Shown: piece by piece, positions 1 to 64,000 of the stretch
Layout: every line of letters starts with the position of its first letter
How positions within the stretch are numbered: the stretch's first letter is position 1
DNA from: Fidelibacterota bacterium
GTDB lineage: Bacteria; Fidelibacterota; UBA8477; JABMPR01
NCBI GenBank assembly: GCA_021734325.1
Contig: JAIPJF010000006.1
Span: 35,692 to 99,691 of the forward strand
Direction: 5' to 3'
Length of the DNA: 64,000 bases
Notes under the pieces: generated by a model
Told to the model about the DNA's origin: nothing
The model's database searches: none
What the model saw: the letters and a program-made list of their open reading frames with translations, nothing else
Program-made: the position numbers and the translations under genes

Positions 1-1900
1 CTGCCCAGTCTATCCATCTTACCCGACTTAAACCAAAGATGTATAGGGCATTTCCTTCAACATCAACCTGATAATTCAGAACACCCTCGTTGCTCACTGT
101 CAGGTCACCCATCTGCTCCAAGTCAAGTGATCCAGTAAATGTCGGCAAGACACCACCTGGTATGTATCTGGCCAATTCGACAGGCATGCTCACTCTGGAT
201 TGGTCGCCATGACAATCTGTACATTCACGGAGAGCCCACTTCCCATTTGTCACATCGTGATTGATCTTAAAGGGTTGGACATCTCCTTGAATACTGAGCT
301 TAGTCAGCCCCAGAGCCTCAAGATTTTCCTTTACACGCCGTTCTTTTTCTGGCTTATCCAGACGCAGTTCAGTCTCAGAAATATGGTTATCATGGTCGGC
401 ATCAAAGACCTCCAGGATATCAGGACGATAGCGATCCCCTTCAAAAAACGCCTTCTCGAGATCTGTCAGGCGAACCGGCATTTGCGGATCCCCATAGACC
501 CAATACCATGAACTGACAAGATTGTAAGGGGTCAATTTCATTTGGCCTTTTGAGTCCTGCCGAGGAAGGAGGACAGGTTCAAAGCCATAGATAAGGCTTT
601 TAATGTTCTTGGGGTCACCTTCGGCACCGCGACAATCATGACTGCCTTTTTTCTCGGTGGTCAGAACGGTCCAGTCGATCTGCTCGTAGGCTGGTCCGTA
701 CATTTTTGGAATATGACAACTCTCACAACTAACTTTTTGGAAATGGGCATCCTTGTACGGGAGCCAATCATGAGCCGTATTCGGGTCATGACACGCATCA
801 CAGGTACGCATCCCTGCAATGATTTCAGCATCTTCTGCTTCATCGGGGACCTTGGAAAATTCATGCGATGGACGATACAGATAGTCGACAACATCAATAC
901 GCCGGGCATCAAATATGAGGTGTTCAAGACGATGCTCTTCAGAATCCCGGTAATAAATGGGATTATTTGAGGAGGGGTGACAATCCACACATTTTACTGC
1001 GCGCTCAGCATGAACATCCCAGGAGCGGGATATTTTCTCTTTGTCCTTCAAATTCAATCCGGTCCGGTTGATCAGATGGGGACCAATAATCTCTCCCCGG
1101 GTTGCTGTATTCCAGTCGCAGCTGGTGAGTCCTTTTTTCTCATCCCCGGCTGTGAAGATCAGACCATGACATTGAGCACAGTTTGCGTTTGAGGGATCAG
1201 AGGGTGTAAAATATTCATGTTTTACTTCACCATTTTTTGTAAAGGCGGTCTGATTCCAGCTGAATTTCGAGCCTCTTTTTTCAACGATACCAGTCCGTAA
1301 CAGGGTTGCTGTGTTGGCCCACTGGAAATGACCCTTCTCAAGGGATTCAATTCTGGCTGTATTGTCAGGATTCGGCATGTGGCAGAGGAAACAGTTCATT
1401 TCAACCACGCCCGATTTCTTCCAATCCCATGTTTGTGAGCTTTCATTCTGGTCCAAAGGTATTCCCTCTGCATCAAACGCCGCCGGCCCTCCTCCGACAT
1501 GACGAAAACCCTGCGACATGATCCATTCGGCCTGATTCAGGTCTGGAAAACTGTCCTCTTCTGGTGAATAGTATCTGTATGAAATGGGATTCCAGGCGGC
1601 GAAATAACCCTTCCCCATATCCCAGGAGTAGTTCTTCTCTGCTGCTTCGATGTGATCCAGGGTTGACAGCCCCACATCTGCATGCTGACTATGGGAACTG
1701 ATGAATTCGGTATCATGGCAGGTACCACAGGTGTTCATGGTTGAAAGCGCCTTTCCCGTGACCAGGACATTCTGACCATTCTTATCCAAAAGTTTAAATA
1801 GAGGATGAAGAGCGGGCGTTTTCGCTGTCAGACTTTGAATGACCATTAGTAAAAGCAGTGAACCACTCAAGAGAGATTTTTTCAGTCTAATCATTTTCAT
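1..1900 (-). CDS. Multiheme cytochrome c, at least 7 hemes, runs off the left edge (3' end not in window)
   Basis: Not in the ORF track because it has no stop in the window. Manual translation from ATG 1900 (ATGA overlap with the upstream stop) gives MKMIRLKKSLLSGSLLLLMVIQSLTAK (signal-like), then CGTCH, CFLCH, CAQCH, CVDCH, CDACH, CESCH, CTDCH in one open frame down to base 1. Confidence 0.9.
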   Translation of the reverse strand, partial: MKMIRLKKSLLSGSLLLLMVIQSLTAKTPALHPLFKLLDKNGQNVLVTGKALSTMNTCGTCHDTEFISSHSQHADVGLSTLDHIEAAEKNYSWDMGKGYFAAWNPISYRYYSPEEDSFPDLNQAEWIMSQGFRHVGGGPAAFDAEGIPLDQNESSQTWDWKKSGVVEMNCFLCHMPNPDNTARIESLEKGHFQWANTATLLRTGIVEKRGSKFSWNQTAFTKNGEVKHEYFTPSDPSNANCAQCHGLIFTAGDEKKGLTSCDWNTATRGEIIGPHLINRTGLNLKDKEKISRSWDVHAERAVKCVDCHPSSNNPIYYRDSEEHRLEHLIFDARRIDVVDYLYRPSHEFSKVPDEAEDAEIIAGMRTCDACHDPNTAHDWLPYKDAHFQKVSCESCHIPKMYGPAYEQIDWTVLTTEKKGSHDCRGAEGDPKNIKSLIYGFEPVLLPRQDSKGQMKLTPYNLVSSWYWVYGDPQMPVRLTDLEKAFFEGDRYRPDILEVFDADHDNHISETELRLDKPEKERRVKENLEALGLTKLSIQGDVQPFKINHDVTNGKWALRECTDCHGDQSRVSMPVELARYIPGGVLPTFTGSLDLEQMGDLTVSNEGVLNYQVDVEGNALYIFGLSRVRWIDWA

Positions 1901-3348
1901 TTCACACCTCCTGCCAAACGACGGCTGCCATGGGTGATCGGGTCACCATCAAATCCCAATTGCTGCCAATCCAGTCGACCGGCATCGCTGTGACAATCAA
2001 TGCAGCGCAGTGCTTCCTCTTTTGGTGCGACCATGTGGCTTGTCGCCCAATAGAAGGAGGTTGGAGCGAAATTGTATTTCCCTGAATAGGCCAGACCTGA
2101 ATTTTCAGCACCAAGCCTGAGGGCAAGGTCCCAGTCGAACTCGGTCCAGAATCCACCTTCACCCACCGTCTTGGGTAAAAGAAAATAATTGTACTTTGTA
2201 TCGTAGACCTGTTTTCCATAATGAACTTTGAAAGGCCAGATCTTTGCTTCGCGATCCTTGATGTTTCCGTTGGGTAGATTAAAAGGAGTGGTAATTGTGG
2301 GATCCATAATATCCCCTTTGAGGTACCTTTTTGTCGTTCCATTGTACCATATGTATTCAGGGGCATGGTTCTTCTCATAAACGAAGGAACCTTTGATCTT
2401 GAGATATTGGTGGGCATTTTCCGGTCTATCCTGACCGGCAGTTGACCAATCCCAGTTAATTTTGGTAGCTTCCTTCCTCGCCATGGAGGGGATGTGGCAA
2501 GTTTGGCAGGCAACGGTTTCAGTATGCTCATTCAATCTCATGTCTGAATGGGGTTTTTCAGCATGACAGTCTGTACACAGCACCTGATTGTCCTTATTCA
2601 GATTACCGACACTCACCGAAGAAGCGCGACCTCTGATCTTGTGATCTGTGCTCCTGTGACAGGTGATACACTGGAAGTCATATCTACCCATATGGACGTC
2701 AATATATTCTGAGGGATATTTCAGGCTTTCATCAAGATCACCATGTTTAACGGCATTTCCACCCCCACCATCAAAATGGCATCCCCCACAATTTTCCCGG
2801 TTTGGAGAGCCGACACTTTTTGCAGCAGCAAGGAGATCAACCCCTTTTTCTGGCAGCCCTTCCTTACTCTTCTTGTAGCCACCGGAAAGGTCATGACAAA
2901 CCAGGCAGTCGACATTTTCATCCTTTGAAAAATCATACTCTGCATCTTTCCATCCATAGCCGGCATGACAGGCAGTACAGGCAGGCCAGTTGCTTTCAAT
3001 ACTGATGCAAAAATTATTGATGGCATTTTTCTTTCCCAGGGTCACCATGCGGTCGTGATCGGGAGAATAAACAGAATCACTTTCCCATGTGTAGTGGGAC
3101 GTGTGTCTAACCTGATTCCCGGCATCTGGATGACAGACCAGGCAGGCCCGGGTAACTTCCTGGCCAGTGGTCAACGAATCATTCATCAGGGAGCTGTGGT
3201 CCACATGTGGATTTACAACGGAAAGTTTACTGTGGGGGTCATCAACTGGAGGTGTTTTGCCCGGGATGGCCACCAGAATGGGAATTATTATAATGGCCAG
3301 GGAAATACTGGTTCCAATTAGCCAGGTTCGATTTGAGTCTCTCATCAT
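1897..3348 (-). CDS. otr: Octaheme c-type cytochrome, tetrathionate reductase (OTR) family
   Basis: Eight CxxCH motifs (CLVCH, CTACH, CLVCH, CGGCH, CITCH, CTDCH, CQTCH, CIDCH), GKKNAINNFCIS segment typical of the OTR family, N-terminal hydrophobic anchor. Confidence 0.85.
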   Translation of the reverse strand: MMRDSNRTWLIGTSISLAIIIIPILVAIPGKTPPVDDPHSKLSVVNPHVDHSSLMNDSLTTGQEVTRACLVCHPDAGNQVRHTSHYTWESDSVYSPDHDRMVTLGKKNAINNFCISIESNWPACTACHAGYGWKDAEYDFSKDENVDCLVCHDLSGGYKKSKEGLPEKGVDLLAAAKSVGSPNRENCGGCHFDGGGGNAVKHGDLDESLKYPSEYIDVHMGRYDFQCITCHRSTDHKIRGRASSVSVGNLNKDNQVLCTDCHAEKPHSDMRLNEHTETVACQTCHIPSMARKEATKINWDWSTAGQDRPENAHQYLKIKGSFVYEKNHAPEYIWYNGTTKRYLKGDIMDPTITTPFNLPNGNIKDREAKIWPFKVHYGKQVYDTKYNYFLLPKTVGEGGFWTEFDWDLALRLGAENSGLAYSGKYNFAPTSFYWATSHMVAPKEEALRCIDCHSDAGRLDWQQLGFDGDPITHGSRRLAGGVK

Positions 3349-3411
3349 TCCTCTATTTGTCTAAGCATGTTTGGGTGTGTCATTTTGGTGGATGGTTGTG
3401 AACCCCTGGTC

Positions 3412-3732
3412 TTATTCGGATCGCTCGTTGATCAGATCATGTTCATTCTGGATGATATCCAGTTTTATTGAACGCATGATATCCAGAGCTTGAATGATGC
3501 GTTGATAGCGGAGTGTGTAAATCACAAACGGACCTTCTCGAAGCGTTGTCACAATGCCCTGCTCCCGCAGGATCTTGAGATGTCTGGAAGTGGTTGCCTG
3601 GGGCAGGGCTAGCTGCTCAGCCAGCTCATTGACATGACAAGGTTTTTTGTCGAGAGCATAGAGTAATTCGATACGAGTCGGGTCTGCAATCGCCTGACAA
3701 AGGTTGGCATGAAGGCCGGCAGCACTATCCAT
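3412..3732 (-). CDS. ArsR/SmtB family transcriptional regulator
   Basis: IADPTRIELL...VNELAEQL...QATTSRHLKILREQGIV HTH signature; AGGAG RBS 8 nt upstream. Confidence 0.9.
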   Translation of the reverse strand: MDSAAGLHANLCQAIADPTRIELLYALDKKPCHVNELAEQLALPQATTSRHLKILREQGIVTTLREGPFVIYTLRYQRIIQALDIMRSIKLDIIQNEHDLINERSE

Positions 3733-3753
3733 TGAAGCATCTCCTTATAGCAC

Positions 3754-3775
3754 CATATTCGCTTATCCGAATATG
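3754..3775. promoter_or_regulatory. Palindromic operator upstream of arsR (probable ArsR box)
   Basis: Perfect inverted repeat CATATTCG-cttatc-CGAATATG just upstream of the arsR RBS. Confidence 0.6.
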
Positions 3776-4076
3776 CCATCATTCCATAATAATTGACTTA
3801 ATGTTATATAAAAAGCAAATAATGCTTAAAAACTAATATTGCTTATTAGCATTATATAAAAATCAAAGCTGTCTAAGTCCATGTTAGGCGTGGTTTTCTA
3901 GAAGTGTGTCAAAAATGGGGAGAGGGAAATATTGTCCACCGAAGCCATTCTATTTCATTTTTAATGATTGGATATTTCTTGCCAATTTTCCAGGAATCCC
4001 TATACTAGAGCCATCTGACAATCCATATAAATCATTTTATATGTTTTTCATGTCAATCTTAAAAAAAGGAATTACG

Positions 4077-4661
4077 ATGAGAACACTTGGTATCTTTTTA
4101 CTGTTGTTAAGTAGTAGCCTGTTCGCAGGGCTTCCCCTTGGCGCAAATGCACCACGGCTGGATCTTTCCGGCGATGCTGGCGGTAGAGTGGATGACACTG
4201 CCTGGAGTAGTACTGAACTGGTTGGAAAAGTATGGGTCGTGGTTCACGCTGATCCCGATGAAAGCGAAATGAACAACGCGGCGACAGAGGCCCTGAAGGC
4301 GAAAGATTATGACCTGGATTACTACGGCTCCGTTGCTCTGATCAACATGGCGGCGACCTGGAAACCAAATTTTGCCATCAACTTGATCCTGGCAGGTAAA
4401 CAGGAGGATTATCCCAGCACTGTTTATGTCCGTGATAACGACAACAAGGTTGGCAAGGTCTGGGGGCTGGCTGACGACTCGAACAATATTGTTGTCTTTG
4501 ATCCAACAGGTAAAGTGATCTTTAGTGTGGATGGAAAGCTCTCTGCTGCCAACATCGAAGAGATGATCATGTTGATCGATGATGAAATCGAAAAACTGAT
4601 GAATCCCCCTGTGGAAGAGGAAGTCACGCCGGCTGAAGAAGCTGCTCCTGAGGAGGGATAA
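4077..4661 (+). CDS. ytfJ: YtfJ family periplasmic protein (thioredoxin-like fold)
   Basis: Signal peptide MRTLGIFLLLLSSSLFA, W.S..L.GKV...and VF D.TGKV.F..DGKLS motifs. AAGGA RBS favours ATG 4077 over the ORF-track start 3906. Confidence 0.7.
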   Translation: MRTLGIFLLLLSSSLFAGLPLGANAPRLDLSGDAGGRVDDTAWSSTELVGKVWVVVHADPDESEMNNAATEALKAKDYDLDYYGSVALINMAATWKPNFAINLILAGKQEDYPSTVYVRDNDNKVGKVWGLADDSNNIVVFDPTGKVIFSVDGKLSAANIEEMIMLIDDEIEKLMNPPVEEEVTPAEEAAPEEG

Positions 4662-4693
4662 ACTTTTCGCTTAAAGCGGTATGCTCAATTTAC

Positions 4694-4726
4694 ATAAAAG
4701 ACCGTCTCAGTGAGGCGGTCTTTTTA
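4694..4726 (+). terminator. Intrinsic terminator after ytfJ
   Basis: AAAAGACCGTCTC-agt-GAGGCGGTCTTTTT hairpin followed by a T-tract. Confidence 0.8.
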
Positions 4727-4997
4727 TTTGCATCACTCCCCACAGATATTTTGCGCTGGAGAATCTCCTGGGGTTGAGTTAGAACGTTATCACAGATACA
4801 TGACAAATATGGTGATTCTGGATAATCATTTTCTGTTGGGGTCTCCTTAACGGGAAATCACTGCACAGAGAAGCGCTAGCTTAATTAACTGGACAACGCT
4901 AACGTGTTGTTTAACTTCGCCCTGAATTCATCCTAAATATTCTGAAAACTTCTGATGATATTCATTTATCGTCAATGTGTTAAATGAAAGCAAAGCA

Positions 4998-5978
4998 ATG
5001 AGCAAAAAACAGCTTTTCGTCTTAATCCTTTCAAGTCTGGTAATCTTGTTCTGTCTTATGGTTACCTGGGAATTTCTCCTTGAGCCATATATTAATTCTG
5101 CTTCAGGTACTGAGGAGGAATCATACTCTGAGAGATGGGAATACGTGCTGACATCCATGACCCTTGCAGCGCTCGCCTTATTGATTCCAATCTGGCAAGG
5201 ATTAAAACAGATAGCTAGAAATGTAGAAACAGACAGGCTCTTAAAGGAAGGTGAAAAGAAATTCCATCAAGCACAGAAATTGGAAGCTCTGGGAACGATG
5301 ATCAATGGTATTGCCCATGAGTTAAATAATGTCCTGCAGGGAATTTTTCTTTACGGCGAGATACTGGAAAATCAGATAAGTGATGAGAAGAGCAAAACGA
5401 GTTTAAAAGCCATCATGGACAATACTGAGCACGCGAAGAAGATAGTGTCACAGATTATGATTTTTAGCCATCAGTCCGAAACAAATTTTAAAACATATAG
5501 TCTTCAGTCCATCCTTCGTGAATCAATTGAGCTTCAAAGGGCTCTGATGTCGTCTCAGTTCGAGATCATAGAAGAGTATAAAGCTGATCGTAGTCAGATT
5601 CGATGCGATTTAATACAAATGCAACAGATATTAATGAATCTGTACAACAATGCTCACAGTGCTATGCCAGATGGCGGCAAGTTAACCATCCGTCTCAAGG
5701 AAATAATTTCTCCTGATGAAAATGGAAGGGGCGTGGCTAAGCAGGGGCAGACATTTCTGGAGTTAAGCATCTCAGATACAGGGGTCGGGATGGATGAGGA
5801 AACGCTCCAAAAAGTATTTGATCCATTCTTCACGACGAAAGAGATAGGTGAAGGTACTGGTTTAGGCATGTCTGTAACCCATGGCCTGATAGAGCAGATG
5901 GGGGGCACCATTACGGTAACAAGCGAAAAGGGAGTAGGTAGCACCTTCACGATACATCTGCCAATTATTTGTGATTAA
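4998..5978 (+). CDS. Membrane-bound sensor histidine kinase (HisKA + HATPase_c)
   Basis: Two TM helices, H-box GIAHELNN, N-box QILMNLYNNA, G1 ISDTGVGM, F-box VFDPFFTTK, G2 GTGLGMS. Confidence 0.9.
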   Translation: MSKKQLFVLILSSLVILFCLMVTWEFLLEPYINSASGTEEESYSERWEYVLTSMTLAALALLIPIWQGLKQIARNVETDRLLKEGEKKFHQAQKLEALGTMINGIAHELNNVLQGIFLYGEILENQISDEKSKTSLKAIMDNTEHAKKIVSQIMIFSHQSETNFKTYSLQSILRESIELQRALMSSQFEIIEEYKADRSQIRCDLIQMQQILMNLYNNAHSAMPDGGKLTIRLKEIISPDENGRGVAKQGQTFLELSISDTGVGMDEETLQKVFDPFFTTKEIGEGTGLGMSVTHGLIEQMGGTITVTSEKGVGSTFTIHLPIICD

Positions 5979-6336
5979 CCATGTGTGTCGAAGATAAAAT
6001 CCGTTTGAGATCATTTCTCTCAAGCCACTGAGGTCTTCCATTGTTTGTGAAACTTCTGTGGGGTTTATCATCGTCTCCTCCCCTTCACTGATAAAACTTA
6101 TCTGGATGCCAATTTAGAAAAGCTAACGATCGCTCCTGTTATAGAGCCTTCCTTTGTGCAGATGGTAGTGGCAACTCTCATAAATAGTCATTATATATAA
6201 TGCGATTTGTTCTCTCATGTGAAATGACATGCCTTACTACCAAACCTGTGCAAATCAGGATATGGGGGAAACGCATTTGGGAAAAACACCTCTAATAAAG
6301 ATTATTCTTTGGAATGGCTTGAACATGGTGTTTTGT

Positions 6337-8043
6337 ATGAGACCAATTTTAATTCTGATAGTTGCTCTAATTGCTGCTTCTTCTATCAATGCTCAATGGC
6401 CCACAACTCCTGACAGTATGTATGTTCCTCCAGTTGGCAATTTACCTGGAAATGTTTCGCCTACAATAATGCTACCGGTTGCAGATAAAGAAAACGGTTT
6501 ATTTTTGAGCCATACAGATGGGGGATATGGTATTCAGCATATGGGGATGAATGGGGAGTTACTCTGGGGTCAATCGGGAGTGAATGTCCATCCCATTCAG
6601 CACGACTACCCATATCTAATGGATCTGGAACCGGGCCCCAACGGAAGTTTATATGTATTATATGTGGATACTGAAATTTGGTGGGATGAAACTTTATATT
6701 ACAGACCTTATTTCTGTTTGACACACTTTGATAAGTACGGTCAACTTTCCTGGAATGAACCCTTCCGGTTAGCTGCTGATAGTGTGAATGCAAATTTAAT
6801 AAATCCTAAAATGGGTGATTTGATTCATGATCCTAGTGCTGAAGGGGTGTTCATTCACTGGCGGGATTTTGATTCCACGACATTTTACTACAAAGATAAA
6901 ATTCAATATATCCACAATAAAGGAAGTTACCCAGAGGAGCAATATCAACAAAACGGTATATGGTTGGACGCACCAGATAAAGGAATCCCTCATTTATGGT
7001 TATCAGAAGTAAAGGGGATATTTATTAATGAAAATTTAAGCTTTGATGTGTTTGTTTCAGCTAGTGACACAGCCCTTTATTTTCAAAAATATGATGCAAC
7101 AGGAGATCCGATACTGGTCGGTCCCGGAGTAAAGGTCAGTCCAGATATTTTTAGCTTCAAAAATCAGACTGTGCGACCACAGCGATATAAAGATGATCTA
7201 TATATAGTCACAAAGGGGGCAAAATTACAGATTGTCAACTCAAACGGCATCGATCAGCTCTCTCAAGCAGAAGTGGAGGCTATTGGTAGCGTTGCAAGAG
7301 CTATTGTACCAAAGGATGGTGAAAATGCAGAGTTTTTTACTTGGTCAGCAAGACTGGATTCCATCACAAATGAATTTGCCCTCATCTATCAGTGGTATGA
7401 CTCGAATCTAAACAAACAATATGGTCCTGATGGGATCACGATTGACACATTGGATGGATTTAATTGGAGACACCTGTATTACACACCTGGCCCAGATAAT
7501 TCTGTTTACGTTTGCAGAACTTTTCAAAATGATAAAAGATTATATGCTCAGAGATTTAACCGGGATGGTTCGATGTGGAGTGACTGGAAACTCCTTCATT
7601 CAAAGGAGTGGCATCATATATGGGAAGATTTTACATACACTGTCGTGACAACCGACGGATCATTTATAGTGCCGATCTACAATGGTTCTGAGATTGGCTT
7701 GGTTAGGATTAGGCCTGACGGGTCGTTGGGCGCTCCCGTTGGCATTAAGCCGGATGATTTAATCCCGAGGCAATTTAAGCTTGGAGCTCCATATCCAAAT
7801 CCATTCAATTCTAGCCTAGCGTTTCAATACCAGCTAAACACCTTTGATTTGATACATACGGATGCTTTTGATCTCAAAGGAAGACACATCTTGTCTGCCA
7901 ATCATAATGGCAAACCTGGGTCCAATAGGCTGACAATTGATTTTTCGTCCGTCGAAAGACCATCAGGCGTTTATCTGATTAGTGTTTGGCTTGCTTCAAA
8001 TCCGGAATTAAAGCAAGTCGTCAAAGCTACATACATGAAATAA
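6337..8043 (+). CDS. Secreted protein with C-terminal T9SS type A/FlgD-Ig-like sorting domain
   Basis: Signal peptide MRPILILIVALIAASSINAQ; C-terminal YPNPFNS...YQL...DLKGR...SGVYLI motif; N-terminal ~480 aa not recognised. Start chosen from the signal peptide (ORF track starts at 6229). Confidence 0.75.
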   Translation: MRPILILIVALIAASSINAQWPTTPDSMYVPPVGNLPGNVSPTIMLPVADKENGLFLSHTDGGYGIQHMGMNGELLWGQSGVNVHPIQHDYPYLMDLEPGPNGSLYVLYVDTEIWWDETLYYRPYFCLTHFDKYGQLSWNEPFRLAADSVNANLINPKMGDLIHDPSAEGVFIHWRDFDSTTFYYKDKIQYIHNKGSYPEEQYQQNGIWLDAPDKGIPHLWLSEVKGIFINENLSFDVFVSASDTALYFQKYDATGDPILVGPGVKVSPDIFSFKNQTVRPQRYKDDLYIVTKGAKLQIVNSNGIDQLSQAEVEAIGSVARAIVPKDGENAEFFTWSARLDSITNEFALIYQWYDSNLNKQYGPDGITIDTLDGFNWRHLYYTPGPDNSVYVCRTFQNDKRLYAQRFNRDGSMWSDWKLLHSKEWHHIWEDFTYTVVTTDGSFIVPIYNGSEIGLVRIRPDGSLGAPVGIKPDDLIPRQFKLGAPYPNPFNSSLAFQYQLNTFDLIHTDAFDLKGRHILSANHNGKPGSNRLTIDFSSVERPSGVYLISVWLASNPELKQVVKATYMK

Positions 8044-8100
8044 TACTGCATTATCTTAGCTTACATTTAAGCAGATGAATCCACAAAAAATACTCTTGTT

Positions 8101-8120
8101 ATAAGTGAATGTTCATTTAT
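8101..8120. promoter_or_regulatory. Probable TetR operator 1
   Basis: Imperfect palindrome ATAAGTGAATGTTCATTTAT upstream of tetR; its 12-nt core recurs reversed at 8724-8735. Confidence 0.55.
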
Positions 8121-8129
8121 TATAGAGCC

Positions 8130-8702
8130 ATGAGAGTCAAAGACGAAATAAAACAAGAGGCAATTATTCAGGCAACGGTAGATCTGGTGAACGAGATCGG
8201 TTTCGTTTCCAGTTCTGTTGCCAAAATTGCCAAAAGAGCCAATGTTTCTCCGGCGACGATTTATATCTACTATCAAAACAAGGAAGACCTCCTCGTTTCA
8301 ACCTATATGCAGATAAAAACCTGCCTCGGCCAGGCCCTGATGGATCACTTTGACCCTTCCTTTCCCGTTCGCGACGCCCTGATGAACGCAGGAATCAACC
8401 TGTTCAACTATATTTCCAAGCATGCTGACATGTTTTATTTCACCGAACAGTTTGCCAATTCCCCCTACAATGACCTGGTGGACAAGACAGAGATAGAGCA
8501 GGTTTTTCAACCCTTATTCGATATGCTCAAACGGGGTATTAAAGAAAAGATCATCAAGGATGTACCAGTTGAGCTCCTGCATTCACACCTGTATTACCCT
8601 ATCTTCAATCTGGCCAATCCCCGGCTGAATCCAAACTTCAAGGCAAGCCCAAAAGATATCGAGCTGGCGATGTCCATGGCCTGGGACGCAATTAAACTGT
8701 AA
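8130..8702 (+). CDS. TetR/AcrR family transcriptional regulator
   Basis: IIQATVDLVNEIGF...VAKIAKRANVSPATIYIYYQNKEDL HTH signature. Confidence 0.92.
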   Translation: MRVKDEIKQEAIIQATVDLVNEIGFVSSSVAKIAKRANVSPATIYIYYQNKEDLLVSTYMQIKTCLGQALMDHFDPSFPVRDALMNAGINLFNYISKHADMFYFTEQFANSPYNDLVDKTEIEQVFQPLFDMLKRGIKEKIIKDVPVELLHSHLYYPIFNLANPRLNPNFKASPKDIELAMSMAWDAIKL

Positions 8703-8721
8703 AATTTTTTAACAGGATAAC

Positions 8722-8739
8722 TGAATGAACATTCATTTT
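8722..8739. promoter_or_regulatory. Probable TetR operator 2, overlapping the MBL gene start
   Basis: AATGAACATTCA (8724-8735) is the exact reverse complement of TGAATGTTCATT (8106-8117). Confidence 0.55.
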
Positions 8740-9906
8740 AATACAGCACTTTTAAAGCCTGGAAAGATCATCATCTTGCTGATCCTGATCCTGGGCGGTT
8801 TTATTTTTACCATCAACAATGCCCTTTCTGCGGCACAATACGATCAGGGAGATATTCCTTTGAATAAAATTCAAGCTTCCCCTCAGCACAAAGATGGGGT
8901 TTTTACCAACCCTCTCCCCTGGAAGGATCGTCCATCCTTTGGCCTGATCCGCAAAATGCTCTTTGGCAAGGAACAGAGAAAGCCGGACCAACCCCTTCCC
9001 CAGAAAATGATCAATCCAGAAAGTTTGGAATCCCCAGATAGTACTTATTTGAACATCACCAACGTTGGTCACTCGTCACTCATTATCAATATGGATGGCT
9101 ATCGCATCCTCACGGATCCAGTCTATGAAGCCAGGATCAGTCCTGTGGGTCCATCCCGCTTTAACAGGGAGATTCCCCTGGATCCGACTGCGCTCCATGA
9201 TATTGATGTGGTCATCATATCCCACAACCACTATGACCACCTGAATAAATATTCCATCCAGACCATCCACCATGAGGTGAAACGATTTGTGGTCCCCCTC
9301 GGTGTTGGCGCACAGCTTGAAAAATGGGGTGTTGCCAGAGAAAAGATTTCTGAGCTGGATTGGTGGGATGAGCTGCCCCTCTTTAATGATTTGACCATCG
9401 TTTCAACCCCGGCACAGCATTTCTCCGGTCGTGGGTTGACGGACCGAAACAAAACACTCTGGGCATCCTATGTCTTAAAAACCAAGGCTCACAATATCTA
9501 TTTCAGTGGTGATTCTGGGTACTTCGAGGGCTTTAAAAAGATCGGTGAAAAATATGGCCCTTTCGATCTGGCATTCCTGGAGTGTGGGGCATACAATCCG
9601 GAATGGGCCTTTGTGCATATGTTTCCTGAGGAAACCGTTCAAGCAGCCCTTGACCTGGGAACCCGATACATGTGGCCCATTCACTGGGGAACGTTCAATC
9701 TGGCCTTTCATGACTGGTTCGATCCCATGAAAAGGGTGAGTATCGCAGCTGAGGCCGAAGGAGTGGCGCTATTAACCCCCATATTCGGACAGATCGTAAA
9801 ATATCCAGAGGAAATGGAGACCAAAAACTGGTGGGTTCCTTTTCTCCCTCAAAATATGGCAAATGATGTAAATTTATCAAAAAAGGAATTGGCACATGGC
9901 AATTAA
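8725..9906 (+). CDS. MBL-fold metallo-hydrolase (RomA/NAPE-PLD-like)
   Basis: VGHSS, LTDP, ISHNHYDHL (HxHxDH), PAQHFSGR, SGDSGY, PIHWGTF motifs; N-terminal TM helix. Confidence 0.9.
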   Translation: MNIHFNTALLKPGKIIILLILILGGFIFTINNALSAAQYDQGDIPLNKIQASPQHKDGVFTNPLPWKDRPSFGLIRKMLFGKEQRKPDQPLPQKMINPESLESPDSTYLNITNVGHSSLIINMDGYRILTDPVYEARISPVGPSRFNREIPLDPTALHDIDVVIISHNHYDHLNKYSIQTIHHEVKRFVVPLGVGAQLEKWGVAREKISELDWWDELPLFNDLTIVSTPAQHFSGRGLTDRNKTLWASYVLKTKAHNIYFSGDSGYFEGFKKIGEKYGPFDLAFLECGAYNPEWAFVHMFPEETVQAALDLGTRYMWPIHWGTFNLAFHDWFDPMKRVSIAAEAEGVALLTPIFGQIVKYPEEMETKNWWVPFLPQNMANDVNLSKKELAHGN

Positions 9907-10573
9907 AGCGATCATTACCGGATCAACAGGCATGGTAGGTGAAGGAGTCCTTCATGAATGCCTGAATCATCCAGATGTGGAATCTGTACTGGTGATCAAC
10001 AGACGATCATGTGGTAAGCTGCATCCGAAATTAACAGAGATCCTCCACAGTGATTTTACTGATTTCTCTGAGATTGAAGAGTTACTGACCGGCTACAATT
10101 CAGCCTACTTGTGCATGGGAACCACCTCTTTTAGGATGAGTGAAAAGGACTACGCCAATATTACCTATGAAATGACGCTGGCCCTGGCGAGGACCCTTGC
10201 CAGGTTGAATCCAGATTTGAGTTTGTGTTACGTTTCCGGCATGGGCTCAGATTCCACTGAAGCAGGGAAACTGATGTGGACCCGAATCAAAGGCAAAACA
10301 GAAAACACTCTCCTGAAGCTGCCCCTAAAGCAGGCATTCATGTTCCGTGCCGGTATCATTCAACCAACCAAGGGGTTGGACAACACCTACTTGATGTATA
10401 AGCTGGGAAATCCAGTTTTACCGCTTCTGAGGAAGCTATTTCCGAAATTATTCTGCTCACTGGAAGAGATCGGTCTGGCGATGATCGAAACATCCCTGAG
10501 TGGATTTGACAAACCAATTGTTGATGTCCTTGATATGGTCACGTTGGCATCAAAAAATAAAGCAAAGGATTAA
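9896..10573 (+). CDS. NAD(P)-binding epimerase/dehydratase-like oxidoreductase (YraR-like)
   Basis: ITGSTGMVG Rossmann motif, CMGTT, YVSGMGSD, KGKTEN. Confidence 0.8.
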   Translation: MAIKAIITGSTGMVGEGVLHECLNHPDVESVLVINRRSCGKLHPKLTEILHSDFTDFSEIEELLTGYNSAYLCMGTTSFRMSEKDYANITYEMTLALARTLARLNPDLSLCYVSGMGSDSTEAGKLMWTRIKGKTENTLLKLPLKQAFMFRAGIIQPTKGLDNTYLMYKLGNPVLPLLRKLFPKLFCSLEEIGLAMIETSLSGFDKPIVDVLDMVTLASKNKAKD

Positions 10574-10577
10574 TCTT

Positions 10578-11480
10578 ATCAGAAAAACAAATTGGACAAC
10601 AGATAACATACCTGATCAAAGCGGTCGGGTGGTCATTATAACCGGTGCCAATAGTGGGATCGGATTTGAGGCTGCGAAAGCCCTGACTGCCAAAAATGCC
10701 CTAGTCATTCTCGCCGTCAGAAATCAGTCCAAGGGTGAAGCGGCCGCCGCTCATATTGCGTCTGAAGTTCCCGGTGCCAAGCTCTCGGTACATATGCTGG
10801 ATGTCGCCAACTTGGCTTCTGTAAAAGCATTTGCAGACAAAATGAAGGCAGATTATAAGCAACTGGATCTCCTGATCAACAATGCCGGGATTATGGTTCC
10901 GCCCTACGGAAAAACGGTGGACGGATTTGAGTCTCAATTCGGCACAAACCACCTGGGGCATTTTACGCTGACTGCACAACTCTATGATCTTTTAAAATCA
11001 ACGTCGAATAGTCGGATCGTGAATGTCAGCAGCAACGCTCACAAAATGGGGAAAATAAATCTGGATGACCTCAATTGGGAGAATCGGAAGTATGTCTCCT
11101 GGACAGCCTATGGAGACAGCAAGATAGCCAATCTGTATTTTACCTACGAGCTTGCTCGGAAAATTCAAGCTGCAGGTCATCATGTCATGGTCACCGCAGC
11201 TCATCCTGGTCTTACCTCCAGCAACCTTGCTAAAGGAGCAGGTATCAGATTTTTTAATTCTTTATTTGCCCAGAGTGGCTCCATGGGAGCGCTTCCCACC
11301 CTGATGGCTGCCACAGACCCTTCAGCAAAAAATGGAGATTATTTCGGACCCTCGAAGCTGTCTGGATGGCGGGGATATCCGAAGCGGGTATTTTCGAACA
11401 AGGCTTCCCATGATACTGATATTGCGGCTCGATTGTGGGAAATATCTCAGGATATGACTCAAGTGAAATTTCAGGTTTAG
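10578..11480 (+). CDS. Short-chain dehydrogenase/reductase (retinol dehydrogenase-like); start codon uncertain, candidate ATC
   Basis: WT..NIPDQSGRVVIITGANSGIG, NNAG, FGTNHLGHF, YGDSK (YxxxK). The frame is open from 10500, but AAAGGA sits 8 nt before ATC 10578. Confidence 0.85.
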   Translation: MRKTNWTTDNIPDQSGRVVIITGANSGIGFEAAKALTAKNALVILAVRNQSKGEAAAAHIASEVPGAKLSVHMLDVANLASVKAFADKMKADYKQLDLLINNAGIMVPPYGKTVDGFESQFGTNHLGHFTLTAQLYDLLKSTSNSRIVNVSSNAHKMGKINLDDLNWENRKYVSWTAYGDSKIANLYFTYELARKIQAAGHHVMVTAAHPGLTSSNLAKGAGIRFFNSLFAQSGSMGALPTLMAATDPSAKNGDYFGPSKLSGWRGYPKRVFSNKASHDTDIAARLWEISQDMTQVKFQV

Positions 11481-11577
11481 CATGGTCTAGAATGCTGTTA
11501 TTTCAGAATCGATTGTAACCATCATGTTCACTTGAGATCAACATGTTTCAGTGCATAATCAAATAGGGGGATAAAAA

Positions 11578-12387
11578 ATGGAAAGTTTGCTAAGCATTCA
11601 CCCTGTCATGCTAGCCCTCTTCGCAGGGCTTTTTACCTGGGGCCTCACAGCACTTGGAGCGGCAGGAGTACTCTTCCATAACAAAAAATCCTTTTCCAAT
11701 ATGGATGGCATGCTGGGGTTTGCCGCTGGTGTCATGATTGCTGCCAGTTTCTGGTCACTTCTGGCGCCTGCTCTGGAAATGGCCGAAGGTCGTTCCCTCC
11801 CTCCCTGGATACCCGTATCTTTAGGATTCCTCAGTGGAGGGGCTGTGCTGTACGGGATTGATAAAATCCTGCCCCATTTGCATCTGGGAGCGCCCATGGA
11901 AGATGCAGAGGGTGTCCCCACTTCCTGGCGACGAACCACCTTACTCATCCTGGCCATTACCCTCCACAACATTCCCGAGGGTCTGGCTGTCGGTGTTGCC
12001 TTTGGCGCGCTGGCGGCAGATATCCCGTCGGCCAGCCTTCAGGGTGCCGTGGTGCTGGCGATAGGTATCGGAATCCAGAATTTTCCTGAAGGTCTGGCTG
12101 TCTCCATGCCTCTGAGGCGCGAGGGTTTCAGCCGCCGTAGAAGCTTTTGGTATGGCCAACTCTCGGGAATGGTTGAACCTGTGGCTGCTGTACTCGGTGC
12201 CATTATTGTTACCACATCAACAGCCATCCTGCCCTTTGCCCTGGCCTTTGCAGCAGGAGCCATGATTTTTGTCGTCGTTGAAGAACTCATCCCGGAGTCC
12301 CAACGATCTGGCAACACTGATCCAGCAACTATCGGAGCCATGTTGGGCTTCACTCTCATGATGGTTTTGGATGTCGCCCTTGGATGA
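11578..12387 (+). CDS. ZIP family divalent metal transporter (ZupT/GufA-like)
   Basis: [58 protein letters not shown]. Confidence 0.92.
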
Positions 12388-12476
12388 TCTCAGCTTATGG
12401 CAATTACTCTTGGAGCCCTTTCTGAAACCTTTATATTTGCTCCGCTTTATGAAAAGAAATAATAAGTTATTAACTT

Positions 12477-12503
12477 TTTACAACGAAGTTAGCGAAAGCT
12501 ACG
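12477..12503 (+). repeat. REP-like motif A, left of GxxExxY
   Basis: TTTACAACGAAGTTAGCGAAAGCTACG; related copies in reverse orientation at 12989-13007 and 18111-18140. Confidence 0.6.
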
Positions 12504-12567
12504 CAGTAGGTGAGCCCTTCTTCAACGTAATAAATGGGCCCAAAGCCAGTCGGATTGGTGAAAAACA

Positions 12568-12963
12568 ATGGGTATACTTCACAAAGAACTGTCGGATAAA
12601 ATTATCGAATTAGCCATCGAGGTCCAGAAAGAATTAGGCGCTGGTTTTCTCGAACGTGTTTATGAGAACTCTCTTATCGTTGCCTTGCAGGATGAAAATC
12701 TTTTCGTGGAACAGCAAAAACATTTGGACGTTTATTTCCGGGGCAGATTAGTTGGTAATTATATCGCTGATCTAGTTGTAGATGGAAAGGTAATAATAGA
12801 AATTAAGGCTATTGAAACGCTTGTAAAAGTGCACTATGCTCAAATGATCAACTATCTGAAGGCGACAAATATTGAAGTCGGGTATTTACTAAATTTTGGT
12901 CAATTACCCCTTCAATTCAAGCGCCTCGTTAAATTGAATGATATTGATGCAACAAATACCTAG
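12568..12963 (+). CDS. GxxExxY family protein (PD-(D/E)XK nuclease fold)
   Basis: LGAGFLERVYEN (GxxExxY), YIADLVVDGKVIIEIKA, AQMINYLKAT, GYLLNFG. Confidence 0.93.
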   Translation: MGILHKELSDKIIELAIEVQKELGAGFLERVYENSLIVALQDENLFVEQQKHLDVYFRGRLVGNYIADLVVDGKVIIEIKAIETLVKVHYAQMINYLKATNIEVGYLLNFGQLPLQFKRLVKLNDIDATNT

Positions 12964-12973
12964 AACAGTTAAA

Positions 12974-13007
12974 CAACGAATTCGTTGATTTCGTTTATTC
13001 GTTGTAA
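12974..13007 (-). repeat. REP-like motif A, right of GxxExxY, in inverted orientation
   Basis: Palindrome CAACGAATTCGTTG (12974-12987) followed by TTTCGTTTATTCGTTGTAA, whose reverse complement TTACAACGAATAAACGAAA resembles the left motif. Confidence 0.6.
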
Positions 13008-13039
13008 GAATAAAAAACCTATATGGAGAAACACATAAA

Positions 13040-14923
13040 ATGACCAAACACGTATTTCAAACAGAAGTAAATGAACTTCTTCACTTAATCATTCATTCGC
13101 TTTACTCACACAAGGAGATCTTCCTACGTGAGCTCGTTTCAAACGCCTCGGATGCCCTTGACAAGCTTAAATATCTGACCCTGACTGAGGACAAATTCAA
13201 GAAGATCAATTTTGATCCAAGAATCGATATCTCATTCACCGATGGTGACGCTGGCAGAACCCTGACCATCAAGGATACTGGGATCGGTATGAACGAAGAG
13301 GATCTCATCGAGCATCTGGGGACCATCGCCCGTTCTGGGACCAAGAACTTCCTCGGTAAACTTTCTGGTGATGCAAAAAAAGACTCGAATCTCATTGGAC
13401 AATTTGGGGTGGGTTTTTACTCCAGTTTCATGGTCGCCGATGAAGTTGAAGTCATTAGCCGCAAAGCCGGTGAGAAGGATGCCTTTCGCTGGGTGAGTGA
13501 CGGAAAAAGTGGTTTCGAACTTGAAAAAACAGTCAAAAAAGAAACGGGAACAGAGATCACCCTGCATCTCAATGATGAAGGTAAAGAATTTGGCAACCGC
13601 TGGACCATTACGGAGATTCTAAAGAAATATTCAAATCACATCGCATTCCCGGTCTATCTCGAATATGAGCAAAGCAATTTTGAAGGTGAGGGTGAGAATA
13701 GAAAAGAGATCAAAGAACTGAAGTCTGAGCAGATCAATGATGCCACTGCCTTCTGGAAGAAGCCAAAGAGCAGTCTGAAAAAGAAGGACTATAATGAATT
13801 TTACCAGACCTTCAGTAACGATTTCAAGGATCCAGCCCTGTATGTCCACACACAGGCTGAAGGTGCGATGGACTATACTACATTATTCTTCGTCCCTGAA
13901 AAAGCCCCGGCAGACCTGTTTTATGCAGACTATAAACCAGGGGTCAAACTGTATGTGAAACGCGTTTTCATCACTGATGATGAAAAAGAACTCCTGCCAA
14001 CCTATTTACGATTCATCAAAGGTATTATTGATTCAGAAGATTTACCTTTGAACGTAAGCCGGGAGATCCTGCAGCAGAACAGGGTTCTGGATAATATTCG
14101 CAAGGCCTCTGTCAAGAAATTGCTCAAAACGTTTGAATCTCTGGCTAAAAAGGACAAAGAATATCTGGCCTTCTACAAGCAATATGGTCGTCCCTTGAAA
14201 GAGGGTTACTACCAGGATCGAGATAATCGCGATTTACTGGAAAAGCTGGTCCGTTTTAAATCAAGTAAAGTCGATGGCTACACTTCTTTACAGGACTATG
14301 TCAGCAGAATGCAGGAAGATCAGAAGTCCATCTATTATGTGACGGGTGACAATGAGGCCACCCTGAGGCGATCACCCCTGATCGAAATGTACACTAAAAA
14401 AGATATCGAAGTGCTTATCGCTGACGATGAAATCGATGAGATCATCCTTCCCGGTGTCGCCAGGTTTGGTGAACACGAATTCAAATCTGTCAACCGCAGC
14501 AATGCCGGTGACGAATTGAAAAAAGAGAATGAAGATGAGAAGGAGCCAGACGACAAGGAAGTAGCCCCCTTTATCAAGAAGATCAAAAAGGTCCTCGGCG
14601 ATAAAGTGAAGGATGTGAAAGTGTCTTCAAGGCTCACTGATTCCCCCTCTGTCCTGGTTGCCGATGCCGATGATCCCACGTTCCAGATGCAGGAGATGAT
14701 GCGCGCCATGGGTCAGTTTGACATGCCTGATGTCAAACCCATCCTTGAGATCAATCTGGATCATCCGATCCTGAAGAAAATGAAGGACATGCGTAAATCC
14801 AAGGATTTTGATAATGCCACCGAGTTACTCTATGAACAGGCACTCTTGCTGGAAGGGATGAAGCTGGAAAATCCGGCTGATTTTGTCAAACGACTCAATG
14901 AGGTGTTGACCAAGTCACTCTAA
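13040..14923 (+). CDS. htpG: Molecular chaperone HtpG (Hsp90)
   Basis: FQTEV...LIIHSLYSHKEIFLRELVSNASDA, DTGIGM, IGQFGVGFYS, DSEDLPLNVSREILQ. Confidence 0.97.
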   Translation: MTKHVFQTEVNELLHLIIHSLYSHKEIFLRELVSNASDALDKLKYLTLTEDKFKKINFDPRIDISFTDGDAGRTLTIKDTGIGMNEEDLIEHLGTIARSGTKNFLGKLSGDAKKDSNLIGQFGVGFYSSFMVADEVEVISRKAGEKDAFRWVSDGKSGFELEKTVKKETGTEITLHLNDEGKEFGNRWTITEILKKYSNHIAFPVYLEYEQSNFEGEGENRKEIKELKSEQINDATAFWKKPKSSLKKKDYNEFYQTFSNDFKDPALYVHTQAEGAMDYTTLFFVPEKAPADLFYADYKPGVKLYVKRVFITDDEKELLPTYLRFIKGIIDSEDLPLNVSREILQQNRVLDNIRKASVKKLLKTFESLAKKDKEYLAFYKQYGRPLKEGYYQDRDNRDLLEKLVRFKSSKVDGYTSLQDYVSRMQEDQKSIYYVTGDNEATLRRSPLIEMYTKKDIEVLIADDEIDEIILPGVARFGEHEFKSVNRSNAGDELKKENEDEKEPDDKEVAPFIKKIKKVLGDKVKDVKVSSRLTDSPSVLVADADDPTFQMQEMMRAMGQFDMPDVKPILEINLDHPILKKMKDMRKSKDFDNATELLYEQALLLEGMKLENPADFVKRLNEVLTKSL

Positions 14924-14953
14924 AGTCCAATCATCATTCCAAAAAGCTTTTCT

Positions 14954-14977
14954 CGCAGAGCACGCTGAGACGCAGAG
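14954..14977 (+). repeat. Tandem CGCAGAG heptamer REP-like motif
   Basis: CGCAGAG-ca-CGCTGAG-a-CGCAGAG. Confidence 0.45.
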
Positions 14978-14984
14978 CTTATAA

Positions 14985-15033
14985 TGTCTTTGCGAGGAGT
15001 TCCAGCCAATAGGCGGAACGACGTGGCAATCTC
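14985..15033 (+). repeat. Palindromic element B, copy 1
   Basis: TGTCTTTGCGAGG...internal hairpin GTTCCAGCC-aata-GGCGGAAC...GCAATCTC; same ends as 18060-18099 on the minus strand. Confidence 0.65.
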
Positions 15034-15255
15034 GAGCACGGGTAATTATTAAAACAGCTTTCGGATTCTGAGGCTCCCTTGCCCCTCCACTTCCACTTTT
15101 AGCCACCGCATATTGCGGGATTCCGGGATCCAAGGCGGTCGTCGAAGGGGAGTAGGCTGAGCCTAAGTTTCTTGAAGCCCTCGAATGTTAAGTGTAATGT
15201 GGATATTTCGAGAACGCTTCGAGCTCCTCAGCGTCCATTTCAGTGACCAAAAATT

Positions 15256-15298
15256 ACAGCCCCGATCCTTGATACGCTCAAGGTCCGGGGCTGTTTTT
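15256..15298. terminator. Probable bidirectional terminator between htpG and trkH
   Basis: ACAGCCCCG..CCTTGA-tacgc-TCAAGG..CGGGGCTGT hairpin with a T-run after it and an A-run shortly before it. Confidence 0.65.
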
Positions 15299-15317
15299 AA
15301 AAGCAAATTTTCCTCGC

Positions 15318-16775
15318 TCAATAAGCCTTCGATTGTCTCCACTGGTGAGGAGTCAGGAAGACCAGCAAGGCAAAAATCTCCAGACGACCAAGCATCATCA
15401 ATCCAGCCAGCACCCATTTGCTGAGTTCAGGCAGGACACTGTAGTTTCCGAGGCTGCCGATGCGTCCCAAGCCGGGACCTACATTTCCCATCGCTGCAAC
15501 TGACCCCGAGAATGCTTCCTCAAGATTTACCCCACTGAATGAAAGCATGGCAGTTCCACCGAGGACAATGAGGATATAGACGACAATATACAACACGGCA
15601 TTATTGGCAAAATGGTCATCAACCACATTCCCGTCAACCTTGATGGAAATGAGTGCCCTGGGTCGCATGATCTGCCGCATGCGTCTTGTGATCGCTTTTA
15701 ACATCAAAAGCACCCTGTCAACCTTGATCCCTCCCGAGGTTGAACCTGCACTGGCACATTGCAGCGCAAAATATAAAAGCAATAATTTTGAGAAGGCCGG
15801 CCAAACGGAGGTGTCCGCTGAAGCAAATCCAGTGGATGTGGCCACAGATATCAGGTTGAAGGAAGCTTGTCTGAAAGCACTCCCGAGGCTCAATCCAGTA
15901 TGCTGAGTCAGATTTAGGGTCGTCAAAATCGTTCCAAAGAGTATCATGAACAGATAAAGACGAACGACACTGGATCGCATCCAGATCTTGAATGATCTGC
16001 CTGTGATAGAAGCATACATCACCGCAAAATGAATTCCGGATAATATCATGAAAACGATGATAATGGCTTCGATCCAGATACTATGAAAGGTTCCTACGCT
16101 CATATTCCGCGGTGAAAATCCTCCTGTTGCAATGGTTCCAAAGGAATGGGTCACGGCATCAAAAACGCCCATTCCGGCTATCATCAGAAAAACGATCTCA
16201 AACAGGGTAAGTCCGAAATAGACACTTACGAGGATCTGAGTGGCTTTGCGGGCGCGCATCTGAAAATCCTGTCTGGCCAGGTGGGAAATCTCGCTGCGGA
16301 AAAGAATAACCTCAGAATACCCGAGAAAGGGTAAGAGCGAAAGGGTGAAAATCACAATTCCCACACCCCCGATCCAATGGGTGGCTGATCGCCAAAACAA
16401 GAGTCCATGGGGCAAGGCCTCAATATCACTCAGTATGGTTGATCCTGTGGTCGTAAAGCCTGAGACACTCTCAAAAAAGGCGTTGGTCAGCGTAAACGGT
16501 CCACCATACATAATGTAAGGAATGGCACCGAAAACACAGGCTGACAACCAGCTCAGGACGACGATCATCAATCCCTCCTTGTTCGAGATATTCATGACTT
16601 TCGGAACAAAGAGCATGGGAAAGACAGTCAGCAGTAGGGCTAATGAGGCTGTAAAGAACAGGGGGCCGGTATCTGCGGTCTGCTCCCACCAGGATATTCC
16701 GCCAGACAGGATCAGGAATAGAGCTAGAATCGGAAACGTGAGAACAGTATATCGAAGGACTACATAGAATCGCAT
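15318..16775 (-). CDS. trkH: TrkH family potassium uptake membrane protein
   Basis: FFESVSGFTTTG, WIGGVGIV, FGTIATGGFS, SAGSTSGGIK, MGNVGPGLG, LGRLEI. Confidence 0.95.
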   Translation of the reverse strand: MRFYVVLRYTVLTFPILALFLILSGGISWWEQTADTGPLFFTASLALLLTVFPMLFVPKVMNISNKEGLMIVVLSWLSACVFGAIPYIMYGGPFTLTNAFFESVSGFTTTGSTILSDIEALPHGLLFWRSATHWIGGVGIVIFTLSLLPFLGYSEVILFRSEISHLARQDFQMRARKATQILVSVYFGLTLFEIVFLMIAGMGVFDAVTHSFGTIATGGFSPRNMSVGTFHSIWIEAIIIVFMILSGIHFAVMYASITGRSFKIWMRSSVVRLYLFMILFGTILTTLNLTQHTGLSLGSAFRQASFNLISVATSTGFASADTSVWPAFSKLLLLYFALQCASAGSTSGGIKVDRVLLMLKAITRRMRQIMRPRALISIKVDGNVVDDHFANNAVLYIVVYILIVLGGTAMLSFSGVNLEEAFSGSVAAMGNVGPGLGRIGSLGNYSVLPELSKWVLAGLMMLGRLEIFALLVFLTPHQWRQSKAY

Positions 16776-16777
16776 CG

Positions 16778-17539
16778 TTAAACCTGTCCCTTCCTTGAAT
16801 GGTGTTTGGCAAGTAACCGTATCTCATCGGCGAGATCACCAATTTCGTCGTGAGTGTGAATGTCAAGCTTATTCAGGTCTCCACCCTCACGAAAGGCTCG
16901 AACCCGGTCGGTCATTCTCAAGATTGGACTCACGATCAAAGCAGAAACAAAATAAGCAAACATGGATGTGAGGATAAAGGTTGCAATAATAGCAACGATC
17001 CCGGGCATGATGGACCTTTCGGCCATGGTCTCAAGATTGGAGGCGGTTTCATACATGGAGTCCTCGTTCATCCCAGCCAGACCTTTCAGATCATTCTTCA
17101 GAACTTGAAAAGCTCTGTGGGCTGATTGTTCATACCAAATCCAGTTCCCCTCCCTGTCTGTATCAACGATGGGACGCTCCCAAATATCTTTATAAGCCTG
17201 ATAGTGCTGCTGGATGGTGTTCAGCAATTCTGCTTCACCCTCGATTGTTATATTGCCCCTGGCAATTTGAAAAGCTTCGTTAAACACACTATCTGACTGC
17301 ATTAGCTGGTAACGTCCACGCTCCCAATACCCCTGCATAAGCAAAAGGATGGCACTGTCTTCACGCTCAACTGCCTCCACCATTTTCTGAGAAGCCAGGA
17401 TGCTACGATAATTTTCGTCGAGGATCCCCTGGACCGACACCTCTAATAATTTAAAACCGTTGATTGACCATATGCCGGCGGCAATGAGCATAATCGCCAT
17501 CATCAAAAACGCTGAAAGTAATTTTAATCTAAGTTTCAT
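16778..17539 (-). CDS. Membrane sensor: TM + four-helix-bundle periplasmic domain + TM + HAMP, with no output domain
   Basis: ENYRSILASQKMVEAVERED (4HB_MCP/KinB-like), TM2, then IVSPILRMT...DEIGDLA HAMP; the protein ends a few residues later. Confidence 0.8.
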   Translation of the reverse strand: MKLRLKLLSAFLMMAIMLIAAGIWSINGFKLLEVSVQGILDENYRSILASQKMVEAVEREDSAILLLMQGYWERGRYQLMQSDSVFNEAFQIARGNITIEGEAELLNTIQQHYQAYKDIWERPIVDTDREGNWIWYEQSAHRAFQVLKNDLKGLAGMNEDSMYETASNLETMAERSIMPGIVAIIATFILTSMFAYFVSALIVSPILRMTDRVRAFREGGDLNKLDIHTHDEIGDLADEIRLLAKHHSRKGQV

Positions 17540-17752
17540 ACAGGCCTCATTTGTCGACAGATTGCCGGCATGTTTTATTGATATCTTTTGGTAAGTGGAA
17601 GGGTGATGGGATCAATATATGGTACATAGTGTATTGAATATTCTCAATAAATATTAAGAGAACTTAAACACTTCATCCAGCTTTTCAACTGCTTTGATAC
17701 ACAAATGGCTCTACGAATTATCAGGAGGATTTACGCTGTTGAATCAGGATCG

Positions 17753-17826
17753 TGGTCGATACTGGACTCGAACCAGTGACCTCCCGGATGTGAACCGGAC
17801 GCTCTAACCAACTGAGCCAATCGACC
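17753..17826 (-). tRNA. tRNA-Val (anticodon CAC), CCA not encoded
   Basis: GGTCGAT TG GCTC AGTTGGTTA GAGC G TCCGG TT-CAC-AT CCGGG AGGTC ACTGG TTCGAGT CCAGT ATCGACC A folds as a full cloverleaf. Confidence 0.95.
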
Positions 17827-17867
17827 ATATTGCCAATTTTGTGTCCTTTTAAACCCGATCTAACCTG

Positions 17868-17908
17868 CTGCCTGTCGCGGCGTAGTCTGAAAGACGTAGC
17901 CGGAGGCT
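17868..17908. repeat. Palindromic REP-like element beside the tRNA leader duplication
   Basis: GCCTGTCGCGGCGTAGTC-tgaaa-GACGTAGCCGGAGGC imperfect hairpin. Confidence 0.45.
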
Positions 17909-18059
17909 AATCGACCGTGTTGCCAATTTCCTGCTTCTTTAAGCACACTAAGCAGCTCATCGCATAGACCAGAGAGATGCTTCGCAAATCTCAGGATGAC
18001 ACACTGAAAAGCTAAAAAAGCAGCGCTAATATAATCGGAAGCGGAGACTACTCAAATTT

Positions 18060-18099
18060 GAGATTGCTGCGGTCGAATAAATTCTCCCTCGCAAAGACA
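18060..18099 (-). repeat. Palindromic element B, copy 2
   Basis: Reverse complement TGTCTTTGCGAGGGAGAATTTATTCGACCGCAGCAATCTC shares the 13-nt 5' end and 8-nt 3' end with 14985-15033. Confidence 0.65.
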
Positions 18100-18110
18100 G
18101 TCAAAAAACA

Positions 18111-18140
18111 TTTCGTAACTTTCGTTCGCTTCGTTGTAAA
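18111..18140 (-). repeat. Solo copy of REP-like motif A
   Basis: Reverse complement TTTACAACGAAGCGAACGAAAGTTACGAAA compared with TTTACAACGAAGTTAGCGAAAGCTACG at 12477. Confidence 0.6.
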
Positions 18141-18153
18141 GCGGTGCTCAAAC

Positions 18154-18738
18154 CTACAATAAATTGCTCCAGGCAGAATGGATCATCTCAATAGCCAGGG
18201 CAACCAGCAGCAAGCCCATGATCCGGCTCATAATCTCCAGACCCTGTTCACCGATAAAACGCTTGATATATCGGGCATAGTACATGGCTGCCCAGAAGAT
18301 GAACAGGTTCAACAACATGGCGATGAGTGGAATCCAGTATCCGTGCTGGGCGACCAGCAAGATGATCGCAGTAATGGCACCGGGTCCGGCGATCAGGGGT
18401 GTCGCCATGGGAATAACAATGTCTTTTGTGTAGTCCTTATCGTCCCCAAGGGTGATATCCAGCACATAGAGAAGCCCAATGAGCAGCAGGATCAATCCAC
18501 CTCCCACCTGAAAAGAGAAGAGTGAGATCGCAAAGAATTTTAATATCCCTTCACCGATAAAAACAAAGATGGTGAGTAGAATGAGAGAAACCCGGGCAGC
18601 TCGATGAGCGCTGTACTTGGCTCTCTCCTCTGAATAATCCTTGGTCAGTGTCATAAATACCGGTAATCCCCCAAAGGGGTCCATAATGACCAGGAGCGTC
18701 ACAAAGGCATGCATAAATCCACTTATATCAAGCGTCAT
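18154..18738 (-). CDS. marC: MarC family integral membrane protein
   Basis: LLVIMDPFGGLPVF, FQVGGGLILL, PMATPLIAGPGAI, RIMGLLLVALAIE. Confidence 0.92.
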   Translation of the reverse strand: MTLDISGFMHAFVTLLVIMDPFGGLPVFMTLTKDYSEERAKYSAHRAARVSLILLTIFVFIGEGILKFFAISLFSFQVGGGLILLLIGLLYVLDITLGDDKDYTKDIVIPMATPLIAGPGAITAIILLVAQHGYWIPLIAMLLNLFIFWAAMYYARYIKRFIGEQGLEIMSRIMGLLLVALAIEMIHSAWSNLL

Positions 18739-18740
18739 AG

Positions 18741-19853
18741 CTATTTCTTCCAGGCTTTTTTAATGGCCTCTACGGCCAGCTTGATCATTAAAATGGGGAT
18801 CCCTACCTGAATTTGAGCTTCACCTAATTTATTAAGCAGGACAAAATTCAATTGGGAATTTGCCACCTTTTTATCCAGTCGGGTAATCTTTTCGATAGTG
18901 GCCGGATCCAGACTATCCAAATTAAGCTTCATGGGTATTCGCTTGAGTAGCTCAGCGAGCTTTTCCCACTCAGACGAAGATAAATTCCCAACCTGGTTTG
19001 AAAGCCATCCGGCTGCATACATGCCCAGGATGACTGCCTCACCGTGACGAATTTCACCATACCCCAAACTGGTTTCAATCGCGTGGCCAATGGTATGACC
19101 AAAGTTCAAAATACGTCTCAGGTCAGATTCTTTCTCATCTGCTTCAACAACCTGGGCTTTCAAGGCGCAGCTTCTGGCAATGGCTTTTGTCAAATTTTCG
19201 TCTGGAATTCCCTCAATGAGAGCTTCCATATGGGTGGAAAGAAATTCCAGATATTCTGCATCCCGAATTGCCCCCATCTTAAACATCTCCCCATAGCCTG
19301 AGACTCGATCCCGTACAGCCAGACTTTTCAGGGTATCAATATCCATGAGCACCAGATCCGGTTGATAAAAGCTCCCGATCAGATTTTTTCCACTGCTATG
19401 GTTTACACCCGTTTTCCCACCAACAGAAGCATCCACCATAGCCAAAAGGGTTGTGGGAATATGGACAAGTTTAATTCCACGAAAAAGAATGCTCGCAACA
19501 AAACCACCCAGATCCGTGCTTACGCCACCGCCTAGAGTGACAATGGTCCCGCTCCGTTCCATACCCTGGGCTATCAATGCTGACAGGGCCTGTTCAACCG
19601 TGGCCAGGGTCTTGTAGGCTTCGCCATCTGGAATGAGTATGGTCCGGGTCACATAGTCTGCCGTTTGGAGGCTCGTCCGGAGAGTATCACCATAGAGATC
19701 ATTCACTTTTTTGTTGGTGATGATACCAATGGGTCCTGCAGCATTGATCTTTTGCAGAAATTCAGGCAGCCTGGGAAGGAGATCAGAACCAACCAGGCAA
19801 TCATACTTCCCGAGTTGATGTTTTAATTCAAGTCTTTGTATTTCAGGCATCAA
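18741..19853 (-). CDS. aroB: 3-dehydroquinate synthase
   Basis: DGEAYKT, LGGGVSTDLGGF, PTTLLAMVDASVGGKTG, KNLIGSF, LNFGHTIGHAIE. Confidence 0.96.
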   Translation of the reverse strand: MMPEIQRLELKHQLGKYDCLVGSDLLPRLPEFLQKINAAGPIGIITNKKVNDLYGDTLRTSLQTADYVTRTILIPDGEAYKTLATVEQALSALIAQGMERSGTIVTLGGGVSTDLGGFVASILFRGIKLVHIPTTLLAMVDASVGGKTGVNHSSGKNLIGSFYQPDLVLMDIDTLKSLAVRDRVSGYGEMFKMGAIRDAEYLEFLSTHMEALIEGIPDENLTKAIARSCALKAQVVEADEKESDLRRILNFGHTIGHAIETSLGYGEIRHGEAVILGMYAAGWLSNQVGNLSSSEWEKLAELLKRIPMKLNLDSLDPATIEKITRLDKKVANSQLNFVLLNKLGEAQIQVGIPILMIKLAVEAIKKAWKK

Positions 19854-20361
19854 TATCCTTTAATGCTTTCACGATATCCTCGACGACTTTTTCGGCGAGT
19901 TCCTGATCGGCGTTTATGCGTATCCTGGCAGATTTCTCATAGGCGTCCCGGCGCTGATTCAGAATTTTCCCAAGCTGGAGCAATGTATCTTTACATTCTG
20001 TGAGAAGGGGACGATCATCTGCATACTCCAGGCGTTTTGCCGCTGCTTCAGGTGAAATATCCAACCAGACAGTCAGTTCTTTCTTTAGATATTCAATATT
20101 CTCAGGACGAGTGACCACGCCACCACCGCAGGCTATAACGGTATGGGTCTGCTGGCTGGTCTCACTCAGGCTTTGGCTTTCAAAGATCCTGAATTCTGGT
20201 TCACCCAAATTCCCAAAGATGTCTGAGACGGACATGCCAGCGGTTTTCTCAATCTCCTGATCAAGATCCAGAAAATCCCATCCTAATCTTTTTGCCAACA
20301 ATTGCCCGCAGGTACTTTTCCCAGAACCCATCAAGCCAATCAGATAAATTCGTTCGATTAT
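19843..20361 (-). CDS. aroK: Shikimate kinase; start probably the non-canonical ATA at 20361
   Basis: IERIYLIGLMGSGKST (Walker A), DLDQEIE, GEPEFR, ACGGG, RPLL. The ORF-track TTG at 20334 omits the conserved first beta-strand. Confidence 0.92.
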   Translation of the reverse strand: MIERIYLIGLMGSGKSTCGQLLAKRLGWDFLDLDQEIEKTAGMSVSDIFGNLGEPEFRIFESQSLSETSQQTHTVIACGGGVVTRPENIEYLKKELTVWLDISPEAAAKRLEYADDRPLLTECKDTLLQLGKILNQRRDAYEKSARIRINADQELAEKVVEDIVKALKDIDA

Positions 20362-21515
20362 CGTACCCCACTTGCTGCAAGATGAGCCTTGATCTGCTCC
20401 AGTGAATCCCCGCCGAATTTTTCCAGCATGGCATCAGCTAACACCAAAGCCAACATGGCCTCGCCAATGACAGAGGCCGCAGGCACGGCACAGGCATCTG
20501 TTCGCTCCTTATGGGCAGACCCGGGCTCTTCCGTCTTAATATCGACAGATCGCAGGGGGCGCGCCAGGGTGGGAATCGGTTTCATACCTACCTGAACACG
20601 AATCACCTCACCATTGGACATGCCACCCTCAATTCCGCCGGCATGATTGGTGGCGCGTCTAATTTTGCCAGCTTCTTTTATAATCTCATCGTGGACCTGG
20701 GAACCAGATGCTTCAGCGACATCAGCACCATCACCAATGCCTACAGATTTCATGGCATTAATGGACATCATGGCGGCAGCAATTCTGGTGCTCAGCTTAC
20801 GGTCCCAATGCGTATAGGACCCCAGCCCAACGGGAACACCTGAGGCTAGGACTTCAAAAGAACCGCCAATGGAATCCCCGGCCTTTCGATAAACATCGAT
20901 ATGATCGATCATTCTGGATTCACACACTTTGTCAAGACATCGAACAGGTGAATCATCTGCCAGTTGATTGATTTCAGTCAGATTTGAGCCGATTGTGGCC
21001 TGGGTTTTTTCTGGTCCAATCTGGGTCACATGACTGGCTATCTCAACACCCAACTCCCTAAGGAATTTTCTGCAGATAGCCCCCAGAGCGACTCTCATGG
21101 CGGTCTCGCGGGCAGACGAACGTTCCAGAACATTTCTGATATCTGAAAAGCCGTATTTTAGGACTCCGGCAAGATCTGCATGCCCAGGTCTTGGCAGGGT
21201 CACTTCAGGTACTGGCCCCTTGGGTAGTTCATGGGACATCTTGTCAATTTTCCAATTTTCCCAATCACGATTCTCAATCCAGAGGGCGATGGGAGAACCC
21301 AGGGTTTGACCATGACGAAGCCCGCTAAGAATCTCGGCGTGATCGGTTTCGATCTTCATGCGACCACCACGACCATGGCCCTGTTGTCTTCTTTTCAGAT
21401 CAATGGCCAGATCGGCTTCGGAGAGAGGGATACCGGCTGGAAGTCCTTCCAGAATTCCTGAGAGACCTTTACCGTGCGACTCGCCTGCTGTTAAAAATTT
21501 TAATTTACCCAACAT
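20358..21515 (-). CDS. aroC: Chorismate synthase
   Basis: TAGESHG, RRQQGHGRG, PRPGHAD, RSSARETA, NHAGGIEGGMSNG, MKPIPT, ERTD. Confidence 0.97.
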   Translation of the reverse strand: MLGKLKFLTAGESHGKGLSGILEGLPAGIPLSEADLAIDLKRRQQGHGRGGRMKIETDHAEILSGLRHGQTLGSPIALWIENRDWENWKIDKMSHELPKGPVPEVTLPRPGHADLAGVLKYGFSDIRNVLERSSARETAMRVALGAICRKFLRELGVEIASHVTQIGPEKTQATIGSNLTEINQLADDSPVRCLDKVCESRMIDHIDVYRKAGDSIGGSFEVLASGVPVGLGSYTHWDRKLSTRIAAAMMSINAMKSVGIGDGADVAEASGSQVHDEIIKEAGKIRRATNHAGGIEGGMSNGEVIRVQVGMKPIPTLARPLRSVDIKTEEPGSAHKERTDACAVPAASVIGEAMLALVLADAMLEKFGGDSLEQIKAHLAASGVR

Positions 21516-21528
21516 ATTTTATCCTATA

Positions 21529-22398
21529 TCACTCGAATTTCCGTTTAAAGCCGGTGATCTTGTTATGGACTGCTTCTCGCATTTCGTTCATTTTAATCCG
21601 ACCCCAGTCCTGGGGTCCAAACCAGATATCTACAGAAGCCATGGCCTGATATAAATACATGTCCAATCCGGAAACGGTCTGGCAATCGGAGAAGATCGCC
21701 TCGGACAACAATCTTGTGTTCAAGGGATTGAATATTGTATCCACAACAACATCGAGCGACTCCAGGATATCTCCGTCGATGGGTGTTTCCCGGTGTGCAG
21801 GCTTCATGCCAATAGGGGTACAATTCACCAGACAATAAGCATCTTCAATCGGTTTAACAGCACTTTCATCCCAGGCGCAACCCACCAATTTCATCCCTTC
21901 AGCGGCTCCTGCCAACTCTTTGATCAAGGTCTTTGCACGCGCTGGATCACGGGCGATGATGGTTGTCTGTTTTGCACCAATGCGAGCCAGGCCAAAAGTG
22001 ATCGCCCGGGCAGCACCGCCACTTCCAAGAACAACAACTCTTTTGCCAGAAAGATCTACCTTGGCTGCTTCAAGCGATTTGACAAACCCATACCAGTCCG
22101 TGTTGTATCCTGTCAGGCTCCCATCCTTCTGCCGACGAACGCAATTAACGGCACCAATGGGAGCTGTCCTGTCATTGATCTCATTGAGAAAAGGAATAAT
22201 ACGGGACTTATGGGGAATGGTCACATTAAAACCATCCAGTTTTTTTGCAGTCGGGAGTCCCAGCCAATGTTCCAGACCATCCGCTGGGACTTTGATCTTC
22301 TTGTATTCAGCTTCCAGGGCCAATTTTTCATAAATCCATTCATGCATGAAGTCACTCACGCTCTGTTTGATTGGATCACCAATAACTGCTAATTTCAT
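21529..22398 (-). CDS. aroE: Shikimate dehydrogenase
   Basis: GFNVTIPHK, GAVN, GYNTDWYGF, LGSGGAAR, NCTPIGM, SGLDMYLYQA; 289 aa with no DHQase domain. Confidence 0.95.
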   Translation of the reverse strand: MKLAVIGDPIKQSVSDFMHEWIYEKLALEAEYKKIKVPADGLEHWLGLPTAKKLDGFNVTIPHKSRIIPFLNEINDRTAPIGAVNCVRRQKDGSLTGYNTDWYGFVKSLEAAKVDLSGKRVVVLGSGGAARAITFGLARIGAKQTTIIARDPARAKTLIKELAGAAEGMKLVGCAWDESAVKPIEDAYCLVNCTPIGMKPAHRETPIDGDILESLDVVVDTIFNPLNTRLLSEAIFSDCQTVSGLDMYLYQAMASVDIWFGPQDWGRIKMNEMREAVHNKITGFKRKFE

Positions 22399-22442
22399 TC
22401 TTTACTCCTTTTACCCTGCGTAAAACCTTCGCAGGGCTATCA

Positions 22443-23702
22443 CTAACTCGAAAGTGCCCTTAATTCTGAGAAGAACCCTGGATGGGAAATATCCACACAG
22501 TCTGGGTTGTCAAAAACAGCCGGCAGCTTGCTGACCAGACTTGCGACTGCCATACTCATGGCGATGCGATGGTCATCAAAGGTCTTGACCAGTCCCCCTT
22601 TTAAAATTGTGGGACCTTCAATACTGAAACCATCCGGTCGCTCAAAAATTTTTGCTCCCCATGCACCCATGTTTGTGACAACGGAATTTATACGATCAGA
22701 TTCCTTAACCCTAAGTTCTTCAGCTCCTCTTACAATGGTCTCACCTTCAGCCTGTGTGGCCAGAAGGGCTATCAATGGGAGCTCGTCGATCTGATTTGGT
22801 ATTTCTTCGGGATGAATGGTGACGCCCTTCAATTTTGAATAAGAGACACGCAGATCTGAGACTGCCTCACCGTGGTGCTCCACTTGATTGACAACATCAA
22901 TCTTCGCACCCATTTCCAAAACCGTACTTAAAAAAGCCGTCCGGGTTGGGTTCATACCCACATTTCTTATAATAAGTTCAGAATCAGGTACCAGTAATGC
23001 CCCGGCAATAAAGAAAGCGGCGGCAGAGAAATCTCCAGGCACAACAAAATCGATGGCATGTAAAGGCTTTGTAAGGGTTGAGATACTGACCGTTTTACCA
23101 TCAATTTTCACCTTGGCCCCCATGGACCTTAACAATTGTTCGGTATGATCGCGACTAAAAGCTGGTGATTTTACGGACGTGACCCCTTTCGCATGCAAAC
23201 CAGCCAGAAGAATGGCGGATTTTACCTGGGCACTGGCATAGGGAAGCTTATAGTCCAGAGCCCACAAATCTCTCCCGCTGAGCATAACCGGTAAATATCT
23301 TCTATCCCTGGCAGAAACATTGGCACCCATTTGCTGGAGCGGTCGAAAGACACGGTCCATGGGTCGCTTGCTGAGGGAAGGATCTCCGACGAATTGAACG
23401 TGAATGGGGTGAGCAGCCAACAGGCCCATCATCAAGCGAGCCGTCGTGCCTGAATTTCCACAATTCAATGGATGCTCAGGTTGTTTAAAGGGTCGTAATC
23501 CGCCACCTTGAACATGCACGGCACCTGGCTTGTCCTCAATTTTAATGCCACAGTTACGTAGAGCTTCTTTTGTGGTACTTACATCGGCACCGGGGTTCAG
23601 ATTCTCAATTCTGCTGAGTCCATCTCCAAGAGCAGTGAACATGAGCGCCCGGTGGCTAATGGATTTATCACCCGGTAATGTGATCTCACCTTGTATCGCC
23701 AT
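22443..23702 (-). CDS. aroA: 3-phosphoshikimate 1-carboxyvinyltransferase (EPSP synthase)
   Basis: PGDKSISHRA, GNSGTTAR, LSKRPM, SAQVKSA, RDHTE, ELRVKESDRI, DDHRIAM. Confidence 0.97.
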   Translation of the reverse strand: MAIQGEITLPGDKSISHRALMFTALGDGLSRIENLNPGADVSTTKEALRNCGIKIEDKPGAVHVQGGGLRPFKQPEHPLNCGNSGTTARLMMGLLAAHPIHVQFVGDPSLSKRPMDRVFRPLQQMGANVSARDRRYLPVMLSGRDLWALDYKLPYASAQVKSAILLAGLHAKGVTSVKSPAFSRDHTEQLLRSMGAKVKIDGKTVSISTLTKPLHAIDFVVPGDFSAAAFFIAGALLVPDSELIIRNVGMNPTRTAFLSTVLEMGAKIDVVNQVEHHGEAVSDLRVSYSKLKGVTIHPEEIPNQIDELPLIALLATQAEGETIVRGAEELRVKESDRINSVVTNMGAWGAKIFERPDGFSIEGPTILKGGLVKTFDDHRIAMSMAVASLVSKLPAVFDNPDCVDISHPGFFSELRALSS

Positions 23703-23719
23703 GTTGATGTCCTTTTTGT

Positions 23720-24736
23720 TTAAGCCAAATCTTTGCCCACTGCTTTTGCCACCATGCGGATGCGGTCAACCAGATCCTTGAAATCCTCTGGGAGCAGTTG
23801 CTGGGGACCGTCACTCAGTGCGACTTCGGGATTGGGATGTACTTCAACCATGACACCCTGAGCACCGGCAGCAACACCGGCAAGGGACAGAGGAATAACC
23901 TTATGCCTTTTACCGGCTGCATGACTGGGGTCAACGATCACGGGTAGATGTGACAAACGCTGGAAAGCTGGGATTGCACTTACATCGAGGGTATTCCTGG
24001 TATGATCCACGAAAGTCCGGATTCCCCTTTCGCAGAGAACGACCTGATTGTTTCCTTCATTCAGGATGTATTCTGCTGCCAGGATGGTTTCCTTGACAGT
24101 GGCTGACATACCCCGCTTTAACAGGATGGGTAAATTGGTCCTTGCTGCTTCTTTCAAGAGGGTGAAGTTCTGCATGTTCCGGGTACCGATCTGAAGCATG
24201 TCTGTGTGCTCTGCCGTAATGGTCAAGACCTCAGTATCGGTGACTTCAACAACTGTTGGCAGCCCAACTTCTTTTCCAACCTGTTGGATAATTTTTAAGC
24301 CTTCGACACCAAGACCCTGAAATGAATAGGGCGATGTTCTGGGTTTGAAAGCTCCTCCGCGCAACAGGTGACCACCAGCGGCTTTTACGGCCTCTGCCAC
24401 TATTTTGGTCTGTTCATAGGATTCAATGGAACAGGGACCGGCTATCACGGTAACATGGTTTCCCCCTATTCTGGCGGAGCCTATCCCGACGATGGTATCA
24501 ATGGGTTGCCATTCGCGGGAAGCAAGCTTGTAGGGTGTGCTAATTTCCAGAACATCTGAAACTTCGGGGAGTGTCTGGAGGTGCTGTTTCCCTCTTAGCG
24601 GTTTCGTTCCCAATACACCAATTACAGTTCGGGTCTTGCCCTCAACCAGATGGGAGGTATAGCTTAGTTTTTCGATCTCCAGTTGGACTCTATCGATAGA
24701 TGCTTGAGAAGCATTTATATTCATAATAACAATCAT
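23720..24736 (-). CDS. aroF: DAHP synthase (type I-beta) with N-terminal ferredoxin-like regulatory domain
   Basis: IAGPCSIE, RGGAFKPRTSPYSFQG, QIGTRNMQNF, LLKRG, CERGIR, DPSHA, VEVHP. Confidence 0.95.
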   Translation of the reverse strand: MIVIMNINASQASIDRVQLEIEKLSYTSHLVEGKTRTVIGVLGTKPLRGKQHLQTLPEVSDVLEISTPYKLASREWQPIDTIVGIGSARIGGNHVTVIAGPCSIESYEQTKIVAEAVKAAGGHLLRGGAFKPRTSPYSFQGLGVEGLKIIQQVGKEVGLPTVVEVTDTEVLTITAEHTDMLQIGTRNMQNFTLLKEAARTNLPILLKRGMSATVKETILAAEYILNEGNNQVVLCERGIRTFVDHTRNTLDVSAIPAFQRLSHLPVIVDPSHAAGKRHKVIPLSLAGVAAGAQGVMVEVHPNPEVALSDGPQQLLPEDFKDLVDRIRMVAKAVGKDLA

Positions 24737-24797
24737 TTGCGTACCTTGTCCTTTTTCAATGGCTTATAAGGTTTTCCATTCATTGTGTAATTGCAAC

Positions 24798-26114
24798 CTA
24801 AAAGGGTGCTGCGGTGCGTTCTACAACCAAAAATAATGTCTTATTGTCCTGGAGGTCCTGGATCCCAAACTCAGCGACATCCAGACCATATAGCTCGGCA
24901 GCCCGGGCCGGTGCTATCACAGCTGTGGTTCGGGAATATTCTCCTGCATGTAATTTTCTGGCAGCTTCAGCCGTATCCTCTGCCTCAATGGCGGGGACAT
25001 TCGGAAAGTTCTCAGTTAAAAATCTTGAGCATTGTTTCAAAGCCTGTGGATGGGATCTCACTTCACTTATCTGATCAATATCCAAACCAGGATGTGTGAT
25101 CAGGCACTGATTGACCTGAATATGAAACATGGACCTTACACTGCAGCGTGCTTTGGCAAGGGCATGGATACTTTCATGGACAACACCCCCCCGGGCATTT
25201 TCCATGGCAATGATCCCCCGATCAATCTCATACTTTGCCAGACTTTCCATCACTCCCCGACTGCTCAAACAGGGTTTGGCAATGATATCCTCAAGACCTT
25301 CGGCATCAATATAGGTTTGGGCTGCCTCCTCGGAGAAACTGCCCGGAATACCCTGATACCCGATAATATTTGGAGGCGCATCGGGGCTGAAGACCTTGGC
25401 TTTGACAGCATGCACAGAGCGGGAAAAATCTGTCAACATTTCCGGAGTATACGGATTGTAATACTGGAGATCATGAAATAATTCTTCTGTATCCTGGCAG
25501 GTCTCTTCCACAACATGATGGATTTGGCGAAATCCATGGGTATCAACCTCGGTGGGTTGAATTTTCATCCCTTTCATGACTCGGCCAACAAAATGGGTGA
25601 TACCCTGTGAACGGGCTGCCTGCCTATCATGTTCTTCCACGCTCAGTTCAATGATCCTGCAGCCCCATGATTCAAATAGCTTTTGCCAGAAGACGTTTGC
25701 CTGAGAATTGATTCTTGTTGGGCAGTAGACCAACCGAAGATCTGTATCCCTCTGATAAGAATCAGGACCAAACATGGGGTGAGTATTCAGGATCTGAACA
25801 GTTGGTGGGAGTTCCTCCATCATCCAGTTTCGTATACGGGTCTTGACGGAAGCAACATCGATAATGAGTTGATCGTCATGGGATAGGGGTGCAATGGTTT
25901 TTAGCAAGACCTCCAGGCGATTTATCGGAGCAGCAAGAAACACCGTTTCCTGAGCCATAACCGTCTGAATATCGCCCCACTCGAAGCCCTTTCCAGTAAT
26001 CTGATCTGTTAGGTCACGTTCATCGTTGATGACCAGCTGAAAATCTTTCCCCAACAATTCCGCCAGCAGGGCACCGAAGCGTCCATATCCAATGAGACCG
26101 ATTTTTTGTTTCAT
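24798..26114 (-). CDS. Prephenate/arogenate dehydrogenase fused to a prephenate dehydratase catalytic domain (no ACT, no chorismate mutase)
   Basis: N-terminal IGLIGYGRFG, DVASVK, HPMFGP, EEHD, SQGITHFVGR. C-terminal YQGIPGSFSEEAA, MENARGG, SHPQALKQC, DTAEAA, NKTLF. Confidence 0.88.
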   Translation of the reverse strand: MKQKIGLIGYGRFGALLAELLGKDFQLVINDERDLTDQITGKGFEWGDIQTVMAQETVFLAAPINRLEVLLKTIAPLSHDDQLIIDVASVKTRIRNWMMEELPPTVQILNTHPMFGPDSYQRDTDLRLVYCPTRINSQANVFWQKLFESWGCRIIELSVEEHDRQAARSQGITHFVGRVMKGMKIQPTEVDTHGFRQIHHVVEETCQDTEELFHDLQYYNPYTPEMLTDFSRSVHAVKAKVFSPDAPPNIIGYQGIPGSFSEEAAQTYIDAEGLEDIIAKPCLSSRGVMESLAKYEIDRGIIAMENARGGVVHESIHALAKARCSVRSMFHIQVNQCLITHPGLDIDQISEVRSHPQALKQCSRFLTENFPNVPAIEAEDTAEAARKLHAGEYSRTTAVIAPARAAELYGLDVAEFGIQDLQDNKTLFLVVERTAAPF

Positions 26115-26264
26115 TTTATCCCTCTACATAAACTTGTATAAATACTTGACTTCTTTTTCAGCAGCTCATCAAGCCGCCCGTTCCTTATTCCTTGCAGCGC
26201 AAACATGCTTTACCCGGTTTCGCTCCCTGCTACGTCGTTGTATCATCAAGCTGCGCTTGATGAT

Positions 26265-26292
26265 AAAAAAAACCCCCGTCAGTTGACGAGGG
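26265..26292 (-). terminator. Attenuator terminator of the aro operon leader
   Basis: Minus strand CCCTCGTC-AACT-GACGGGGG-TTTTTTTT. Confidence 0.88.
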
Positions 26293-26323
26293 TGATTATG
26301 TCTAAATAGCACGACCTAAACCA

Positions 26324-26368
26324 TCACCCTGATCTCGTAAAAAAATAATATGTATATTGCCAATTCAT
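26324..26368 (-). CDS. Aromatic amino acid operon leader peptide MNWQYTYYFFTRSG
   Basis: ATG AAT TGG CAA TAT ACA TAT TAT TTT TTT ACG AGA TCA GGG TGA; 6 of 14 residues are aromatic; directly upstream of the terminator/antiterminator. Confidence 0.88.
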   Translation of the reverse strand: MNWQYTYYFFTRSG

Positions 26369-26378
26369 TTACAGGATA

Positions 26379-26406
26379 AATATAGGTTCATGTTTTAGAG
26401 ATTCAA
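26379..26406 (-). promoter_or_regulatory. Probable sigma70 promoter of the aro leader
   Basis: TTGAAT-16 nt-TATATT, ending 10 nt before the leader ATG. Confidence 0.5.
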
Positions 26407-26452
26407 ACAGATTGAATTTTTATTTCATTGCTTATTGGGATCGGGATGCGAT

Positions 26453-27421
26453 TCAGCGCAGCAGGGTTATTTTTCTGCAATACGATTTATCCGGCGAGTC
26501 CAACACAACGAGATACATCCCGGAGGACATGGCAACACCCTGGTCATTGGTTCCTGTCCACACGATTTCGTTGTATCCTTTGTTCATCTCCCGGTCAAGA
26601 AGCGTGGCTACATAGCCACCCTTATTGTCGTAGATTCGGATCGTAAGCCGGTTTTTTGAGCTTACCTGGAAAGGGATCACGGTGTTTGGATTGAAAGGGT
26701 TCGGAAAATTGGGGTGCAAAATCCCCGATTCTGGCTGTGCTTCGTTATAGGTTTTGAGGTCTGTTTGTACCTGGTCTTTAACAGCACGTATGGAATATTT
26801 CATTGATTTATACCAATCGTAGATGGCACTGGCAGCACTATTGAAGGCCAGATATCGCTCCCGTGCCTGATCAGTACTGGTTTCAGTGGATGTCCAAAAC
26901 ACAGCGTATTCATTTAGCAACTGGAACGAGTATGGTTGATAAAAGGCATCATACTCACCCCCAGGTAGTGCGGTAAATCCACTGCTATTGTCTGCTCCAG
27001 TATTGGGGGTGTTCCAATGCGAAGTTCCTGCCTCCTTCATTTTGCCTCCGGCGATTGCAGCACCGCCTAAATAATTCTCCAATTCCTTCCATTCTGCATC
27101 GCTTGGTATGTGCCAGCCATCTGGGCAAAGGCCCTGGGCACCTTCATCTGTAGATCCCCTCATGGCAGCATCCCAGGTATACAGACGGCCATAAACATTG
27201 GCATTTCTATCACTGTTGTTATAGACAGCAACATCTGGAATCAGCGTGCCGTCAGCATAGTGCAGACTTTTTAGGTTTTCTTTTAGCCAGACTTGATTGC
27301 CAATGATCACACTATGGTATTCGTTCCCATCATAATCCTGAATGATATCCTGGGCATGCAGGTTCGTTAGAAGCGTCAAAATGTGTAGGATACTTGTTAA
27401 AGCGATTGTTAACCGAAACAT
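26453..27421 (-). CDS. FISUMP (Fibrobacter succinogenes major paralogous) domain protein with C-terminal FlgD-Ig/T9SS-like domain
   Basis: DYDGNEYHSVIIGNQVWLKENL, YGRLYTW, CPDGWHIPS..EW, GFTALPGG; C-terminal NFPNPFNPNT...SGMYLV. Confidence 0.88.
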   Translation of the reverse strand: MFRLTIALTSILHILTLLTNLHAQDIIQDYDGNEYHSVIIGNQVWLKENLKSLHYADGTLIPDVAVYNNSDRNANVYGRLYTWDAAMRGSTDEGAQGLCPDGWHIPSDAEWKELENYLGGAAIAGGKMKEAGTSHWNTPNTGADNSSGFTALPGGEYDAFYQPYSFQLLNEYAVFWTSTETSTDQARERYLAFNSAASAIYDWYKSMKYSIRAVKDQVQTDLKTYNEAQPESGILHPNFPNPFNPNTVIPFQVSSKNRLTIRIYDNKGGYVATLLDREMNKGYNEIVWTGTNDQGVAMSSGMYLVVLDSPDKSYCRKITLLR

Positions 27422-27562
27422 GTAGGTAAACCCCCTTTTTCAAACAAAATGATTCTATGCCCGTTTGATGGGCACCTGCTTTCGCTGAAGGGACAATTGA
27501 TGATACAAGAGGTAGTATAGGGGGGCGGGTGGAATCTGCAGCTGATTCATTACACGATTAAT

Positions 27563-27592
27563 AAAAAAAGGGGTCCCGGTATAAGACCCCTC
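27563..27592 (-). terminator. Intrinsic terminator after the 3D-domain gene
   Basis: Minus strand GAGGGGTC-loop-GACCCC followed by a 7-T run. Confidence 0.7.
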
Positions 27593-27617
27593 AACAATAA
27601 TTTGAATGCGAGTGTTA

Positions 27618-28163
27618 CTAATTTAGCTCTTCGAAGCCCTCATCTGAATTGTCGATCACACTGGCAAATTCAATTTCCTCACCTTCATGATAGAGGATCC
27701 CGGAGCGACGGCCAAATTGGCGAGCCTGGTCATAATTCATCATGTAGACATCTCCACGGCCCCGCCAGCGCTTGTTCATGGTGTCCTCGACCTGCATGGG
27801 AACAACCACCCATACCTTGTCACCGTATTGAATATCACCTCCATGCCCATAGCGTGTGATCAGCTCCCGGCTTAATGCAAGCACGCCAGGAAATATTTCC
27901 TTGTTGCTCGCTGTGATGTTTGGTGTATCATCGGTTTGGCCAACGACGGCATTGTATGCTGTAAAGACCAGGGGATATCCTTCCGTAAAGAGATCCAGAG
28001 CTGCCGCCATCTCTTCAATATAGATAGCGAGGGAATCCTTGATCTGCATTTCATGGTTAAGAATATTTTCAAGTTCAGCTTCTTGTTGTGATTTTTGATA
28101 CATATTAATTGTCAAAAAGACGAGTACCATTGAAGCATATATGATGATGTGTTTATTTTTCAT
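27618..28163 (-). CDS. 3D domain-containing protein (probable peptidoglycan lytic/binding)
   Basis: TAYN...QTDDTPNITAS, LALSREL, VEDTMNKR, DVY; N-terminal TM anchor; GAGGA RBS before ATG 28163. Confidence 0.7.
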   Translation of the reverse strand: MKNKHIIIYASMVLVFLTINMYQKSQQEAELENILNHEMQIKDSLAIYIEEMAAALDLFTEGYPLVFTAYNAVVGQTDDTPNITASNKEIFPGVLALSRELITRYGHGGDIQYGDKVWVVVPMQVEDTMNKRWRGRGDVYMMNYDQARQFGRRSGILYHEGEEIEFASVIDNSDEGFEELN

Positions 28164-28388
28164 GTGTCCTCTAAGCGAAGTGATTTTTGCTGGTTTTATA
28201 AATAAGTTGATTTTTTTCATGGGGTTATTGTATTTGAGCCGCTAGTATAGACGGCTCTGTATGGGTCAACAAGCATTAAATCACCCCATTTTGAGCCTGA
28301 AAATTGACAGGTGATTATTGTCACAAAGGTGCATTTTGTGTTGTTATCAGGGACCTGGCGGGAATTGAGCCCTTAATAAGGAGTCATT

Positions 28389-29405
28389 ATGAAAGCATAT
28401 ATTTTAGATCAGACCGGGGCGGCCAGTGTCCTTAAGATCGCGAAAATAGATCGACCGGTGGTAGGCAATGGTGAGGTCAGGGTCAAAATTCACAGCATTG
28501 GTATTAATTACGCTGAGATACAGAGTCGCAAGGGTCTGTATGGTTGGGCACCCAAACGTCCATATATACCCGGAATGGAGGCCTGTGGGGTTATTGAAGA
28601 ACTTGGAGGGGATATTGAGGGGTTGAAAACGGGAATGACTGTCATCGTTGTCGGCCAATATGGCTGTTACGCTGAGGAAATTGTCGTTCCAGCCGGCCAA
28701 ATATTGCCTGCTTTTGAGAATTTTAGTCCTGCTGAAAATGCTGCTTTTGCAGTCCAGTTCATGACCGCCTGGGTCGCGCTTATGGAAATCTGCCGCCTGC
28801 GACCTTCCGACAGGGTCCTCATTCAGGCAGCTGCTGGTGGTGTGGGAACAGCTGCAGTTCAGATAGCCCATGCATTTGGTTGCGAAGTATTCGGGACAGC
28901 GAGCAATAATGAAAAACTTAATTTGATCAAGTCACTGGGTGCCGATCATGCCATCAATTACAGTCGAGAGGATTTTTCAGGCTATATCAGAGATATTTCT
29001 GCCGGACAGGGTGTTGATGTTGTTCTCGAAGTGGTGGGTGGAGAAGTCTTCAGGAAAAGCCTGTCTCTCCTGAACCCTTTTGGGAGACTGGTGGTAATCG
29101 GTTTTGCCAGTCTGAACCTCAACAAACTGAATCCCCTCTCCTGGTGGAAAACCTGGAAGGACATCCCCAGGGTCAAGATCGATGCCATGGCAACTGCATC
29201 CCAGGTTGTTGGTGCCAGTCATCTCGGATATTTGCTCAGAGATACAGAGCGAATGATCCGCATTTGGGAGGACCTGAGAGCGTTCACCCTCAAACACGAA
29301 ATAAGATCTGTTATCGGACATGAATTTCCCTTCGAGCAGATGACCGCCGCCCATACACTTATGGAATCCCGGCAGAGTATGGGGAAGATTGTTGTTCATC
29401 CCTAG
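28389..29405 (+). CDS. NADPH:quinone oxidoreductase / zeta-crystallin family MDR
   Basis: GINYAE, YIPGMEACG, IQAAAGGVGTAAVQ, GVDVVLE.VGG, SMGKIVV. Confidence 0.9.
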   Translation: MKAYILDQTGAASVLKIAKIDRPVVGNGEVRVKIHSIGINYAEIQSRKGLYGWAPKRPYIPGMEACGVIEELGGDIEGLKTGMTVIVVGQYGCYAEEIVVPAGQILPAFENFSPAENAAFAVQFMTAWVALMEICRLRPSDRVLIQAAAGGVGTAAVQIAHAFGCEVFGTASNNEKLNLIKSLGADHAINYSREDFSGYIRDISAGQGVDVVLEVVGGEVFRKSLSLLNPFGRLVVIGFASLNLNKLNPLSWWKTWKDIPRVKIDAMATASQVVGASHLGYLLRDTERMIRIWEDLRAFTLKHEIRSVIGHEFPFEQMTAAHTLMESRQSMGKIVVHP

Positions 29406-29510
29406 TCACAGACTGACAGAAGCCAGTTTGCTGTAAAAAAATGATGTTCACCTCTTTTGTCTTATCCCTGTTTTAAATCCTAGCCAGGTATTATCGGGTT
29501 ATATTCCAGG

Positions 29511-30248
29511 ATGAATTTTTCTCAAATCCTCTTTAAGTCGCCCCTTGATGCCTATAAAACCTGTATTGGGATCATTGGTGGTGGTGGAAAAACCACCCTG
29601 CTTTATAATTTAGGCGATGAACTGGCCGAAACTTATTCTCAAGTCATTTTATCTTCCCTTACCAAATCCGGAATATCCTCCCATCACCCGGCTCACCTTT
29701 ACAAAGAATTTGAGGCTGAAGACAGCAGGGCTGCTTTACTTAAAAACAATCCTGTGTATGTCATGGGGGAATACGAGCACAGTGAAAAATTAATCGGACT
29801 TGAGGAAGCTCAGCTGGAACAGTTATATGAGGCATCTGATCTTACCATTTTTGAATGCGATGGTGCCCGAAAACGTCCAATTAAAGCACATCAACCTTAT
29901 GACCCGGAAATCCCTCATTTTGCTACCCATACCATCGTTGTTGTGGGGGCTGACGCCGTAGGGGCAAAAATAGATGGTAAACTGGTCCACAGACCTGAAT
30001 TATTCCGTGAACTCTGGGATGTAAATGCTAATTTCGTGTTGACACCCCCGTTTATTGCTAAGGTTCTCACCTCTCAATATGGGTATATGAAAAAGGTGCC
30101 ACACAGCTCTAAAATCTCTTATTTCGTGAATAAGGCCGACACCTTTCCTCGAGAGTCCTTTAAATTAGCCCAGGCAATTGCCCGCCATAGCAATGCACCT
30201 GTTTTCTATGGGAGTCTTGAGAAACGTCAATTGGAGAAATTCAGCTGA
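29511..30248 (+). CDS. yqeC: Selenium cofactor biosynthesis protein YqeC
   Basis: IIGGGGKTTL P-loop and ECDGARKRPIKA...PEIP motif. Confidence 0.85.
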   Translation: MNFSQILFKSPLDAYKTCIGIIGGGGKTTLLYNLGDELAETYSQVILSSLTKSGISSHHPAHLYKEFEAEDSRAALLKNNPVYVMGEYEHSEKLIGLEEAQLEQLYEASDLTIFECDGARKRPIKAHQPYDPEIPHFATHTIVVVGADAVGAKIDGKLVHRPELFRELWDVNANFVLTPPFIAKVLTSQYGYMKKVPHSSKISYFVNKADTFPRESFKLAQAIARHSNAPVFYGSLEKRQLEKFS

Positions 30249-30832
30249 TGCTGGAAGTTGCCATAATCATTACTGCTGCTGGTCTGTCAACAAGATTTCC
30301 TCCCAACAAACTTTTGCAGGACGTTTCAGGAAAGACCTGCATAGAGCACACTCTGGACACCTTTGCAGATTTTCATCTTGATACATATGTGGTACTTGGA
30401 CATGAGGGTGATCTGGTCCAAAAAAAGATACTTGAAGGCAATGGACGGGATGTTTCCTTTGTCTATAATTCGGATTACAGATCGGGTCTCTCAAGCTCCG
30501 TTATCGCCGGCATCCGGCAGGCTGGAAATGCATACGACTATTGGTGCTTTTGTCCGGGTGACAAACCATTCATCAAGACTGAAACAGTGTTAAAATTACT
30601 TAACCGACTCGAGAAAAAAACGCCGCTGATCCTGGCACCCTATTACAGCAAGCAGATTGGACACCCCATTTTCTTTTCCAGGGAACTGGGACCGAGTTTC
30701 CTAACCATCAACGGGGATGTCGGCGGAAGACAACTGATTGAGAATTACCAAAACAGAACCATGAAACTGAATGTGTCCGATCATGGAGTGGTCCTGGATA
30801 TGGATCGTTATCTGGATTCGGAACATGTTTGA
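30248..30832 (+). CDS. mocA: Molybdenum cofactor cytidylyltransferase-like nucleotidyltransferase (MocA/YgfJ)
   Basis: ITAAGLSTRF..NKLL, YRSGLSSSVIAG, PGDKP, GHPIFF, GDVGGR, LDMD. Confidence 0.8.
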   Translation: MLEVAIIITAAGLSTRFPPNKLLQDVSGKTCIEHTLDTFADFHLDTYVVLGHEGDLVQKKILEGNGRDVSFVYNSDYRSGLSSSVIAGIRQAGNAYDYWCFCPGDKPFIKTETVLKLLNRLEKKTPLILAPYYSKQIGHPIFFSRELGPSFLTINGDVGGRQLIENYQNRTMKLNVSDHGVVLDMDRYLDSEHV

Positions 30833-31622
30833 GAAGCATCTGATCTGGGTCAGAGGTGCTGGTGAACTGGGTAGTGCCATTGTTCACCTGATCTTCCGGC
30901 TTGGTTTTCGCGTTTTCGTTTCGGAGATCATCCCTCCCCTGGCCATTCGCCGACCAGTCACTTTCAGCGATGCCATTCTACTGGGTTCAACGGATGTTGA
31001 GGGTGTGGTCGGAAAGTATGATACCGAGGTCAAACTTCCGGAAAAATATCCCTGGCCGCATGTCCCCATATTCCAGGATATTCCAACATTGCTAAAGGAA
31101 TTGCGACCATCAATTATAATCGATGCTCGTATGAAAAAAATATACGCGGAAGACTTCCGTCCCTGGGCAGGACTGGTCATTGGTTTGGGTCCTGGATTCC
31201 ATACCGAAAAGAATTGTCACCTGGTCATTGAGACCATGCGCGGGCATGATCTGGCCAGAATTATTTCCCACGGTGGACCGAAGAAGGATACGGGAGTGCC
31301 CGGGAATGTGGGTGGAGAAACGTCGAAACGCATCATCAGAGCTCCCAGGGCCGGTCGAATTAACTGGCGTGTGGATTTTGGTGATCTCGTGACAGCGCAT
31401 GAGATCCTTGGTAATATGGATGATGGTGCACCGCTCTATTCACCTCTTCAGGGCATGGTTCGTGGTTTGATTTCTCCAGAAACCCCTGTGATCAAGAACA
31501 TGAAAATCGGTGATATAGATCCAAGAGGAGCGGAGGTTAAATACCTTCAGATCTCTGACAAGGCAAGGTCCATTGCAGCCGGTGTTCTGGAAGCGATTCT
31601 TTTGCATTCAAAGGATAGATAA
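30825..31622 (+). CDS. yqeB: Selenium-dependent molybdenum hydroxylase system protein YqeB
   Basis: VRGAGELGSAI, PLAIRRPVTF, IIDARMKK, IGLGPGF, IETMRGHDL, TGVPG..GG, IGDIDPR, SDKARSIAAGVLEAI. Confidence 0.92.
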   Translation: MFEKHLIWVRGAGELGSAIVHLIFRLGFRVFVSEIIPPLAIRRPVTFSDAILLGSTDVEGVVGKYDTEVKLPEKYPWPHVPIFQDIPTLLKELRPSIIIDARMKKIYAEDFRPWAGLVIGLGPGFHTEKNCHLVIETMRGHDLARIISHGGPKKDTGVPGNVGGETSKRIIRAPRAGRINWRVDFGDLVTAHEILGNMDDGAPLYSPLQGMVRGLISPETPVIKNMKIGDIDPRGAEVKYLQISDKARSIAAGVLEAILLHSKDR

Positions 31623-31623
31623 C

Positions 31624-32646
31624 ATGCTCAGCGTCCTGTTGAAACAATGGTCTGAGGTACGCGAAAAACCGGGGGCTGTACTGTGCTCCATCGTAGCGTG
31701 GAAAGGCTCGGTCCCCCGCAAGGATTATCCCCTGATGCTCGTTCTCGAGGATGGAAACATACTGGGGACCATCGGCGGAGGATCCATGGAACTCAAAGTG
31801 ATCCATGCTGCCAGAGAGATGATTGGAACAAGCGCGTCACGCTTGCTGGATTTTGACATGACCGGAGATGATATCGCTGGCGACCTCGGTCTTTGCGGGG
31901 GCACATTGAAGGTCCTGATAGAACCTTTTACCTTATACATTGAAAATTTTATGACTCATTTGGCCAGTCAGAAGTCATCAAACAAGAAGCTCATGGTCAA
32001 ATTATCCATCTTTCAGTATCCGGAGATTAAAGTTGAGCGACAGCTAATCAGTTCGAGAAAGATGATCGGCGATCCTGATCCGGAGCTCGATCAGCGAATC
32101 AAGACCATTTTTGAAAACCAGCAAACAAAATCATTTGAATACAAGGGCGTCCACTATTTGATATGGCAGCCCTTCAGCCTCCCCACCCTCCATATTTTTG
32201 GTGCCGGTCATGTGGGTCAGGCAGTCGCCAAACTGGCCCATTTCAATGAACTTGAGGTGAAGGTCTATGATGACCGGGATGCGCTCCTCACACCTGAGCG
32301 ATTCCCTTATGCCCAAAGAATATCTATTCACTTCCCAATATTATGGGAAGACATCCCGACATTGAATAATGCCGATTTTGTCCTGATCGCCAGCCGGGAG
32401 CACAAACATGATCATGAACTTTTACTGGGTCTCCTGGACTCTGATCCAGGATACATCGGTCTGGTCAGCAGTGCCCGAAAATGGGAACTCCTTTCGAAGA
32501 GCCTTCTGTCAAATGGTGTAAATCCAGATGCCGTTTCAAAAGTCCATGCTCCGGTAGGGTTGGATATTGAAGCCCAAACCGTTCCTGAGATCGCCATCAG
32601 TATCCTTTCCGAGATCATTTCAGATTATCGCCGGGAGGATCATTGA
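31624..32646 (+). CDS. xdhC: XdhC family molybdoenzyme maturation chaperone
   Basis: GSVPR, GTIGGGSME, CGG, IFGAGHVG, DDR, YIGLVSSARKW, HAPVGLDIEAQTVPEIAISI. Confidence 0.9.
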   Translation: MLSVLLKQWSEVREKPGAVLCSIVAWKGSVPRKDYPLMLVLEDGNILGTIGGGSMELKVIHAAREMIGTSASRLLDFDMTGDDIAGDLGLCGGTLKVLIEPFTLYIENFMTHLASQKSSNKKLMVKLSIFQYPEIKVERQLISSRKMIGDPDPELDQRIKTIFENQQTKSFEYKGVHYLIWQPFSLPTLHIFGAGHVGQAVAKLAHFNELEVKVYDDRDALLTPERFPYAQRISIHFPILWEDIPTLNNADFVLIASREHKHDHELLLGLLDSDPGYIGLVSSARKWELLSKSLLSNGVNPDAVSKVHAPVGLDIEAQTVPEIAISILSEIISDYRREDH

Positions 32647-33998
32647 ATTCTGTGCTCATAAAGAACGGGACTATCATTCATGCAGATTCGCAATCAATAG
32701 CCGATATTCTCATTCAAGGTGAAACAATCACCAGCATTGGTGAAAACCTTGTACTTCCCTCGTCGACAAGGATCATAGATGCAACTGGAAAATTAATTTT
32801 CCCAGGTATCATCGATCCTCATACACATATGGGAATACCCATCAAATCCGGTTTCTCCGCTGATAATTTTGCCAGCGGAAGCCGATCGGCGCTCCATGGT
32901 GGGGTCACGACGATTTTGGACTTTACAGTCCTTGAGCGGGATCAAACCCTGATGGAAAGTCTGGAGCTGCGGAAAAACCTGGCGCGTGAATCAGTATGCG
33001 ATGTTGGCCTGCATATCAATATCACCCGGTTTGATCCTGATATTCTTAAGGAGATACCTGTCCTTATCAAGGCAGGGTTTTCCAGTTTCAAGGTCTTTAC
33101 GACCTATAAAGAATCCCACATGATGCTCGATTATGAACAGATTGAAGTCATCGCCAGGATTATCGCCGCCCACAACGGTGTTCTCATGGTGCATGCTGAA
33201 GATGATGGCGTCATTTCAGCAGCAATGTCGCCCTATTTAGAAGAACTGGAAACTGCGCCGCGTTTTCACCCGCTTGGCCGTCCTGCAGAAGCAGAAGTAG
33301 TTGCAGTGAGGAGATTGGGTGGCATCTCTGCCAGGAGTGGTTGCACTATGTACATTGTCCACTTGAATACGGCTGCAGGGTTGAAGATTGCCACCCTGTA
33401 CCCAAACCTGAAGCTTGAGACCTGTCCCCACTATCTGCTCCTCAACGATGGGGTCTATGATCAAGAAGATGGTCACATGTATGTAGCCAGTCCACCGCTG
33501 CGGAAAAAAGCAGATCAGGAGGCATTGTGGCAGGGTCTTATTGATGGACATATCGACACCATTGGTTCAGATCATTGCCCCTTTTGCCTTGAGGACAAGG
33601 CGAGGAACATCCCATTCCAGGAAATTCCCAATGGCATGGGCGGAGTAGAAACGCTTTTTCCTGTATTACTCGCAAAATTTCTGGATCAAGGATTAGATCT
33701 TTGCCTTTTAACTCGCCTGACCAGCAAGCAACCCGCTGAAATCTTTGGAATCTCATCTCGCAAGGGCTCAATCAATCCCCAGATGGATGCTGACCTCCTC
33801 ATCGTTGATCCCCATAATGTAAAAACCGATTGGGAGGGGACTCTGCACACCCATCTGGATTGGAATGCCTATTCGGGACTGCCTGCCATTTTCCCTGAAA
33901 TGGTATTTCGTCGAGGCGAGATCGTCGCGTTGCAAGACAAGGGTCTACGTCCTACCTCAGGGGTGATCTTGGGGTCGAGATCAAGAAATCAAGAATAA
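32643..33998 (+). CDS. hydA: Dihydropyrimidinase/hydantoinase family cyclic amidohydrolase
   Basis: IKNGTI, PGIIDPHTH, GGVTTILDF, FKVF, VHAE, IVHL, ETCPHYL, SPPLR, SDHCP, PNG.GGVE; TTG start overlaps the xdhC stop. Confidence 0.85.
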   Translation: MNSVLIKNGTIIHADSQSIADILIQGETITSIGENLVLPSSTRIIDATGKLIFPGIIDPHTHMGIPIKSGFSADNFASGSRSALHGGVTTILDFTVLERDQTLMESLELRKNLARESVCDVGLHINITRFDPDILKEIPVLIKAGFSSFKVFTTYKESHMMLDYEQIEVIARIIAAHNGVLMVHAEDDGVISAAMSPYLEELETAPRFHPLGRPAEAEVVAVRRLGGISARSGCTMYIVHLNTAAGLKIATLYPNLKLETCPHYLLLNDGVYDQEDGHMYVASPPLRKKADQEALWQGLIDGHIDTIGSDHCPFCLEDKARNIPFQEIPNGMGGVETLFPVLLAKFLDQGLDLCLLTRLTSKQPAEIFGISSRKGSINPQMDADLLIVDPHNVKTDWEGTLHTHLDWNAYSGLPAIFPEMVFRRGEIVALQDKGLRPTSGVILGSRSRNQE

Positions 33999-34316
33999 CG
34001 CTGTGCCTATCGCCCCACGGACAATCGAAATATTTGCGATAAAAATGTAAAACCAGTTTAACTCTGGAAACCACAGATAAACCACTGCCATGAGAATGGC
34101 GATAACAATGCCCTGCACACTGTCGGTTTTATGAATCAAGGCGAGTTCTCTCTCATCAGGTAAATACTTTGTTTGAACGGCGATGAGGGCAATAGCGAAG
34201 GGAATGAAGCCGTAAATGACCCCCATGATTCCAAATTGAACACAGGCGTAATAGGTCCAGAACCCACTCAAAAACTGGACTATAAATAAAAGAATATAAT
34301 TCCCGCGAATATTCAT
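33981..34316 (-). CDS. Small hypothetical membrane protein (partner of the XRE regulator)
   Basis: 111 aa, several hydrophobic segments, DERE motif; ATGA-coupled to the XRE gene. Confidence 0.7.
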   Translation of the reverse strand: MNIRGNYILLFIVQFLSGFWTYYACVQFGIMGVIYGFIPFAIALIAVQTKYLPDERELALIHKTDSVQGIVIAILMAVVYLWFPELNWFYIFIANISIVRGAIGTALFLIS

Positions 34317-34522
34317 TCCCCTTCCCTCCTCACAAAAAAGATTTTTTCAACACTGGTTTCAAAATAGGCTGCGATTTTCAATGCAGATAATACCGATGGC
34401 ACAAACTTGCCTTTTTCAATTGAGTGTATGGTCTGACGACTGAGACCAACTTCCTGGGCCAATTGAGCCTGGGTGATATCCCGTCTCGCCCGCCAGACCT
34501 TCAATTCATTAGTTAATTCCAT
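34313..34522 (-). CDS. XRE family helix-turn-helix transcriptional regulator
   Basis: NELKVWRARRDITQAQLAQEVGLSRQTIHSIEKGKFVPS. Confidence 0.92.
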   Translation of the reverse strand: MELTNELKVWRARRDITQAQLAQEVGLSRQTIHSIEKGKFVPSVLSALKIAAYFETSVEKIFFVRREGE

Positions 34523-34546
34523 AGATCCTCTCAATAATTCAACTGA

Positions 34547-34575
34547 AATGTATATTATTGATTACTTTATGTCAA
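34547..34575 (-). promoter_or_regulatory. Sigma70 promoter of the XRE operon
   Basis: TTGACA-17 nt-TACATT on the minus strand. Confidence 0.65.
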
Positions 34576-34685
34576 GTATTATTTACATAATTATAAAAAT
34601 AATAGCTTTTGTAAACATTATGATGCCACTAAATAGCGCTAAAAGACGTTCCATTCCACCCCATATTTGATTAGCCTGAGCGCCA

Positions 34686-35855
34686 ATGGAACATATTAAA
34701 AAAGATCGAATGTTTATCTTTCTGGCCGTCATGTCCATTGTCAGCACAATGGGTTTCCAGGTATGGCGCACCCTCTTCAATAATTTTGCTGTGGAAGTGG
34801 TTGGTCTTGGCGGAAATCATATTGGGGTCATTCAGTCTGTGAGGGAAATCCCTGGTTTTCTGGCATTGCTGGTGGTCTATGTCATCCTATTTATGAAAGA
34901 ACATCGCCTGTCGGCCTTGTCCATAGTCATTTTGGGGCTGGGAATAAGTCTGACGGGTGTATTCCCTTCATTTACAGGCCTGATATTTACAACCCTCTTG
35001 ATGAGTTTTGGTTTTCACTATTTTGAAACAACCAACCAATCATTGACGCTTCAATATTTTAAAAAAACAACATCACCCTGGGTAATGGGGAAATTGAGAT
35101 CCTATTCATCAGCCTCTGCCATTGTCATTGGTTTTGTGCTGCTGGGGGCCAGCTCAGTACTTAGTTATGAATTGATGTTTGGCATTCTTGGTGGTTTGAT
35201 CATCGCTGCCGGTATCTGGGGCATGCTCCAGAATCCAACACGCCAGGATCTGGTGCCTCAGCAGAAAAAAATGATCTTCAAAAAACGCTACGGACTGTAC
35301 TATTTCCTTACCTTTATGGCTGGTGCTCGTCGACAGGTCTTCGTTGCCTTTGCAGTGTTTCTCCTGGTTGAAAAATTTCATTTCAGCGTCAAAGAGATCA
35401 CCCTGCTATTCATGTTGAATAATGCCGTGAATTATTTTCTTAGCCCCCTTATCGGAAAGGCGATCATTCGCTTTGGAGAACAAAAAGTCCTCTCCCTGGA
35501 ATATTTCAGTCTGATATTCATATTCCTGGCCTATGCTTCTGTCGAATCCAAGGCATTGATGGCTGCACTGTATATCTTCGATCATATTTTCTTTAATTTT
35601 TCAATTGGAATACGTACCTTTTTCCAAAAGGTCGGTGACGCTGACCACATGGCACCGACCATGGCCATGGGGTTTACCATAAATCACATAGCCGCAGTGG
35701 TCATTCCCGTTCTCGGTGGTTTGGCCTGGGTCGTGGATTATCGGATTCCCTTTTTCGCTGGTGCTTTCATGAGTGTTATTTCATTGATTGCCGTCCAATT
35801 CATAAACACCAGCATCCGCAAGGCAGACATACGACATCAGACGGCAAACCCTTAG
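34686..35855 (+). CDS. MFS transporter
   Basis: About 12 hydrophobic segments; QSVREIPGFL, FHYFET, GARRQVF motifs. Confidence 0.85.
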   Translation: MEHIKKDRMFIFLAVMSIVSTMGFQVWRTLFNNFAVEVVGLGGNHIGVIQSVREIPGFLALLVVYVILFMKEHRLSALSIVILGLGISLTGVFPSFTGLIFTTLLMSFGFHYFETTNQSLTLQYFKKTTSPWVMGKLRSYSSASAIVIGFVLLGASSVLSYELMFGILGGLIIAAGIWGMLQNPTRQDLVPQQKKMIFKKRYGLYYFLTFMAGARRQVFVAFAVFLLVEKFHFSVKEITLLFMLNNAVNYFLSPLIGKAIIRFGEQKVLSLEYFSLIFIFLAYASVESKALMAALYIFDHIFFNFSIGIRTFFQKVGDADHMAPTMAMGFTINHIAAVVIPVLGGLAWVVDYRIPFFAGAFMSVISLIAVQFINTSIRKADIRHQTANP

Positions 35856-36271
35856 CTTAAGAACCGATCCTCTAGTTCTTGAGTGGGGATCATGCATTTT
35901 TCTCTGCTTCCAAACCAATGATATCGGTTTCTTGCGATCCAGTCATACAGCCAATCGCGAAGCGATTTCGGTAAAACCCGAAACACATATAGATAGCGAA
36001 TAAATCCGCTGAGGGACCTGCAGATCTGCAGAACCGCATCACTTTTTGTCAGTATCTGTGACCCAGTGACCAGGACAATCGAATCAAGCCCTGAAACATC
36101 TGACGGGAACTGGCTAAGTATAGCTTGCGCTGCAGGTGACTGGAAATTGGCAAACTGGTAAATAGAGGACGGATCTCTCTTGATAATGGTCTGGACACTG
36201 GCAGTGCACAGATTGCAGATCCCATCAAAGATGATAAGGGGATGTTTTTCGATAGTGTTAAGATTAGACAT
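35852..36271 (-). CDS. DCC1-like thiol-disulfide oxidoreductase (DUF393/YuxK)
   Basis: IFDGICNLC (DxxCxxC), F...QS, KSDAVL, RDW.YDWIARNRY.WFG..E.C; start could be 36271 or 36301. Confidence 0.9.
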   Translation of the reverse strand: MSNLNTIEKHPLIIFDGICNLCTASVQTIIKRDPSSIYQFANFQSPAAQAILSQFPSDVSGLDSIVLVTGSQILTKSDAVLQICRSLSGFIRYLYVFRVLPKSLRDWLYDWIARNRYHWFGSREKCMIPTQELEDRFLS

Positions 36272-36349
36272 CCGTTCATTGTAATTCAAATTTTCAATCA
36301 TTGTCAATAGCAGTTTCTGTTTTAGCTTACTCAAAAGAAGGAGAATCCA

Positions 36350-36574
36350 ATGCATATAAAAATTGAATACTGTGTATCCTGAAACTATCTACCAAGAGCA
36401 ACCAGTTTGGTTGCAGATATTCTTGAGAGATTTGGGAATGACGTTGAATCTCTCACCATCCTGCCTTCAGGTGGTGGTGTATATGAGATATGGCGAGATG
36501 ATGAACTGATCTTTTCCAAAAAACAACTCTCGCGCTTCCCCCATTCAAGTGATGAGGTCATGAACCTCTTTTAG
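36350..36574 (+). CDS. SelT/SelW/SelH (Rdx) family selenoprotein, UGA = Sec at 36380
   Basis: AAGGAG RBS; MHIKIEYCVS-U-NYLPRATSLVADIL...SGGGVYEIWRDDELIFSKKQLSRFPHSSDEVMNLF; CxxU motif and family C-terminal motif read through the in-frame TGA. Confidence 0.92.
36386..36419 (+). promoter_or_regulatory. Bacterial SECIS-like hairpin
   Basis: Lower stem TATCT/AGATA, upper stem GCAACCA/TGGTTGC, G-containing apical loop about 22 nt after the UGA. Confidence 0.75.
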
Positions 36575-36818
36575 TTGAGCGATATTCCACAAGGAGGAAT
36601 TGTACACGTGCAGATGGGCAGTATTCTTCTTACTCGCTGGTAGGCGCGTTCTCTGCTGGTATTTCCGGTGCTCATTCATACCATATTTATCCTGGATCAC
36701 AGTAAATTTTATGGTCGGCAATTAGCTTTATGCTGTATAGCTTGGTGGCTGGGTTTGGAAATAATATTAACAAACTATAAAACAACCGGTAAACGGTTTA
36801 TGAGTTTTGGAGATTAAC

Positions 36819-37757
36819 ATGTTTCGATACGCGGGAAAATTCGCACTTTCACTATTCATCCTTACAGGATTTGTCTGGGCAGAGCAAATTGTCACAACTG
36901 GTGAGCCCATGCCACTGACCAACGCAGGTGATATCTATCTGGCACCAAAATGGTCACCTGATGGTTCGCAACTTGCCGTGAGTGGAAGTAAGTATACAGG
37001 GATTTATCTGATCAATATTCCCGGTGGAGAGATGAAAATGCTGACTGATCATGATGGCGCTGGATACGGCCTTTCCTGGTCCCCGAAAGGTGATGCCATT
37101 GCAGCCCAGATTTCCAATTATGTCAACTACAGCAGGCAAACTCAACTGATGCTTTTTAAGTTAGATGGATCCGAAAAGGCCTTGTCAGAGAAAAAACATT
37201 CCATCGCGGGAATTCCAAGCTGGTCCAAAACCGGAGAACATGTCTACTTAAAGTCTGGGACCAAGTTTCAAGCTTTTGCAACCGATGTTGAGAAGGCCGA
37301 TCCAATGACAGGCTCCATTGTTTATCTTAATAACCTTGGCGTATATAAAAGAGAGCTGGAAAGCGAAACTGAGATATTGATCTCTGATCCTCAGCAGAGA
37401 GTCCTACACCTGGCAATCTCACCCTCTGGTGATCAATTTGTGTATTCAACTGTCGGGGAAATGTTATGGCTTGCAAATATTGATGGGTCCCAACGGAAAA
37501 AACTTGGTCGCGGAACAGCCCCAGACTGGTCTCCCGATGGCAGGTGGATCGTCTCCATGATAACCAGCGATGATGGTCATGTGTTTACCAGTGCTGACTT
37601 GATCATTTATAATGCCACAAGTGGTGTCGCCACCAGACTCACCCAGACTCCGGAGATACACGAAATGCATCCAGCATGGTCTCCAGATGGGAAATGGATC
37701 GCATATGAAAATGAACATGACGGTCGTATCTGGCTTGTTGAAGTGGAGGAGAATTAG
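36819..37757 (+). CDS. TolB-like beta-propeller protein (PD40 repeats), secreted
   Basis: Signal peptide; repeated P.WSPDG motifs (PKWSPDGS, LSWSPKG, PDWSPDGR, PAWSPDGK). Confidence 0.85.
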   Translation: MFRYAGKFALSLFILTGFVWAEQIVTTGEPMPLTNAGDIYLAPKWSPDGSQLAVSGSKYTGIYLINIPGGEMKMLTDHDGAGYGLSWSPKGDAIAAQISNYVNYSRQTQLMLFKLDGSEKALSEKKHSIAGIPSWSKTGEHVYLKSGTKFQAFATDVEKADPMTGSIVYLNNLGVYKRELESETEILISDPQQRVLHLAISPSGDQFVYSTVGEMLWLANIDGSQRKKLGRGTAPDWSPDGRWIVSMITSDDGHVFTSADLIIYNATSGVATRLTQTPEIHEMHPAWSPDGKWIAYENEHDGRIWLVEVEEN

Positions 37758-37760
37758 ATC

Positions 37761-40250
37761 ATGAAGCATCTCATCTCATCTCTTTTCATACTTGCCTTAA
37801 GCCTCAATGCCCAGGTCACCGGTCTTTCCGACTGGAGTCTGTTTATCGATCCCGGTCACAGCCAGCACGAGAACATGGGGGTTAATGGGTATTCAGAAGC
37901 TGAGTCAAATCTTAAAGAAGCCCTCCATCTCAAGGATCTGCTGACGACCAAAACGGATATTGGCATTGTGTGGACTTCCAGGACAAACGACACCGAATTA
38001 GTCGGTCTCTATGACCGATCCGTTATGGCGAATAATCTTCATGCAGACTGGTTCCACTCAATACATAGCAATGCCCCCTCATCAACAAATTCGACGGTGC
38101 TCCTGCTTTACGGTGAGAAAAGTCCCGGTGTTGAAAAGACCCCCAATGGTGGCAAGGCCATGAGCCATATCATGGATGATATAATGGCCAACGCCATGCG
38201 GATTCCAAAGGCAGGTGGTCAGGGTACATACGGTGATTGTGTATTCTATGGCGTCTCATCTGGACCGTATCTCTCAGTCAACCGAAATACACTCATGGCA
38301 AGTGAGCTTAGTGAATCGGGACACCATACCGTTCCCTGGCAGAACAACCGACAAATGAACAATGAACACGCACGCCTGGTCGCTTACAGCATTTTCTGGT
38401 CAGTGCTTGATCTCAAAGGGATCACCAGACCCTATCCTGGAATTCTGACCGGCATTGTAAGTGATATTGAATCAAAGGTTCCTGTCAATGGCGCAACCAT
38501 AGAGGTAAACGGTGAATCCTACACGACGGATACTTATGAATCACTGTTTTACAAGTATACCACTAATCCTGACAAACTGCATAACGGGTTCTATTATTTT
38601 GAAGACCTTCCCGATCAGGCTATGGAGGTCATCGTTTCTGCCCCGGGGTATTATCCAGACACATTACAAATAACAGATATGGTAAATAATTTTGCCACTT
38701 TTCTGGATGTTTCTCTCATCCCCAATACTCCACCAATTGTTCTGGAGTCACATCCGGCACAGGGAGATACAAGTTATCCAGCCTGGCAGATTCCCAATTT
38801 CAGTTTTTCCCGAGCCATGAATGATACATCACTTGAATCTGCATTTTCGGTAGATCCCTTTTTTGATGGTACCTTCTATTTCTCTTCAGATCACAAGCTC
38901 ATGGCGTATGTACCAACAGATACGCTCGAATTTCTTATGGACTATACAATAACGATCAAAGGAACAGCCACAGACATCTATGACCACCCCCTGGATGGCA
39001 ATCAGGATGGTGTTGGAGGAGATGATTGGGTAATCAGCTTTAGAACTGGACCACCGGATCTCACGGCACCGGAAATCACTAACATCTACCCTGCATCTGG
39101 CAACGACATGATCGACCTACACCCTGTGTTCAATATTGTCTGGGATGAAGAACTTGATCCAGAAAGTATCTCAAACGATCTGATCAAGCTGGAGCATCTC
39201 AATGACCTGCAGCTACAGGAAACCTATTTAGAGCATCATGTCATTAATAACCGCAGCGTTCTTGTACTCTACACCACACAGGTTTTGAGCTATGCTCAGT
39301 CCTATCAGCTACGCGTTTTGTCTGGTTTCACAGATCTGTTTGGAAATGTGCAAAGCAGCACCAGGACCATTATCTTTACAACACCAAATTATGGGTATGA
39401 AGTCACAAGCATAGATAATTTTGACAGTGGGATTTCTGCCAATTGGTGGACACCAACGACAAGCGGGAGTACAGAAGGCGTCATTGGTCCAGAAACATCT
39501 GTTGTAGCAAGTACGGCTGTCAGGGCCTTGAACCTGCAGAGCACGACTTCCATGCGTTTGAATTACAGTTGGGATGCAGAAGCTGGAACCTGGTTGATCA
39601 GGGAATATTTATCAGCTGGCACCCCGCGTAGTGTTACCTTTAACAGCTCAAAAATGCTTCAAGCGTATGTGTTCGGTGATGGAAGTGGAAACTTGTTCCG
39701 CTTTGCTTTGGATGATCGCTATCCAACATCTGCCGCTGAAAATCATGAGGTAAGCCCCTGGTTTGTAGTCGACTGGTACGGCTGGCGACTGGTCAGTTGG
39801 GATATGACCCATGATGGCACCGGAACCTGGTTGGGTGATGGTAATCTTGATGGTACCCTTCGTTTTGATAGTATCCAGCTTGGTCACACAGCGGGCAAAT
39901 CCACTACTGGTACTTTTTATATTGATGATCTGCGTGTGACGACACGCAATTATCTCGCTCTCGATGGCAACACTGGGATTCTACCCATGGAGTTCGCCCT
40001 GTTGCCCAATTATCCCAACCCCTTTAATCCCTGGACGACCATTCCCTTCACCCTTCCTGAAGCTTCTGATGTCAGCGTGGACATCTATAATCTGAAGGGT
40101 GAACTGATTGAGCAGGTCCTCGGAGGTTCCTTAGAGGCCGGTCAGCATGTGACACGCTGGAACGCTTCCCATGTTGCTTCAGGCATTTATCTGGTCAGGC
40201 TGTCTGCTCCAGGTGCCTCCGTCTCGCGGAAAATAACGGTTCTTAAATAG
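37761..40250 (+). CDS. N-acetylmuramoyl-L-alanine amidase (Amidase_3) with Ig-like domains and C-terminal T9SS/FlgD-like domain
   Basis: FIDPGHSQ...SEAESN, SRT, HSIHSNA, ELSESG zinc-ligand pattern; two Big_5-like repeats (FSRAMN, WDEELD); NYPNPFNP...SGIYLV tail. Confidence 0.85.
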   Translation: MKHLISSLFILALSLNAQVTGLSDWSLFIDPGHSQHENMGVNGYSEAESNLKEALHLKDLLTTKTDIGIVWTSRTNDTELVGLYDRSVMANNLHADWFHSIHSNAPSSTNSTVLLLYGEKSPGVEKTPNGGKAMSHIMDDIMANAMRIPKAGGQGTYGDCVFYGVSSGPYLSVNRNTLMASELSESGHHTVPWQNNRQMNNEHARLVAYSIFWSVLDLKGITRPYPGILTGIVSDIESKVPVNGATIEVNGESYTTDTYESLFYKYTTNPDKLHNGFYYFEDLPDQAMEVIVSAPGYYPDTLQITDMVNNFATFLDVSLIPNTPPIVLESHPAQGDTSYPAWQIPNFSFSRAMNDTSLESAFSVDPFFDGTFYFSSDHKLMAYVPTDTLEFLMDYTITIKGTATDIYDHPLDGNQDGVGGDDWVISFRTGPPDLTAPEITNIYPASGNDMIDLHPVFNIVWDEELDPESISNDLIKLEHLNDLQLQETYLEHHVINNRSVLVLYTTQVLSYAQSYQLRVLSGFTDLFGNVQSSTRTIIFTTPNYGYEVTSIDNFDSGISANWWTPTTSGSTEGVIGPETSVVASTAVRALNLQSTTSMRLNYSWDAEAGTWLIREYLSAGTPRSVTFNSSKMLQAYVFGDGSGNLFRFALDDRYPTSAAENHEVSPWFVVDWYGWRLVSWDMTHDGTGTWLGDGNLDGTLRFDSIQLGHTAGKSTTGTFYIDDLRVTTRNYLALDGNTGILPMEFALLPNYPNPFNPWTTIPFTLPEASDVSVDIYNLKGELIEQVLGGSLEAGQHVTRWNASHVASGIYLVRLSAPGASVSRKITVLK

Positions 40251-40280
40251 GATGGATGCTTAAGCCTTCGCGAGATTCCC

Positions 40281-41165
40281 ATGATAAGTAGACTTGTTAT
40301 CCTGCTTTTTTTGAGCTGTTCATTCTTGATGGCAGATTTGGATATTAAACAAGCATCTGCACCATCCAGTTGGTCGGACAAGGCAGAAGAGGACCTGATC
40401 TCCCTGATCGCCAAGAACGATAACGGCCGGAAGGTCTACTCGCGTGTTATTAAACGATTACGTCGCAGCGGCGTACCGCTTACCTATGCCTGGCAAGTGT
40501 TTTCCGACCCTGGTATTACGATAGACGAAAGTATCTCAGAACGCTTTTCCAGACCAGCGGAAAAAATGGAATACTCGGATTATCGCCGAATCTTTGTGAA
40601 TAATCAAAGAATTGACGGCGGTGTGAAATTTTATGCTGAGCATAAGGATCTTTTAAATCTGGTATCGGATAAATATGGCGTTGATCCCTATCTCATTCTG
40701 AGTTTTGTCGGTGTGGAGACTCAATATGGATTGTATACCTCAACTTATTCCGTCTTTAACTCCCTCCACACCATTATCCACACCATGCCTCGTCGGGACA
40801 AGTGGGCAGAAGATGAAATGGTGGCCTGGTTCATGATCTGCCGACTTGATGGTCTGGGTCCCCATGATGTCAAGGGTTCCTATGCCGGCGCTTTCGGATA
40901 TGGTCAATTCATGCCCACCAGCTTCAAGCAATATGCCGTTGATATGGATGGGGACGGATCTCGAGAGCCCTATGAATGGGCCGACGTCTTCGGAAGCATT
41001 GCCAATTATTTATTAAAACGCGGCAATTATCAGACTGATAGTCTGGATTTTTCAGAAGACTCTGCCAACTGGCGGGCTGTCTACAAATACAACCCATCGA
41101 AAAATTATGTGAAGGCTGTTCTAGAATTGCGGGCCGAATTGCAAACGGCCATCAATAAGTCTTAA
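40281..41165 (+). CDS. mltB: Lytic murein transglycosylase B family
   Basis: KYGVDP...GVETQYG, GSYAGAFGYGQFMPTSF, AVDMDGDG, SIANYL, YNPS..YV.AV. Confidence 0.9.
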   Translation: MISRLVILLFLSCSFLMADLDIKQASAPSSWSDKAEEDLISLIAKNDNGRKVYSRVIKRLRRSGVPLTYAWQVFSDPGITIDESISERFSRPAEKMEYSDYRRIFVNNQRIDGGVKFYAEHKDLLNLVSDKYGVDPYLILSFVGVETQYGLYTSTYSVFNSLHTIIHTMPRRDKWAEDEMVAWFMICRLDGLGPHDVKGSYAGAFGYGQFMPTSFKQYAVDMDGDGSREPYEWADVFGSIANYLLKRGNYQTDSLDFSEDSANWRAVYKYNPSKNYVKAVLELRAELQTAINKS

Positions 41166-41698
41166 TTTTTTGTCGGTCTGATCATTGCGGGATATATCCC
41201 CAGGATCACATATATCAGCGCCAAAATAATCAGAAAAAATTTGGGTAAAGCACACCACCTGGCCAGAATTGGCAGAAACTCACTCTGCGATCCAGTAAGC
41301 AATTTTATCAGGGCAATGTTTTCAATGACATCAAGCATGGCCGCCAGGAATACAGCTCTTGCCAACCAGATACCGCTTTGCTTAATCAGGGGATGAACGA
41401 ATTTATCCGCGATTAGGCGACAAGCCATAGCCAGGGTCAGGCTGTAGAGTACAATAAAAAGGAAATCCAGCCCCATGTTTATTCCGGCCCAGGTCATGGA
41501 TTGACCTTGCCATGAATTTATGATATCCAGACTACCCTCTAAGGTGCCTATTATTTCAAACGTGACAATGCCGCCTGGAGCTGCATCCGTTTTCAGTGGA
41601 CCACCGGTTAGCTGCATTCCAATAATGACCACAATGGTAAACGCGAATAAAACCCAGAAGGTTCGGGATTGGTTTTCCCGGTTCAGGATTTGGAGCAT
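41162..41698 (-). CDS. Hypothetical membrane protein
   Basis: 178 aa with about four TM segments, LDF.F..LY and D..EN motifs; family not recognised. Confidence 0.7.
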   Translation of the reverse strand: MLQILNRENQSRTFWVLFAFTIVVIIGMQLTGGPLKTDAAPGGIVTFEIIGTLEGSLDIINSWQGQSMTWAGINMGLDFLFIVLYSLTLAMACRLIADKFVHPLIKQSGIWLARAVFLAAMLDVIENIALIKLLTGSQSEFLPILARWCALPKFFLIILALIYVILGIYPAMIRPTKN

Positions 41699-41701
41699 TG
41701 T

Positions 41702-42520
41702 CTACTCTCCCTCCTGAAAGAGATGCACATCTCTCTGTGGATAGGGAATCTTGATTCCGGCCTCATCCAGGGCAAGTTTGATCTTTTCAATAAGATCGAA
41801 TTTTAAATCCCAGTATTCTTCTGTCTTGACCCAGGGACGCACGAAAAAGTTGACGCTGCTGTCTGCCAGCTCTGAGACCACGATCATTGGTTTCGGATCC
41901 TTCAGTATCCGCTCATCAGATTCAAGAATATTTTTGAATATTGCCTTGGCAGCGAGAATATTCGATTCATAGGAGATACCAAAGACCAGATCCAGTCGAC
42001 GTGTTGGATTCGCAGTGATATTTGTGATAACCCCATTGGTGATCTGACCATTTGGGACGATCAAGCGTTGATTATCAAAAGTCAAAAATATTGTGTTAAA
42101 GACGCTGATATGTTCAACTTTTCCAGTGACGCCTCCGGCCGTGACTGTATCACCGATCTTAAATGGACGAAAGAATACCAGCATGACACCGCTGGCAATA
42201 TTTCCCAATGAATCTTTCAGGGCAAGGCCAACAGCTAAACCGGCAGCACCAAAGATGGCCAGAAAAGAGCTGGTGTTTATACCAAGCTGATCGGCAGAGG
42301 CCATAAGTACAACAATCAGCAGGGCATAATAGCTAAGATTATTCAAAAATACGACCAGGGTCTCATCAATATTCTGTCGACGGAGAAGTTTTACAAACAA
42401 AGCGATGATTCGATGGGCAAGCCATCGCCCTATCACAAATATGAGGACCGCTCCCAGAATATTCCAGGCATAATCGGTTGAAAAAATGATAATTTTTTCT
42501 GTAATGGCATTGATATCCAT
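41702..42520 (-). CDS. mscS: Small-conductance mechanosensitive channel
   Basis: GAAGLAVGLALKDSLGNIASG, RPFKIGD, IVPNG, ISYESN, LADSSVNF, IPYPQRDV. Confidence 0.95.
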   Translation of the reverse strand: MDINAITEKIIIFSTDYAWNILGAVLIFVIGRWLAHRIIALFVKLLRRQNIDETLVVFLNNLSYYALLIVVLMASADQLGINTSSFLAIFGAAGLAVGLALKDSLGNIASGVMLVFFRPFKIGDTVTAGGVTGKVEHISVFNTIFLTFDNQRLIVPNGQITNGVITNITANPTRRLDLVFGISYESNILAAKAIFKNILESDERILKDPKPMIVVSELADSSVNFFVRPWVKTEEYWDLKFDLIEKIKLALDEAGIKIPYPQRDVHLFQEGE

Positions 42521-42549
42521 ATCAACTCCCCTTTATTAAATAATGGTGA

Positions 42550-42675
42550 TCATTCAGGCTGATCTGTTTCCAGCAGGCGGGATTTTTCGATGTTCATATT
42601 ATCTTTCTCTGTACAGCCAGTCATCATTGTGATCAAAATAACCAGGACAATGGGAAAATATGCTGCTCTTTTCAT
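42550..42675 (-). pseudogene. Very short lipoprotein-like ORF, probably a truncated remnant
   Basis: MKRAAYFPIVLVILITMMTGC signal/lipobox, then only 20 more residues before TGA. Confidence 0.4.
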
Positions 42676-42694
42676 ACGCGAGACCTGTGTTGAA

Positions 42695-43048
42695 TTACTT
42701 TTTAATATCAATAACATCGTCCTGGTTGGGAACCAGACACAGGAATTGAAAAGCGTCATCACTGAGGGTTTTGTATGAATGGGGTACACCGGCGGGGATG
42801 AAAACAACATCATTCTTTTTTACAATAATGGTTTCATTCCCAATCACCACTTCGGCTTCTCCTCCCAGGCAAAATTGCTCATGCTCAACTGAATTTGTAT
42901 GCAGAGGCATAAATCCGCCTGGTTCGATGATGAATCTTCGCATGGCAAAATTGGGTGCCTCATCAGCTGAGATTAGGATTTGCTTTGATGTTTTCTCACC
43001 ATCCTTGATGGCGACAATGGGTGGGGTATTCAAGTTCTTTACTGACAT
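42695..43048 (-). CDS. Cupin domain protein
   Basis: NFAMRRF, PLHTNSVEHE, FIPAGVPHSY. Confidence 0.9.
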   Translation of the reverse strand: MSVKNLNTPPIVAIKDGEKTSKQILISADEAPNFAMRRFIIEPGGFMPLHTNSVEHEQFCLGGEAEVVIGNETIIVKKNDVVFIPAGVPHSYKTLSDDAFQFLCLVPNQDDVIDIKK

Positions 43049-43068
43049 ATTATTCCTTTAGAAATTGA

Positions 43069-43719
43069 TCAAATAGTTTGTTTCTCTTTGGCAGAAAGAT
43101 AATAATGCCATAATATCCTTGCAGCAACAGCTCTATAGGGTCTCCACTTTTCACTAAAAGATTGAAATTCATCTGCTGTTGGCCGTGCATCCAACCTGAA
43201 TAAGGCTTGTATGGCAACGACTAATGCCAGATCCCCCGCTGGCCAGATATCAGGCCTTCTGAGCGCCATCAATAGATAAATATTTGCTGTCCAGGGACCA
43301 ATCCCGGTCAAAGATACAAGTTTTTTAAAGACTTTTTCGTCCTCCATTTGATTGAAGTCATCCAGTTTCAAGTGGCCATCAAAGATTTTCTGTGCCAGAT
43401 TTCTGGTATAGCGTGTTTTTTGCCGACTGTAGCCGATGTCCAGCAATGCTTCATCAGCAAGACCTAAAAAATGCTCTGGGGTCAAGGTGGGCAAGCGGAT
43501 CAGCAACTTATCAAAACATGCTCTCGCCGATGCGAGTGAAACCTGTTGTTCCAGAATAATATGAACCAGGGTTGGGAAACCAGGCTCTCTGGCCCACAAA
43601 GGTGGCGGCCCATATTTCTTTACGATGGCATCAAACACTGGTTCCCGCTCACAGAGATATTTTACACCCTCGGCCAGGCCATGCGCATCCAGTGAGGCAA
43701 TACTTGAGGCCATCAGCAT
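43069..43719 (-). CDS. DNA-3-methyladenine glycosylase II family (HhH-GPD)
   Basis: ILEQQVS, GYSRQK, LTGIGPWTA, DIWPAGDLAL, WRPYRAVAA..LWH. Confidence 0.9.
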   Translation of the reverse strand: MLMASSIASLDAHGLAEGVKYLCEREPVFDAIVKKYGPPPLWAREPGFPTLVHIILEQQVSLASARACFDKLLIRLPTLTPEHFLGLADEALLDIGYSRQKTRYTRNLAQKIFDGHLKLDDFNQMEDEKVFKKLVSLTGIGPWTANIYLLMALRRPDIWPAGDLALVVAIQALFRLDARPTADEFQSFSEKWRPYRAVAARILWHYYLSAKEKQTI

Positions 43720-46545
43720 CTAATCTTCAGGATAAAGGGTCACCTGAATCATGTCGTCCATTTTAAAATATCTCACAGCAGCCTGCTGAGCAGCCTCTCC
43801 TGTGAACCCTTCGATGAGCTCATTAAATTTCATAAAATTGGAAAGGTCTCGACCTTCACGATAATAAACTGCTAGAGAATTCAGCCAGTATGAGTTCTTT
43901 TTAATGTTAATCTCCCGCTCCCTCCGCTGAGTCTCCTTAACCTTATCCACATAGGTTTGATCAGGCACATTCTGCTGCAGGTTCTTAAGCTCTAAAAGAA
44001 CTGCGTCGGTCAGTTCCTGAACCCGATTGGGATCACATCCAAAGGCAATGGTCAAGGAGTATTCAGGATTTGGCTCTTTGGACATGCTGGCGTGAACACT
44101 TACTCCATAGACGCCACCCAGGTCCTCTCTAAGCACTTCTCTCAGGCGGATATTCAAAATCTGCATCATGGAATACATATCATAACGATTCTGCCGTGTA
44201 TAATCGAATTGACCCGTAAAGACGATCCGGGTAGAGCTTTTCGGCTCAACACCTTTGAATACTTTTTTGCTTATCCGTCCCCTGGGAGCGTTTACCCCTT
44301 CATCAACCCAGTGCTCGTTCCTGTGTGTGGCCGGAAGCGAAGCGAGATATTGAAGCAACAGAGGCTCTATCTGCTCTTTGCTGAAATTTCCCACAAAGAG
44401 GAAAGTGAAATCGCTGGCGTCTGCCAATCGCTCATCGTAGACGGCCTGCACCTTTCCCAGATCAACCTGATCCAGCATTCCCAGATCCATAGGTTTGCGT
44501 CGGGGATGATGTCCGTTCATGGTTACACTAAAGGTATCCCGATAGGCAGCCTCCGGGCTCAGGCTCTTATTCTCTAATTGGGATCTATACTGGGTGAGGA
44601 GAGATCTGAAAGCAACACTATCCTGACGGCTCTCTGTGAACTGAAGATATATCATCTGGAACAGAAGTTCAAGATCGACAGGTGAGGCTGACCCACTTAG
44701 CCCTTCATATAGAGGCTGGATATAGGGAGTGGTCGAGACTTGTTTCCCGGCCAACATCTTTTGCAGATCGATCAGACTGAAATTTCCAAGGCCGCTGTAA
44801 TCCATGATGCTCGCAGCCAGCTTCCCTGATGCCAGATCTTCATCAGCGATAAGAGAGTAGCCCCCGGGACTAAATGCGTGAAAAAGGATTTCATCATTTT
44901 TAAAGTCAGTGGCCTTGAGTACAACTTTGACACCATTACTTAATACCAATTCATCTGTAGCAATATCGTCGTAATGTTTTTGTGATCTGATGCTCCCTGG
45001 TTGAGGCAAATTTGCCAGCAAGGGTTCGGTGTTGACCTTATCCACATAAGGCTCTATGGAAAGAGAACCAATCTTCGCCAGCACTGCTTTCATTTCCTCC
45101 TCAGTGGGTGGGGTTAATCCTTCCTTTTCAGGTGTAGAGGTGGTAAGTACACGATTTTCATCTGAAATGAATGTCTGAGCCAGGGTGTTGACCTCAGATA
45201 ACTGAATTCCCGGGATCGATTCCTGGTAAAGTGCATACTCGTATTCTATGCCCGGAACTGCTTCTTCTTCCAGAAAATGACGGATCAATTCATCGGCGAG
45301 ACCCCTCGACTCTTGTTTATCTCTTTCTTCGTAGTTCTTCTCCATGCTGCGAAGTACTTCGCTTTTGGCGCGTTCCAGCTCAGTGATGGTAAATCCGTAG
45401 CGGCGAACCCGTTCTGCTTCAACGAGGACGGCTTCAAGGCCATCAGGGACGGTTCCGTCAACAACACCGGCACCGAGGGCAAACATTTCCGATTTTCTCG
45501 CCCAGGCCCATTTGCTTGAATAGGCATATAGAAAGGGAGCCTCAGCTTGCTGTGAAATCTCGCTGAATCTGGCATTCAGCATTTCATGATAGAGTCGCTC
45601 CACAATATTATCGCGATATTCCCTGGCAGTTCGATCGATACGGGCAGGATGTTTATACAAGACATTGAAACTGGACCGCGTTGCCTCAGGATCTGAGGCG
45701 ATGGCAAAAAGCGTCTCGGCATGTCCTGGGACGTCATAGACCTGACGCTCCCGGGCCGTCACTGGATCGTTCAGATTACCGAACAGGGATCGGATCCTGG
45801 CTTCAATATCCTCAGCTTTAAAGTCACCTACTGCAACAATGGCCATCAGATCCGGGCGATACCATTCATTGTAAAAGCGTCGAACCGATTCATAGCTGGC
45901 ATTTTTAATTACATCGACCGATCCAATGGGCAAATGATCTGCATAGCGGGAACCTTTGAAGATGACAGGTATCTGTTTATCAAAGATCCTTCTGCCAGCT
46001 CCCCGGCCCAATCGCCATTCCTCAAGTACGACCCCGCGTTCCTTATCAATTTCCTCATCTTCCAGGCTCACTTTATGTGCCCAATTTTCCAGAATATGGA
46101 AATCCTTGTCCAGCTGGCTGGCACTATCAGTTGGGACCTGAAGCATGTACACCGTCTCATCGAAACTGGTGTAGGCATTCAGGTCTGGTCCAAATCTCAT
46201 TCCAATGGATTCCAGGTAGTTTACAAGGTCCTGCTTTGGGAAATCCTCTGTCCCGTTAAAACACATGTGCTCCAGGAAATGGGCCAAACCGAGTTGATCG
46301 TCATCCTCCAATATGGAACCTGCGTTGATCACCAAACGTAACTCTGCCCGGTTCTCAGGTTTGTGATTCTCTTTGATGAAATATTTTAAGCCATTATCCA
46401 ATTCACCCTGAACCAGTTTTGGATCAAGGGGAAGTTGAGCATCCAAGTCTATGCCTGAGTGGGATTTCTGGCCAGTAAAGACACATGCAGACAATACAAG
46501 TGTCAGACCTATGATTGAAATAATTGTAATTCGTGAGCGCGACAT
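43720..46545 (-). CDS. M16 family zinc endopeptidase (PqqL-like), lipoprotein
   Basis: GLAHFLEHMCF (HxxEH), NAYTSFDETVY, ERGVVLEE; lipobox LSAC; GAGGGAG RBS before ATG 46545. Confidence 0.93.
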   Translation of the reverse strand: MSRSRITIISIIGLTLVLSACVFTGQKSHSGIDLDAQLPLDPKLVQGELDNGLKYFIKENHKPENRAELRLVINAGSILEDDDQLGLAHFLEHMCFNGTEDFPKQDLVNYLESIGMRFGPDLNAYTSFDETVYMLQVPTDSASQLDKDFHILENWAHKVSLEDEEIDKERGVVLEEWRLGRGAGRRIFDKQIPVIFKGSRYADHLPIGSVDVIKNASYESVRRFYNEWYRPDLMAIVAVGDFKAEDIEARIRSLFGNLNDPVTARERQVYDVPGHAETLFAIASDPEATRSSFNVLYKHPARIDRTAREYRDNIVERLYHEMLNARFSEISQQAEAPFLYAYSSKWAWARKSEMFALGAGVVDGTVPDGLEAVLVEAERVRRYGFTITELERAKSEVLRSMEKNYEERDKQESRGLADELIRHFLEEEAVPGIEYEYALYQESIPGIQLSEVNTLAQTFISDENRVLTTSTPEKEGLTPPTEEEMKAVLAKIGSLSIEPYVDKVNTEPLLANLPQPGSIRSQKHYDDIATDELVLSNGVKVVLKATDFKNDEILFHAFSPGGYSLIADEDLASGKLAASIMDYSGLGNFSLIDLQKMLAGKQVSTTPYIQPLYEGLSGSASPVDLELLFQMIYLQFTESRQDSVAFRSLLTQYRSQLENKSLSPEAAYRDTFSVTMNGHHPRRKPMDLGMLDQVDLGKVQAVYDERLADASDFTFLFVGNFSKEQIEPLLLQYLASLPATHRNEHWVDEGVNAPRGRISKKVFKGVEPKSSTRIVFTGQFDYTRQNRYDMYSMMQILNIRLREVLREDLGGVYGVSVHASMSKEPNPEYSLTIAFGCDPNRVQELTDAVLLELKNLQQNVPDQTYVDKVKETQRREREINIKKNSYWLNSLAVYYREGRDLSNFMKFNELIEGFTGEAAQQAAVRYFKMDDMIQVTLYPED

Positions 46546-46643
46546 GCAGAGATCTCCCTCTTTAATGATCATACTATAGCGTTCCAGTATAATTAACATC
46601 CACTGGGATTGTTATGTTTACTTGGCTTATGATTTTTTCGGAT

Positions 46644-47378
46644 CTACGCTGAAATTGAAGCCCGATCCGCAGACTGTTTAACGAGCCATTTAAGCAGATT
46701 TATGCCGACCACATCGTTGGTCTCCGATTCAGGATGCCATTGTACTCCCAAGAGGGGGATGGAAGCGTCCCGTGGTTCGAGAACCTCAATGATACCATCT
46801 TCAGTACGACCACCTATTTTAAGTTGATCAGCCACCGTTTTTATCGCCTGATGGTGGGCGCTGTTGGTTTCAACCGACAGCTTACCTGTCAAATGGTGCA
46901 AAAGGGATCCCGCTTCCAGCTGAACTTGATGACGGGCATCAAACCAATCACCAGTTTTGTGGATAATCGGGTCGTTATACTGACTGGGAATATCTTGATA
47001 CAGAGAGCCTCCAAGAAAGACATTTGCTTCCTGAAACCCAAGACAGATCGCCAGAGTAGGGAGTTTATTTTCCCAGGCATATTCAAAGATTTGTTTGTCA
47101 TTTAAACCACGACGAGGATGAAATACCTTGGGTGTTTTCGGTCCAGGTTGTTCACCATAGTATGTTGGATCCAGGTCATCTCCACCAGTAAGCACCACCC
47201 CATCGAGACGACGAAGAAGTTGCGAGAGGTCTTGTTTGTCAATGATCGGCGGGATCAACACGGGTAATCCACCAGCCTTTTGAATATTGTCTGTATAAGA
47301 TTTTCCCAGAATGCTGCGGTCCATCTCTTTGTGTTCGTAGAACGATGGGCTTAGACCGATAAGCGGTTTTTTTGTCAC
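46644..47378 (-). CDS. Gamma-glutamyl-gamma-aminobutyrate hydrolase family (peptidase C26, class I glutamine amidotransferase)
   Basis: GGLPVLIP, LTGGDD, LAICLGFQ nucleophile elbow, NSAHHQAI, GVQWHPE. Confidence 0.9.
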   Translation of the reverse strand: MTKKPLIGLSPSFYEHKEMDRSILGKSYTDNIQKAGGLPVLIPPIIDKQDLSQLLRRLDGVVLTGGDDLDPTYYGEQPGPKTPKVFHPRRGLNDKQIFEYAWENKLPTLAICLGFQEANVFLGGSLYQDIPSQYNDPIIHKTGDWFDARHQVQLEAGSLLHHLTGKLSVETNSAHHQAIKTVADQLKIGGRTEDGIIEVLEPRDASIPLLGVQWHPESETNDVVGINLLKWLVKQSADRASISA

Positions 47379-47383
47379 TCTAT

Positions 47384-48952
47384 TTACCTCACTTTACTTC
47401 CGTTGACATATACACTCCGGATCAGATTCTCCGGAATCTTTTCAGCTCCAGGCAATTGAGCAAATTCAGGACCAAGGATCGCAAAATCAGCCAGATGTCC
47501 GGCTTTTAATTTCCCAAGGTCATGCTCCCGAAAACAGGCATAGGCAGAACCTTGCGTATGTGCATCCAGGGCCTGTTCAAATTCCAGGGCCTGCTCCATT
47601 CTCCATCCGCCACGATGGATCGCTCCATGGATAGTCGCGATGGGATCTGGGGGTGAAACGGGCCAATCAGATCCAAAAGCCAGTCTTACCCCTTTTTTCA
47701 GAAAGGCTTGGAATGGATAAGCATATTGACTTCTCTCTCCAAGTAAATCGTCAGCATAGCGTGAATCGTCCACACAATGAGCCGGTTGAACCGAGGCTAT
47801 AACATTCAGACTTGAAATCCGTTTTTGATCCGTTGGATGGATATGCTGGGCATGCTCGATTCGGAAGCGCCGGTCTCTTGGACCATTTTTCTGGATCACC
47901 GCTTCAAAGATATCCAGAACTTCCCTGTTGGCTCTGTCACCAATAGCGTGGATCAAGACCTGATAACCATTTTGATCCGCTTCGGTAAGTATTTTTTCTA
48001 TCAGATCGACATTGGACCAGTCCGTATCGTGAATACCAGATGATATGGGTGTATTTTCGTATGGTTCAAGCATGAGGGCTGTTCGGGAACCCAGGCTTCC
48101 ATCGCAAAAACCCTTGAGACCTTTGAATTGAAACCACTCGTCCTCATAAATCCCTTCAACCAGGATCGCCTTCATCTCCTCCCATTTCAGGAGTGGGGTG
48201 TAGGCTGTTACGCGAAGCTTTAATTTTCCTTCAACTGCCATCTTTTGGAGAAACTGAAAATGCTTCAAATCATGAATCATATCTGCGATGGCTGTAACGC
48301 CATGGTCCAGAAGATGATTCTGGGCCGCATTGAAATACTGATCAAGCTCAAGCTCTGTTTCCTCTGGGATGAGGTCCATCACCAACCCCATGGCTGAATC
48401 TCTCAGAATACCTGTCGGTTCTCCGCTCTCATCCCTGTCGATCAATCCGCCTTCTGGATCGGGAGTACTCGCAGTGATTTCTGCCAATTCCAGAGCCCGA
48501 CTACTGGCGATCCCGGAATGACCGTCATGGCGTTGCAGAATCATGGGGTATCCCGGGGCTGCTTCATCCAGCCAAGACTTATGGGGAAGGCCTTTGTCAC
48601 TAAAAAGATGTTCATTCCAGCCCCCTCCTTTTAACCATGATCCTGGCTGACGACCGCGAGCAAAGCGCGAAACAATTTCCATGAATTCCTGTCGGGATCT
48701 GGCAGTTTGGGCTTGAATGGTCAGAAGGCTCGCGCCACCCCAGAGAAAATGAACATGGGCATCAATAAAGCCCGGAACGATAATCGAGCGTTTTAAATCA
48801 ATCGAAACCGTTTCATCATTAGTGCAAGAGGACAGATCATCACCAACAGCAACAATACGATTCCCTTGTATGGCAAGTTGGGAAGCTCGTGGTTGATCAC
48901 TATCCCGAGTAAGTACCTGAGCGTTGGTAAAAATGATCTCTGCCACAGGCAT
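47384..48952 (-). CDS. YtcJ-like metal-dependent amidohydrolase
   Basis: PGFIDAHVH, DGSLGSRTA, IHAIGDRA, RIEHAQ, GSDWPV. Confidence 0.9.
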   Translation of the reverse strand: MPVAEIIFTNAQVLTRDSDQPRASQLAIQGNRIVAVGDDLSSCTNDETVSIDLKRSIIVPGFIDAHVHFLWGGASLLTIQAQTARSRQEFMEIVSRFARGRQPGSWLKGGGWNEHLFSDKGLPHKSWLDEAAPGYPMILQRHDGHSGIASSRALELAEITASTPDPEGGLIDRDESGEPTGILRDSAMGLVMDLIPEETELELDQYFNAAQNHLLDHGVTAIADMIHDLKHFQFLQKMAVEGKLKLRVTAYTPLLKWEEMKAILVEGIYEDEWFQFKGLKGFCDGSLGSRTALMLEPYENTPISSGIHDTDWSNVDLIEKILTEADQNGYQVLIHAIGDRANREVLDIFEAVIQKNGPRDRRFRIEHAQHIHPTDQKRISSLNVIASVQPAHCVDDSRYADDLLGERSQYAYPFQAFLKKGVRLAFGSDWPVSPPDPIATIHGAIHRGGWRMEQALEFEQALDAHTQGSAYACFREHDLGKLKAGHLADFAILGPEFAQLPGAEKIPENLIRSVYVNGSKVR

Positions 48953-49764
48953 TAAAGAAGGGCCTCTTTGGCATGGAGAAGTTCCTCGAGACGCTCTCTG
49001 TCCGGCTCGTTTTGCCAGCGCCCATCCCGCTTAATATAGCTCCCCACAATAAATGCATCCGCATGCTCCCAGATAAGAGACAAACCTTGTGGAGTCACAC
49101 CGCTTCCAACCAGCACAGGAATTCTGGCGGAGGTGTAGATATCACTCAACTCGCCGTCATTCACCGGTTTTCCCGTATGGGGTCCGGTAATGATCACACC
49201 GTCACTGAGAAAGAATTCAGCGGCATCGCAGGTATCCACCAGTGAAACATCGCTGGTCAGGGCATGACTGCTGTGTTTCTTCTTAATATCGGTAAATATC
49301 TGAATATGCTCCGCATTCATCTTCTTCCTGAACCGCAATAAGGCACCTGCATCAGATTGCATGAATCCCTCATCGGCGAGGTGTCCAAAGACAAAGCCCT
49401 CGGCCCGGATAAATTGCATCTCGGTAGCCAGGGCAATTGAAAGTGCTGCCTGATTTGCGCCTGCTAAAACCTGGAGTCCCAGGGGCAATTGGGTCGTAGA
49501 TCGTACCTCTGAAGCCACTCTGGTCAGTGATGCAACGATCTCAGGTCCCACTTCTCGATTGAGATAGGGAACGTCGTGCATATTTTCCAGCATGATGGCC
49601 TGAACTCCTGTATCACTTAAAACCTTCGCTTCCCTACAGGCCTGGTCAGCAATTTCTTTTACGCTAAGCATATTTTTGGGTGTTCCTGGCAAAGCCTGAA
49701 CGTGAATCATGGCGATCAAGGGCTTAGAATCGGGAAATAGTCGCTCAAAGTTCTTAGTTCTCAT
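48952..49764 (-). CDS. BtpA/SgcQ family TIM-barrel protein
   Basis: IAMIHVQALPG, ENMHDVPY, DIKKKHS, DGVIITG..TG, GSGV, IVGS. Confidence 0.9.
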   Translation of the reverse strand: MRTKNFERLFPDSKPLIAMIHVQALPGTPKNMLSVKEIADQACREAKVLSDTGVQAIMLENMHDVPYLNREVGPEIVASLTRVASEVRSTTQLPLGLQVLAGANQAALSIALATEMQFIRAEGFVFGHLADEGFMQSDAGALLRFRKKMNAEHIQIFTDIKKKHSSHALTSDVSLVDTCDAAEFFLSDGVIITGPHTGKPVNDGELSDIYTSARIPVLVGSGVTPQGLSLIWEHADAFIVGSYIKRDGRWQNEPDRERLEELLHAKEALL

Positions 49765-49794
49765 ATTGTTTATAGGGCTCTCATATTTTTTTGT

Positions 49795-51516
49795 TTAGGT
49801 GTTCGCATGTTTTGATTTGATTATGGTTAACACACCTTCTCCCACCATCCAGAGGGCTAAGACTAACACCATTGCATTGATCACTGCCAGGAGAATATGA
49901 CCATCCGCTAAATAGGTAACTTCGCTCAATACAATTGCCCAAATGGTCATGATCAGGATGATGATAGCTGGGATTCCGGAAATTAGATAACTGAGTCCCG
50001 GTCTACGATTTTTTAAGAACACGGTTATTACCACCAGTGCCAGTCCCGCGAGGATCTGGTTCACTGCACCAAACAAAGGCCACAGCTTCAAAGCACCCAT
50101 ACCGTTTGCGCCTGTCGCGAACGCCAGAATAGCCGCCGTTAGCACTGCAAAGCCAGTCGTAATATATCTGTTTGTCAACTGCTTGTATTTGATATCTCTA
50201 AACAGTTCTCCAATCACATAGCGCTGAATACGGGTGGCTGAATCCATCGTTGTCCCGGCAAAAGAGGCAATAAATACACCCATGATAACAATACCCAGCG
50301 TTTTGGGGATAAACAGGATTTGCATCATATTGGCTGATCCGATGACAACAGCATTGATCTTCGATGCCAGACCCTTTGATGCCGACCAGGTCGCGTAGTG
50401 TTCCTGCCAGGCAGCGGTCCCAGTGAGAATATTTCCATCTATCGTTTCATAGGCCATTCCAATACCGGCTGCAACAGCAATCACAACCAGCGTTGCCAAA
50501 GCAGCCTCCATGAGCATGGAACCGTAGCCAATGAATAATGCATCTGGTTCACTGGAAACCTGTTTTGATGTCGTTCCCGAAGAAACCACAGAATGAAACC
50601 CTGAAATCGCACCACAAGCAATGGTAATAAAGAGGAATGGGAGCATGGGTGGAGCCCCTGAGGCGTTAAGATTAACACCCGGTGCAACGATATTCAGATT
50701 GCCGGAAATACCGGACATGATGATACCTAACACCAGGAGGGACATGGCGACGAATAGTTGCCAGGCATTGATATAGTCCCTGGGTTGCAGAAGTCGATTG
50801 ACTGGAATGGTTGAGGCAAAATATACATAGACCAGTAAAATGATGGTCCAGATGCCAGTAGCCGGCACAGATCCTATTGCTGGCATATTCAACGGAAGAA
50901 AATGTCCCACAATGACGGTAAGGTACATGAGTGTTACAGCCAAGATGGTGGAGAGCAGCACACTCTTTCCGCGGGTATAGACCATCCATCCCATCAGGAC
51001 GGCGATGGGAATCTCAGACCATACCGGAAAAACCGCTTGTGGAAACATTTTAAAAATGAGAGCGATGATCAGACCGAATATGGCGATGATGATGAGAAGC
51101 TCGAGGTAGATCACAAAAAAGCTTATATAGCGAACCCGTGGGTTGATGTATTTTGCTGCATATTCTGAGAGGGATTCCCCCCTGTTGCGCAAGGAGAGGA
51201 CCAGGGCACCCAGATCATGTACAGCACCCATGAATATTGAACCCAGAAAAATCCACAGCATGGCCGGTATCCATCCCCAGATTATACCAATGGCCGGACC
51301 TACAATAGGTCCTGTTCCAGCGATTGAAGTGAAATGATGTCCAAAAATGATACCCCTTTTTGAGGGGATGTAATCCAGGCCATCTTCGAACTCATGCGCC
51401 GGGACTATTCGATCAACTGATAGTTTAAAAATTCTTTTTGATAAATATTTACCATAGGTGTGATAGGCAATGATGTACCCGGCAAAGGAGAGAACCATTA
51501 GGGCAATGACTTCCAT
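49795..51516 (-). CDS. cstA: Carbon starvation protein A family (peptide/pyruvate transporter)
   Basis: FGHHFTSIAGTGPIVGP, GAVHD, LLQPRDY, PFLFITIACGAISGFHS, GYGSMLME, LWPLFGAVNQ. Confidence 0.95.
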   Translation of the reverse strand: MEVIALMVLSFAGYIIAYHTYGKYLSKRIFKLSVDRIVPAHEFEDGLDYIPSKRGIIFGHHFTSIAGTGPIVGPAIGIIWGWIPAMLWIFLGSIFMGAVHDLGALVLSLRNRGESLSEYAAKYINPRVRYISFFVIYLELLIIIAIFGLIIALIFKMFPQAVFPVWSEIPIAVLMGWMVYTRGKSVLLSTILAVTLMYLTVIVGHFLPLNMPAIGSVPATGIWTIILLVYVYFASTIPVNRLLQPRDYINAWQLFVAMSLLVLGIIMSGISGNLNIVAPGVNLNASGAPPMLPFLFITIACGAISGFHSVVSSGTTSKQVSSEPDALFIGYGSMLMEAALATLVVIAVAAGIGMAYETIDGNILTGTAAWQEHYATWSASKGLASKINAVVIGSANMMQILFIPKTLGIVIMGVFIASFAGTTMDSATRIQRYVIGELFRDIKYKQLTNRYITTGFAVLTAAILAFATGANGMGALKLWPLFGAVNQILAGLALVVITVFLKNRRPGLSYLISGIPAIIILIMTIWAIVLSEVTYLADGHILLAVINAMVLVLALWMVGEGVLTIIKSKHANT

Positions 51517-51598
51517 TAGTAGCTCCTTTCAGATTTTTCGCGCACAGAATTTACAAAAACAATGGCTGAATATGGATGAATCACCCGGTAAGCTGCGA

Positions 51599-52585
51599 TT
51601 ATTCACCTTTCCCAGGTCCACCTTTTTTCTCAACACTCTTTGTCCCATTGACCTTCCTGGCTGCAACAATTCCAATATTCAATTCAAACCCGAGGATCAT
51701 GGAAAGACTGTTTAAAAAGATCATCAGCATAATAACCGGTAAAGTTCCGATAGATCCATAGAGGGCGTTATACCGTCCAAAATGGTCAATAAAAAAACCA
51801 AACCCCACAGTGACAAGAATGGTAAGGGCCGTTGCCAGGGTCGCACCTACTGAAATAAATCGATATTTACTTTTTTTGGCTGGCCCAAAATAAAACACAA
51901 AGGAATAGGCGAAATAGAACAGAGCCAGGATAACGACCCATTTTCCACCTGTGACCAGATAATAGGTCCAATTTTGCTGCATCACACCCTTGTGAACGAG
52001 TAGCAGCATAAGGGTCTGGGTGAAGGTGATCAACATGATACCAAGCGTCACGAGCAACGAAAGGATCACAACCAGCATCAGTGATATGGTCCTCTGCTTT
52101 AGCCAGCTTCGGGTATCTTCCACATGAATGGAAGCATTAAAGGATTGAATAAGAGAAACGATCCCGTTTGTCGAAAAGATGAGCGCCACCACAAAACCGA
52201 TAGAAAATAAACCTCCACGCTTGATGATAATAATGTCCTCAATGGTTCTCTGGATCACACTATACGTCGTTTCTGGCACAATGGATTGGATAAGTGAAAG
52301 TATTTGGGTCTGGAAATTGTCGATGGGAATCAGGGGAATCAGAGTGAAGAAAACAAGAACGGTTGGAAATAGCGCCAGGATAAAATTGAAGGCAACAGAT
52401 TCAGCCCTGGTGATGATAGCACCATCACGGATTCCCCGGATAAAAAAAAGAGCCACGTCAAATACAGGGACCTTGTCAAACCCCGGGAATGATACACGCT
52501 TGGCTTTGTCGATGTATGCTTTGGTCCAGCCGAGATACTTGATCTCATATATTTTTTTTGGCTTACGCTCCAAAAACCACCTCAT
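51599..52585 (-). CDS. YihY/virulence factor BrkB family membrane protein
   Basis: AFNFILALFP, TNGIVSLIQSFN, YNALYGSIG, LGFELN. Confidence 0.9.
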   Translation of the reverse strand: MRWFLERKPKKIYEIKYLGWTKAYIDKAKRVSFPGFDKVPVFDVALFFIRGIRDGAIITRAESVAFNFILALFPTVLVFFTLIPLIPIDNFQTQILSLIQSIVPETTYSVIQRTIEDIIIIKRGGLFSIGFVVALIFSTNGIVSLIQSFNASIHVEDTRSWLKQRTISLMLVVILSLLVTLGIMLITFTQTLMLLLVHKGVMQQNWTYYLVTGGKWVVILALFYFAYSFVFYFGPAKKSKYRFISVGATLATALTILVTVGFGFFIDHFGRYNALYGSIGTLPVIMLMIFLNSLSMILGFELNIGIVAARKVNGTKSVEKKGGPGKGE

Positions 52586-52630
52586 GACAAGGGAAAACTG
52601 AGCAGGAGATCATTTTCATCCAGTTCATGA

Positions 52631-54967
52631 CTATTTCAGCAGAAGAATTTTGCGGGCATCGTCTATCCCGTCAACCTGTATCTTGATAATATAGATTCCT
52701 GCCGGAACAAGCCTTTGGACCTTATCCACTGCTTTCCATGTAATCTGATGCTGACCCCGCTCTTGAGATCCTGAAACGAGCTCTACTATTTGTTTCCCCC
52801 GCATGTCAAAGATAGACATCCTGACCTCCGAATCACTTGGAAGATCATAATGAATGATCGTTTCAGCATTGAAAGGGTTGGGGTAATTATTCAGTCTGAA
52901 ATTGGCTGGAAGGAGCAACTCCGGGCTGGTTGCATCTGGAGTATTGCTGGCACCGGGAGTTGGTTCCATCATAATTTCCCAGGTATCTGAACCATCGGGA
53001 ATTCTTCCGTATGAGACATCTGCAGCCAGGGGAATAAATGTGAGGGAGTCGTATATACTCGCACCATCAATCCCGGTAAGGGCAATAAATTCACCATCAG
53101 CACTGAGTTTGAAATTTGTATGAAGCCCTGGCTGCTCCTGATCTTCATCACACCAGACCAGCAAATAATCGTGTGCTGCCAGGACAATATCGTCCATGGG
53201 AAATTTCCACTTGGTGAGATTGGAGGGATTATCTGTGAGATACATGCCACTTAAATTCAGCGCTTCATTACCATAATTATAGATCTCAAGCCAATCATCA
53301 TGGTCTCCAGCCTCATCCACATTGGCGTTGTCATTCTTGGATAGAATTTCATTAATGACCAACTTATTCATATCAGCGTCAACAACTGACACAGACACAA
53401 AATCACCTCTTGGGTATAGCATGGTCCGGCCAAGCATATCTTCTGCAGCAAGCTGAAAATGTCCAGCCCCCAACGCACCAAGGGGAGGAATTATTCCCAG
53501 CCAGCGATCGGCCTCTTCCACAATAGTACTTGCTTCGATTGGGGCAAAATGCATTGGGTAGGACTCAACTACCGTCAGATCACCTGGCTGAAAGGCAATG
53601 TCCAGTTTTTTGATGCCATCATGACTAAAAACAGCCGCCTGCACATAAATGCTATCGTCGGGTCCGGGATTCCTTGGCCAGTAATCCAGCTCGTAAATGA
53701 TAGGCGGGCTTGCATTCCACTCGAGCTGACCGGGGAGAGAGGCATTCCGTAGGTTTACAAACTGTTTTAGCCCGTTTTTTACATGCTGATTTGAATAGCT
53801 GTTCAGAGAATATGATTGAGCGAAGTCCGTCAGGTCGAAATTGTAGTCCAGTGTTCGATAATAATCATTCGCAGCCCAGGGAGCTATCCGTTCCCTTAAT
53901 GTGTCCAGATCCGCTTCCCAGAGACTCAGAACCATGACCCGTTCCAGGAAAAATTCCAAAAAATGTGAATACAGATCCCGGTATTGATCCTCGGCCATGA
54001 TCTTTTCCATTAACGGACGTGATCCGCCATCAATGGTTTTATAGGTATAGGGGTTCACATTGGTCCAGTCAGTATTAAACCAGTCAATTCCATAGTTGTT
54101 GTCATAATCATAGGGGATCCAATGAAAACGATTAGAGGAGGGTTCATGATAGAGATAAAAATTATTTTTGAGGAACCAGTAATCATCCCAATTACCCATG
54201 AGCACATTCATGGCAGCATATTTAAGCACCTCTGGCACAAATAGAACCTTCTCAATTGAGTCTTTAAAATCTGCCTGGGGAGTCTGATTGATAATCTTGA
54301 TCAAATGTGCCAGCTGACTGAAATCATATTCACTCTCGTTGGTTTTTAGTTCATATGGCTTCTCATTTCCTGCATAAGGATAATAGTCCGCTGGATCGGG
54401 ACCTCGATAGCTCAGATCGGCAGGATAAAGACATTTCCATAAATTACCGGAATCATCGGCGAAATTGGTCTTTAAAAATTCATCATCAATATGTTCTACG
54501 GAAATGTAAAGACCGTAGTAAACGAAATTAATGTAAACGGCACAGTGGGCTGCTCGAGGGGCGACCATCCCGATTTTCTGGTAGTGGTCCCAGGCTATCT
54601 TGCTGCGAATAATGGATGGGTCGTTGTGCTCGCCATTCAAGTTCATTTTGTCCACATCGTAGAACTCACGACCTGGAACGAATTCGTTGAATGACAATTT
54701 GAAGGATTTTTTTTGTGAATCCCGGGAGGTATTGCCTCTGAGACGAAATCCAACCTGTTCAATGGTGGAGTCGATATAGGCATTTTTGAAATGTACCGTT
54801 GCTTCATGGAGTGAATCGCTTTGTACATTTTCATACATCCACTGAAGATCCTCTGGGGCGACCTCAATCATGATGGTGGCTACTTCGCTGTCATCATAAA
54901 GTTTATAGCTTTCGCGACTAAAGATCAGCAGGGGGAGAACAAAAATGCAGAGGACTCTCAATTTCAT
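52631..54967 (-). CDS. CotH-family kinase with lamin-tail domain and C-terminal T9SS/FlgD-like domain
   Basis: RLRGNTSR...KKSFKL, YGLY..VE.ID, NWDDY, IPYDYDN; LVINEILSKN...DWLEIYN (LTD); NYPNPFN...AGIY tail. Confidence 0.88.
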   Translation of the reverse strand: MKLRVLCIFVLPLLIFSRESYKLYDDSEVATIMIEVAPEDLQWMYENVQSDSLHEATVHFKNAYIDSTIEQVGFRLRGNTSRDSQKKSFKLSFNEFVPGREFYDVDKMNLNGEHNDPSIIRSKIAWDHYQKIGMVAPRAAHCAVYINFVYYGLYISVEHIDDEFLKTNFADDSGNLWKCLYPADLSYRGPDPADYYPYAGNEKPYELKTNESEYDFSQLAHLIKIINQTPQADFKDSIEKVLFVPEVLKYAAMNVLMGNWDDYWFLKNNFYLYHEPSSNRFHWIPYDYDNNYGIDWFNTDWTNVNPYTYKTIDGGSRPLMEKIMAEDQYRDLYSHFLEFFLERVMVLSLWEADLDTLRERIAPWAANDYYRTLDYNFDLTDFAQSYSLNSYSNQHVKNGLKQFVNLRNASLPGQLEWNASPPIIYELDYWPRNPGPDDSIYVQAAVFSHDGIKKLDIAFQPGDLTVVESYPMHFAPIEASTIVEEADRWLGIIPPLGALGAGHFQLAAEDMLGRTMLYPRGDFVSVSVVDADMNKLVINEILSKNDNANVDEAGDHDDWLEIYNYGNEALNLSGMYLTDNPSNLTKWKFPMDDIVLAAHDYLLVWCDEDQEQPGLHTNFKLSADGEFIALTGIDGASIYDSLTFIPLAADVSYGRIPDGSDTWEIMMEPTPGASNTPDATSPELLLPANFRLNNYPNPFNAETIIHYDLPSDSEVRMSIFDMRGKQIVELVSGSQERGQHQITWKAVDKVQRLVPAGIYIIKIQVDGIDDARKILLLK

Positions 54968-54985
54968 GGTAGAAATATGCTTAAT

Positions 54986-56338
54986 TCAATGGACGTCGTA
55001 GATACTGCCGCCAATGAATTCCCTGAAATGTGATGTTTCCGGTACAGCGGACTCGTCAGCAACAGGGGTTATTGATTCAAGCATTTCGCGAACCCTTTTT
55101 GCTCTGATATATGCATCCACGCGCCGGGGGTCTGACTTATAATCCTGTTCCCACTGTTTGAAATGCTCAAACAATCTATTCCTCATGATGGGTAGCTCAT
55201 AGGGAACGGCACCATTGATGATATAGTCTGCAGTATTGATGTAAGGTAGAATATTGCGTTGCTCGGCATTACGGACATAATGCCAGTGGGTCAAGGTCTG
55301 TCGCGGATCATAGGCCCGGTGCTGTTCATCCCGGACCATGCGTCGCATGAGGCGGAGATCGGTCCAGCGAATGAACTTGCCGTTGCTGCCCTTCATCTGC
55401 AACAGGGTTTCGATATATACCTTAAAAATACACTTCTCGTCAATACCATCCAGCATGTCGCCAAAAAGTCCATGCAGACTATCAATAAGGATAATATCCG
55501 TGGATTTTATCTTCATTGGAGTCTGGTTCAATGCCCGTGTGCCAGTGGCAAAATCATATTTTGGGATGAGAACTTCGTCACCGGCAAGGAGTTGCTTCAC
55601 GTGTTGGTTGATCAGGACCAGATCCAGGGCCTGGGGTGTCTCAAAATCATGATCCCCGAACTCATCCACCGGATGCAATTCCAGATCAAAAAAGTAATGA
55701 TCAATGTTGAGCTCAACCAGCCCAAAGCCTATTTTTGCCAGATACTGAGCTAATTTTCTAGTAGTGGTGGTCTTCCCAGAGGACGAAGGTCCGGCAACAA
55801 CTACGATCCGGGTTTCACCCTCCCTTTCTGTGATCAACTCTGCCGCTGCCTGGATGTCGTTTTCATAAGCGGCGTCAGATTCCAGACAGATCTCCCGGAA
55901 TTCGCCATTGGCGATACGCTGATTCAACTTTTCCACAGAGTTCAAGTTGTGATCCGCAGCCCAGACGAGAACTTCGTAAATCTTCTGGTAGGGAATATTT
56001 CCCTGGTGAACCTTGCTCTTACTGAGCTTTGCCTTGCGCTTGTTGTCCTGGGATGCCCTGTACAGAATGAATTGTTTGGCAACGGCAGCATGTCCCTCTT
56101 CAATCAAAACCTTTTCGACAATATCCTGAACCTGCTCCACCATGGGTGGGTGCTCATTGGAGTAGTTGTCACAGAGAATGGATTCAACAATAATGGCCAG
56201 ATGTTCAGCCTTTCCTTTATCCCTGCCACCCATGGCAACGGCAGCACGATAAACTGCATTCGTGATCCGCAGTCTTGAATAGGGGACCAGTGTTCCATCT
56301 CGTTTGAAGACATGGGAAACGGAGCATCTGTCACTCAT
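54986..56338 (-). CDS. ATP-cone domain + uridine kinase/phosphoribulokinase-like P-loop kinase
   Basis: VFKRDG...RITNAV...VEQVQDIVE..LI (ATP cone); VAGPSSSGKTT, DHYF, D.RLMRRMVRD. Confidence 0.85.
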   Translation of the reverse strand: MSDRCSVSHVFKRDGTLVPYSRLRITNAVYRAAVAMGGRDKGKAEHLAIIVESILCDNYSNEHPPMVEQVQDIVEKVLIEEGHAAVAKQFILYRASQDNKRKAKLSKSKVHQGNIPYQKIYEVLVWAADHNLNSVEKLNQRIANGEFREICLESDAAYENDIQAAAELITEREGETRIVVVAGPSSSGKTTTTRKLAQYLAKIGFGLVELNIDHYFFDLELHPVDEFGDHDFETPQALDLVLINQHVKQLLAGDEVLIPKYDFATGTRALNQTPMKIKSTDIILIDSLHGLFGDMLDGIDEKCIFKVYIETLLQMKGSNGKFIRWTDLRLMRRMVRDEQHRAYDPRQTLTHWHYVRNAEQRNILPYINTADYIINGAVPYELPIMRNRLFEHFKQWEQDYKSDPRRVDAYIRAKRVREMLESITPVADESAVPETSHFREFIGGSIYDVH

Positions 56339-56795
56339 CGATTGAACCTTCATAATTGATCTGATCGCTCAACTCATTTACATCATCTGCCTGTACAGGA
56401 AAATATTTTGCCAGATTATTGCCCAGCTCACGAATACCATGGAGCAAACCTTCCTGCATTCTACCCGCTGCAAAATGAGTCTTCATCTCAGCAACTGTCA
56501 ATTCCCAGAAATCAGAGGGTACTTTTTCATGAATACCCACATCACCATAAATGGCAAATTTCTGCTCGCTCAGGAACATGGCAATGAGTGTGGCATTTCG
56601 TTCCTTGGTCTCGTGGAGTTTGGCCTTCTCAAAGATTTTGCGGGTTGTCTTGTAGGGTTGGTTATGAGAGGTGGTGTTAAAGCTAATGACGATCTCACCA
56701 CTCGTTTGTTTCTCAAAGGATTTGATCGCCTGGGAAATTGCTTCCAGATCCTGATCGCTAAAAATCTTCTTGGCCAGACTTTCTGCTTTACTCAT
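56331..56795 (-). CDS. TPM domain-containing protein
   Basis: AIKSFEKQTSGEI, TKERNATL, FAIYGDVGI, YFP...DD.NELSD. Confidence 0.88.
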   Translation of the reverse strand: MSKAESLAKKIFSDQDLEAISQAIKSFEKQTSGEIVISFNTTSHNQPYKTTRKIFEKAKLHETKERNATLIAMFLSEQKFAIYGDVGIHEKVPSDFWELTVAEMKTHFAAGRMQEGLLHGIRELGNNLAKYFPVQADDVNELSDQINYEGSIDE

Positions 56796-56813
56796 ACATG
56801 CTCCTCGGGAAAA

Positions 56814-58373
56814 TCAATATTCGTCAGTGATATCTTTTCCCTGCTTTTTACTGAAAACTCTGAATTCATCCATGTTCTTTGATTCGTCCTCGACAATGTC
56901 AATTTTTACAAAGTGTTGCCATTGAATGATTCGCACCACGCTTTTTCTGCCTGAACGTAAAAACTTAGCCAATTCAGGGTTAACAATCAACTGAAGTCTA
57001 AATTCCCTCTTTTGGGAGTGAAAACGTCTGAACCAACCTTCAATTTGAGTGGCGAGTGCGGCCTTGGACATGATCCTGCCACGACCATGACAAACGGGGC
57101 ATTCCTCTGTTGCCGACAGGAGCAAACTCAGGCGGATTCGCTGGCGAGTCATTTCAAGAAGCCCAAAATCAGAAATGTAGCTGACGGCTACCTTTGCACG
57201 ATCTTTTCTCAGTTCCCGACGAAGTTCGTAATAGACTTTCTTTTTGTTCTCCTCACGGGACATATCAATGAAGTCAATGACAATGAGTCCTCCCAGGTCG
57301 CGGAGACGCAATTGTTGGGCAATTGCTCTTGCAGCCTCTAGATTTATTTTCAGGGCGTTCGCCTCATGATCCTTGCGGCCAACGAACTTCCCTGAGTTGA
57401 CGTCAATGGATACCAGTGCCTCGGTTTGCTCGACAACAATGGAAGCTCCACTCTTGAGGCGTACATTTCTGGACATGGAAATATCAATGCCCTTCTGGAC
57501 ATTGTATGCATCGAAAAGGGGTAATTTTCCCTTATAAAACTCAAGACGATTGTACAACTGAGGGGCAGCACCTTTTAGATAGCTTACTAGTTGTTTGTGC
57601 ATTGCCTTGCTGTCAGTGATCACACGTTGAACATCATTGGTAAAGAGATCTCTGATCAGACTGGAGACTGTCTCCATATCTTTGTAAACCAGGGTCGGAC
57701 CTGGTTTGGCCTTGATGGCTTTCTCCATGCGTTTATAGGAATCCATGAGATTGTTGAGGTCTCCGCCCAATGTCTCATCATCTTTCCCCTCTGTCACCGT
57801 TCGGGCAATGAGTCCAAAGCCATCTGGTTTCATCGTCTGACAACTCCGACGGAGCCGACGGCGTTCATAATTATTAAATATTTTGCGGGAAATCCCAATA
57901 TAGTCAGCGTTGGGAACCAGAACCAGAAATCGTCCCGGCAGTGAAATGTTTGTGGTAACGCGGGCACCCTTCCCCATGTAGGGTTCTTTAATGACCTGGA
58001 CAAGAATTTCCTGACCTGTCCTTAATTTGGGTATGCTTGAGCGGTGTGAGTCCCGGTGTCGATCACGTCCCCGGGAATGGCTGCTCTTTGAGCCTGCTGG
58101 TTTTTCATCATCTGGATCATCGTCATCCTGATCAAGAAGCGGGGAATCCCCTTCGACTTCTGAAAAGGGAAGAAAGGCATTTGCTCCAATGCCTATATCA
58201 ACAAAGGCCGCTTGCATTCCTGGCAAAACATTCTCCACAACACCTTTATAGATGTTGCCTACTATCCGGATATTCTCCGGCTTTTCAACATAAAGCTCCA
58301 CCAATACGTCATCCTCATGGATGGCGATTCGCGTTTCCTTATTCGTTTGGTTTATAAAGATATCCTTCTTCAT
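56814..58373 (-). CDS. Rne/Rng family ribonuclease
   Basis: GNIYKGVV..VLPGMQAAFVDIG (S1), QVIKEP...KGAR, IDVNSG, RLRDLGGLIVIDFIDM, GLLEMTRQR, CPVCHG. Confidence 0.96.
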   Translation of the reverse strand: MKKDIFINQTNKETRIAIHEDDVLVELYVEKPENIRIVGNIYKGVVENVLPGMQAAFVDIGIGANAFLPFSEVEGDSPLLDQDDDDPDDEKPAGSKSSHSRGRDRHRDSHRSSIPKLRTGQEILVQVIKEPYMGKGARVTTNISLPGRFLVLVPNADYIGISRKIFNNYERRRLRRSCQTMKPDGFGLIARTVTEGKDDETLGGDLNNLMDSYKRMEKAIKAKPGPTLVYKDMETVSSLIRDLFTNDVQRVITDSKAMHKQLVSYLKGAAPQLYNRLEFYKGKLPLFDAYNVQKGIDISMSRNVRLKSGASIVVEQTEALVSIDVNSGKFVGRKDHEANALKINLEAARAIAQQLRLRDLGGLIVIDFIDMSREENKKKVYYELRRELRKDRAKVAVSYISDFGLLEMTRQRIRLSLLLSATEECPVCHGRGRIMSKAALATQIEGWFRRFHSQKREFRLQLIVNPELAKFLRSGRKSVVRIIQWQHFVKIDIVEDESKNMDEFRVFSKKQGKDITDEY

Positions 58374-58859
58374 ATCCAATCCTCATATGTATGTGGAAGC
58401 AGTAAAAGAAGAAGGTTGAGATGATTGTTCTCAACAGATTCTCATTCCTACAGTCTGAATGAGATGATCACAAAATTTTTCTGCGCTTGCTCAGCGTGCA
58501 AAGTTTTAATTCAATCCCGCTCTGTTCGATCTTGCGCACTCTCGATTCCAAACATGTGCATGAATCGAGTCAATTCTTTTACCATTCCGGTTTTGGCAGT
58601 TGTCTGCCCAACATTTCGAACAGGTATAATAATCAGATCATACCTGTCATGATCGTTGTGAAAAGCGTATCCCAGCCTTGTAAATCTTTTTATATAAGCG
58701 GGTACGTGTTGATCTGTTCAAGAACCTTCAGCACACAATAAGTCAGTATATCGATTTGATCCTCAAGGAACAAACCTTTGATAAACCGCAATTCAGAGGG
58801 GTATTGTGGTATTGATCAGATTCTTCTCACAACATTCTTTTAACCGATCGCGTATCCCA

Positions 58860-61433
58860 TCAAACCGCTTTATTGAAATACACCGCTTTTCGGTGAACAG
58901 TATGAATGGGAAGGCCTTCGACCGGCACTTCAAAAAACGAGGGCAGGAATTCATTTAACCGTATTCCCTTGCCGTCCTTAACGAGGCTTACCACCTCGAG
59001 GCTATTGCCCTTTATTTCAATAGACTGGATGTAGGCTTTGACATCCAGAGATATTTTGCGATTTTTTCGCTCGCGTTCAATATACACATTTTTTTTGTGT
59101 TCAAAGTTTTGTTTCATTTCCAGGAGGGACATTTCAAGTGCTGCATCCTCGAAGGTGATTTCCTGTTTAACAGCTTTTATTTGTCCGGTGATCGGTTCTT
59201 CCCGTCCATCAAACCACTCTACGTCCTGCACTTTGACGCCTGAGGGAAGCTGGGCGTTTAGATCTGCAATGATGGAGTCAACACGCCGATAGGTGAGCAT
59301 ATCGATAAATTCAGTTTCTGAGGTGTATCCGAGAGGGAGGGCCGGTCCGCTGGAGATCCGGGGGCGACGATTAAATCCCTGTGAATAAACAACCGGTATT
59401 TGGGCGAGTTTGATCGCTCGCAACAGGGCATTCTGGATATCAAGATGCCCAAGATAACTGGCCAGGCCTGCCTGCGAAAACTGCAGGCGGGCAGTAAATA
59501 CTGGCGTTGTATTCAATAATTCAGGCAAAGGCTCACGCTCTGGCGGTATGTATTTCTCGGGTTTCATCTTCGAGTCCCTGGCTGTCCCATCCTTCACTTG
59601 GCGCATGACCAACTCTTCAAAATCGCATACGCCACAGGCCAGGCATCTGTCTCGACAATCGATCACCGTGGCTTCCTGATAGGCTTTGCGTTTCTCTCTC
59701 CGCAGGAATTTCTTTAGAATGCCATTGTCAACCAGCTCCCAGGGGAGGTGTTCCTGATCATCCCGTTCCCTGAGGTAATCTTCAAAATTGATCCCTGCTT
59801 TTTCAAATGCACCCATCCAGCGCTCATAACGGAAATAGTCACCCCAACTGTCAAATCTCGCACCATCCTGCCAGGCGTGGAAAATGGCTTTGGCTACTTT
59901 ACGGTCACCCCGTGAAATAACACCTTCGATCTCAGAATACTTTGGATCTCGATAGGATGCTCTCACATTCTTGTGCTTCAAATTTTGCATGAGAAAATCA
60001 ATTTTCTCGCGAATCATCTCTTTGCTATTCTGGGCTTCCCACTGGAATGGAGTCTCCGGTTTGGGAATAAAGGTAGACAGTGTGACATTGATCTTGATCC
60101 TGCCATAAGGCTGTGCCATTTTTCGAACATCACTAACCAAATCAACAATGCCCTGCAGATCGGCCCAGGTTTCTGTGGGCAAGCCAAGCATGAAATAAAA
60201 TTTTAGGGTCTTCCAGCCACCATCCAATGCGATCTGAACAGAGGAATACAGGTCCTCATCACTGATGAGCTTGTTGATGACCCGGCGCATACGCCAGGTC
60301 CCGGCTTCAGGTGCAAAGGTCAGTCCGGATTTACGTTCTTCCGCTGCAATGGCTGCAATTTCCTTGGTGAAGCTATCGAGACGCAAGGAAGGAAAGGAAA
60401 CAGAGACGCGATTCTCCTTTAAAAACGGTTTCATTCCCTCAACCACTTCTCCCAAACCGGTATAGTCGCTGGTTGAAAGGGACAGGAGTGACATATTCCT
60501 TTGCCCTGTCGCTGCCAGGGTTGCCTTTGTAGACTCAATGATTTCATCAGGCATACGCTCGCGGATAGGTCGATAAACCATGCCGGCGTGACAAAAACGG
60601 CATCCCTGGGTACAGCCCCTCATGACTTCCACGGCAAATCGGTCCTGAGCCGTTTCCACAATAGGAACAATGGGTTTTATGGGATAATTCGATGCTTCCA
60701 GTGTGGGAATCTTTGCTGATTTGACACGATCGGGAGCAGAATCATTATTTTTATTAATGGCCAGCAATGTCCCTGTTTCATCATATTCAAAATCGTAGAA
60801 CGCGGGCACGTAGATGCCCTCTGGCAGCTTTGCAGCCTCCATGAGGATCTCTTTCCGGCTGCGACCTTCACGCCGACCCTTGCCAATGAGTCTCACCAGA
60901 TCCACCAAAAGTTCCTCTGCATCACCTATCACAACCAGATCAAAGATGTCTGCGACGGGCTCTGGATTGTAAGCATTTGTGCCTCCGGCAATGATGATGG
61001 GATCATTCTCACGACGGTCCTTTGTCCAGATGGGAATATTGGCCAGATCCAGCATGTTGATCAGGTTGGTGTAGAGCAGGTCGTAGGGCAGAGAAAAGCC
61101 GACAATATCAAAATCACTTAATTGATGTTTTGTCTCAAGACTATGCATGGGCAGGCTGTTCTCCCGCATCAATGCTTCCATGTCCGGCCAGGGGGCATAG
61201 ACGCGCTCGGCAGCAATGTCCTGTTCCCGATTTAAAATATGGTACAGGATCTGAAATCCATTGTAAGGCATGGCCGTATCATAAACGTCGGGGAAAGCCA
61301 ACGCCATGGAGACATTTATCTCATCCCAGTTCTTTGTGATGATATTGTGTTCATTCCCAAGATATCGTCCAGGCTTAGAGACCTTTTGGAGTATCCTGGT
61401 GTGTAAAATATGTTCTATGTCTTTGGGTTGCAC
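58860..61433 (-). CDS. TIGR03960-type B12-binding-domain radical SAM protein fused to a TIGR03936/DUF2344-type domain
   Basis: VSKPGRYLGNE, FPDVY, AERVYAPWPD, EVMRGCTQGCRFC, TFAPEAG, FIPKP.TPFQW; C-terminal YLGHLD...YSQGFNRRP.IS.GPALPLG. Confidence 0.92.
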   Translation of the reverse strand: MQPKDIEHILHTRILQKVSKPGRYLGNEHNIITKNWDEINVSMALAFPDVYDTAMPYNGFQILYHILNREQDIAAERVYAPWPDMEALMRENSLPMHSLETKHQLSDFDIVGFSLPYDLLYTNLINMLDLANIPIWTKDRRENDPIIIAGGTNAYNPEPVADIFDLVVIGDAEELLVDLVRLIGKGRREGRSRKEILMEAAKLPEGIYVPAFYDFEYDETGTLLAINKNNDSAPDRVKSAKIPTLEASNYPIKPIVPIVETAQDRFAVEVMRGCTQGCRFCHAGMVYRPIRERMPDEIIESTKATLAATGQRNMSLLSLSTSDYTGLGEVVEGMKPFLKENRVSVSFPSLRLDSFTKEIAAIAAEERKSGLTFAPEAGTWRMRRVINKLISDEDLYSSVQIALDGGWKTLKFYFMLGLPTETWADLQGIVDLVSDVRKMAQPYGRIKINVTLSTFIPKPETPFQWEAQNSKEMIREKIDFLMQNLKHKNVRASYRDPKYSEIEGVISRGDRKVAKAIFHAWQDGARFDSWGDYFRYERWMGAFEKAGINFEDYLRERDDQEHLPWELVDNGILKKFLRREKRKAYQEATVIDCRDRCLACGVCDFEELVMRQVKDGTARDSKMKPEKYIPPEREPLPELLNTTPVFTARLQFSQAGLASYLGHLDIQNALLRAIKLAQIPVVYSQGFNRRPRISSGPALPLGYTSETEFIDMLTYRRVDSIIADLNAQLPSGVKVQDVEWFDGREEPITGQIKAVKQEITFEDAALEMSLLEMKQNFEHKKNVYIERERKNRKISLDVKAYIQSIEIKGNSLEVVSLVKDGKGIRLNEFLPSFFEVPVEGLPIHTVHRKAVYFNKAV

Positions 61434-61578
61434 CCAATAATCCTTTCATCCGCCTACGCAAAGCAAGCTGAGCATGCACAGTATAGTATTCGGTACTCTT
61501 GCTTCGTCGCGACTTCATCTACCCCCGGCCCGCCCCTGATTATAATTGACTTTTTACAAGAATCCATGTTTTCATGTA

Positions 61579-61606
61579 GTAGCGATAGGTCTAAGGCCTG
61601 TCGCTA
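61579..61606 (+). repeat. GTAG-type REP-like palindrome
   Basis: GTAG-CGATAGGT-ctaag-GCCTGTCG-CTA; TAGCGATAGG / CCTGTCGCTA is a near-perfect inverted repeat. Confidence 0.5.
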
Positions 61607-61681
61607 TGCCATATAGATTAACTTGAGGATATTTCTTTAATATGGGTTAATTTCAGGTATATAATAATAGTGGAGAAGAAT

Positions 61682-61939
61682 ATGAAAAAATCTACAGAAA
61701 AACCCTGGGTTGTCTTGCGTAAAGTCGAGGGAGATATCACAGCAGAGATGCTGTGTGAAGCCCTTAGAAATGCAGATGTGCCCTGCGAAATAAAACGCAG
61801 CATGCTGGCTTCCGGACTGGGAGCACATTCTGTTTCCCTTGCTGGCAACCAGGCGACCCTCCTGGTTCCGCCTGACAAACTGGCTGAGGCTAAGGCAGTC
61901 CTGGAGGCTATCGATTATGAACCTGGCGAGGATGAGTAA
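61682..61939 (+). CDS. DUF2007-type putative signal-transducing protein
   Basis: W..L......I.AEML...L..A.VPC...and LLVP.D....A..VL pattern. Confidence 0.75.
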   Translation: MKKSTEKPWVVLRKVEGDITAEMLCEALRNADVPCEIKRSMLASGLGAHSVSLAGNQATLLVPPDKLAEAKAVLEAIDYEPGEDE

Positions 61940-61982
61940 AACCCATGAGTGTGGTACCGGAGACTGTGATACCCATGGCTGT

Positions 61983-62010
61983 AAAACCCATAATTTAAAT
62001 CATGGGTTTT
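61983..62010. repeat. tnpA-associated palindrome C1
   Basis: AAAACCCAT-aatttaaatc-ATGGGTTTT. Confidence 0.75.
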
Positions 62011-62036
62011 CATGAGACCGGTTAACCAGATCCAAT

Positions 62037-62474
62037 TTAATGGTTTACATATGGATTGTGATTTCCCAATAATTTCTCATACTCTTCTATAAAAGTCCTG
62101 GTCCGGTGATGTTCCTCCTGGTTTTAAATATACCGTTCAACTCTCTTAACAGCCGACTCACTCACAGAAAAAACACCGTAACCTACCTGCCAGGAAAAAT
62201 TGCCTAAGACAGTTTTATTCTGATTCATCCAGCGAGAGGATTCACCCTTTACAGATTTCATGACTTGTGCCAAAGAAAGATTTCTGGGCAACAAGAAAAG
62301 TACATGAATATGATCCGGGGTTCCATTGATGCACCGGACTCCACACCCCATTTTTTCCATTTCGACTCGGATATGTCGCATGAGGTCTTCGCGTATATCA
62401 TCCTTGAGTAAGGGTTGGCGATACTTAGTGCCGAAGACACCGTGTATCCATACTCGTGGGAGTGAGTGACTCAT
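62037..62474 (-). pseudogene. tnpA: IS200/IS605-family (Y1) transposase TnpA with an internal nonsense codon
   Basis: H.VFGTKYR, PDHIHVL (HUH), KSVKGESS, WQVGYGVFSVS; TAA at 62124-62126 interrupts YI*NQEEHH and the frame continues to TAA 62037-62039. Confidence 0.85.
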
Positions 62475-62504
62475 GTGGTTCTTTCCTTTCTCGATTCCGC
62501 AATA

Positions 62505-62524
62505 CCCATGAATGAATTCATGGG
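62505..62524. repeat. tnpA-associated palindrome C2
   Basis: CCCATGAAT-ga-ATTCATGGG. Confidence 0.75.
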
Positions 62525-62623
62525 ATCTATCGGTCGTGTGGTCTGGGATCGTATGGGTGTTGAAGTTATTGTCTCGATTGTGGGTTAGCAGATCGATTCA
62601 AATCTAGTCTAGAAACCCCGCTC

Positions 62624-62655
62624 TTGAAACCCATGATTTAAATCATGGGTTTCAA
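62624..62655. repeat. tnpA-associated palindrome C3 (perfect 32 bp)
   Basis: TTGAAACCCATGATTT|AAATCATGGGTTTCAA. Confidence 0.8.
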
Positions 62656-62667
62656 GTATCGGAACAA

Positions 62668-62702
62668 AACGCCTTGACGTTATGGCGTTGTGACGCTATC
62701 TT
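62668..62702 (+). promoter_or_regulatory. TA operon promoter with overlapping operator
   Basis: TTGACG (62674)-17 nt-TATCTT (62697); inverted repeat AACGCC/GGCGTT straddles the -35. Confidence 0.65.
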
Positions 62703-62729
62703 CTTCTGAAAATTAAGGAAGGATCAGCC

Positions 62730-62963
62730 ATGAGCAATCTTACAAAACGGGCAACTGTCTACCTCGAGCCCACTATCCATAAAGCTTTACGCATAAAGTC
62801 ATTTCAAACATCTTTATCTATCTCACAATTGATCAATGATGCCCTTCGGGCTGAATTATTGGAAGATATTGAAGATATTGAAGCTTTCACCCAACGTGTG
62901 AATGAGCCCACAGTTGATTACCAGACTTTTGTCCAAGAGCTAAAACGTGATGGCATACTATAG
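62730..62963 (+). CDS. CopG/ribbon-helix-helix type antitoxin
   Basis: KRATVYLEP.IHKALR.K......SIS.LINDA.R..L.ED.ED; overlaps the toxin start. Confidence 0.8.
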   Translation: MSNLTKRATVYLEPTIHKALRIKSFQTSLSISQLINDALRAELLEDIEDIEAFTQRVNEPTVDYQTFVQELKRDGIL

Positions 62964-63207
62964 GGTTGAATTCAAACGCTCTGTTAAAAAGGATCTTAAG
63001 CAATTACCCAAAAGTGATGTTGTCGGGATTCTAAACAAAATTGAAGCCCTCACTGAAAATCCGCGACCCCCTCAATCAAAAAAGTTAATCGGTCTTGATC
63101 TCTATAGATTAAAAGTTGGTCGATACCGGATTCTCTATGAGATTAAAGACCAGATACTGATTATCACGATCATAAAAATTGCTCACAGAAAAGATGTATA
63201 CCACTAG
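62950..63207 (+). CDS. relE: RelE/ParE family type II toxin
   Basis: YRVEFKRSVKKDLKQL, ENPRP, KKL.G..LYRLKVGRYRILYEI, I.HRKDVY. Confidence 0.92.
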   Translation: MAYYRVEFKRSVKKDLKQLPKSDVVGILNKIEALTENPRPPQSKKLIGLDLYRLKVGRYRILYEIKDQILIITIIKIAHRKDVYH

Positions 63208-63261
63208 ATCCAACGATCAACTAAAGCAATTTGACTCGCTTTGGCTTGCCCTGGCTTGTGT

Positions 63262-63291
63262 AATCCAATTTCCGCGTAGCTAAATTGGATT
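63262..63291. repeat. Perfect 10-bp inverted repeat
   Basis: AATCCAATTT-ccgcgtagct-AAATTGGATT. Confidence 0.6.
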
Positions 63292-63308
63292 TGGACAGGT
63301 GACAAGAA

Positions 63309-63357
63309 ACCGTAAAACAGTTTGACTCGCCTTGCTTGTTGAAAACTGTTTTACGGT
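63309..63357. repeat. Perfect 15-bp inverted repeat
   Basis: ACCGTAAAACAGTTT-19 nt-AAACTGTTTTACGGT. Confidence 0.65.
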
Positions 63358-63443
63358 CGGACATAGAAAAAATGTCAATCGGGGGAGCTCTTTCCTATAT
63401 TGGGTGTGATTGTGATGAACCAAAGATGAAAGCCCATTGATCC

Positions 63444-64000
63444 ATGTCAGAAAAAATTCAGCGTGTTAAAGGTGTAAATGATATCCTTCCGGTGGAAGCC
63501 TCCCGCTGGCAATATCTGGAAACAGTTGTCAGCCAGGTGATGGCTCGCTTCGCCTATGGTGAGATTCGACCACCCATCTTTGAAAAGACCGAACTCTTTG
63601 CCCGGAGTGTTGGTGAGGACACGGATATTGTATCCAAGGAGATGTACAGTTTCCAGGATATGAGCGGCACCTCCCTCACCCTGCGTCCTGAGCTCACAGC
63701 TGGCGTGGTCCGAAGCTATATTCAGAACAATCTTCAGCAGATATCTCCAGTGCAGAAATTGTGGTACGAGGGACCCATGTTCCGCCAGGAACGTCCGCAA
63801 AAAGGACGCTATCGTCAATTCTGGCAATTGGGGGCAGAAGCCATCGGGTCTCCCAATCCAGAGCAGGATGTTGAGATCATTGCCCTCTTCCATGCCATCC
63901 TTCAGGAACTTGGTATTGCCGACTCAGTAAGCCTGAAGATCAATAGCGTTGGTGATAGTGAAAGTCGCCAAAGCTATCGAACAGCACTGCAGGATTTTTT
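63444..64000 (+). CDS. hisS: Histidine--tRNA ligase, 5' part (runs off the right edge)
   Basis: MSEKIQRVKGVNDILP, PIFEKTELFARSVG..TDIVSKEMY, LRPELTAG, GPMFRQERPQKGRYRQF. Confidence 0.97.
   Translation, partial: MSEKIQRVKGVNDILPVEASRWQYLETVVSQVMARFAYGEIRPPIFEKTELFARSVGEDTDIVSKEMYSFQDMSGTSLTLRPELTAGVVRSYIQNNLQQISPVQKLWYEGPMFRQERPQKGRYRQFWQLGAEAIGSPNPEQDVEIIALFHAILQELGIADSVSLKINSVGDSESRQSYRTALQDF

Follow-up and report, generated by a model that had tools for sequence, protein, structure and literature searches.

The window analyzed here, by which we mean the whole stretch of 64,000 nucleotides, comes from a metagenome-assembled genome of Marinimicrobia (Candidatus Neomarinimicrobiota) that is 84% complete, and contains a cluster of aromatic amino acid genes preceded by a short leader. 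The question raised by this locus is whether the leader controls transcription of these genes and, if so, which amino acids it senses, as a preliminary description of the DNA had proposed a single attenuator sensing Trp, Tyr and Phe together. Our analysis, which compares the leader with those of related genomes, argues with considerable confidence for a ribosome-mediated (leader-peptide) transcription attenuator of an aromatic amino acid supraoperon that senses Tyr and Phe. The genes that would be controlled were assigned with Pfam and are as follows:

26114-24798, minus strand: tyrA/pheA fusion (prephenate dehydrogenase/dehydratase)
24736-23720, minus strand: DAHP synthase, class I-beta, with FXD (ferredoxin-like) domain
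23702-22443, minus strand: aroA
22398-21529, minus strand: aroE
21515-20358, minus strand: aroC
20334-19843, minus strand: aroK
19853-18741, minus strand: aroB
18738-18154, minus strand: gene for a MarC-family membrane protein

Neighboring genes in this eight-gene operon (18154..26114, minus strand) abut or overlap and, judging from this spacing, presumably form one transcript; the terminator scan found no strong terminator inside the operon. From its gene content, the operon holds most of the common shikimate pathway together with the enzymes of the Phe/Tyr branch. The control over the common pathway that had been proposed is supported in that the leader heads the series from tyrA/pheA and DAHP synthase through aroA, aroE, aroC, aroK and aroB to the MarC gene. 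Neither dehydroquinase and chorismate mutase genes nor trp genes were found in the window's operon. The leader itself is composed of the following parts:

26417-26412, minus strand: ATTCAA, forming with TTGAAT an inverted repeat that overlaps the -35 element
26379..26406, minus strand: sigma-70-type promoter, TTGAAT (26406-26401), 16 nt, TATATT (26384-26379), independently recovered by a promoter consensus scan
26324..26368, minus strand: leader peptide uORF MNWQYTYYFFTRSG, with ATG at 26368 and TGA at 26326-26324; 14 codons, with 1 Trp, 3 Tyr and 2 Phe
26356-26354 and 26350-26339, minus strand: regulatory codons Y5 and Y7-Y8-F9-F10, respectively; W3 (26362-26360) is a possible further one
26330-26323 with 26296-26289, minus strand: antiterminator lower helix, AGGGTGAT (RNA AGGGUGAU) with ATCACCCT (RNA AUCACCCU), perfectly complementary
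26321-26314 with 26307-26300, minus strand: antiterminator upper helix, GUUUAGGU with AUUUAGAC
26289..26330, minus strand: whole antiterminator, both helices
26265..26293, minus strand: intrinsic terminator, ACCCTCGTC-AACT-GACGGGGGT followed by T8 (RNA ACCCUCGUC-AACU-GACGGGGGU, U8)

Promoter, uORF, complementary arms, terminator and T8, all of which the preliminary description had named, are present on the minus strand at these positions. The arrangement is also that of trp/phe/his-type attenuators, as it had recognized: the antiterminator 5' arm spans the uORF stop codon, and the two folds are mutually exclusive, since positions 26293-26289 are common to the terminator 5' arm and the antiterminator 3' arm, an exclusivity that is conserved. 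The uORF reads ATG AAT TGG CAA TAT ACA TAT TAT TTT TTT ACG AGA TCA GGG TGA, with Tyr and Phe making up 5 of 13 residues, as compared with 8.3% in the proteome; it has no Shine-Dalgarno sequence, and its ATG lies 10 nt from the -10 hexamer. The terminator stem consists of 9 bp, six of them G-C pairs, with the U8 tract 3' of the stem, and the terminator scan found no stronger terminator-like site within 10 kb. Folding of the leader gave a z of -3.6, with none of 200 shuffles being equal or better. The first gene of the operon starts 150 nt downstream of the leader, with a GAGGG site of its own.

These parts suggest a course of events in which translation of the uORF, stalling and actual termination are steps that we infer from the DNA. 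Transcription would start a few bases before the ATG, such that the uORF would probably be translated from a leaderless or near-leaderless mRNA. With an ample supply of charged Tyr-tRNA and Phe-tRNA, the ribosome would pass Y5 and Y7-Y8-F9-F10, reach the UGA and cover AGGGUGAU, which would leave ACCCU free for the terminator hairpin and stop RNA polymerase at U8. Under a shortage of Tyr or Phe, the ribosome would stall upstream and leave AGGGUGAU exposed to pair with AUCACCCU once the latter is transcribed, and this pairing would block the terminator and allow read-through into the eight-gene operon. W3 may contribute a weaker Trp input by the same route.

In folding calculations, the antiterminator reached -18.1 kcal/mol (terminator 3' arm omitted) and the terminator hairpin -14.9 kcal/mol. 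A stalled ribosome was modeled by masking the mRNA to the edge of the footprint before folding. For a masked stall at W3, Y5 or Y7, the best fold was the antiterminator, while a ribosome at the stop codon yielded the terminator only. For stalls at Y8-F10, the equilibrium minimum free energy prefers the terminator (-20.6 vs about -16 kcal/mol), and the switch must therefore act kinetically, with the antiterminator forming first, as it is transcribed first. At F10, the footprint of the stalled ribosome would extend over two bases of the antiterminator 5' arm, namely, its first two. As in other leader-peptide attenuators, the uORF is rich in cognate codons, a terminator precedes the first gene and the 5' arm of an exclusive antiterminator would be covered by a ribosome positioned on the uORF stop. 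The 1:2 protector/pause hairpin, a feature of the E. coli archetype that is not required for the class, is lacking: no uORF segment is complementary to AGGGUGAU, and the minimum free energy fold of the 5' part contains weak A-U pairing only. Given this lack, an untranslated leader should default to read-through; together with the small number of regulatory codons (four or five), the lack may also keep the dynamic range modest.

To follow the leader within the genus, regions upstream of the orthologous gene were compared in 19 congeners (68-77% protein identity) and in one genome of a second genus. Of the 23 genomes of the genus, 21 contain the element according to a covariance model (R1), and the two misses are 63% and 72% complete; the leader is also kept in the second genus (g3) and is lost in the sister genus (g2). 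CTATATT and a gap of 8-10 nt to the ATG are invariant in all 20 aligned leaders, the reading frame is kept, and the uORF has 14 codons in 18 of them; in one congener (G014), an extra T shifts the uORF stop 9 nt downstream. Codons 7-10 encode Y-Y-(F/Y)-F without variation in 21 of 21 genus leaders, with Y8 switching synonymously between TAT and TAC, while codons 4-6 and 11-12 change freely but never to stops. No change is seen in UCA GGG UGA, the stop with the two codons before it, since this segment makes up the antiterminator arm. Judging from this pattern, the constraint on the peptide is one of composition rather than of sequence. Across 20 genomes, pairing is complete for the terminator (100% of cells) and reaches 90% for the antiterminator; in a control in which one arm was slid, the antiterminator value is 34-50%. 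Within the genus, the antiterminator shows three double-changed cells only, the changes being mostly one-sided and to G-U, and this weak covariation reflects low divergence.

The same comparison bears on another explanation, namely, that the hairpin and U-tract terminate the upstream gene (27421-26453, minus strand, with a T9SS-sorted product), that the aro promoter is ordinary and that the uORF is a chance product of AT-rich DNA. The upstream neighbor changes among congeners, being either a T9SS-sorted secreted protein gene or, in many of them, a divergent gene, while the leader stays the same, and the leader thus belongs to the aro operon. The terminator does lie 160 nt past the stop of the upstream gene on the same strand, but a conserved promoter stands between that gene and the uORF. 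Likewise, although T-rich DNA readily codes for Phe, Ile and Leu in any frame, chance would not account for a uORF that keeps its frame, its length, the position of its start and its Tyr/Phe content in ~10 families despite nucleotide change, nor for an antiterminator that covaries. We thus give almost no weight to this explanation and retain the attenuator as our reading.

Beyond the genus, two covariance models (R1 and R2) detect the element in ~110 of 401 sampled Marinimicrobia genomes from at least 10 families, f1 genomes included. R2 alone gave 88 matches among the 401 genomes, with strong ones in families f14, f15, f19, f29 and f32; when weaker R2 matches were inspected, 19 of 20 were real leaders, adding f10, f11, f18 and f23. 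A weak R1 match in f19 is also real, with a uORF MATNYYYKFFMNNGLRIRP followed by GGGUUGAGG...CUUCAACCC, which overlaps the terminator, before a standalone pheA; pheA upstream regions in f19 widened the family, as did the R2 matches. Other weak matches, three of R1 (L071-L073) and one of R2 (L159), turned out to be plain terminators rather than leaders. Automatic uORF picks often took upstream in-frame starts internal to the promoter or the wrong frame, and the peptides concerned were read by hand.

The arm sequences differ by clade (AGGGUGA/UCACCCU, GGGUUGAGG/CYUCAACCC or GGGGUUUUG/CAAAACCCC), and in every clade the 5' arm lies at the uORF end and the 3' arm overlaps the left arm of the terminator. 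With the terminator right arm omitted, RNAalifold predicted the antiterminator independently in a second clade. Across 45 diverse leaders, the antiterminator helices are 87% paired vs 32-53% in slid controls, with 42 double-changed cells vs 10.7 in shuffles, and the terminator is 97% paired with 16 compensatory (double-changed) cells; in both cases, none of 500 shuffles reached the observed count. The counts for the inner helix lean towards structure, as this helix was part of the model behind the 45-leader alignment, while the GGG/CCC helix was outside that model. The preliminary description had looked to conserved aromatic uORFs and to compensatory stem changes upstream of orthologous operons as a check, and both are found: the uORF is kept in 21 of 23 congeners, and the stems covary across the 45 diverse leaders. 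In most leaders, the ATG lies 6-10 nt past the -10 hexamer with no Shine-Dalgarno sequence, which is suggestive of leaderless translation; genus g52 differs in having a AAGGAAAG site 20 nt past the -10. In those f19 genomes whose operon lacks trp genes, the leader precedes pheA, tyrA, class II DAHP synthase, aroA, aroE, aroC, aroK, aroB and aroQ, and this gene content under the leader suggests that the supraoperon is old in Marinimicrobia.

Structural conservation also speaks to the possibility that the uORF encodes a functional micropeptide, or affects translation of the first gene only, without any transcription termination. Leader peptides with functions in trans are known, such as peTrpL of Sinorhizobium. 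Against such a role, a GC-rich stem followed by U7-U9 is kept in every leader, and between clades only aromatic content is kept and not peptide sequence. In many relatives, the U-tract is just 8 nt from the trpE start codon, which speaks for an effect on translation; in the window, however, the first gene lies farther away and has its own ribosome-binding site, as given above. We consider a micropeptide or translational role highly improbable, and return to attenuation by the leader peptide.

If the leaders sense amino acids through their codons, the codons should be related to the genes that follow. Leaders found directly before trpE have at least two Trp codons in 31 of 34 cases and one Trp codon in 3 of 34, as opposed to 0 of 48 leaders with at least two Trp codons before pheA, tyrA/pheA or chorismate mutase/DAHP synthase (Fisher p = 1.6e-19 for Trp-codon count vs trp-first operon, kinship ignored). 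This match of leader codons to operon content is the strongest functional evidence for an attenuator. Both leader types are found inside single genera (g38, g40 and g52). Three-amino-acid leaders (YYSWYWFF) occur in related families with trp genes inside the operon, and the leaders before pheA resemble point mutants of these (YYSLYRFF vs YYSWYWFF). The leader MNNMNTKIYYSWYWFFSREGVL of one genome (G079) precedes trpE, trpG, trpD, trpC, trpF, trpB, trpA, pheA, tyrA, DAHP synthase, aroA and aroE. In family f11, two leaders lie 6.5 kb apart, with MKNSLKTWKWYFQVGGSVL (WKWYF type) preceding trpEGDCFBA and MKNFNYYYFYFRCKGTIGA (YYYFYF type) preceding chorismate mutase, DAHP synthase and aroA.

The codon match is equally relevant for a third alternative, in which a metabolite or protein binds the RNA (a riboswitch, T-box or TRAP- or PyrR-like target) and acts on the same terminator, the uORF being irrelevant. 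Any effector that sequesters the 5' arm would suit a terminator/antiterminator pair, and the upper antiterminator helix is conserved. Nonetheless, it is codon identity that carries the conservation, with Tyr, Phe and Trp positions shuffling between clades and Trp codons appearing where the operon has trp genes, while the stretch that separates the arms is short and its sequence varies. No Rfam family comes near its threshold for either leader type: Phe_leader (RF01859) scored 16.6 bits on the window against a cut-off of 55, Trp_leader (RF00513) scored 16.5 bits on a WYW leader against 41, no T-box or riboswitch family of Rfam appeared in the surrounding 1 kb even when E values of up to 10 were admitted, and neither leader type is represented by a family in Rfam 15. 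An RNA switch of this kind is accordingly very unlikely, and in what follows the leader is taken to act through its peptide.

We next consider the single Trp codon of the window's leader. That Trp is also sensed, W3 being a functional regulatory codon such that one leader integrates Trp, Tyr and Phe over the common pathway, is a proposal against which we lean slightly. Codon 3 remains TGG in 15 of 21 genus leaders despite variable codons 2 (K/N) and 4 (Q/N/H/R), but W3 is lost in the other 6 of 21 (to Q or R) and in genus g3. The trp genes are present in 9 of 23 genus genomes, where the trpA and trpC searches agree, in the form of a separate trpEGDCF fusion followed by trpB and trpA. All 9 trp-positive congeners have W3, as do 6 of the 12 that are trp-negative (Fisher p = 0.019), an association that ignores kinship, with the W-less genomes being largely one clade. 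The W-less leaders drifted to CAG, CGG, AGG or AGA, as though a constraint had been released, and the pattern fits W3 acting as a Trp input in genomes that make Trp and drifting in the others. Mechanistically, a stall at W3 leaves the antiterminator free in the masking fold, and related families carry unmistakable W+Y+F leaders. Against this, the leader here has one Trp codon, while the leaders of Marinimicrobia that control trp have two or more (31 of 34). Moreover, the operon could not relieve a Trp shortage, as neither trpA nor trpC is detectable in the window's genome by Pfam searches (at 84% completeness); a tblastn search of this genome with the TrpA tail gave no match either. At the one trpEGDCF-trpB-trpA locus examined (G011), the promoter is of the same type, and neither a W-rich uORF nor a terminator was found.

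The claim of a single leader sensing all three aromatic amino acids hence stands for Tyr and Phe, the codons of which are invariant in 21 of 21 genus leaders, and is open to doubt for Trp, with its one codon kept in 15 of 21. A broader proposal, that a phylum-wide family re-tunes its codons as operons gain and lose genes and that W3 in the window works as a Trp input, is one that we regard as possible and put forward tentatively, somewhat short of endorsing it. If it is true, a single leaderless peptide of 14 codons would combine the signals of three charged-tRNA pools in controlling the common shikimate pathway. With regard to operon architecture, fused trp-phe-tyr-aro operons of at least 12 genes have true three-amino-acid leaders (YYSWYWFF), operons that lost trp show W-to-L or W-to-R changes (YYSLYRFF), and split operons separate W from Y/F leaders.

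The preliminary description had set this locus apart on the premise that classic leaders sense one amino acid and control terminal branches only. This premise is too narrow, as the thr and ilv leaders are multivalent, as aroR acts on a DAHP synthase operon and as Phe/Tyr uORFs are predicted before shikimate genes of other phyla. The multivalent leaders of enterobacteria are thrL (Thr and Ile) and ilvL (Ile, Leu and Val), in which, as proposed here, one leader peptide integrates several amino acids sharing a pathway; they differ from the window's leader in pathway, in their classical four-segment architecture and in having a Shine-Dalgarno-led uORF. With pheL-pheA and trpL-trpEDCBA of E. coli, the window's leader shares a uORF of cognate codons, a stop adjoining the antiterminator 5' arm, exclusive folds, a U-tract and a similar spacing between regulatory codons and 5' arm. 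In contrast to these systems, it has no 1:2 protector/pause hairpin and no Shine-Dalgarno sequence, carries mixed Tyr/Phe(/Trp) codons instead of a run for a single amino acid, and sits on the common pathway rather than on one terminal branch.

A working precedent is aroR of Corynebacterium glutamicum, where a Phe-Tyr-Phe leader attenuates the aroF (DAHP synthase) operon, as tested experimentally (Neshat et al. 2014; described in PMC11802643); read-through rises under Phe limitation and Tyr supply is reportedly without effect. Both are short mixed Phe/Tyr leader peptides on an operon with the first common-pathway enzyme, an analogy that is functional only, as the two belong to different phyla and as the window's leader has a YYFF core with one Trp codon and controls seven pathway genes, both prephenate enzymes included. 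Elements of similar composition have been predicted computationally by Brewer et al. 2021 (PMC8632094), namely, uORFC-13-1, and by Stav et al. 2019 (PMC6429828, Fig. 6b), namely, F/Y uORFs associated with shikimate genes. In these, a uORF with Phe/Tyr codons closely precedes a terminator and aroF or shikimate genes. Compared by description, these come from Acholeplasma and other genomes outside Marinimicrobia and are missing from Rfam 15; in the available portions of the two papers, no link of codons to operon content is reported and no Trp-containing version is described. The proposed mechanism is the classical one of trpL and pheL, and there are precedents for shikimate genes under mixed Phe/Tyr leaders, while the leader family in Marinimicrobia is previously undescribed and missing from Rfam.

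Marinimicrobia (SAR406) are an abundant uncultured marine phylum, the gene regulation of which is, to our knowledge, essentially unknown. A non-exhaustive literature search found no paper on both Marinimicrobia and leader peptides, in agreement with the earlier remark that no attenuation had been described in this lineage, and no leader for all three aromatic amino acids surfaced in it. The present data are therefore apparently the first evidence for leader-peptide attenuation in the phylum, with an RNA/leader family found in roughly a quarter of the sampled genomes. As its regulatory codons track operon content, the wider family is of more interest than the window's leader. With Trp codons present where trp genes stand under the leader and mostly missing elsewhere, the family amounts to a natural codon-swap experiment and gives unusually direct comparative support for the regulatory-codon principle. 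Leaderless translation is suggested as the normal loading route of such sensors, and the leaders could help annotate aromatic amino acid auxotrophy and operon boundaries in metagenome-assembled genomes.

A genome-wide scan for arrays of uORF, terminator and gene returned 282 candidates, with the window's leader being the only convincing aromatic-rich one. One candidate, C18:20243, scored higher with five Trp codons, and was rejected as an attenuator, as its uORF results from reading the 3' end of a gene out of frame and the terminator behind it is the one of that gene.

The region between the terminator and the first gene contains two further features:

26264-26242, minus strand: hairpin ATCATCAAG/CTTGATGAT
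26211..26264, minus strand: variable repeat element, made up of this hairpin and a motif ...CGNAGC..GCGAA(A/G)CCGGGTA (~26238-26211)

The second hairpin exists as the preliminary description had it, but its membership in the attenuator does not stand, and we rejected it as an additional regulatory stem. The repeat element is variable: it is missing in ~7 congeners (about a third) and occurs in tandem in two relatives, with three copies in L023 and two in L030. A further copy is found elsewhere in the window's genome, at C15:~100,200, following a tRNA-like 3' end.

Tryptophan synthesis is unevenly distributed in the window's genus, where whole-genome searches detected both trpA and trpC in only 9 of the 23 genomes. 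In these same searches, both genes were missing from several congeners that are 90–95% complete, and likewise from the window's own genome, an assembly that is 84% complete. Tryptophan auxotrophy seems to be common across the genus, despite the retention of Phe/Tyr and shikimate genes. In the trp-positive congeners, five domains (TrpE, TrpG, TrpD, TrpC and TrpF) are carried on one chain of 1389 aa, which makes this tryptophan-pathway fusion unusually complete, and in some congeners the fusion is represented by shorter pieces of 775–799 aa. The arrangement at the trp locus of G011 (L110) is as follows:

L110:5626-9795, TrpE-TrpG-TrpD-TrpC-TrpF fusion gene, encoding a single polypeptide of 1389 aa
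L110:9764-11029, trpB, 3' of the fusion gene
L110:11026-11817, trpA, 3' of trpB

A trp-leader-like feature was also considered in the window's own genome, at C18:20243-20324 (L102:444-525), where a 27-codon frame with 5 Trp codons lies 5' of a terminator. This candidate was rejected, as the frame is an out-of-frame reading of the final codons of a PLP-enzyme-like gene, and such a mimic should be taken as a warning for attenuator scans that are based on uORFs.

The operon itself differs between families of Marinimicrobia. The DAHP synthase in the window (24736-23720) is of class I-beta with a ferredoxin-like domain, as in the rest of its family, whereas families f19 and f11 encode a class II enzyme at the same operon position (L112:1630-2973 and L146:7350-8690), and this exchange is a non-orthologous replacement within a conserved operon. 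In f19 and f11, pheA and tyrA are unfused, while the window carries a fused tyrA-pheA, in the reversed order.

Two relatives present aberrant or missing leaders. In G014 (L024), the run of Phe codons contains one extra T, which shifts the uORF frame to give the peptide MKRQTSYYFFYALGVMV and displaces the stop by 9 nt, into the antiterminator; the extra T reflects either a misassembled homopolymer or natural variation. In G023 (L037), of the sister genus g2, no leader precedes tyrA/pheA. Here, a -10-like CTTATATTCA is followed by 31 nt and then by the tyrA/pheA ATG, with AGGGTGAT kept immediately 5' of that ATG, a layout suggestive of a deletion that removed the uORF, antiterminator and terminator.

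Two further elements flank the attenuator in the window:

26417-26401, minus strand, inverted repeat ATTCAA-N(1-5)-TTGAAT, overlapping the leader promoter at its -35 hexamer
26264-26211, minus strand, bipartite repeat element, comprising a variable perfect hairpin and the motif CCGGC-RNAGC-N-GCGAAGCCGGGUA

The inverted repeat, which is also found in L019, L028, L029 and L032, may be an operator through which a repressor adds a second layer of control to the attenuator. At this position, TTCAAAATCTTTGCATGC stands instead in other congeners and in the trp fusion operon. Roughly two thirds of congeners carry the bipartite element between the attenuator and the first operon gene, and it occurs there in tandem in G008 (three copies; L023 region) and G007 (two copies; L030 region). 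A further copy in the window's own genome, at C15:~100,150-100,240 (L103:440-540), follows a tRNA-like 3' end, and the element resembles a small repeat, either mobile or structured.

Follow-up and report, generated by a model that had tools for sequence, protein, structure and literature searches.

We have found that positions 36350 to 36574 of the window (the whole stretch of 64,000 nucleotides analyzed here, from a Fidelibacterota bacterium) most probably hold a functional gene coding for a SelW-like selenoprotein of 74 residues (Rdx family, CXXU_selWTH). From the sequence data we give this reading, in which selenium would be inserted at an in-frame UGA, a probability of about 0.93. Four independent lines indicate that the UGA is decoded: the conservation of the stop codon at homologous loci, the coding character of the codons located upstream of it, the presence of the selenocysteine (Sec) machinery and the finding that TGA is not reassigned in this genome. 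The initial annotation had already proposed an Rdx-family selenoprotein at this place, and the family match, the stop conservation, the machinery and the covariation of a hairpin located after the UGA all support that proposal. Every defining feature that can be examined by sequence was found in the gene, and the family is already well described, i.e., from the point of view of the biology the case adds little beyond the known SelW-like selenoproteins. As a case of annotation, a selenoprotein truncated to 55 amino acids by standard gene calling, it is clean and fully supported.

The features of the locus and of its surroundings are collected in Table 1. The AAGGAG ribosome-binding site and the ATG that had been claimed for the gene are both present (start codon at 36350–36352), and the series CVS-TGA that gives the CxxU motif was read as described, with the Cys8 codon TGT at 36371–36373 followed by GTA, TCC and the TGA. 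After the UGA the frame is uninterrupted up to the TAG at 36572–36574, as had also been stated for the SelW-like remainder. When TGA is translated as U the product is MHIKIEYCVSUNYLPRATSLVADILERFGNDVESLTILPSGGGVYEIWRDDELIFSKKQLSRFPHSSDEVMNLF (74 residues). A Shine-Dalgarno sequence of the (A)AGGAG type was found with the same spacing in seven of the nine relatives of the same genus that were compared, and in degraded versions in the other two. Over the 40 bases located 5' of the ATG the ten genus-level sequences are variable at nearly all positions, with the exception of this AGGAG-type element, kept by most of them.

Table 1. Features of the selenoprotein locus and its neighborhood, in positions of the window.
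Feature	Position	Strand	Basis
Shine-Dalgarno AAGGAG	36338..36343	+	Read directly; six bases, then start codon
Complete CDS of the predicted 74-aa SelW-like/Rdx selenoprotein, stop included	36350..36574	+	Translation with TGA=U
CxxU redox motif TGT GTA TCC TGA = Cys8-Val-Ser-Sec11 (Sec predicted)	36371..36382	+	Sequence reading and translation
In-frame UGA, codon 11, probably read as selenocysteine	36380..36382	+	Conservation at homologous loci
bSECIS-type hairpin, 7-bp stem GCAACCA/UGGUUGC, loop GUU	36398..36414	+	Fold and covariation
55-aa fragment, TTG start, table-11 call	36407..36574	+	ORF listing
DCC1-like thiol-disulfide oxidoreductase, CNLC motif	35852..36271	-	Pfam PF04134, E 3.6e-29
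Cluster of yqeC, mocA-like cytidylyltransferase, yqeB, XdhC-family maturation factor and hydantoinase-like amidohydrolase	29511–33998	+	
829-aa protein, N-acetylmuramoyl-L-alanine amidase + Big_5 + C-terminal Por_Secre_tail (type IX secretion sorting)	37761–40250	+	
SLT_2 lytic transglycosylase, after the 829-aa protein	40281–41165		

With translation table 11 only the 55-residue ORF is listed at the locus. Exactly this fragment, from the contig of the window, is entry P0002 of the public protein collection, where fragments are likewise recorded for two relatives (P0002–P0004). The contig of P0002 has 145,897 bases, as many as contig C8 of the genome. The statement that the gene was missed by the ORF track holds for the full CDS, which is not listed, but not for its C-terminal part, which is. 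Since the fragment appears in the calls, the selenoprotein gene was truncated by the callers rather than entirely missed. The same calls are what speaks for taking the UGA as a true stop, with the ORF that starts at the TTG (or nothing at all) as the real gene and the stretch from ATG to UGA as a mini-ORF of 10 codons, a reading that we consider highly improbable. In the 55-residue fragment, strand 1 of the Rdx fold and the complete CxxU motif are missing, and the Shine-Dalgarno sequence and the ATG are conserved before codon 1 but not before the TTG. Besides, in the ten genus-level sequences the variable columns of codons 2–10 were 3, 0 and 9 at codon positions 1, 2 and 3 respectively, which reads as a coding pattern upstream of the UGA and is hard to reconcile with a mini-ORF. 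A true stop would also have to account for the conservation across phyla of the in-frame stop together with the flanking motif YC..U.Y.

We have examined this conservation by scanning relatives, one genome per species. The scan returned 151 relatives, and 80 loci were kept that span Chloroflexota, Bacillota, Planctomycetota, Actinomycetota, Gemmatimonadota, Fibrobacterota and others; the closest named genome among the relatives was a Candidatus Neomarinimicrobiota MAG (73% identity), from which the genome of the window probably belongs to Marinisomatota (SAR406). A stop codon was located at the Sec position, within an otherwise conserved frame, in all 80 loci. The codon was read as TGA in 68 loci, and for the remaining 12 tblastn showed a stop at this position. 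Within its own phylum the gene was detected in 33 of 41 genomes, and the 35 matches all contained exactly one in-frame TGA. Within its own genus it was present in 21 of 22 genomes, the exception being only 63% complete.

These numbers bear directly on the idea of a pseudogene, i.e., of a CxxC Rdx gene whose Cys codon (TGY) was turned into TGA by mutation along this lineage. The change from TGT or TGC to TGA involves a single base and Cys forms of the family do exist, but the same in-frame TGA occurs in 21 of the 22 genus genomes and in distant phyla, so that this reading is effectively refuted by conservation and we give it a negligible probability. The frame downstream of the TGA is intact and conserved at the protein level, with 28, 17 and 48 variable columns at codon positions 1, 2 and 3. 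The maintenance of a co-varying hairpin and the presence of the Sec machinery (see below) also argue against a decayed gene.

The 74-residue product belongs to the Rdx family, with a match to Pfam PF10262 (E 4.5e-19, 68.9 bits over a cut-off of 22.6) that covers profile positions 1–66 of 74, and to NCBIfam TIGR02174, CXXU_selWTH (57.3 bits over a cut-off of 34.2). The equivalog NF041051 (SelTWH_Campy) scored 81.4 bits, below its cut-off of 88, and the sequence can be placed in a subfamily that is related to this equivalog without being part of it. When sequences of the PDB were searched, six solved bacterial proteins related to SelW were matched, with 2fa8 at E 4e-11. The expectation that Cys-containing homologs would carry Cys opposite the UGA was borne out in the printed alignments, where the second Cys of 2fa8 (YCTQCNW) and of 3dex (YCTQCRW) is found exactly opposite the UGA (YCVSUNY). 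In an alignment of 40 sequences Cys8 and position 11 are invariant, and a profile built from these 40 homologs reaches mouse selenoprotein W (2npb) at E 5e-7.

Structure prediction points in the same direction. AF2 gave a poor model from the single sequence (pLDDT 56), and when the alignment of 40 sequences was provided the pLDDT was 97.3. In this model a strand (residues 2–8) is followed by a helix (14–31) and by strands at 34–40, 45–49 and 52–56, and the CxxU motif is located between the first strand and the helix. The product is predicted to be a minimal thioredoxin-like domain of the beta-alpha-beta-beta-beta-alpha type. Foldseek superposed the model on 2fa8 with a TM of 0.92 and an rmsd of 0.9 A, and over the whole set of 2fa8, 2obk, 3dex, 2oka, 2ojl and 2p0g the TM values were 0.89–0.92 with an rmsd of about 1 A; thioredoxins appeared as distant matches. 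The superposition, together with these distant matches, places the CxxU of the model at the site of the redox motif in proteins with a thioredoxin fold.

The genome from which the window comes is a MAG of 2.93 Mb in 37 contigs (45% GC, 84% complete, contamination 0.1%). A search for selA, selB, selC and selD had been proposed as a check of the gene, and all of them were found. SelA (516 bits), SelB (324 bits) and SelD (383 bits) exceeded the curated cut-offs, and a tRNA-Sec with anticodon UCA was detected by both ARAGORN and Rfam (RF01852, 72.7 bits over a cut-off of 47). The selD gene (C24:43738–44658; L009 1219–2529) contains an in-frame TGA that would give ...KAAGUAGKIGPGDL..., with U in the GUAGK motif, i.e., SelD is itself a predicted selenoprotein. 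These genes are located on contigs C4, C12 and C24, separate from the contig of the selenoprotein gene, and since the genome is a MAG their co-residence with it rests on binning.

TGA had been described as an ordinary stop elsewhere in this DNA, and of the 1354 frames in the genome that extend from stop to stop over 300 codons or more it closes 413. With about 30% of the long ORFs ending in this way, the recoding at codon 11 would be specific of the site, as the initial annotation had argued. A genome-wide reassignment of TGA, such as the Trp and Gly readings of codes 4 and 25, would make the residue something other than selenocysteine, and nine ENA homologs of 80 residues do show W at the position. 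We have checked two of these calls, located on contigs of 515–720 bp (L012 282–524 and L013 83–325), and they match the record only if TGA is translated as W; the protein collection shows CSSW where the gene encodes CSSU. The Trp at the Sec position is thus best read as an artefact of the callers, a systematic mistranslation of Sec. In addition, the only tRNA reported with a UCA anticodon is the tRNA-Sec, and the residue aligned in the Cys forms is the catalytic Cys. Together with the frequent use of TGA as a stop, this leaves reassignment with next to no likelihood. All three alternatives (reassignment, a pseudogene and a truncated ORF standing alone) were weighed and rejected. Correcting the truncated and Trp-containing calls would bear on how much selenium use is estimated for SAR406/Marinisomatota, a lineage that is abundant in the ocean.

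A hairpin with a 7-bp stem and a G in its loop had been reported about 22 nt after the UGA. We recovered it as GCAACCA-GUU-UGGUUGC; 15 nt separate the UGA from the stem, and 22 nt separate it from the loop G at 36405. The local fold has -19.9 kcal/mol (z = -2.4), and 4 of 200 shuffles fold as well, so the fold of the single sequence is unremarkable when taken alone. It is the covariation across homologs, rather than this fold, that sets the hairpin beyond chance. In 35 distinct homologous sequences, aligned free of gaps from the UGA, the seven stem pairs form in 91.4% of the cells, and a shift of the 3' partners by 1–3 columns lowers the value to 16–51%. Changes on both sides were found in four of the seven pairs (28 cells), and none of 500 shuffles reached the observed pairing or covariation score. 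In the apical loop the G is invariant and the U that follows it is nearly so.

The stem is located wholly inside conserved codons and L20 is nearly invariant, so that part of the conservation belongs to the protein level. From here it could be argued that the hairpin simply results from conservation of the peptide A-T/V-S-L-V/A-A, and that Sec is inserted by means of another element. We regard this as very unlikely. The paired columns change together through amino acid replacements, beyond synonymous changes, with ACC/GUU (Thr/Val) becoming GUC/GCG (Val/Ala), GUC/ACA (Val/Thr) or UCC/GAG (Ser/Glu), and compensations of this kind indicate that the RNA structure constrains the protein sequence and not the reverse. 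The loss of pairing when the partner columns are slid argues in the same sense. Furthermore, in a subgroup of Bacillota (Tissierellia/Clostridia) with the context UGAGG..., the peptide is a different one (AVAL), yet a hairpin (type AGAGC-AGUU-GCUCU) is formed whose loop again contains GU. Compared with the 7-bp stem found in the UGAAAY subgroup, its stem is shorter (5–6 bp) and lies about 4 nt nearer to the UGA. These shorter hairpins were found 15–30 nt after the TGA (L030, L037, L044, L047, L053, L061 and others), and the family therefore contains two registers of the SECIS. A scan of positions 36000–37000 against Rfam at E<=10 gave no SECIS family, only a chance match to caiA; as bacterial SECIS elements are short and specific of each gene, the missing match is weak evidence.

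On the reading of a decoded UGA, translation would start at the ATG behind the AAGGAG element, and codon 11 would be read as selenocysteine. Following the established bacterial pathway, SelD would make selenophosphate and SelA would turn Ser-tRNA(Sec) into Sec-tRNA(Sec). The hairpin inside the coding sequence, with G and U in its apical loop, would recruit SelB-GTP with Sec-tRNA(Sec), and SelB would deliver the latter to the UGA with the ribosome located some 15–20 nt upstream of the stem, the complex outcompeting release factor 2 at this codon. To judge from the family, the product would most likely be an oxidoreductase dependent on thiols, and it would alternate between the selenol/thiol form and a Cys8-Sec11 selenenylsulfide formed within the molecule.

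SelW-like proteins are the commonest marine selenoproteins. Bacterial representatives with CxxU were described about two decades ago, among them those of the marine metagenomes studied by Zhang and Gladyshev (PMC1088965, PMC2398784, PMC1794560). The gene described here belongs to the same family, then Pfam05169 and now within Rdx and TIGR02174. Like the metagenomic ones it has a CxxU and, just after the UGA, a SECIS-like hairpin with a G in the apical loop. A marine origin would also match, provided that Ca. Neomarinimicrobiota is the correct assignment. Few Cys homologs of SelW-like selenoproteins are known in organisms that use Sec (PMC1794560), and the same scarcity of Cys forms is seen among the close relatives here. 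Nothing essential differs from those proteins; in the present case the gene is found in a MAG of the Marinisomatota/SAR406 type and has a divergent DCC1-like neighbor that is specific of the genus. As to activity, the literature quoted in PMC1088965 reports for SelW a thiol-dependent redox activity or an interaction with glutathione.

The proteins of known structure, i.e., Atu0228 (2fa8), 3dex, 2obk, 2oka, 2ojl and 2p0g, have the same fold at 26–35% identity, and their redox motif occupies the corresponding position, but they carry CxxC and have about 100 residues with extra termini, whereas the protein of the window carries CxxU in 74 residues. Mouse SelW (2npb) and MIEN1 (2ljk) belong to the same Rdx superfamily, SelW with a CxxU too, and superpose with a TM of about 0.71, although the sequence identity is only about 20%. 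In eukaryotes the SECIS of SelW is located in the 3' UTR; in contrast to the mammalian gene, the element found here is inside the ORF, beside the UGA. In this it resembles the SECIS of the E. coli fdhF type, a hairpin located immediately 3' of the UGA in the coding region, whose apical loop with G and U is bound by SelB. The stem inside the CDS that begins 15 nt after the UGA and the GUU loop with its invariant G are reminiscent of that element. However, the conserved stem, of 7 bp, is shorter here and shows no evident bulged U; binding of SelB is predicted.

The new lead at this locus, a minor one, comes from a DCC1-like (DUF393) gene that is paired with the selenoprotein gene in divergent orientation, an arrangement conserved within the genus. 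The longest ORF of this neighbor, on the minus strand, reaches 36355, and its PF04134 domain begins at residue 41; the start is probably the ATG at 36271. A sigma-70-like element, TTGACA-18-TACAAT, at 36307..36278 (-), ends 7 nt before this ATG, so the DCC1-like mRNA could be leaderless. An adjacent divergent ortholog was found in 16 of the 21 relatives of the same genus that carry the Rdx gene, and within the genus every DCC1-like ortholog with at least 43% identity adjoins the Rdx gene. The neighbor was absent from 79 other genome loci and from two short ENA contigs, the only locus with it being L014, from the closest relative, and the linkage was not seen in other families or phyla. Being confined to the genus, the pairing could be inherited synteny, and any functional link rests on shallow synteny. 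A literature search for DUF393 together with selenoproteins found no papers. That the SelW-like and the DCC1-like (DUF393, CxxC) proteins form a co-regulated redox relay of two proteins, sharing an intergenic control region of about 80–100 nt, is a proposal we consider doubtful; if true, it would give the bacterial SelW-like proteins a first candidate partner.

The locus may also be part of a small neighborhood of selenium use. The tight cluster that contains yqeB and yqeC is located 2.3 kb upstream of the selenoprotein gene, and both are named selenium cofactor biosynthesis proteins by NCBIfam (yqeC, TIGR03172, 149 bits against 73; yqeB, TIGR03309, 247 bits against 220).

Some minor observations concern the regions that flank the gene. 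A search on the + strand for a sigma-70-like promoter found none. About 20–30 nt 5' of the ATG, the motif TTTAGCTTA / TTTAGTTTG / TTTACTTTA is conserved in the window (at about 36320–36330) and in loci L095–L102, within a leader that is otherwise variable in the relatives of the genus, and we take it to resemble the -7 promoter element TAnnTTTG of Bacteroidota type. At the other end, the final codons of the selenoprotein gene and its stop are overlapped by a weak hairpin that resembles a terminator (GAGGTCATGAACCTC, then TTTTAG, 36554–36568, +). Further downstream, the domains of the 829-residue protein, with the lytic transglycosylase that follows it, fit an FCB-group organism.
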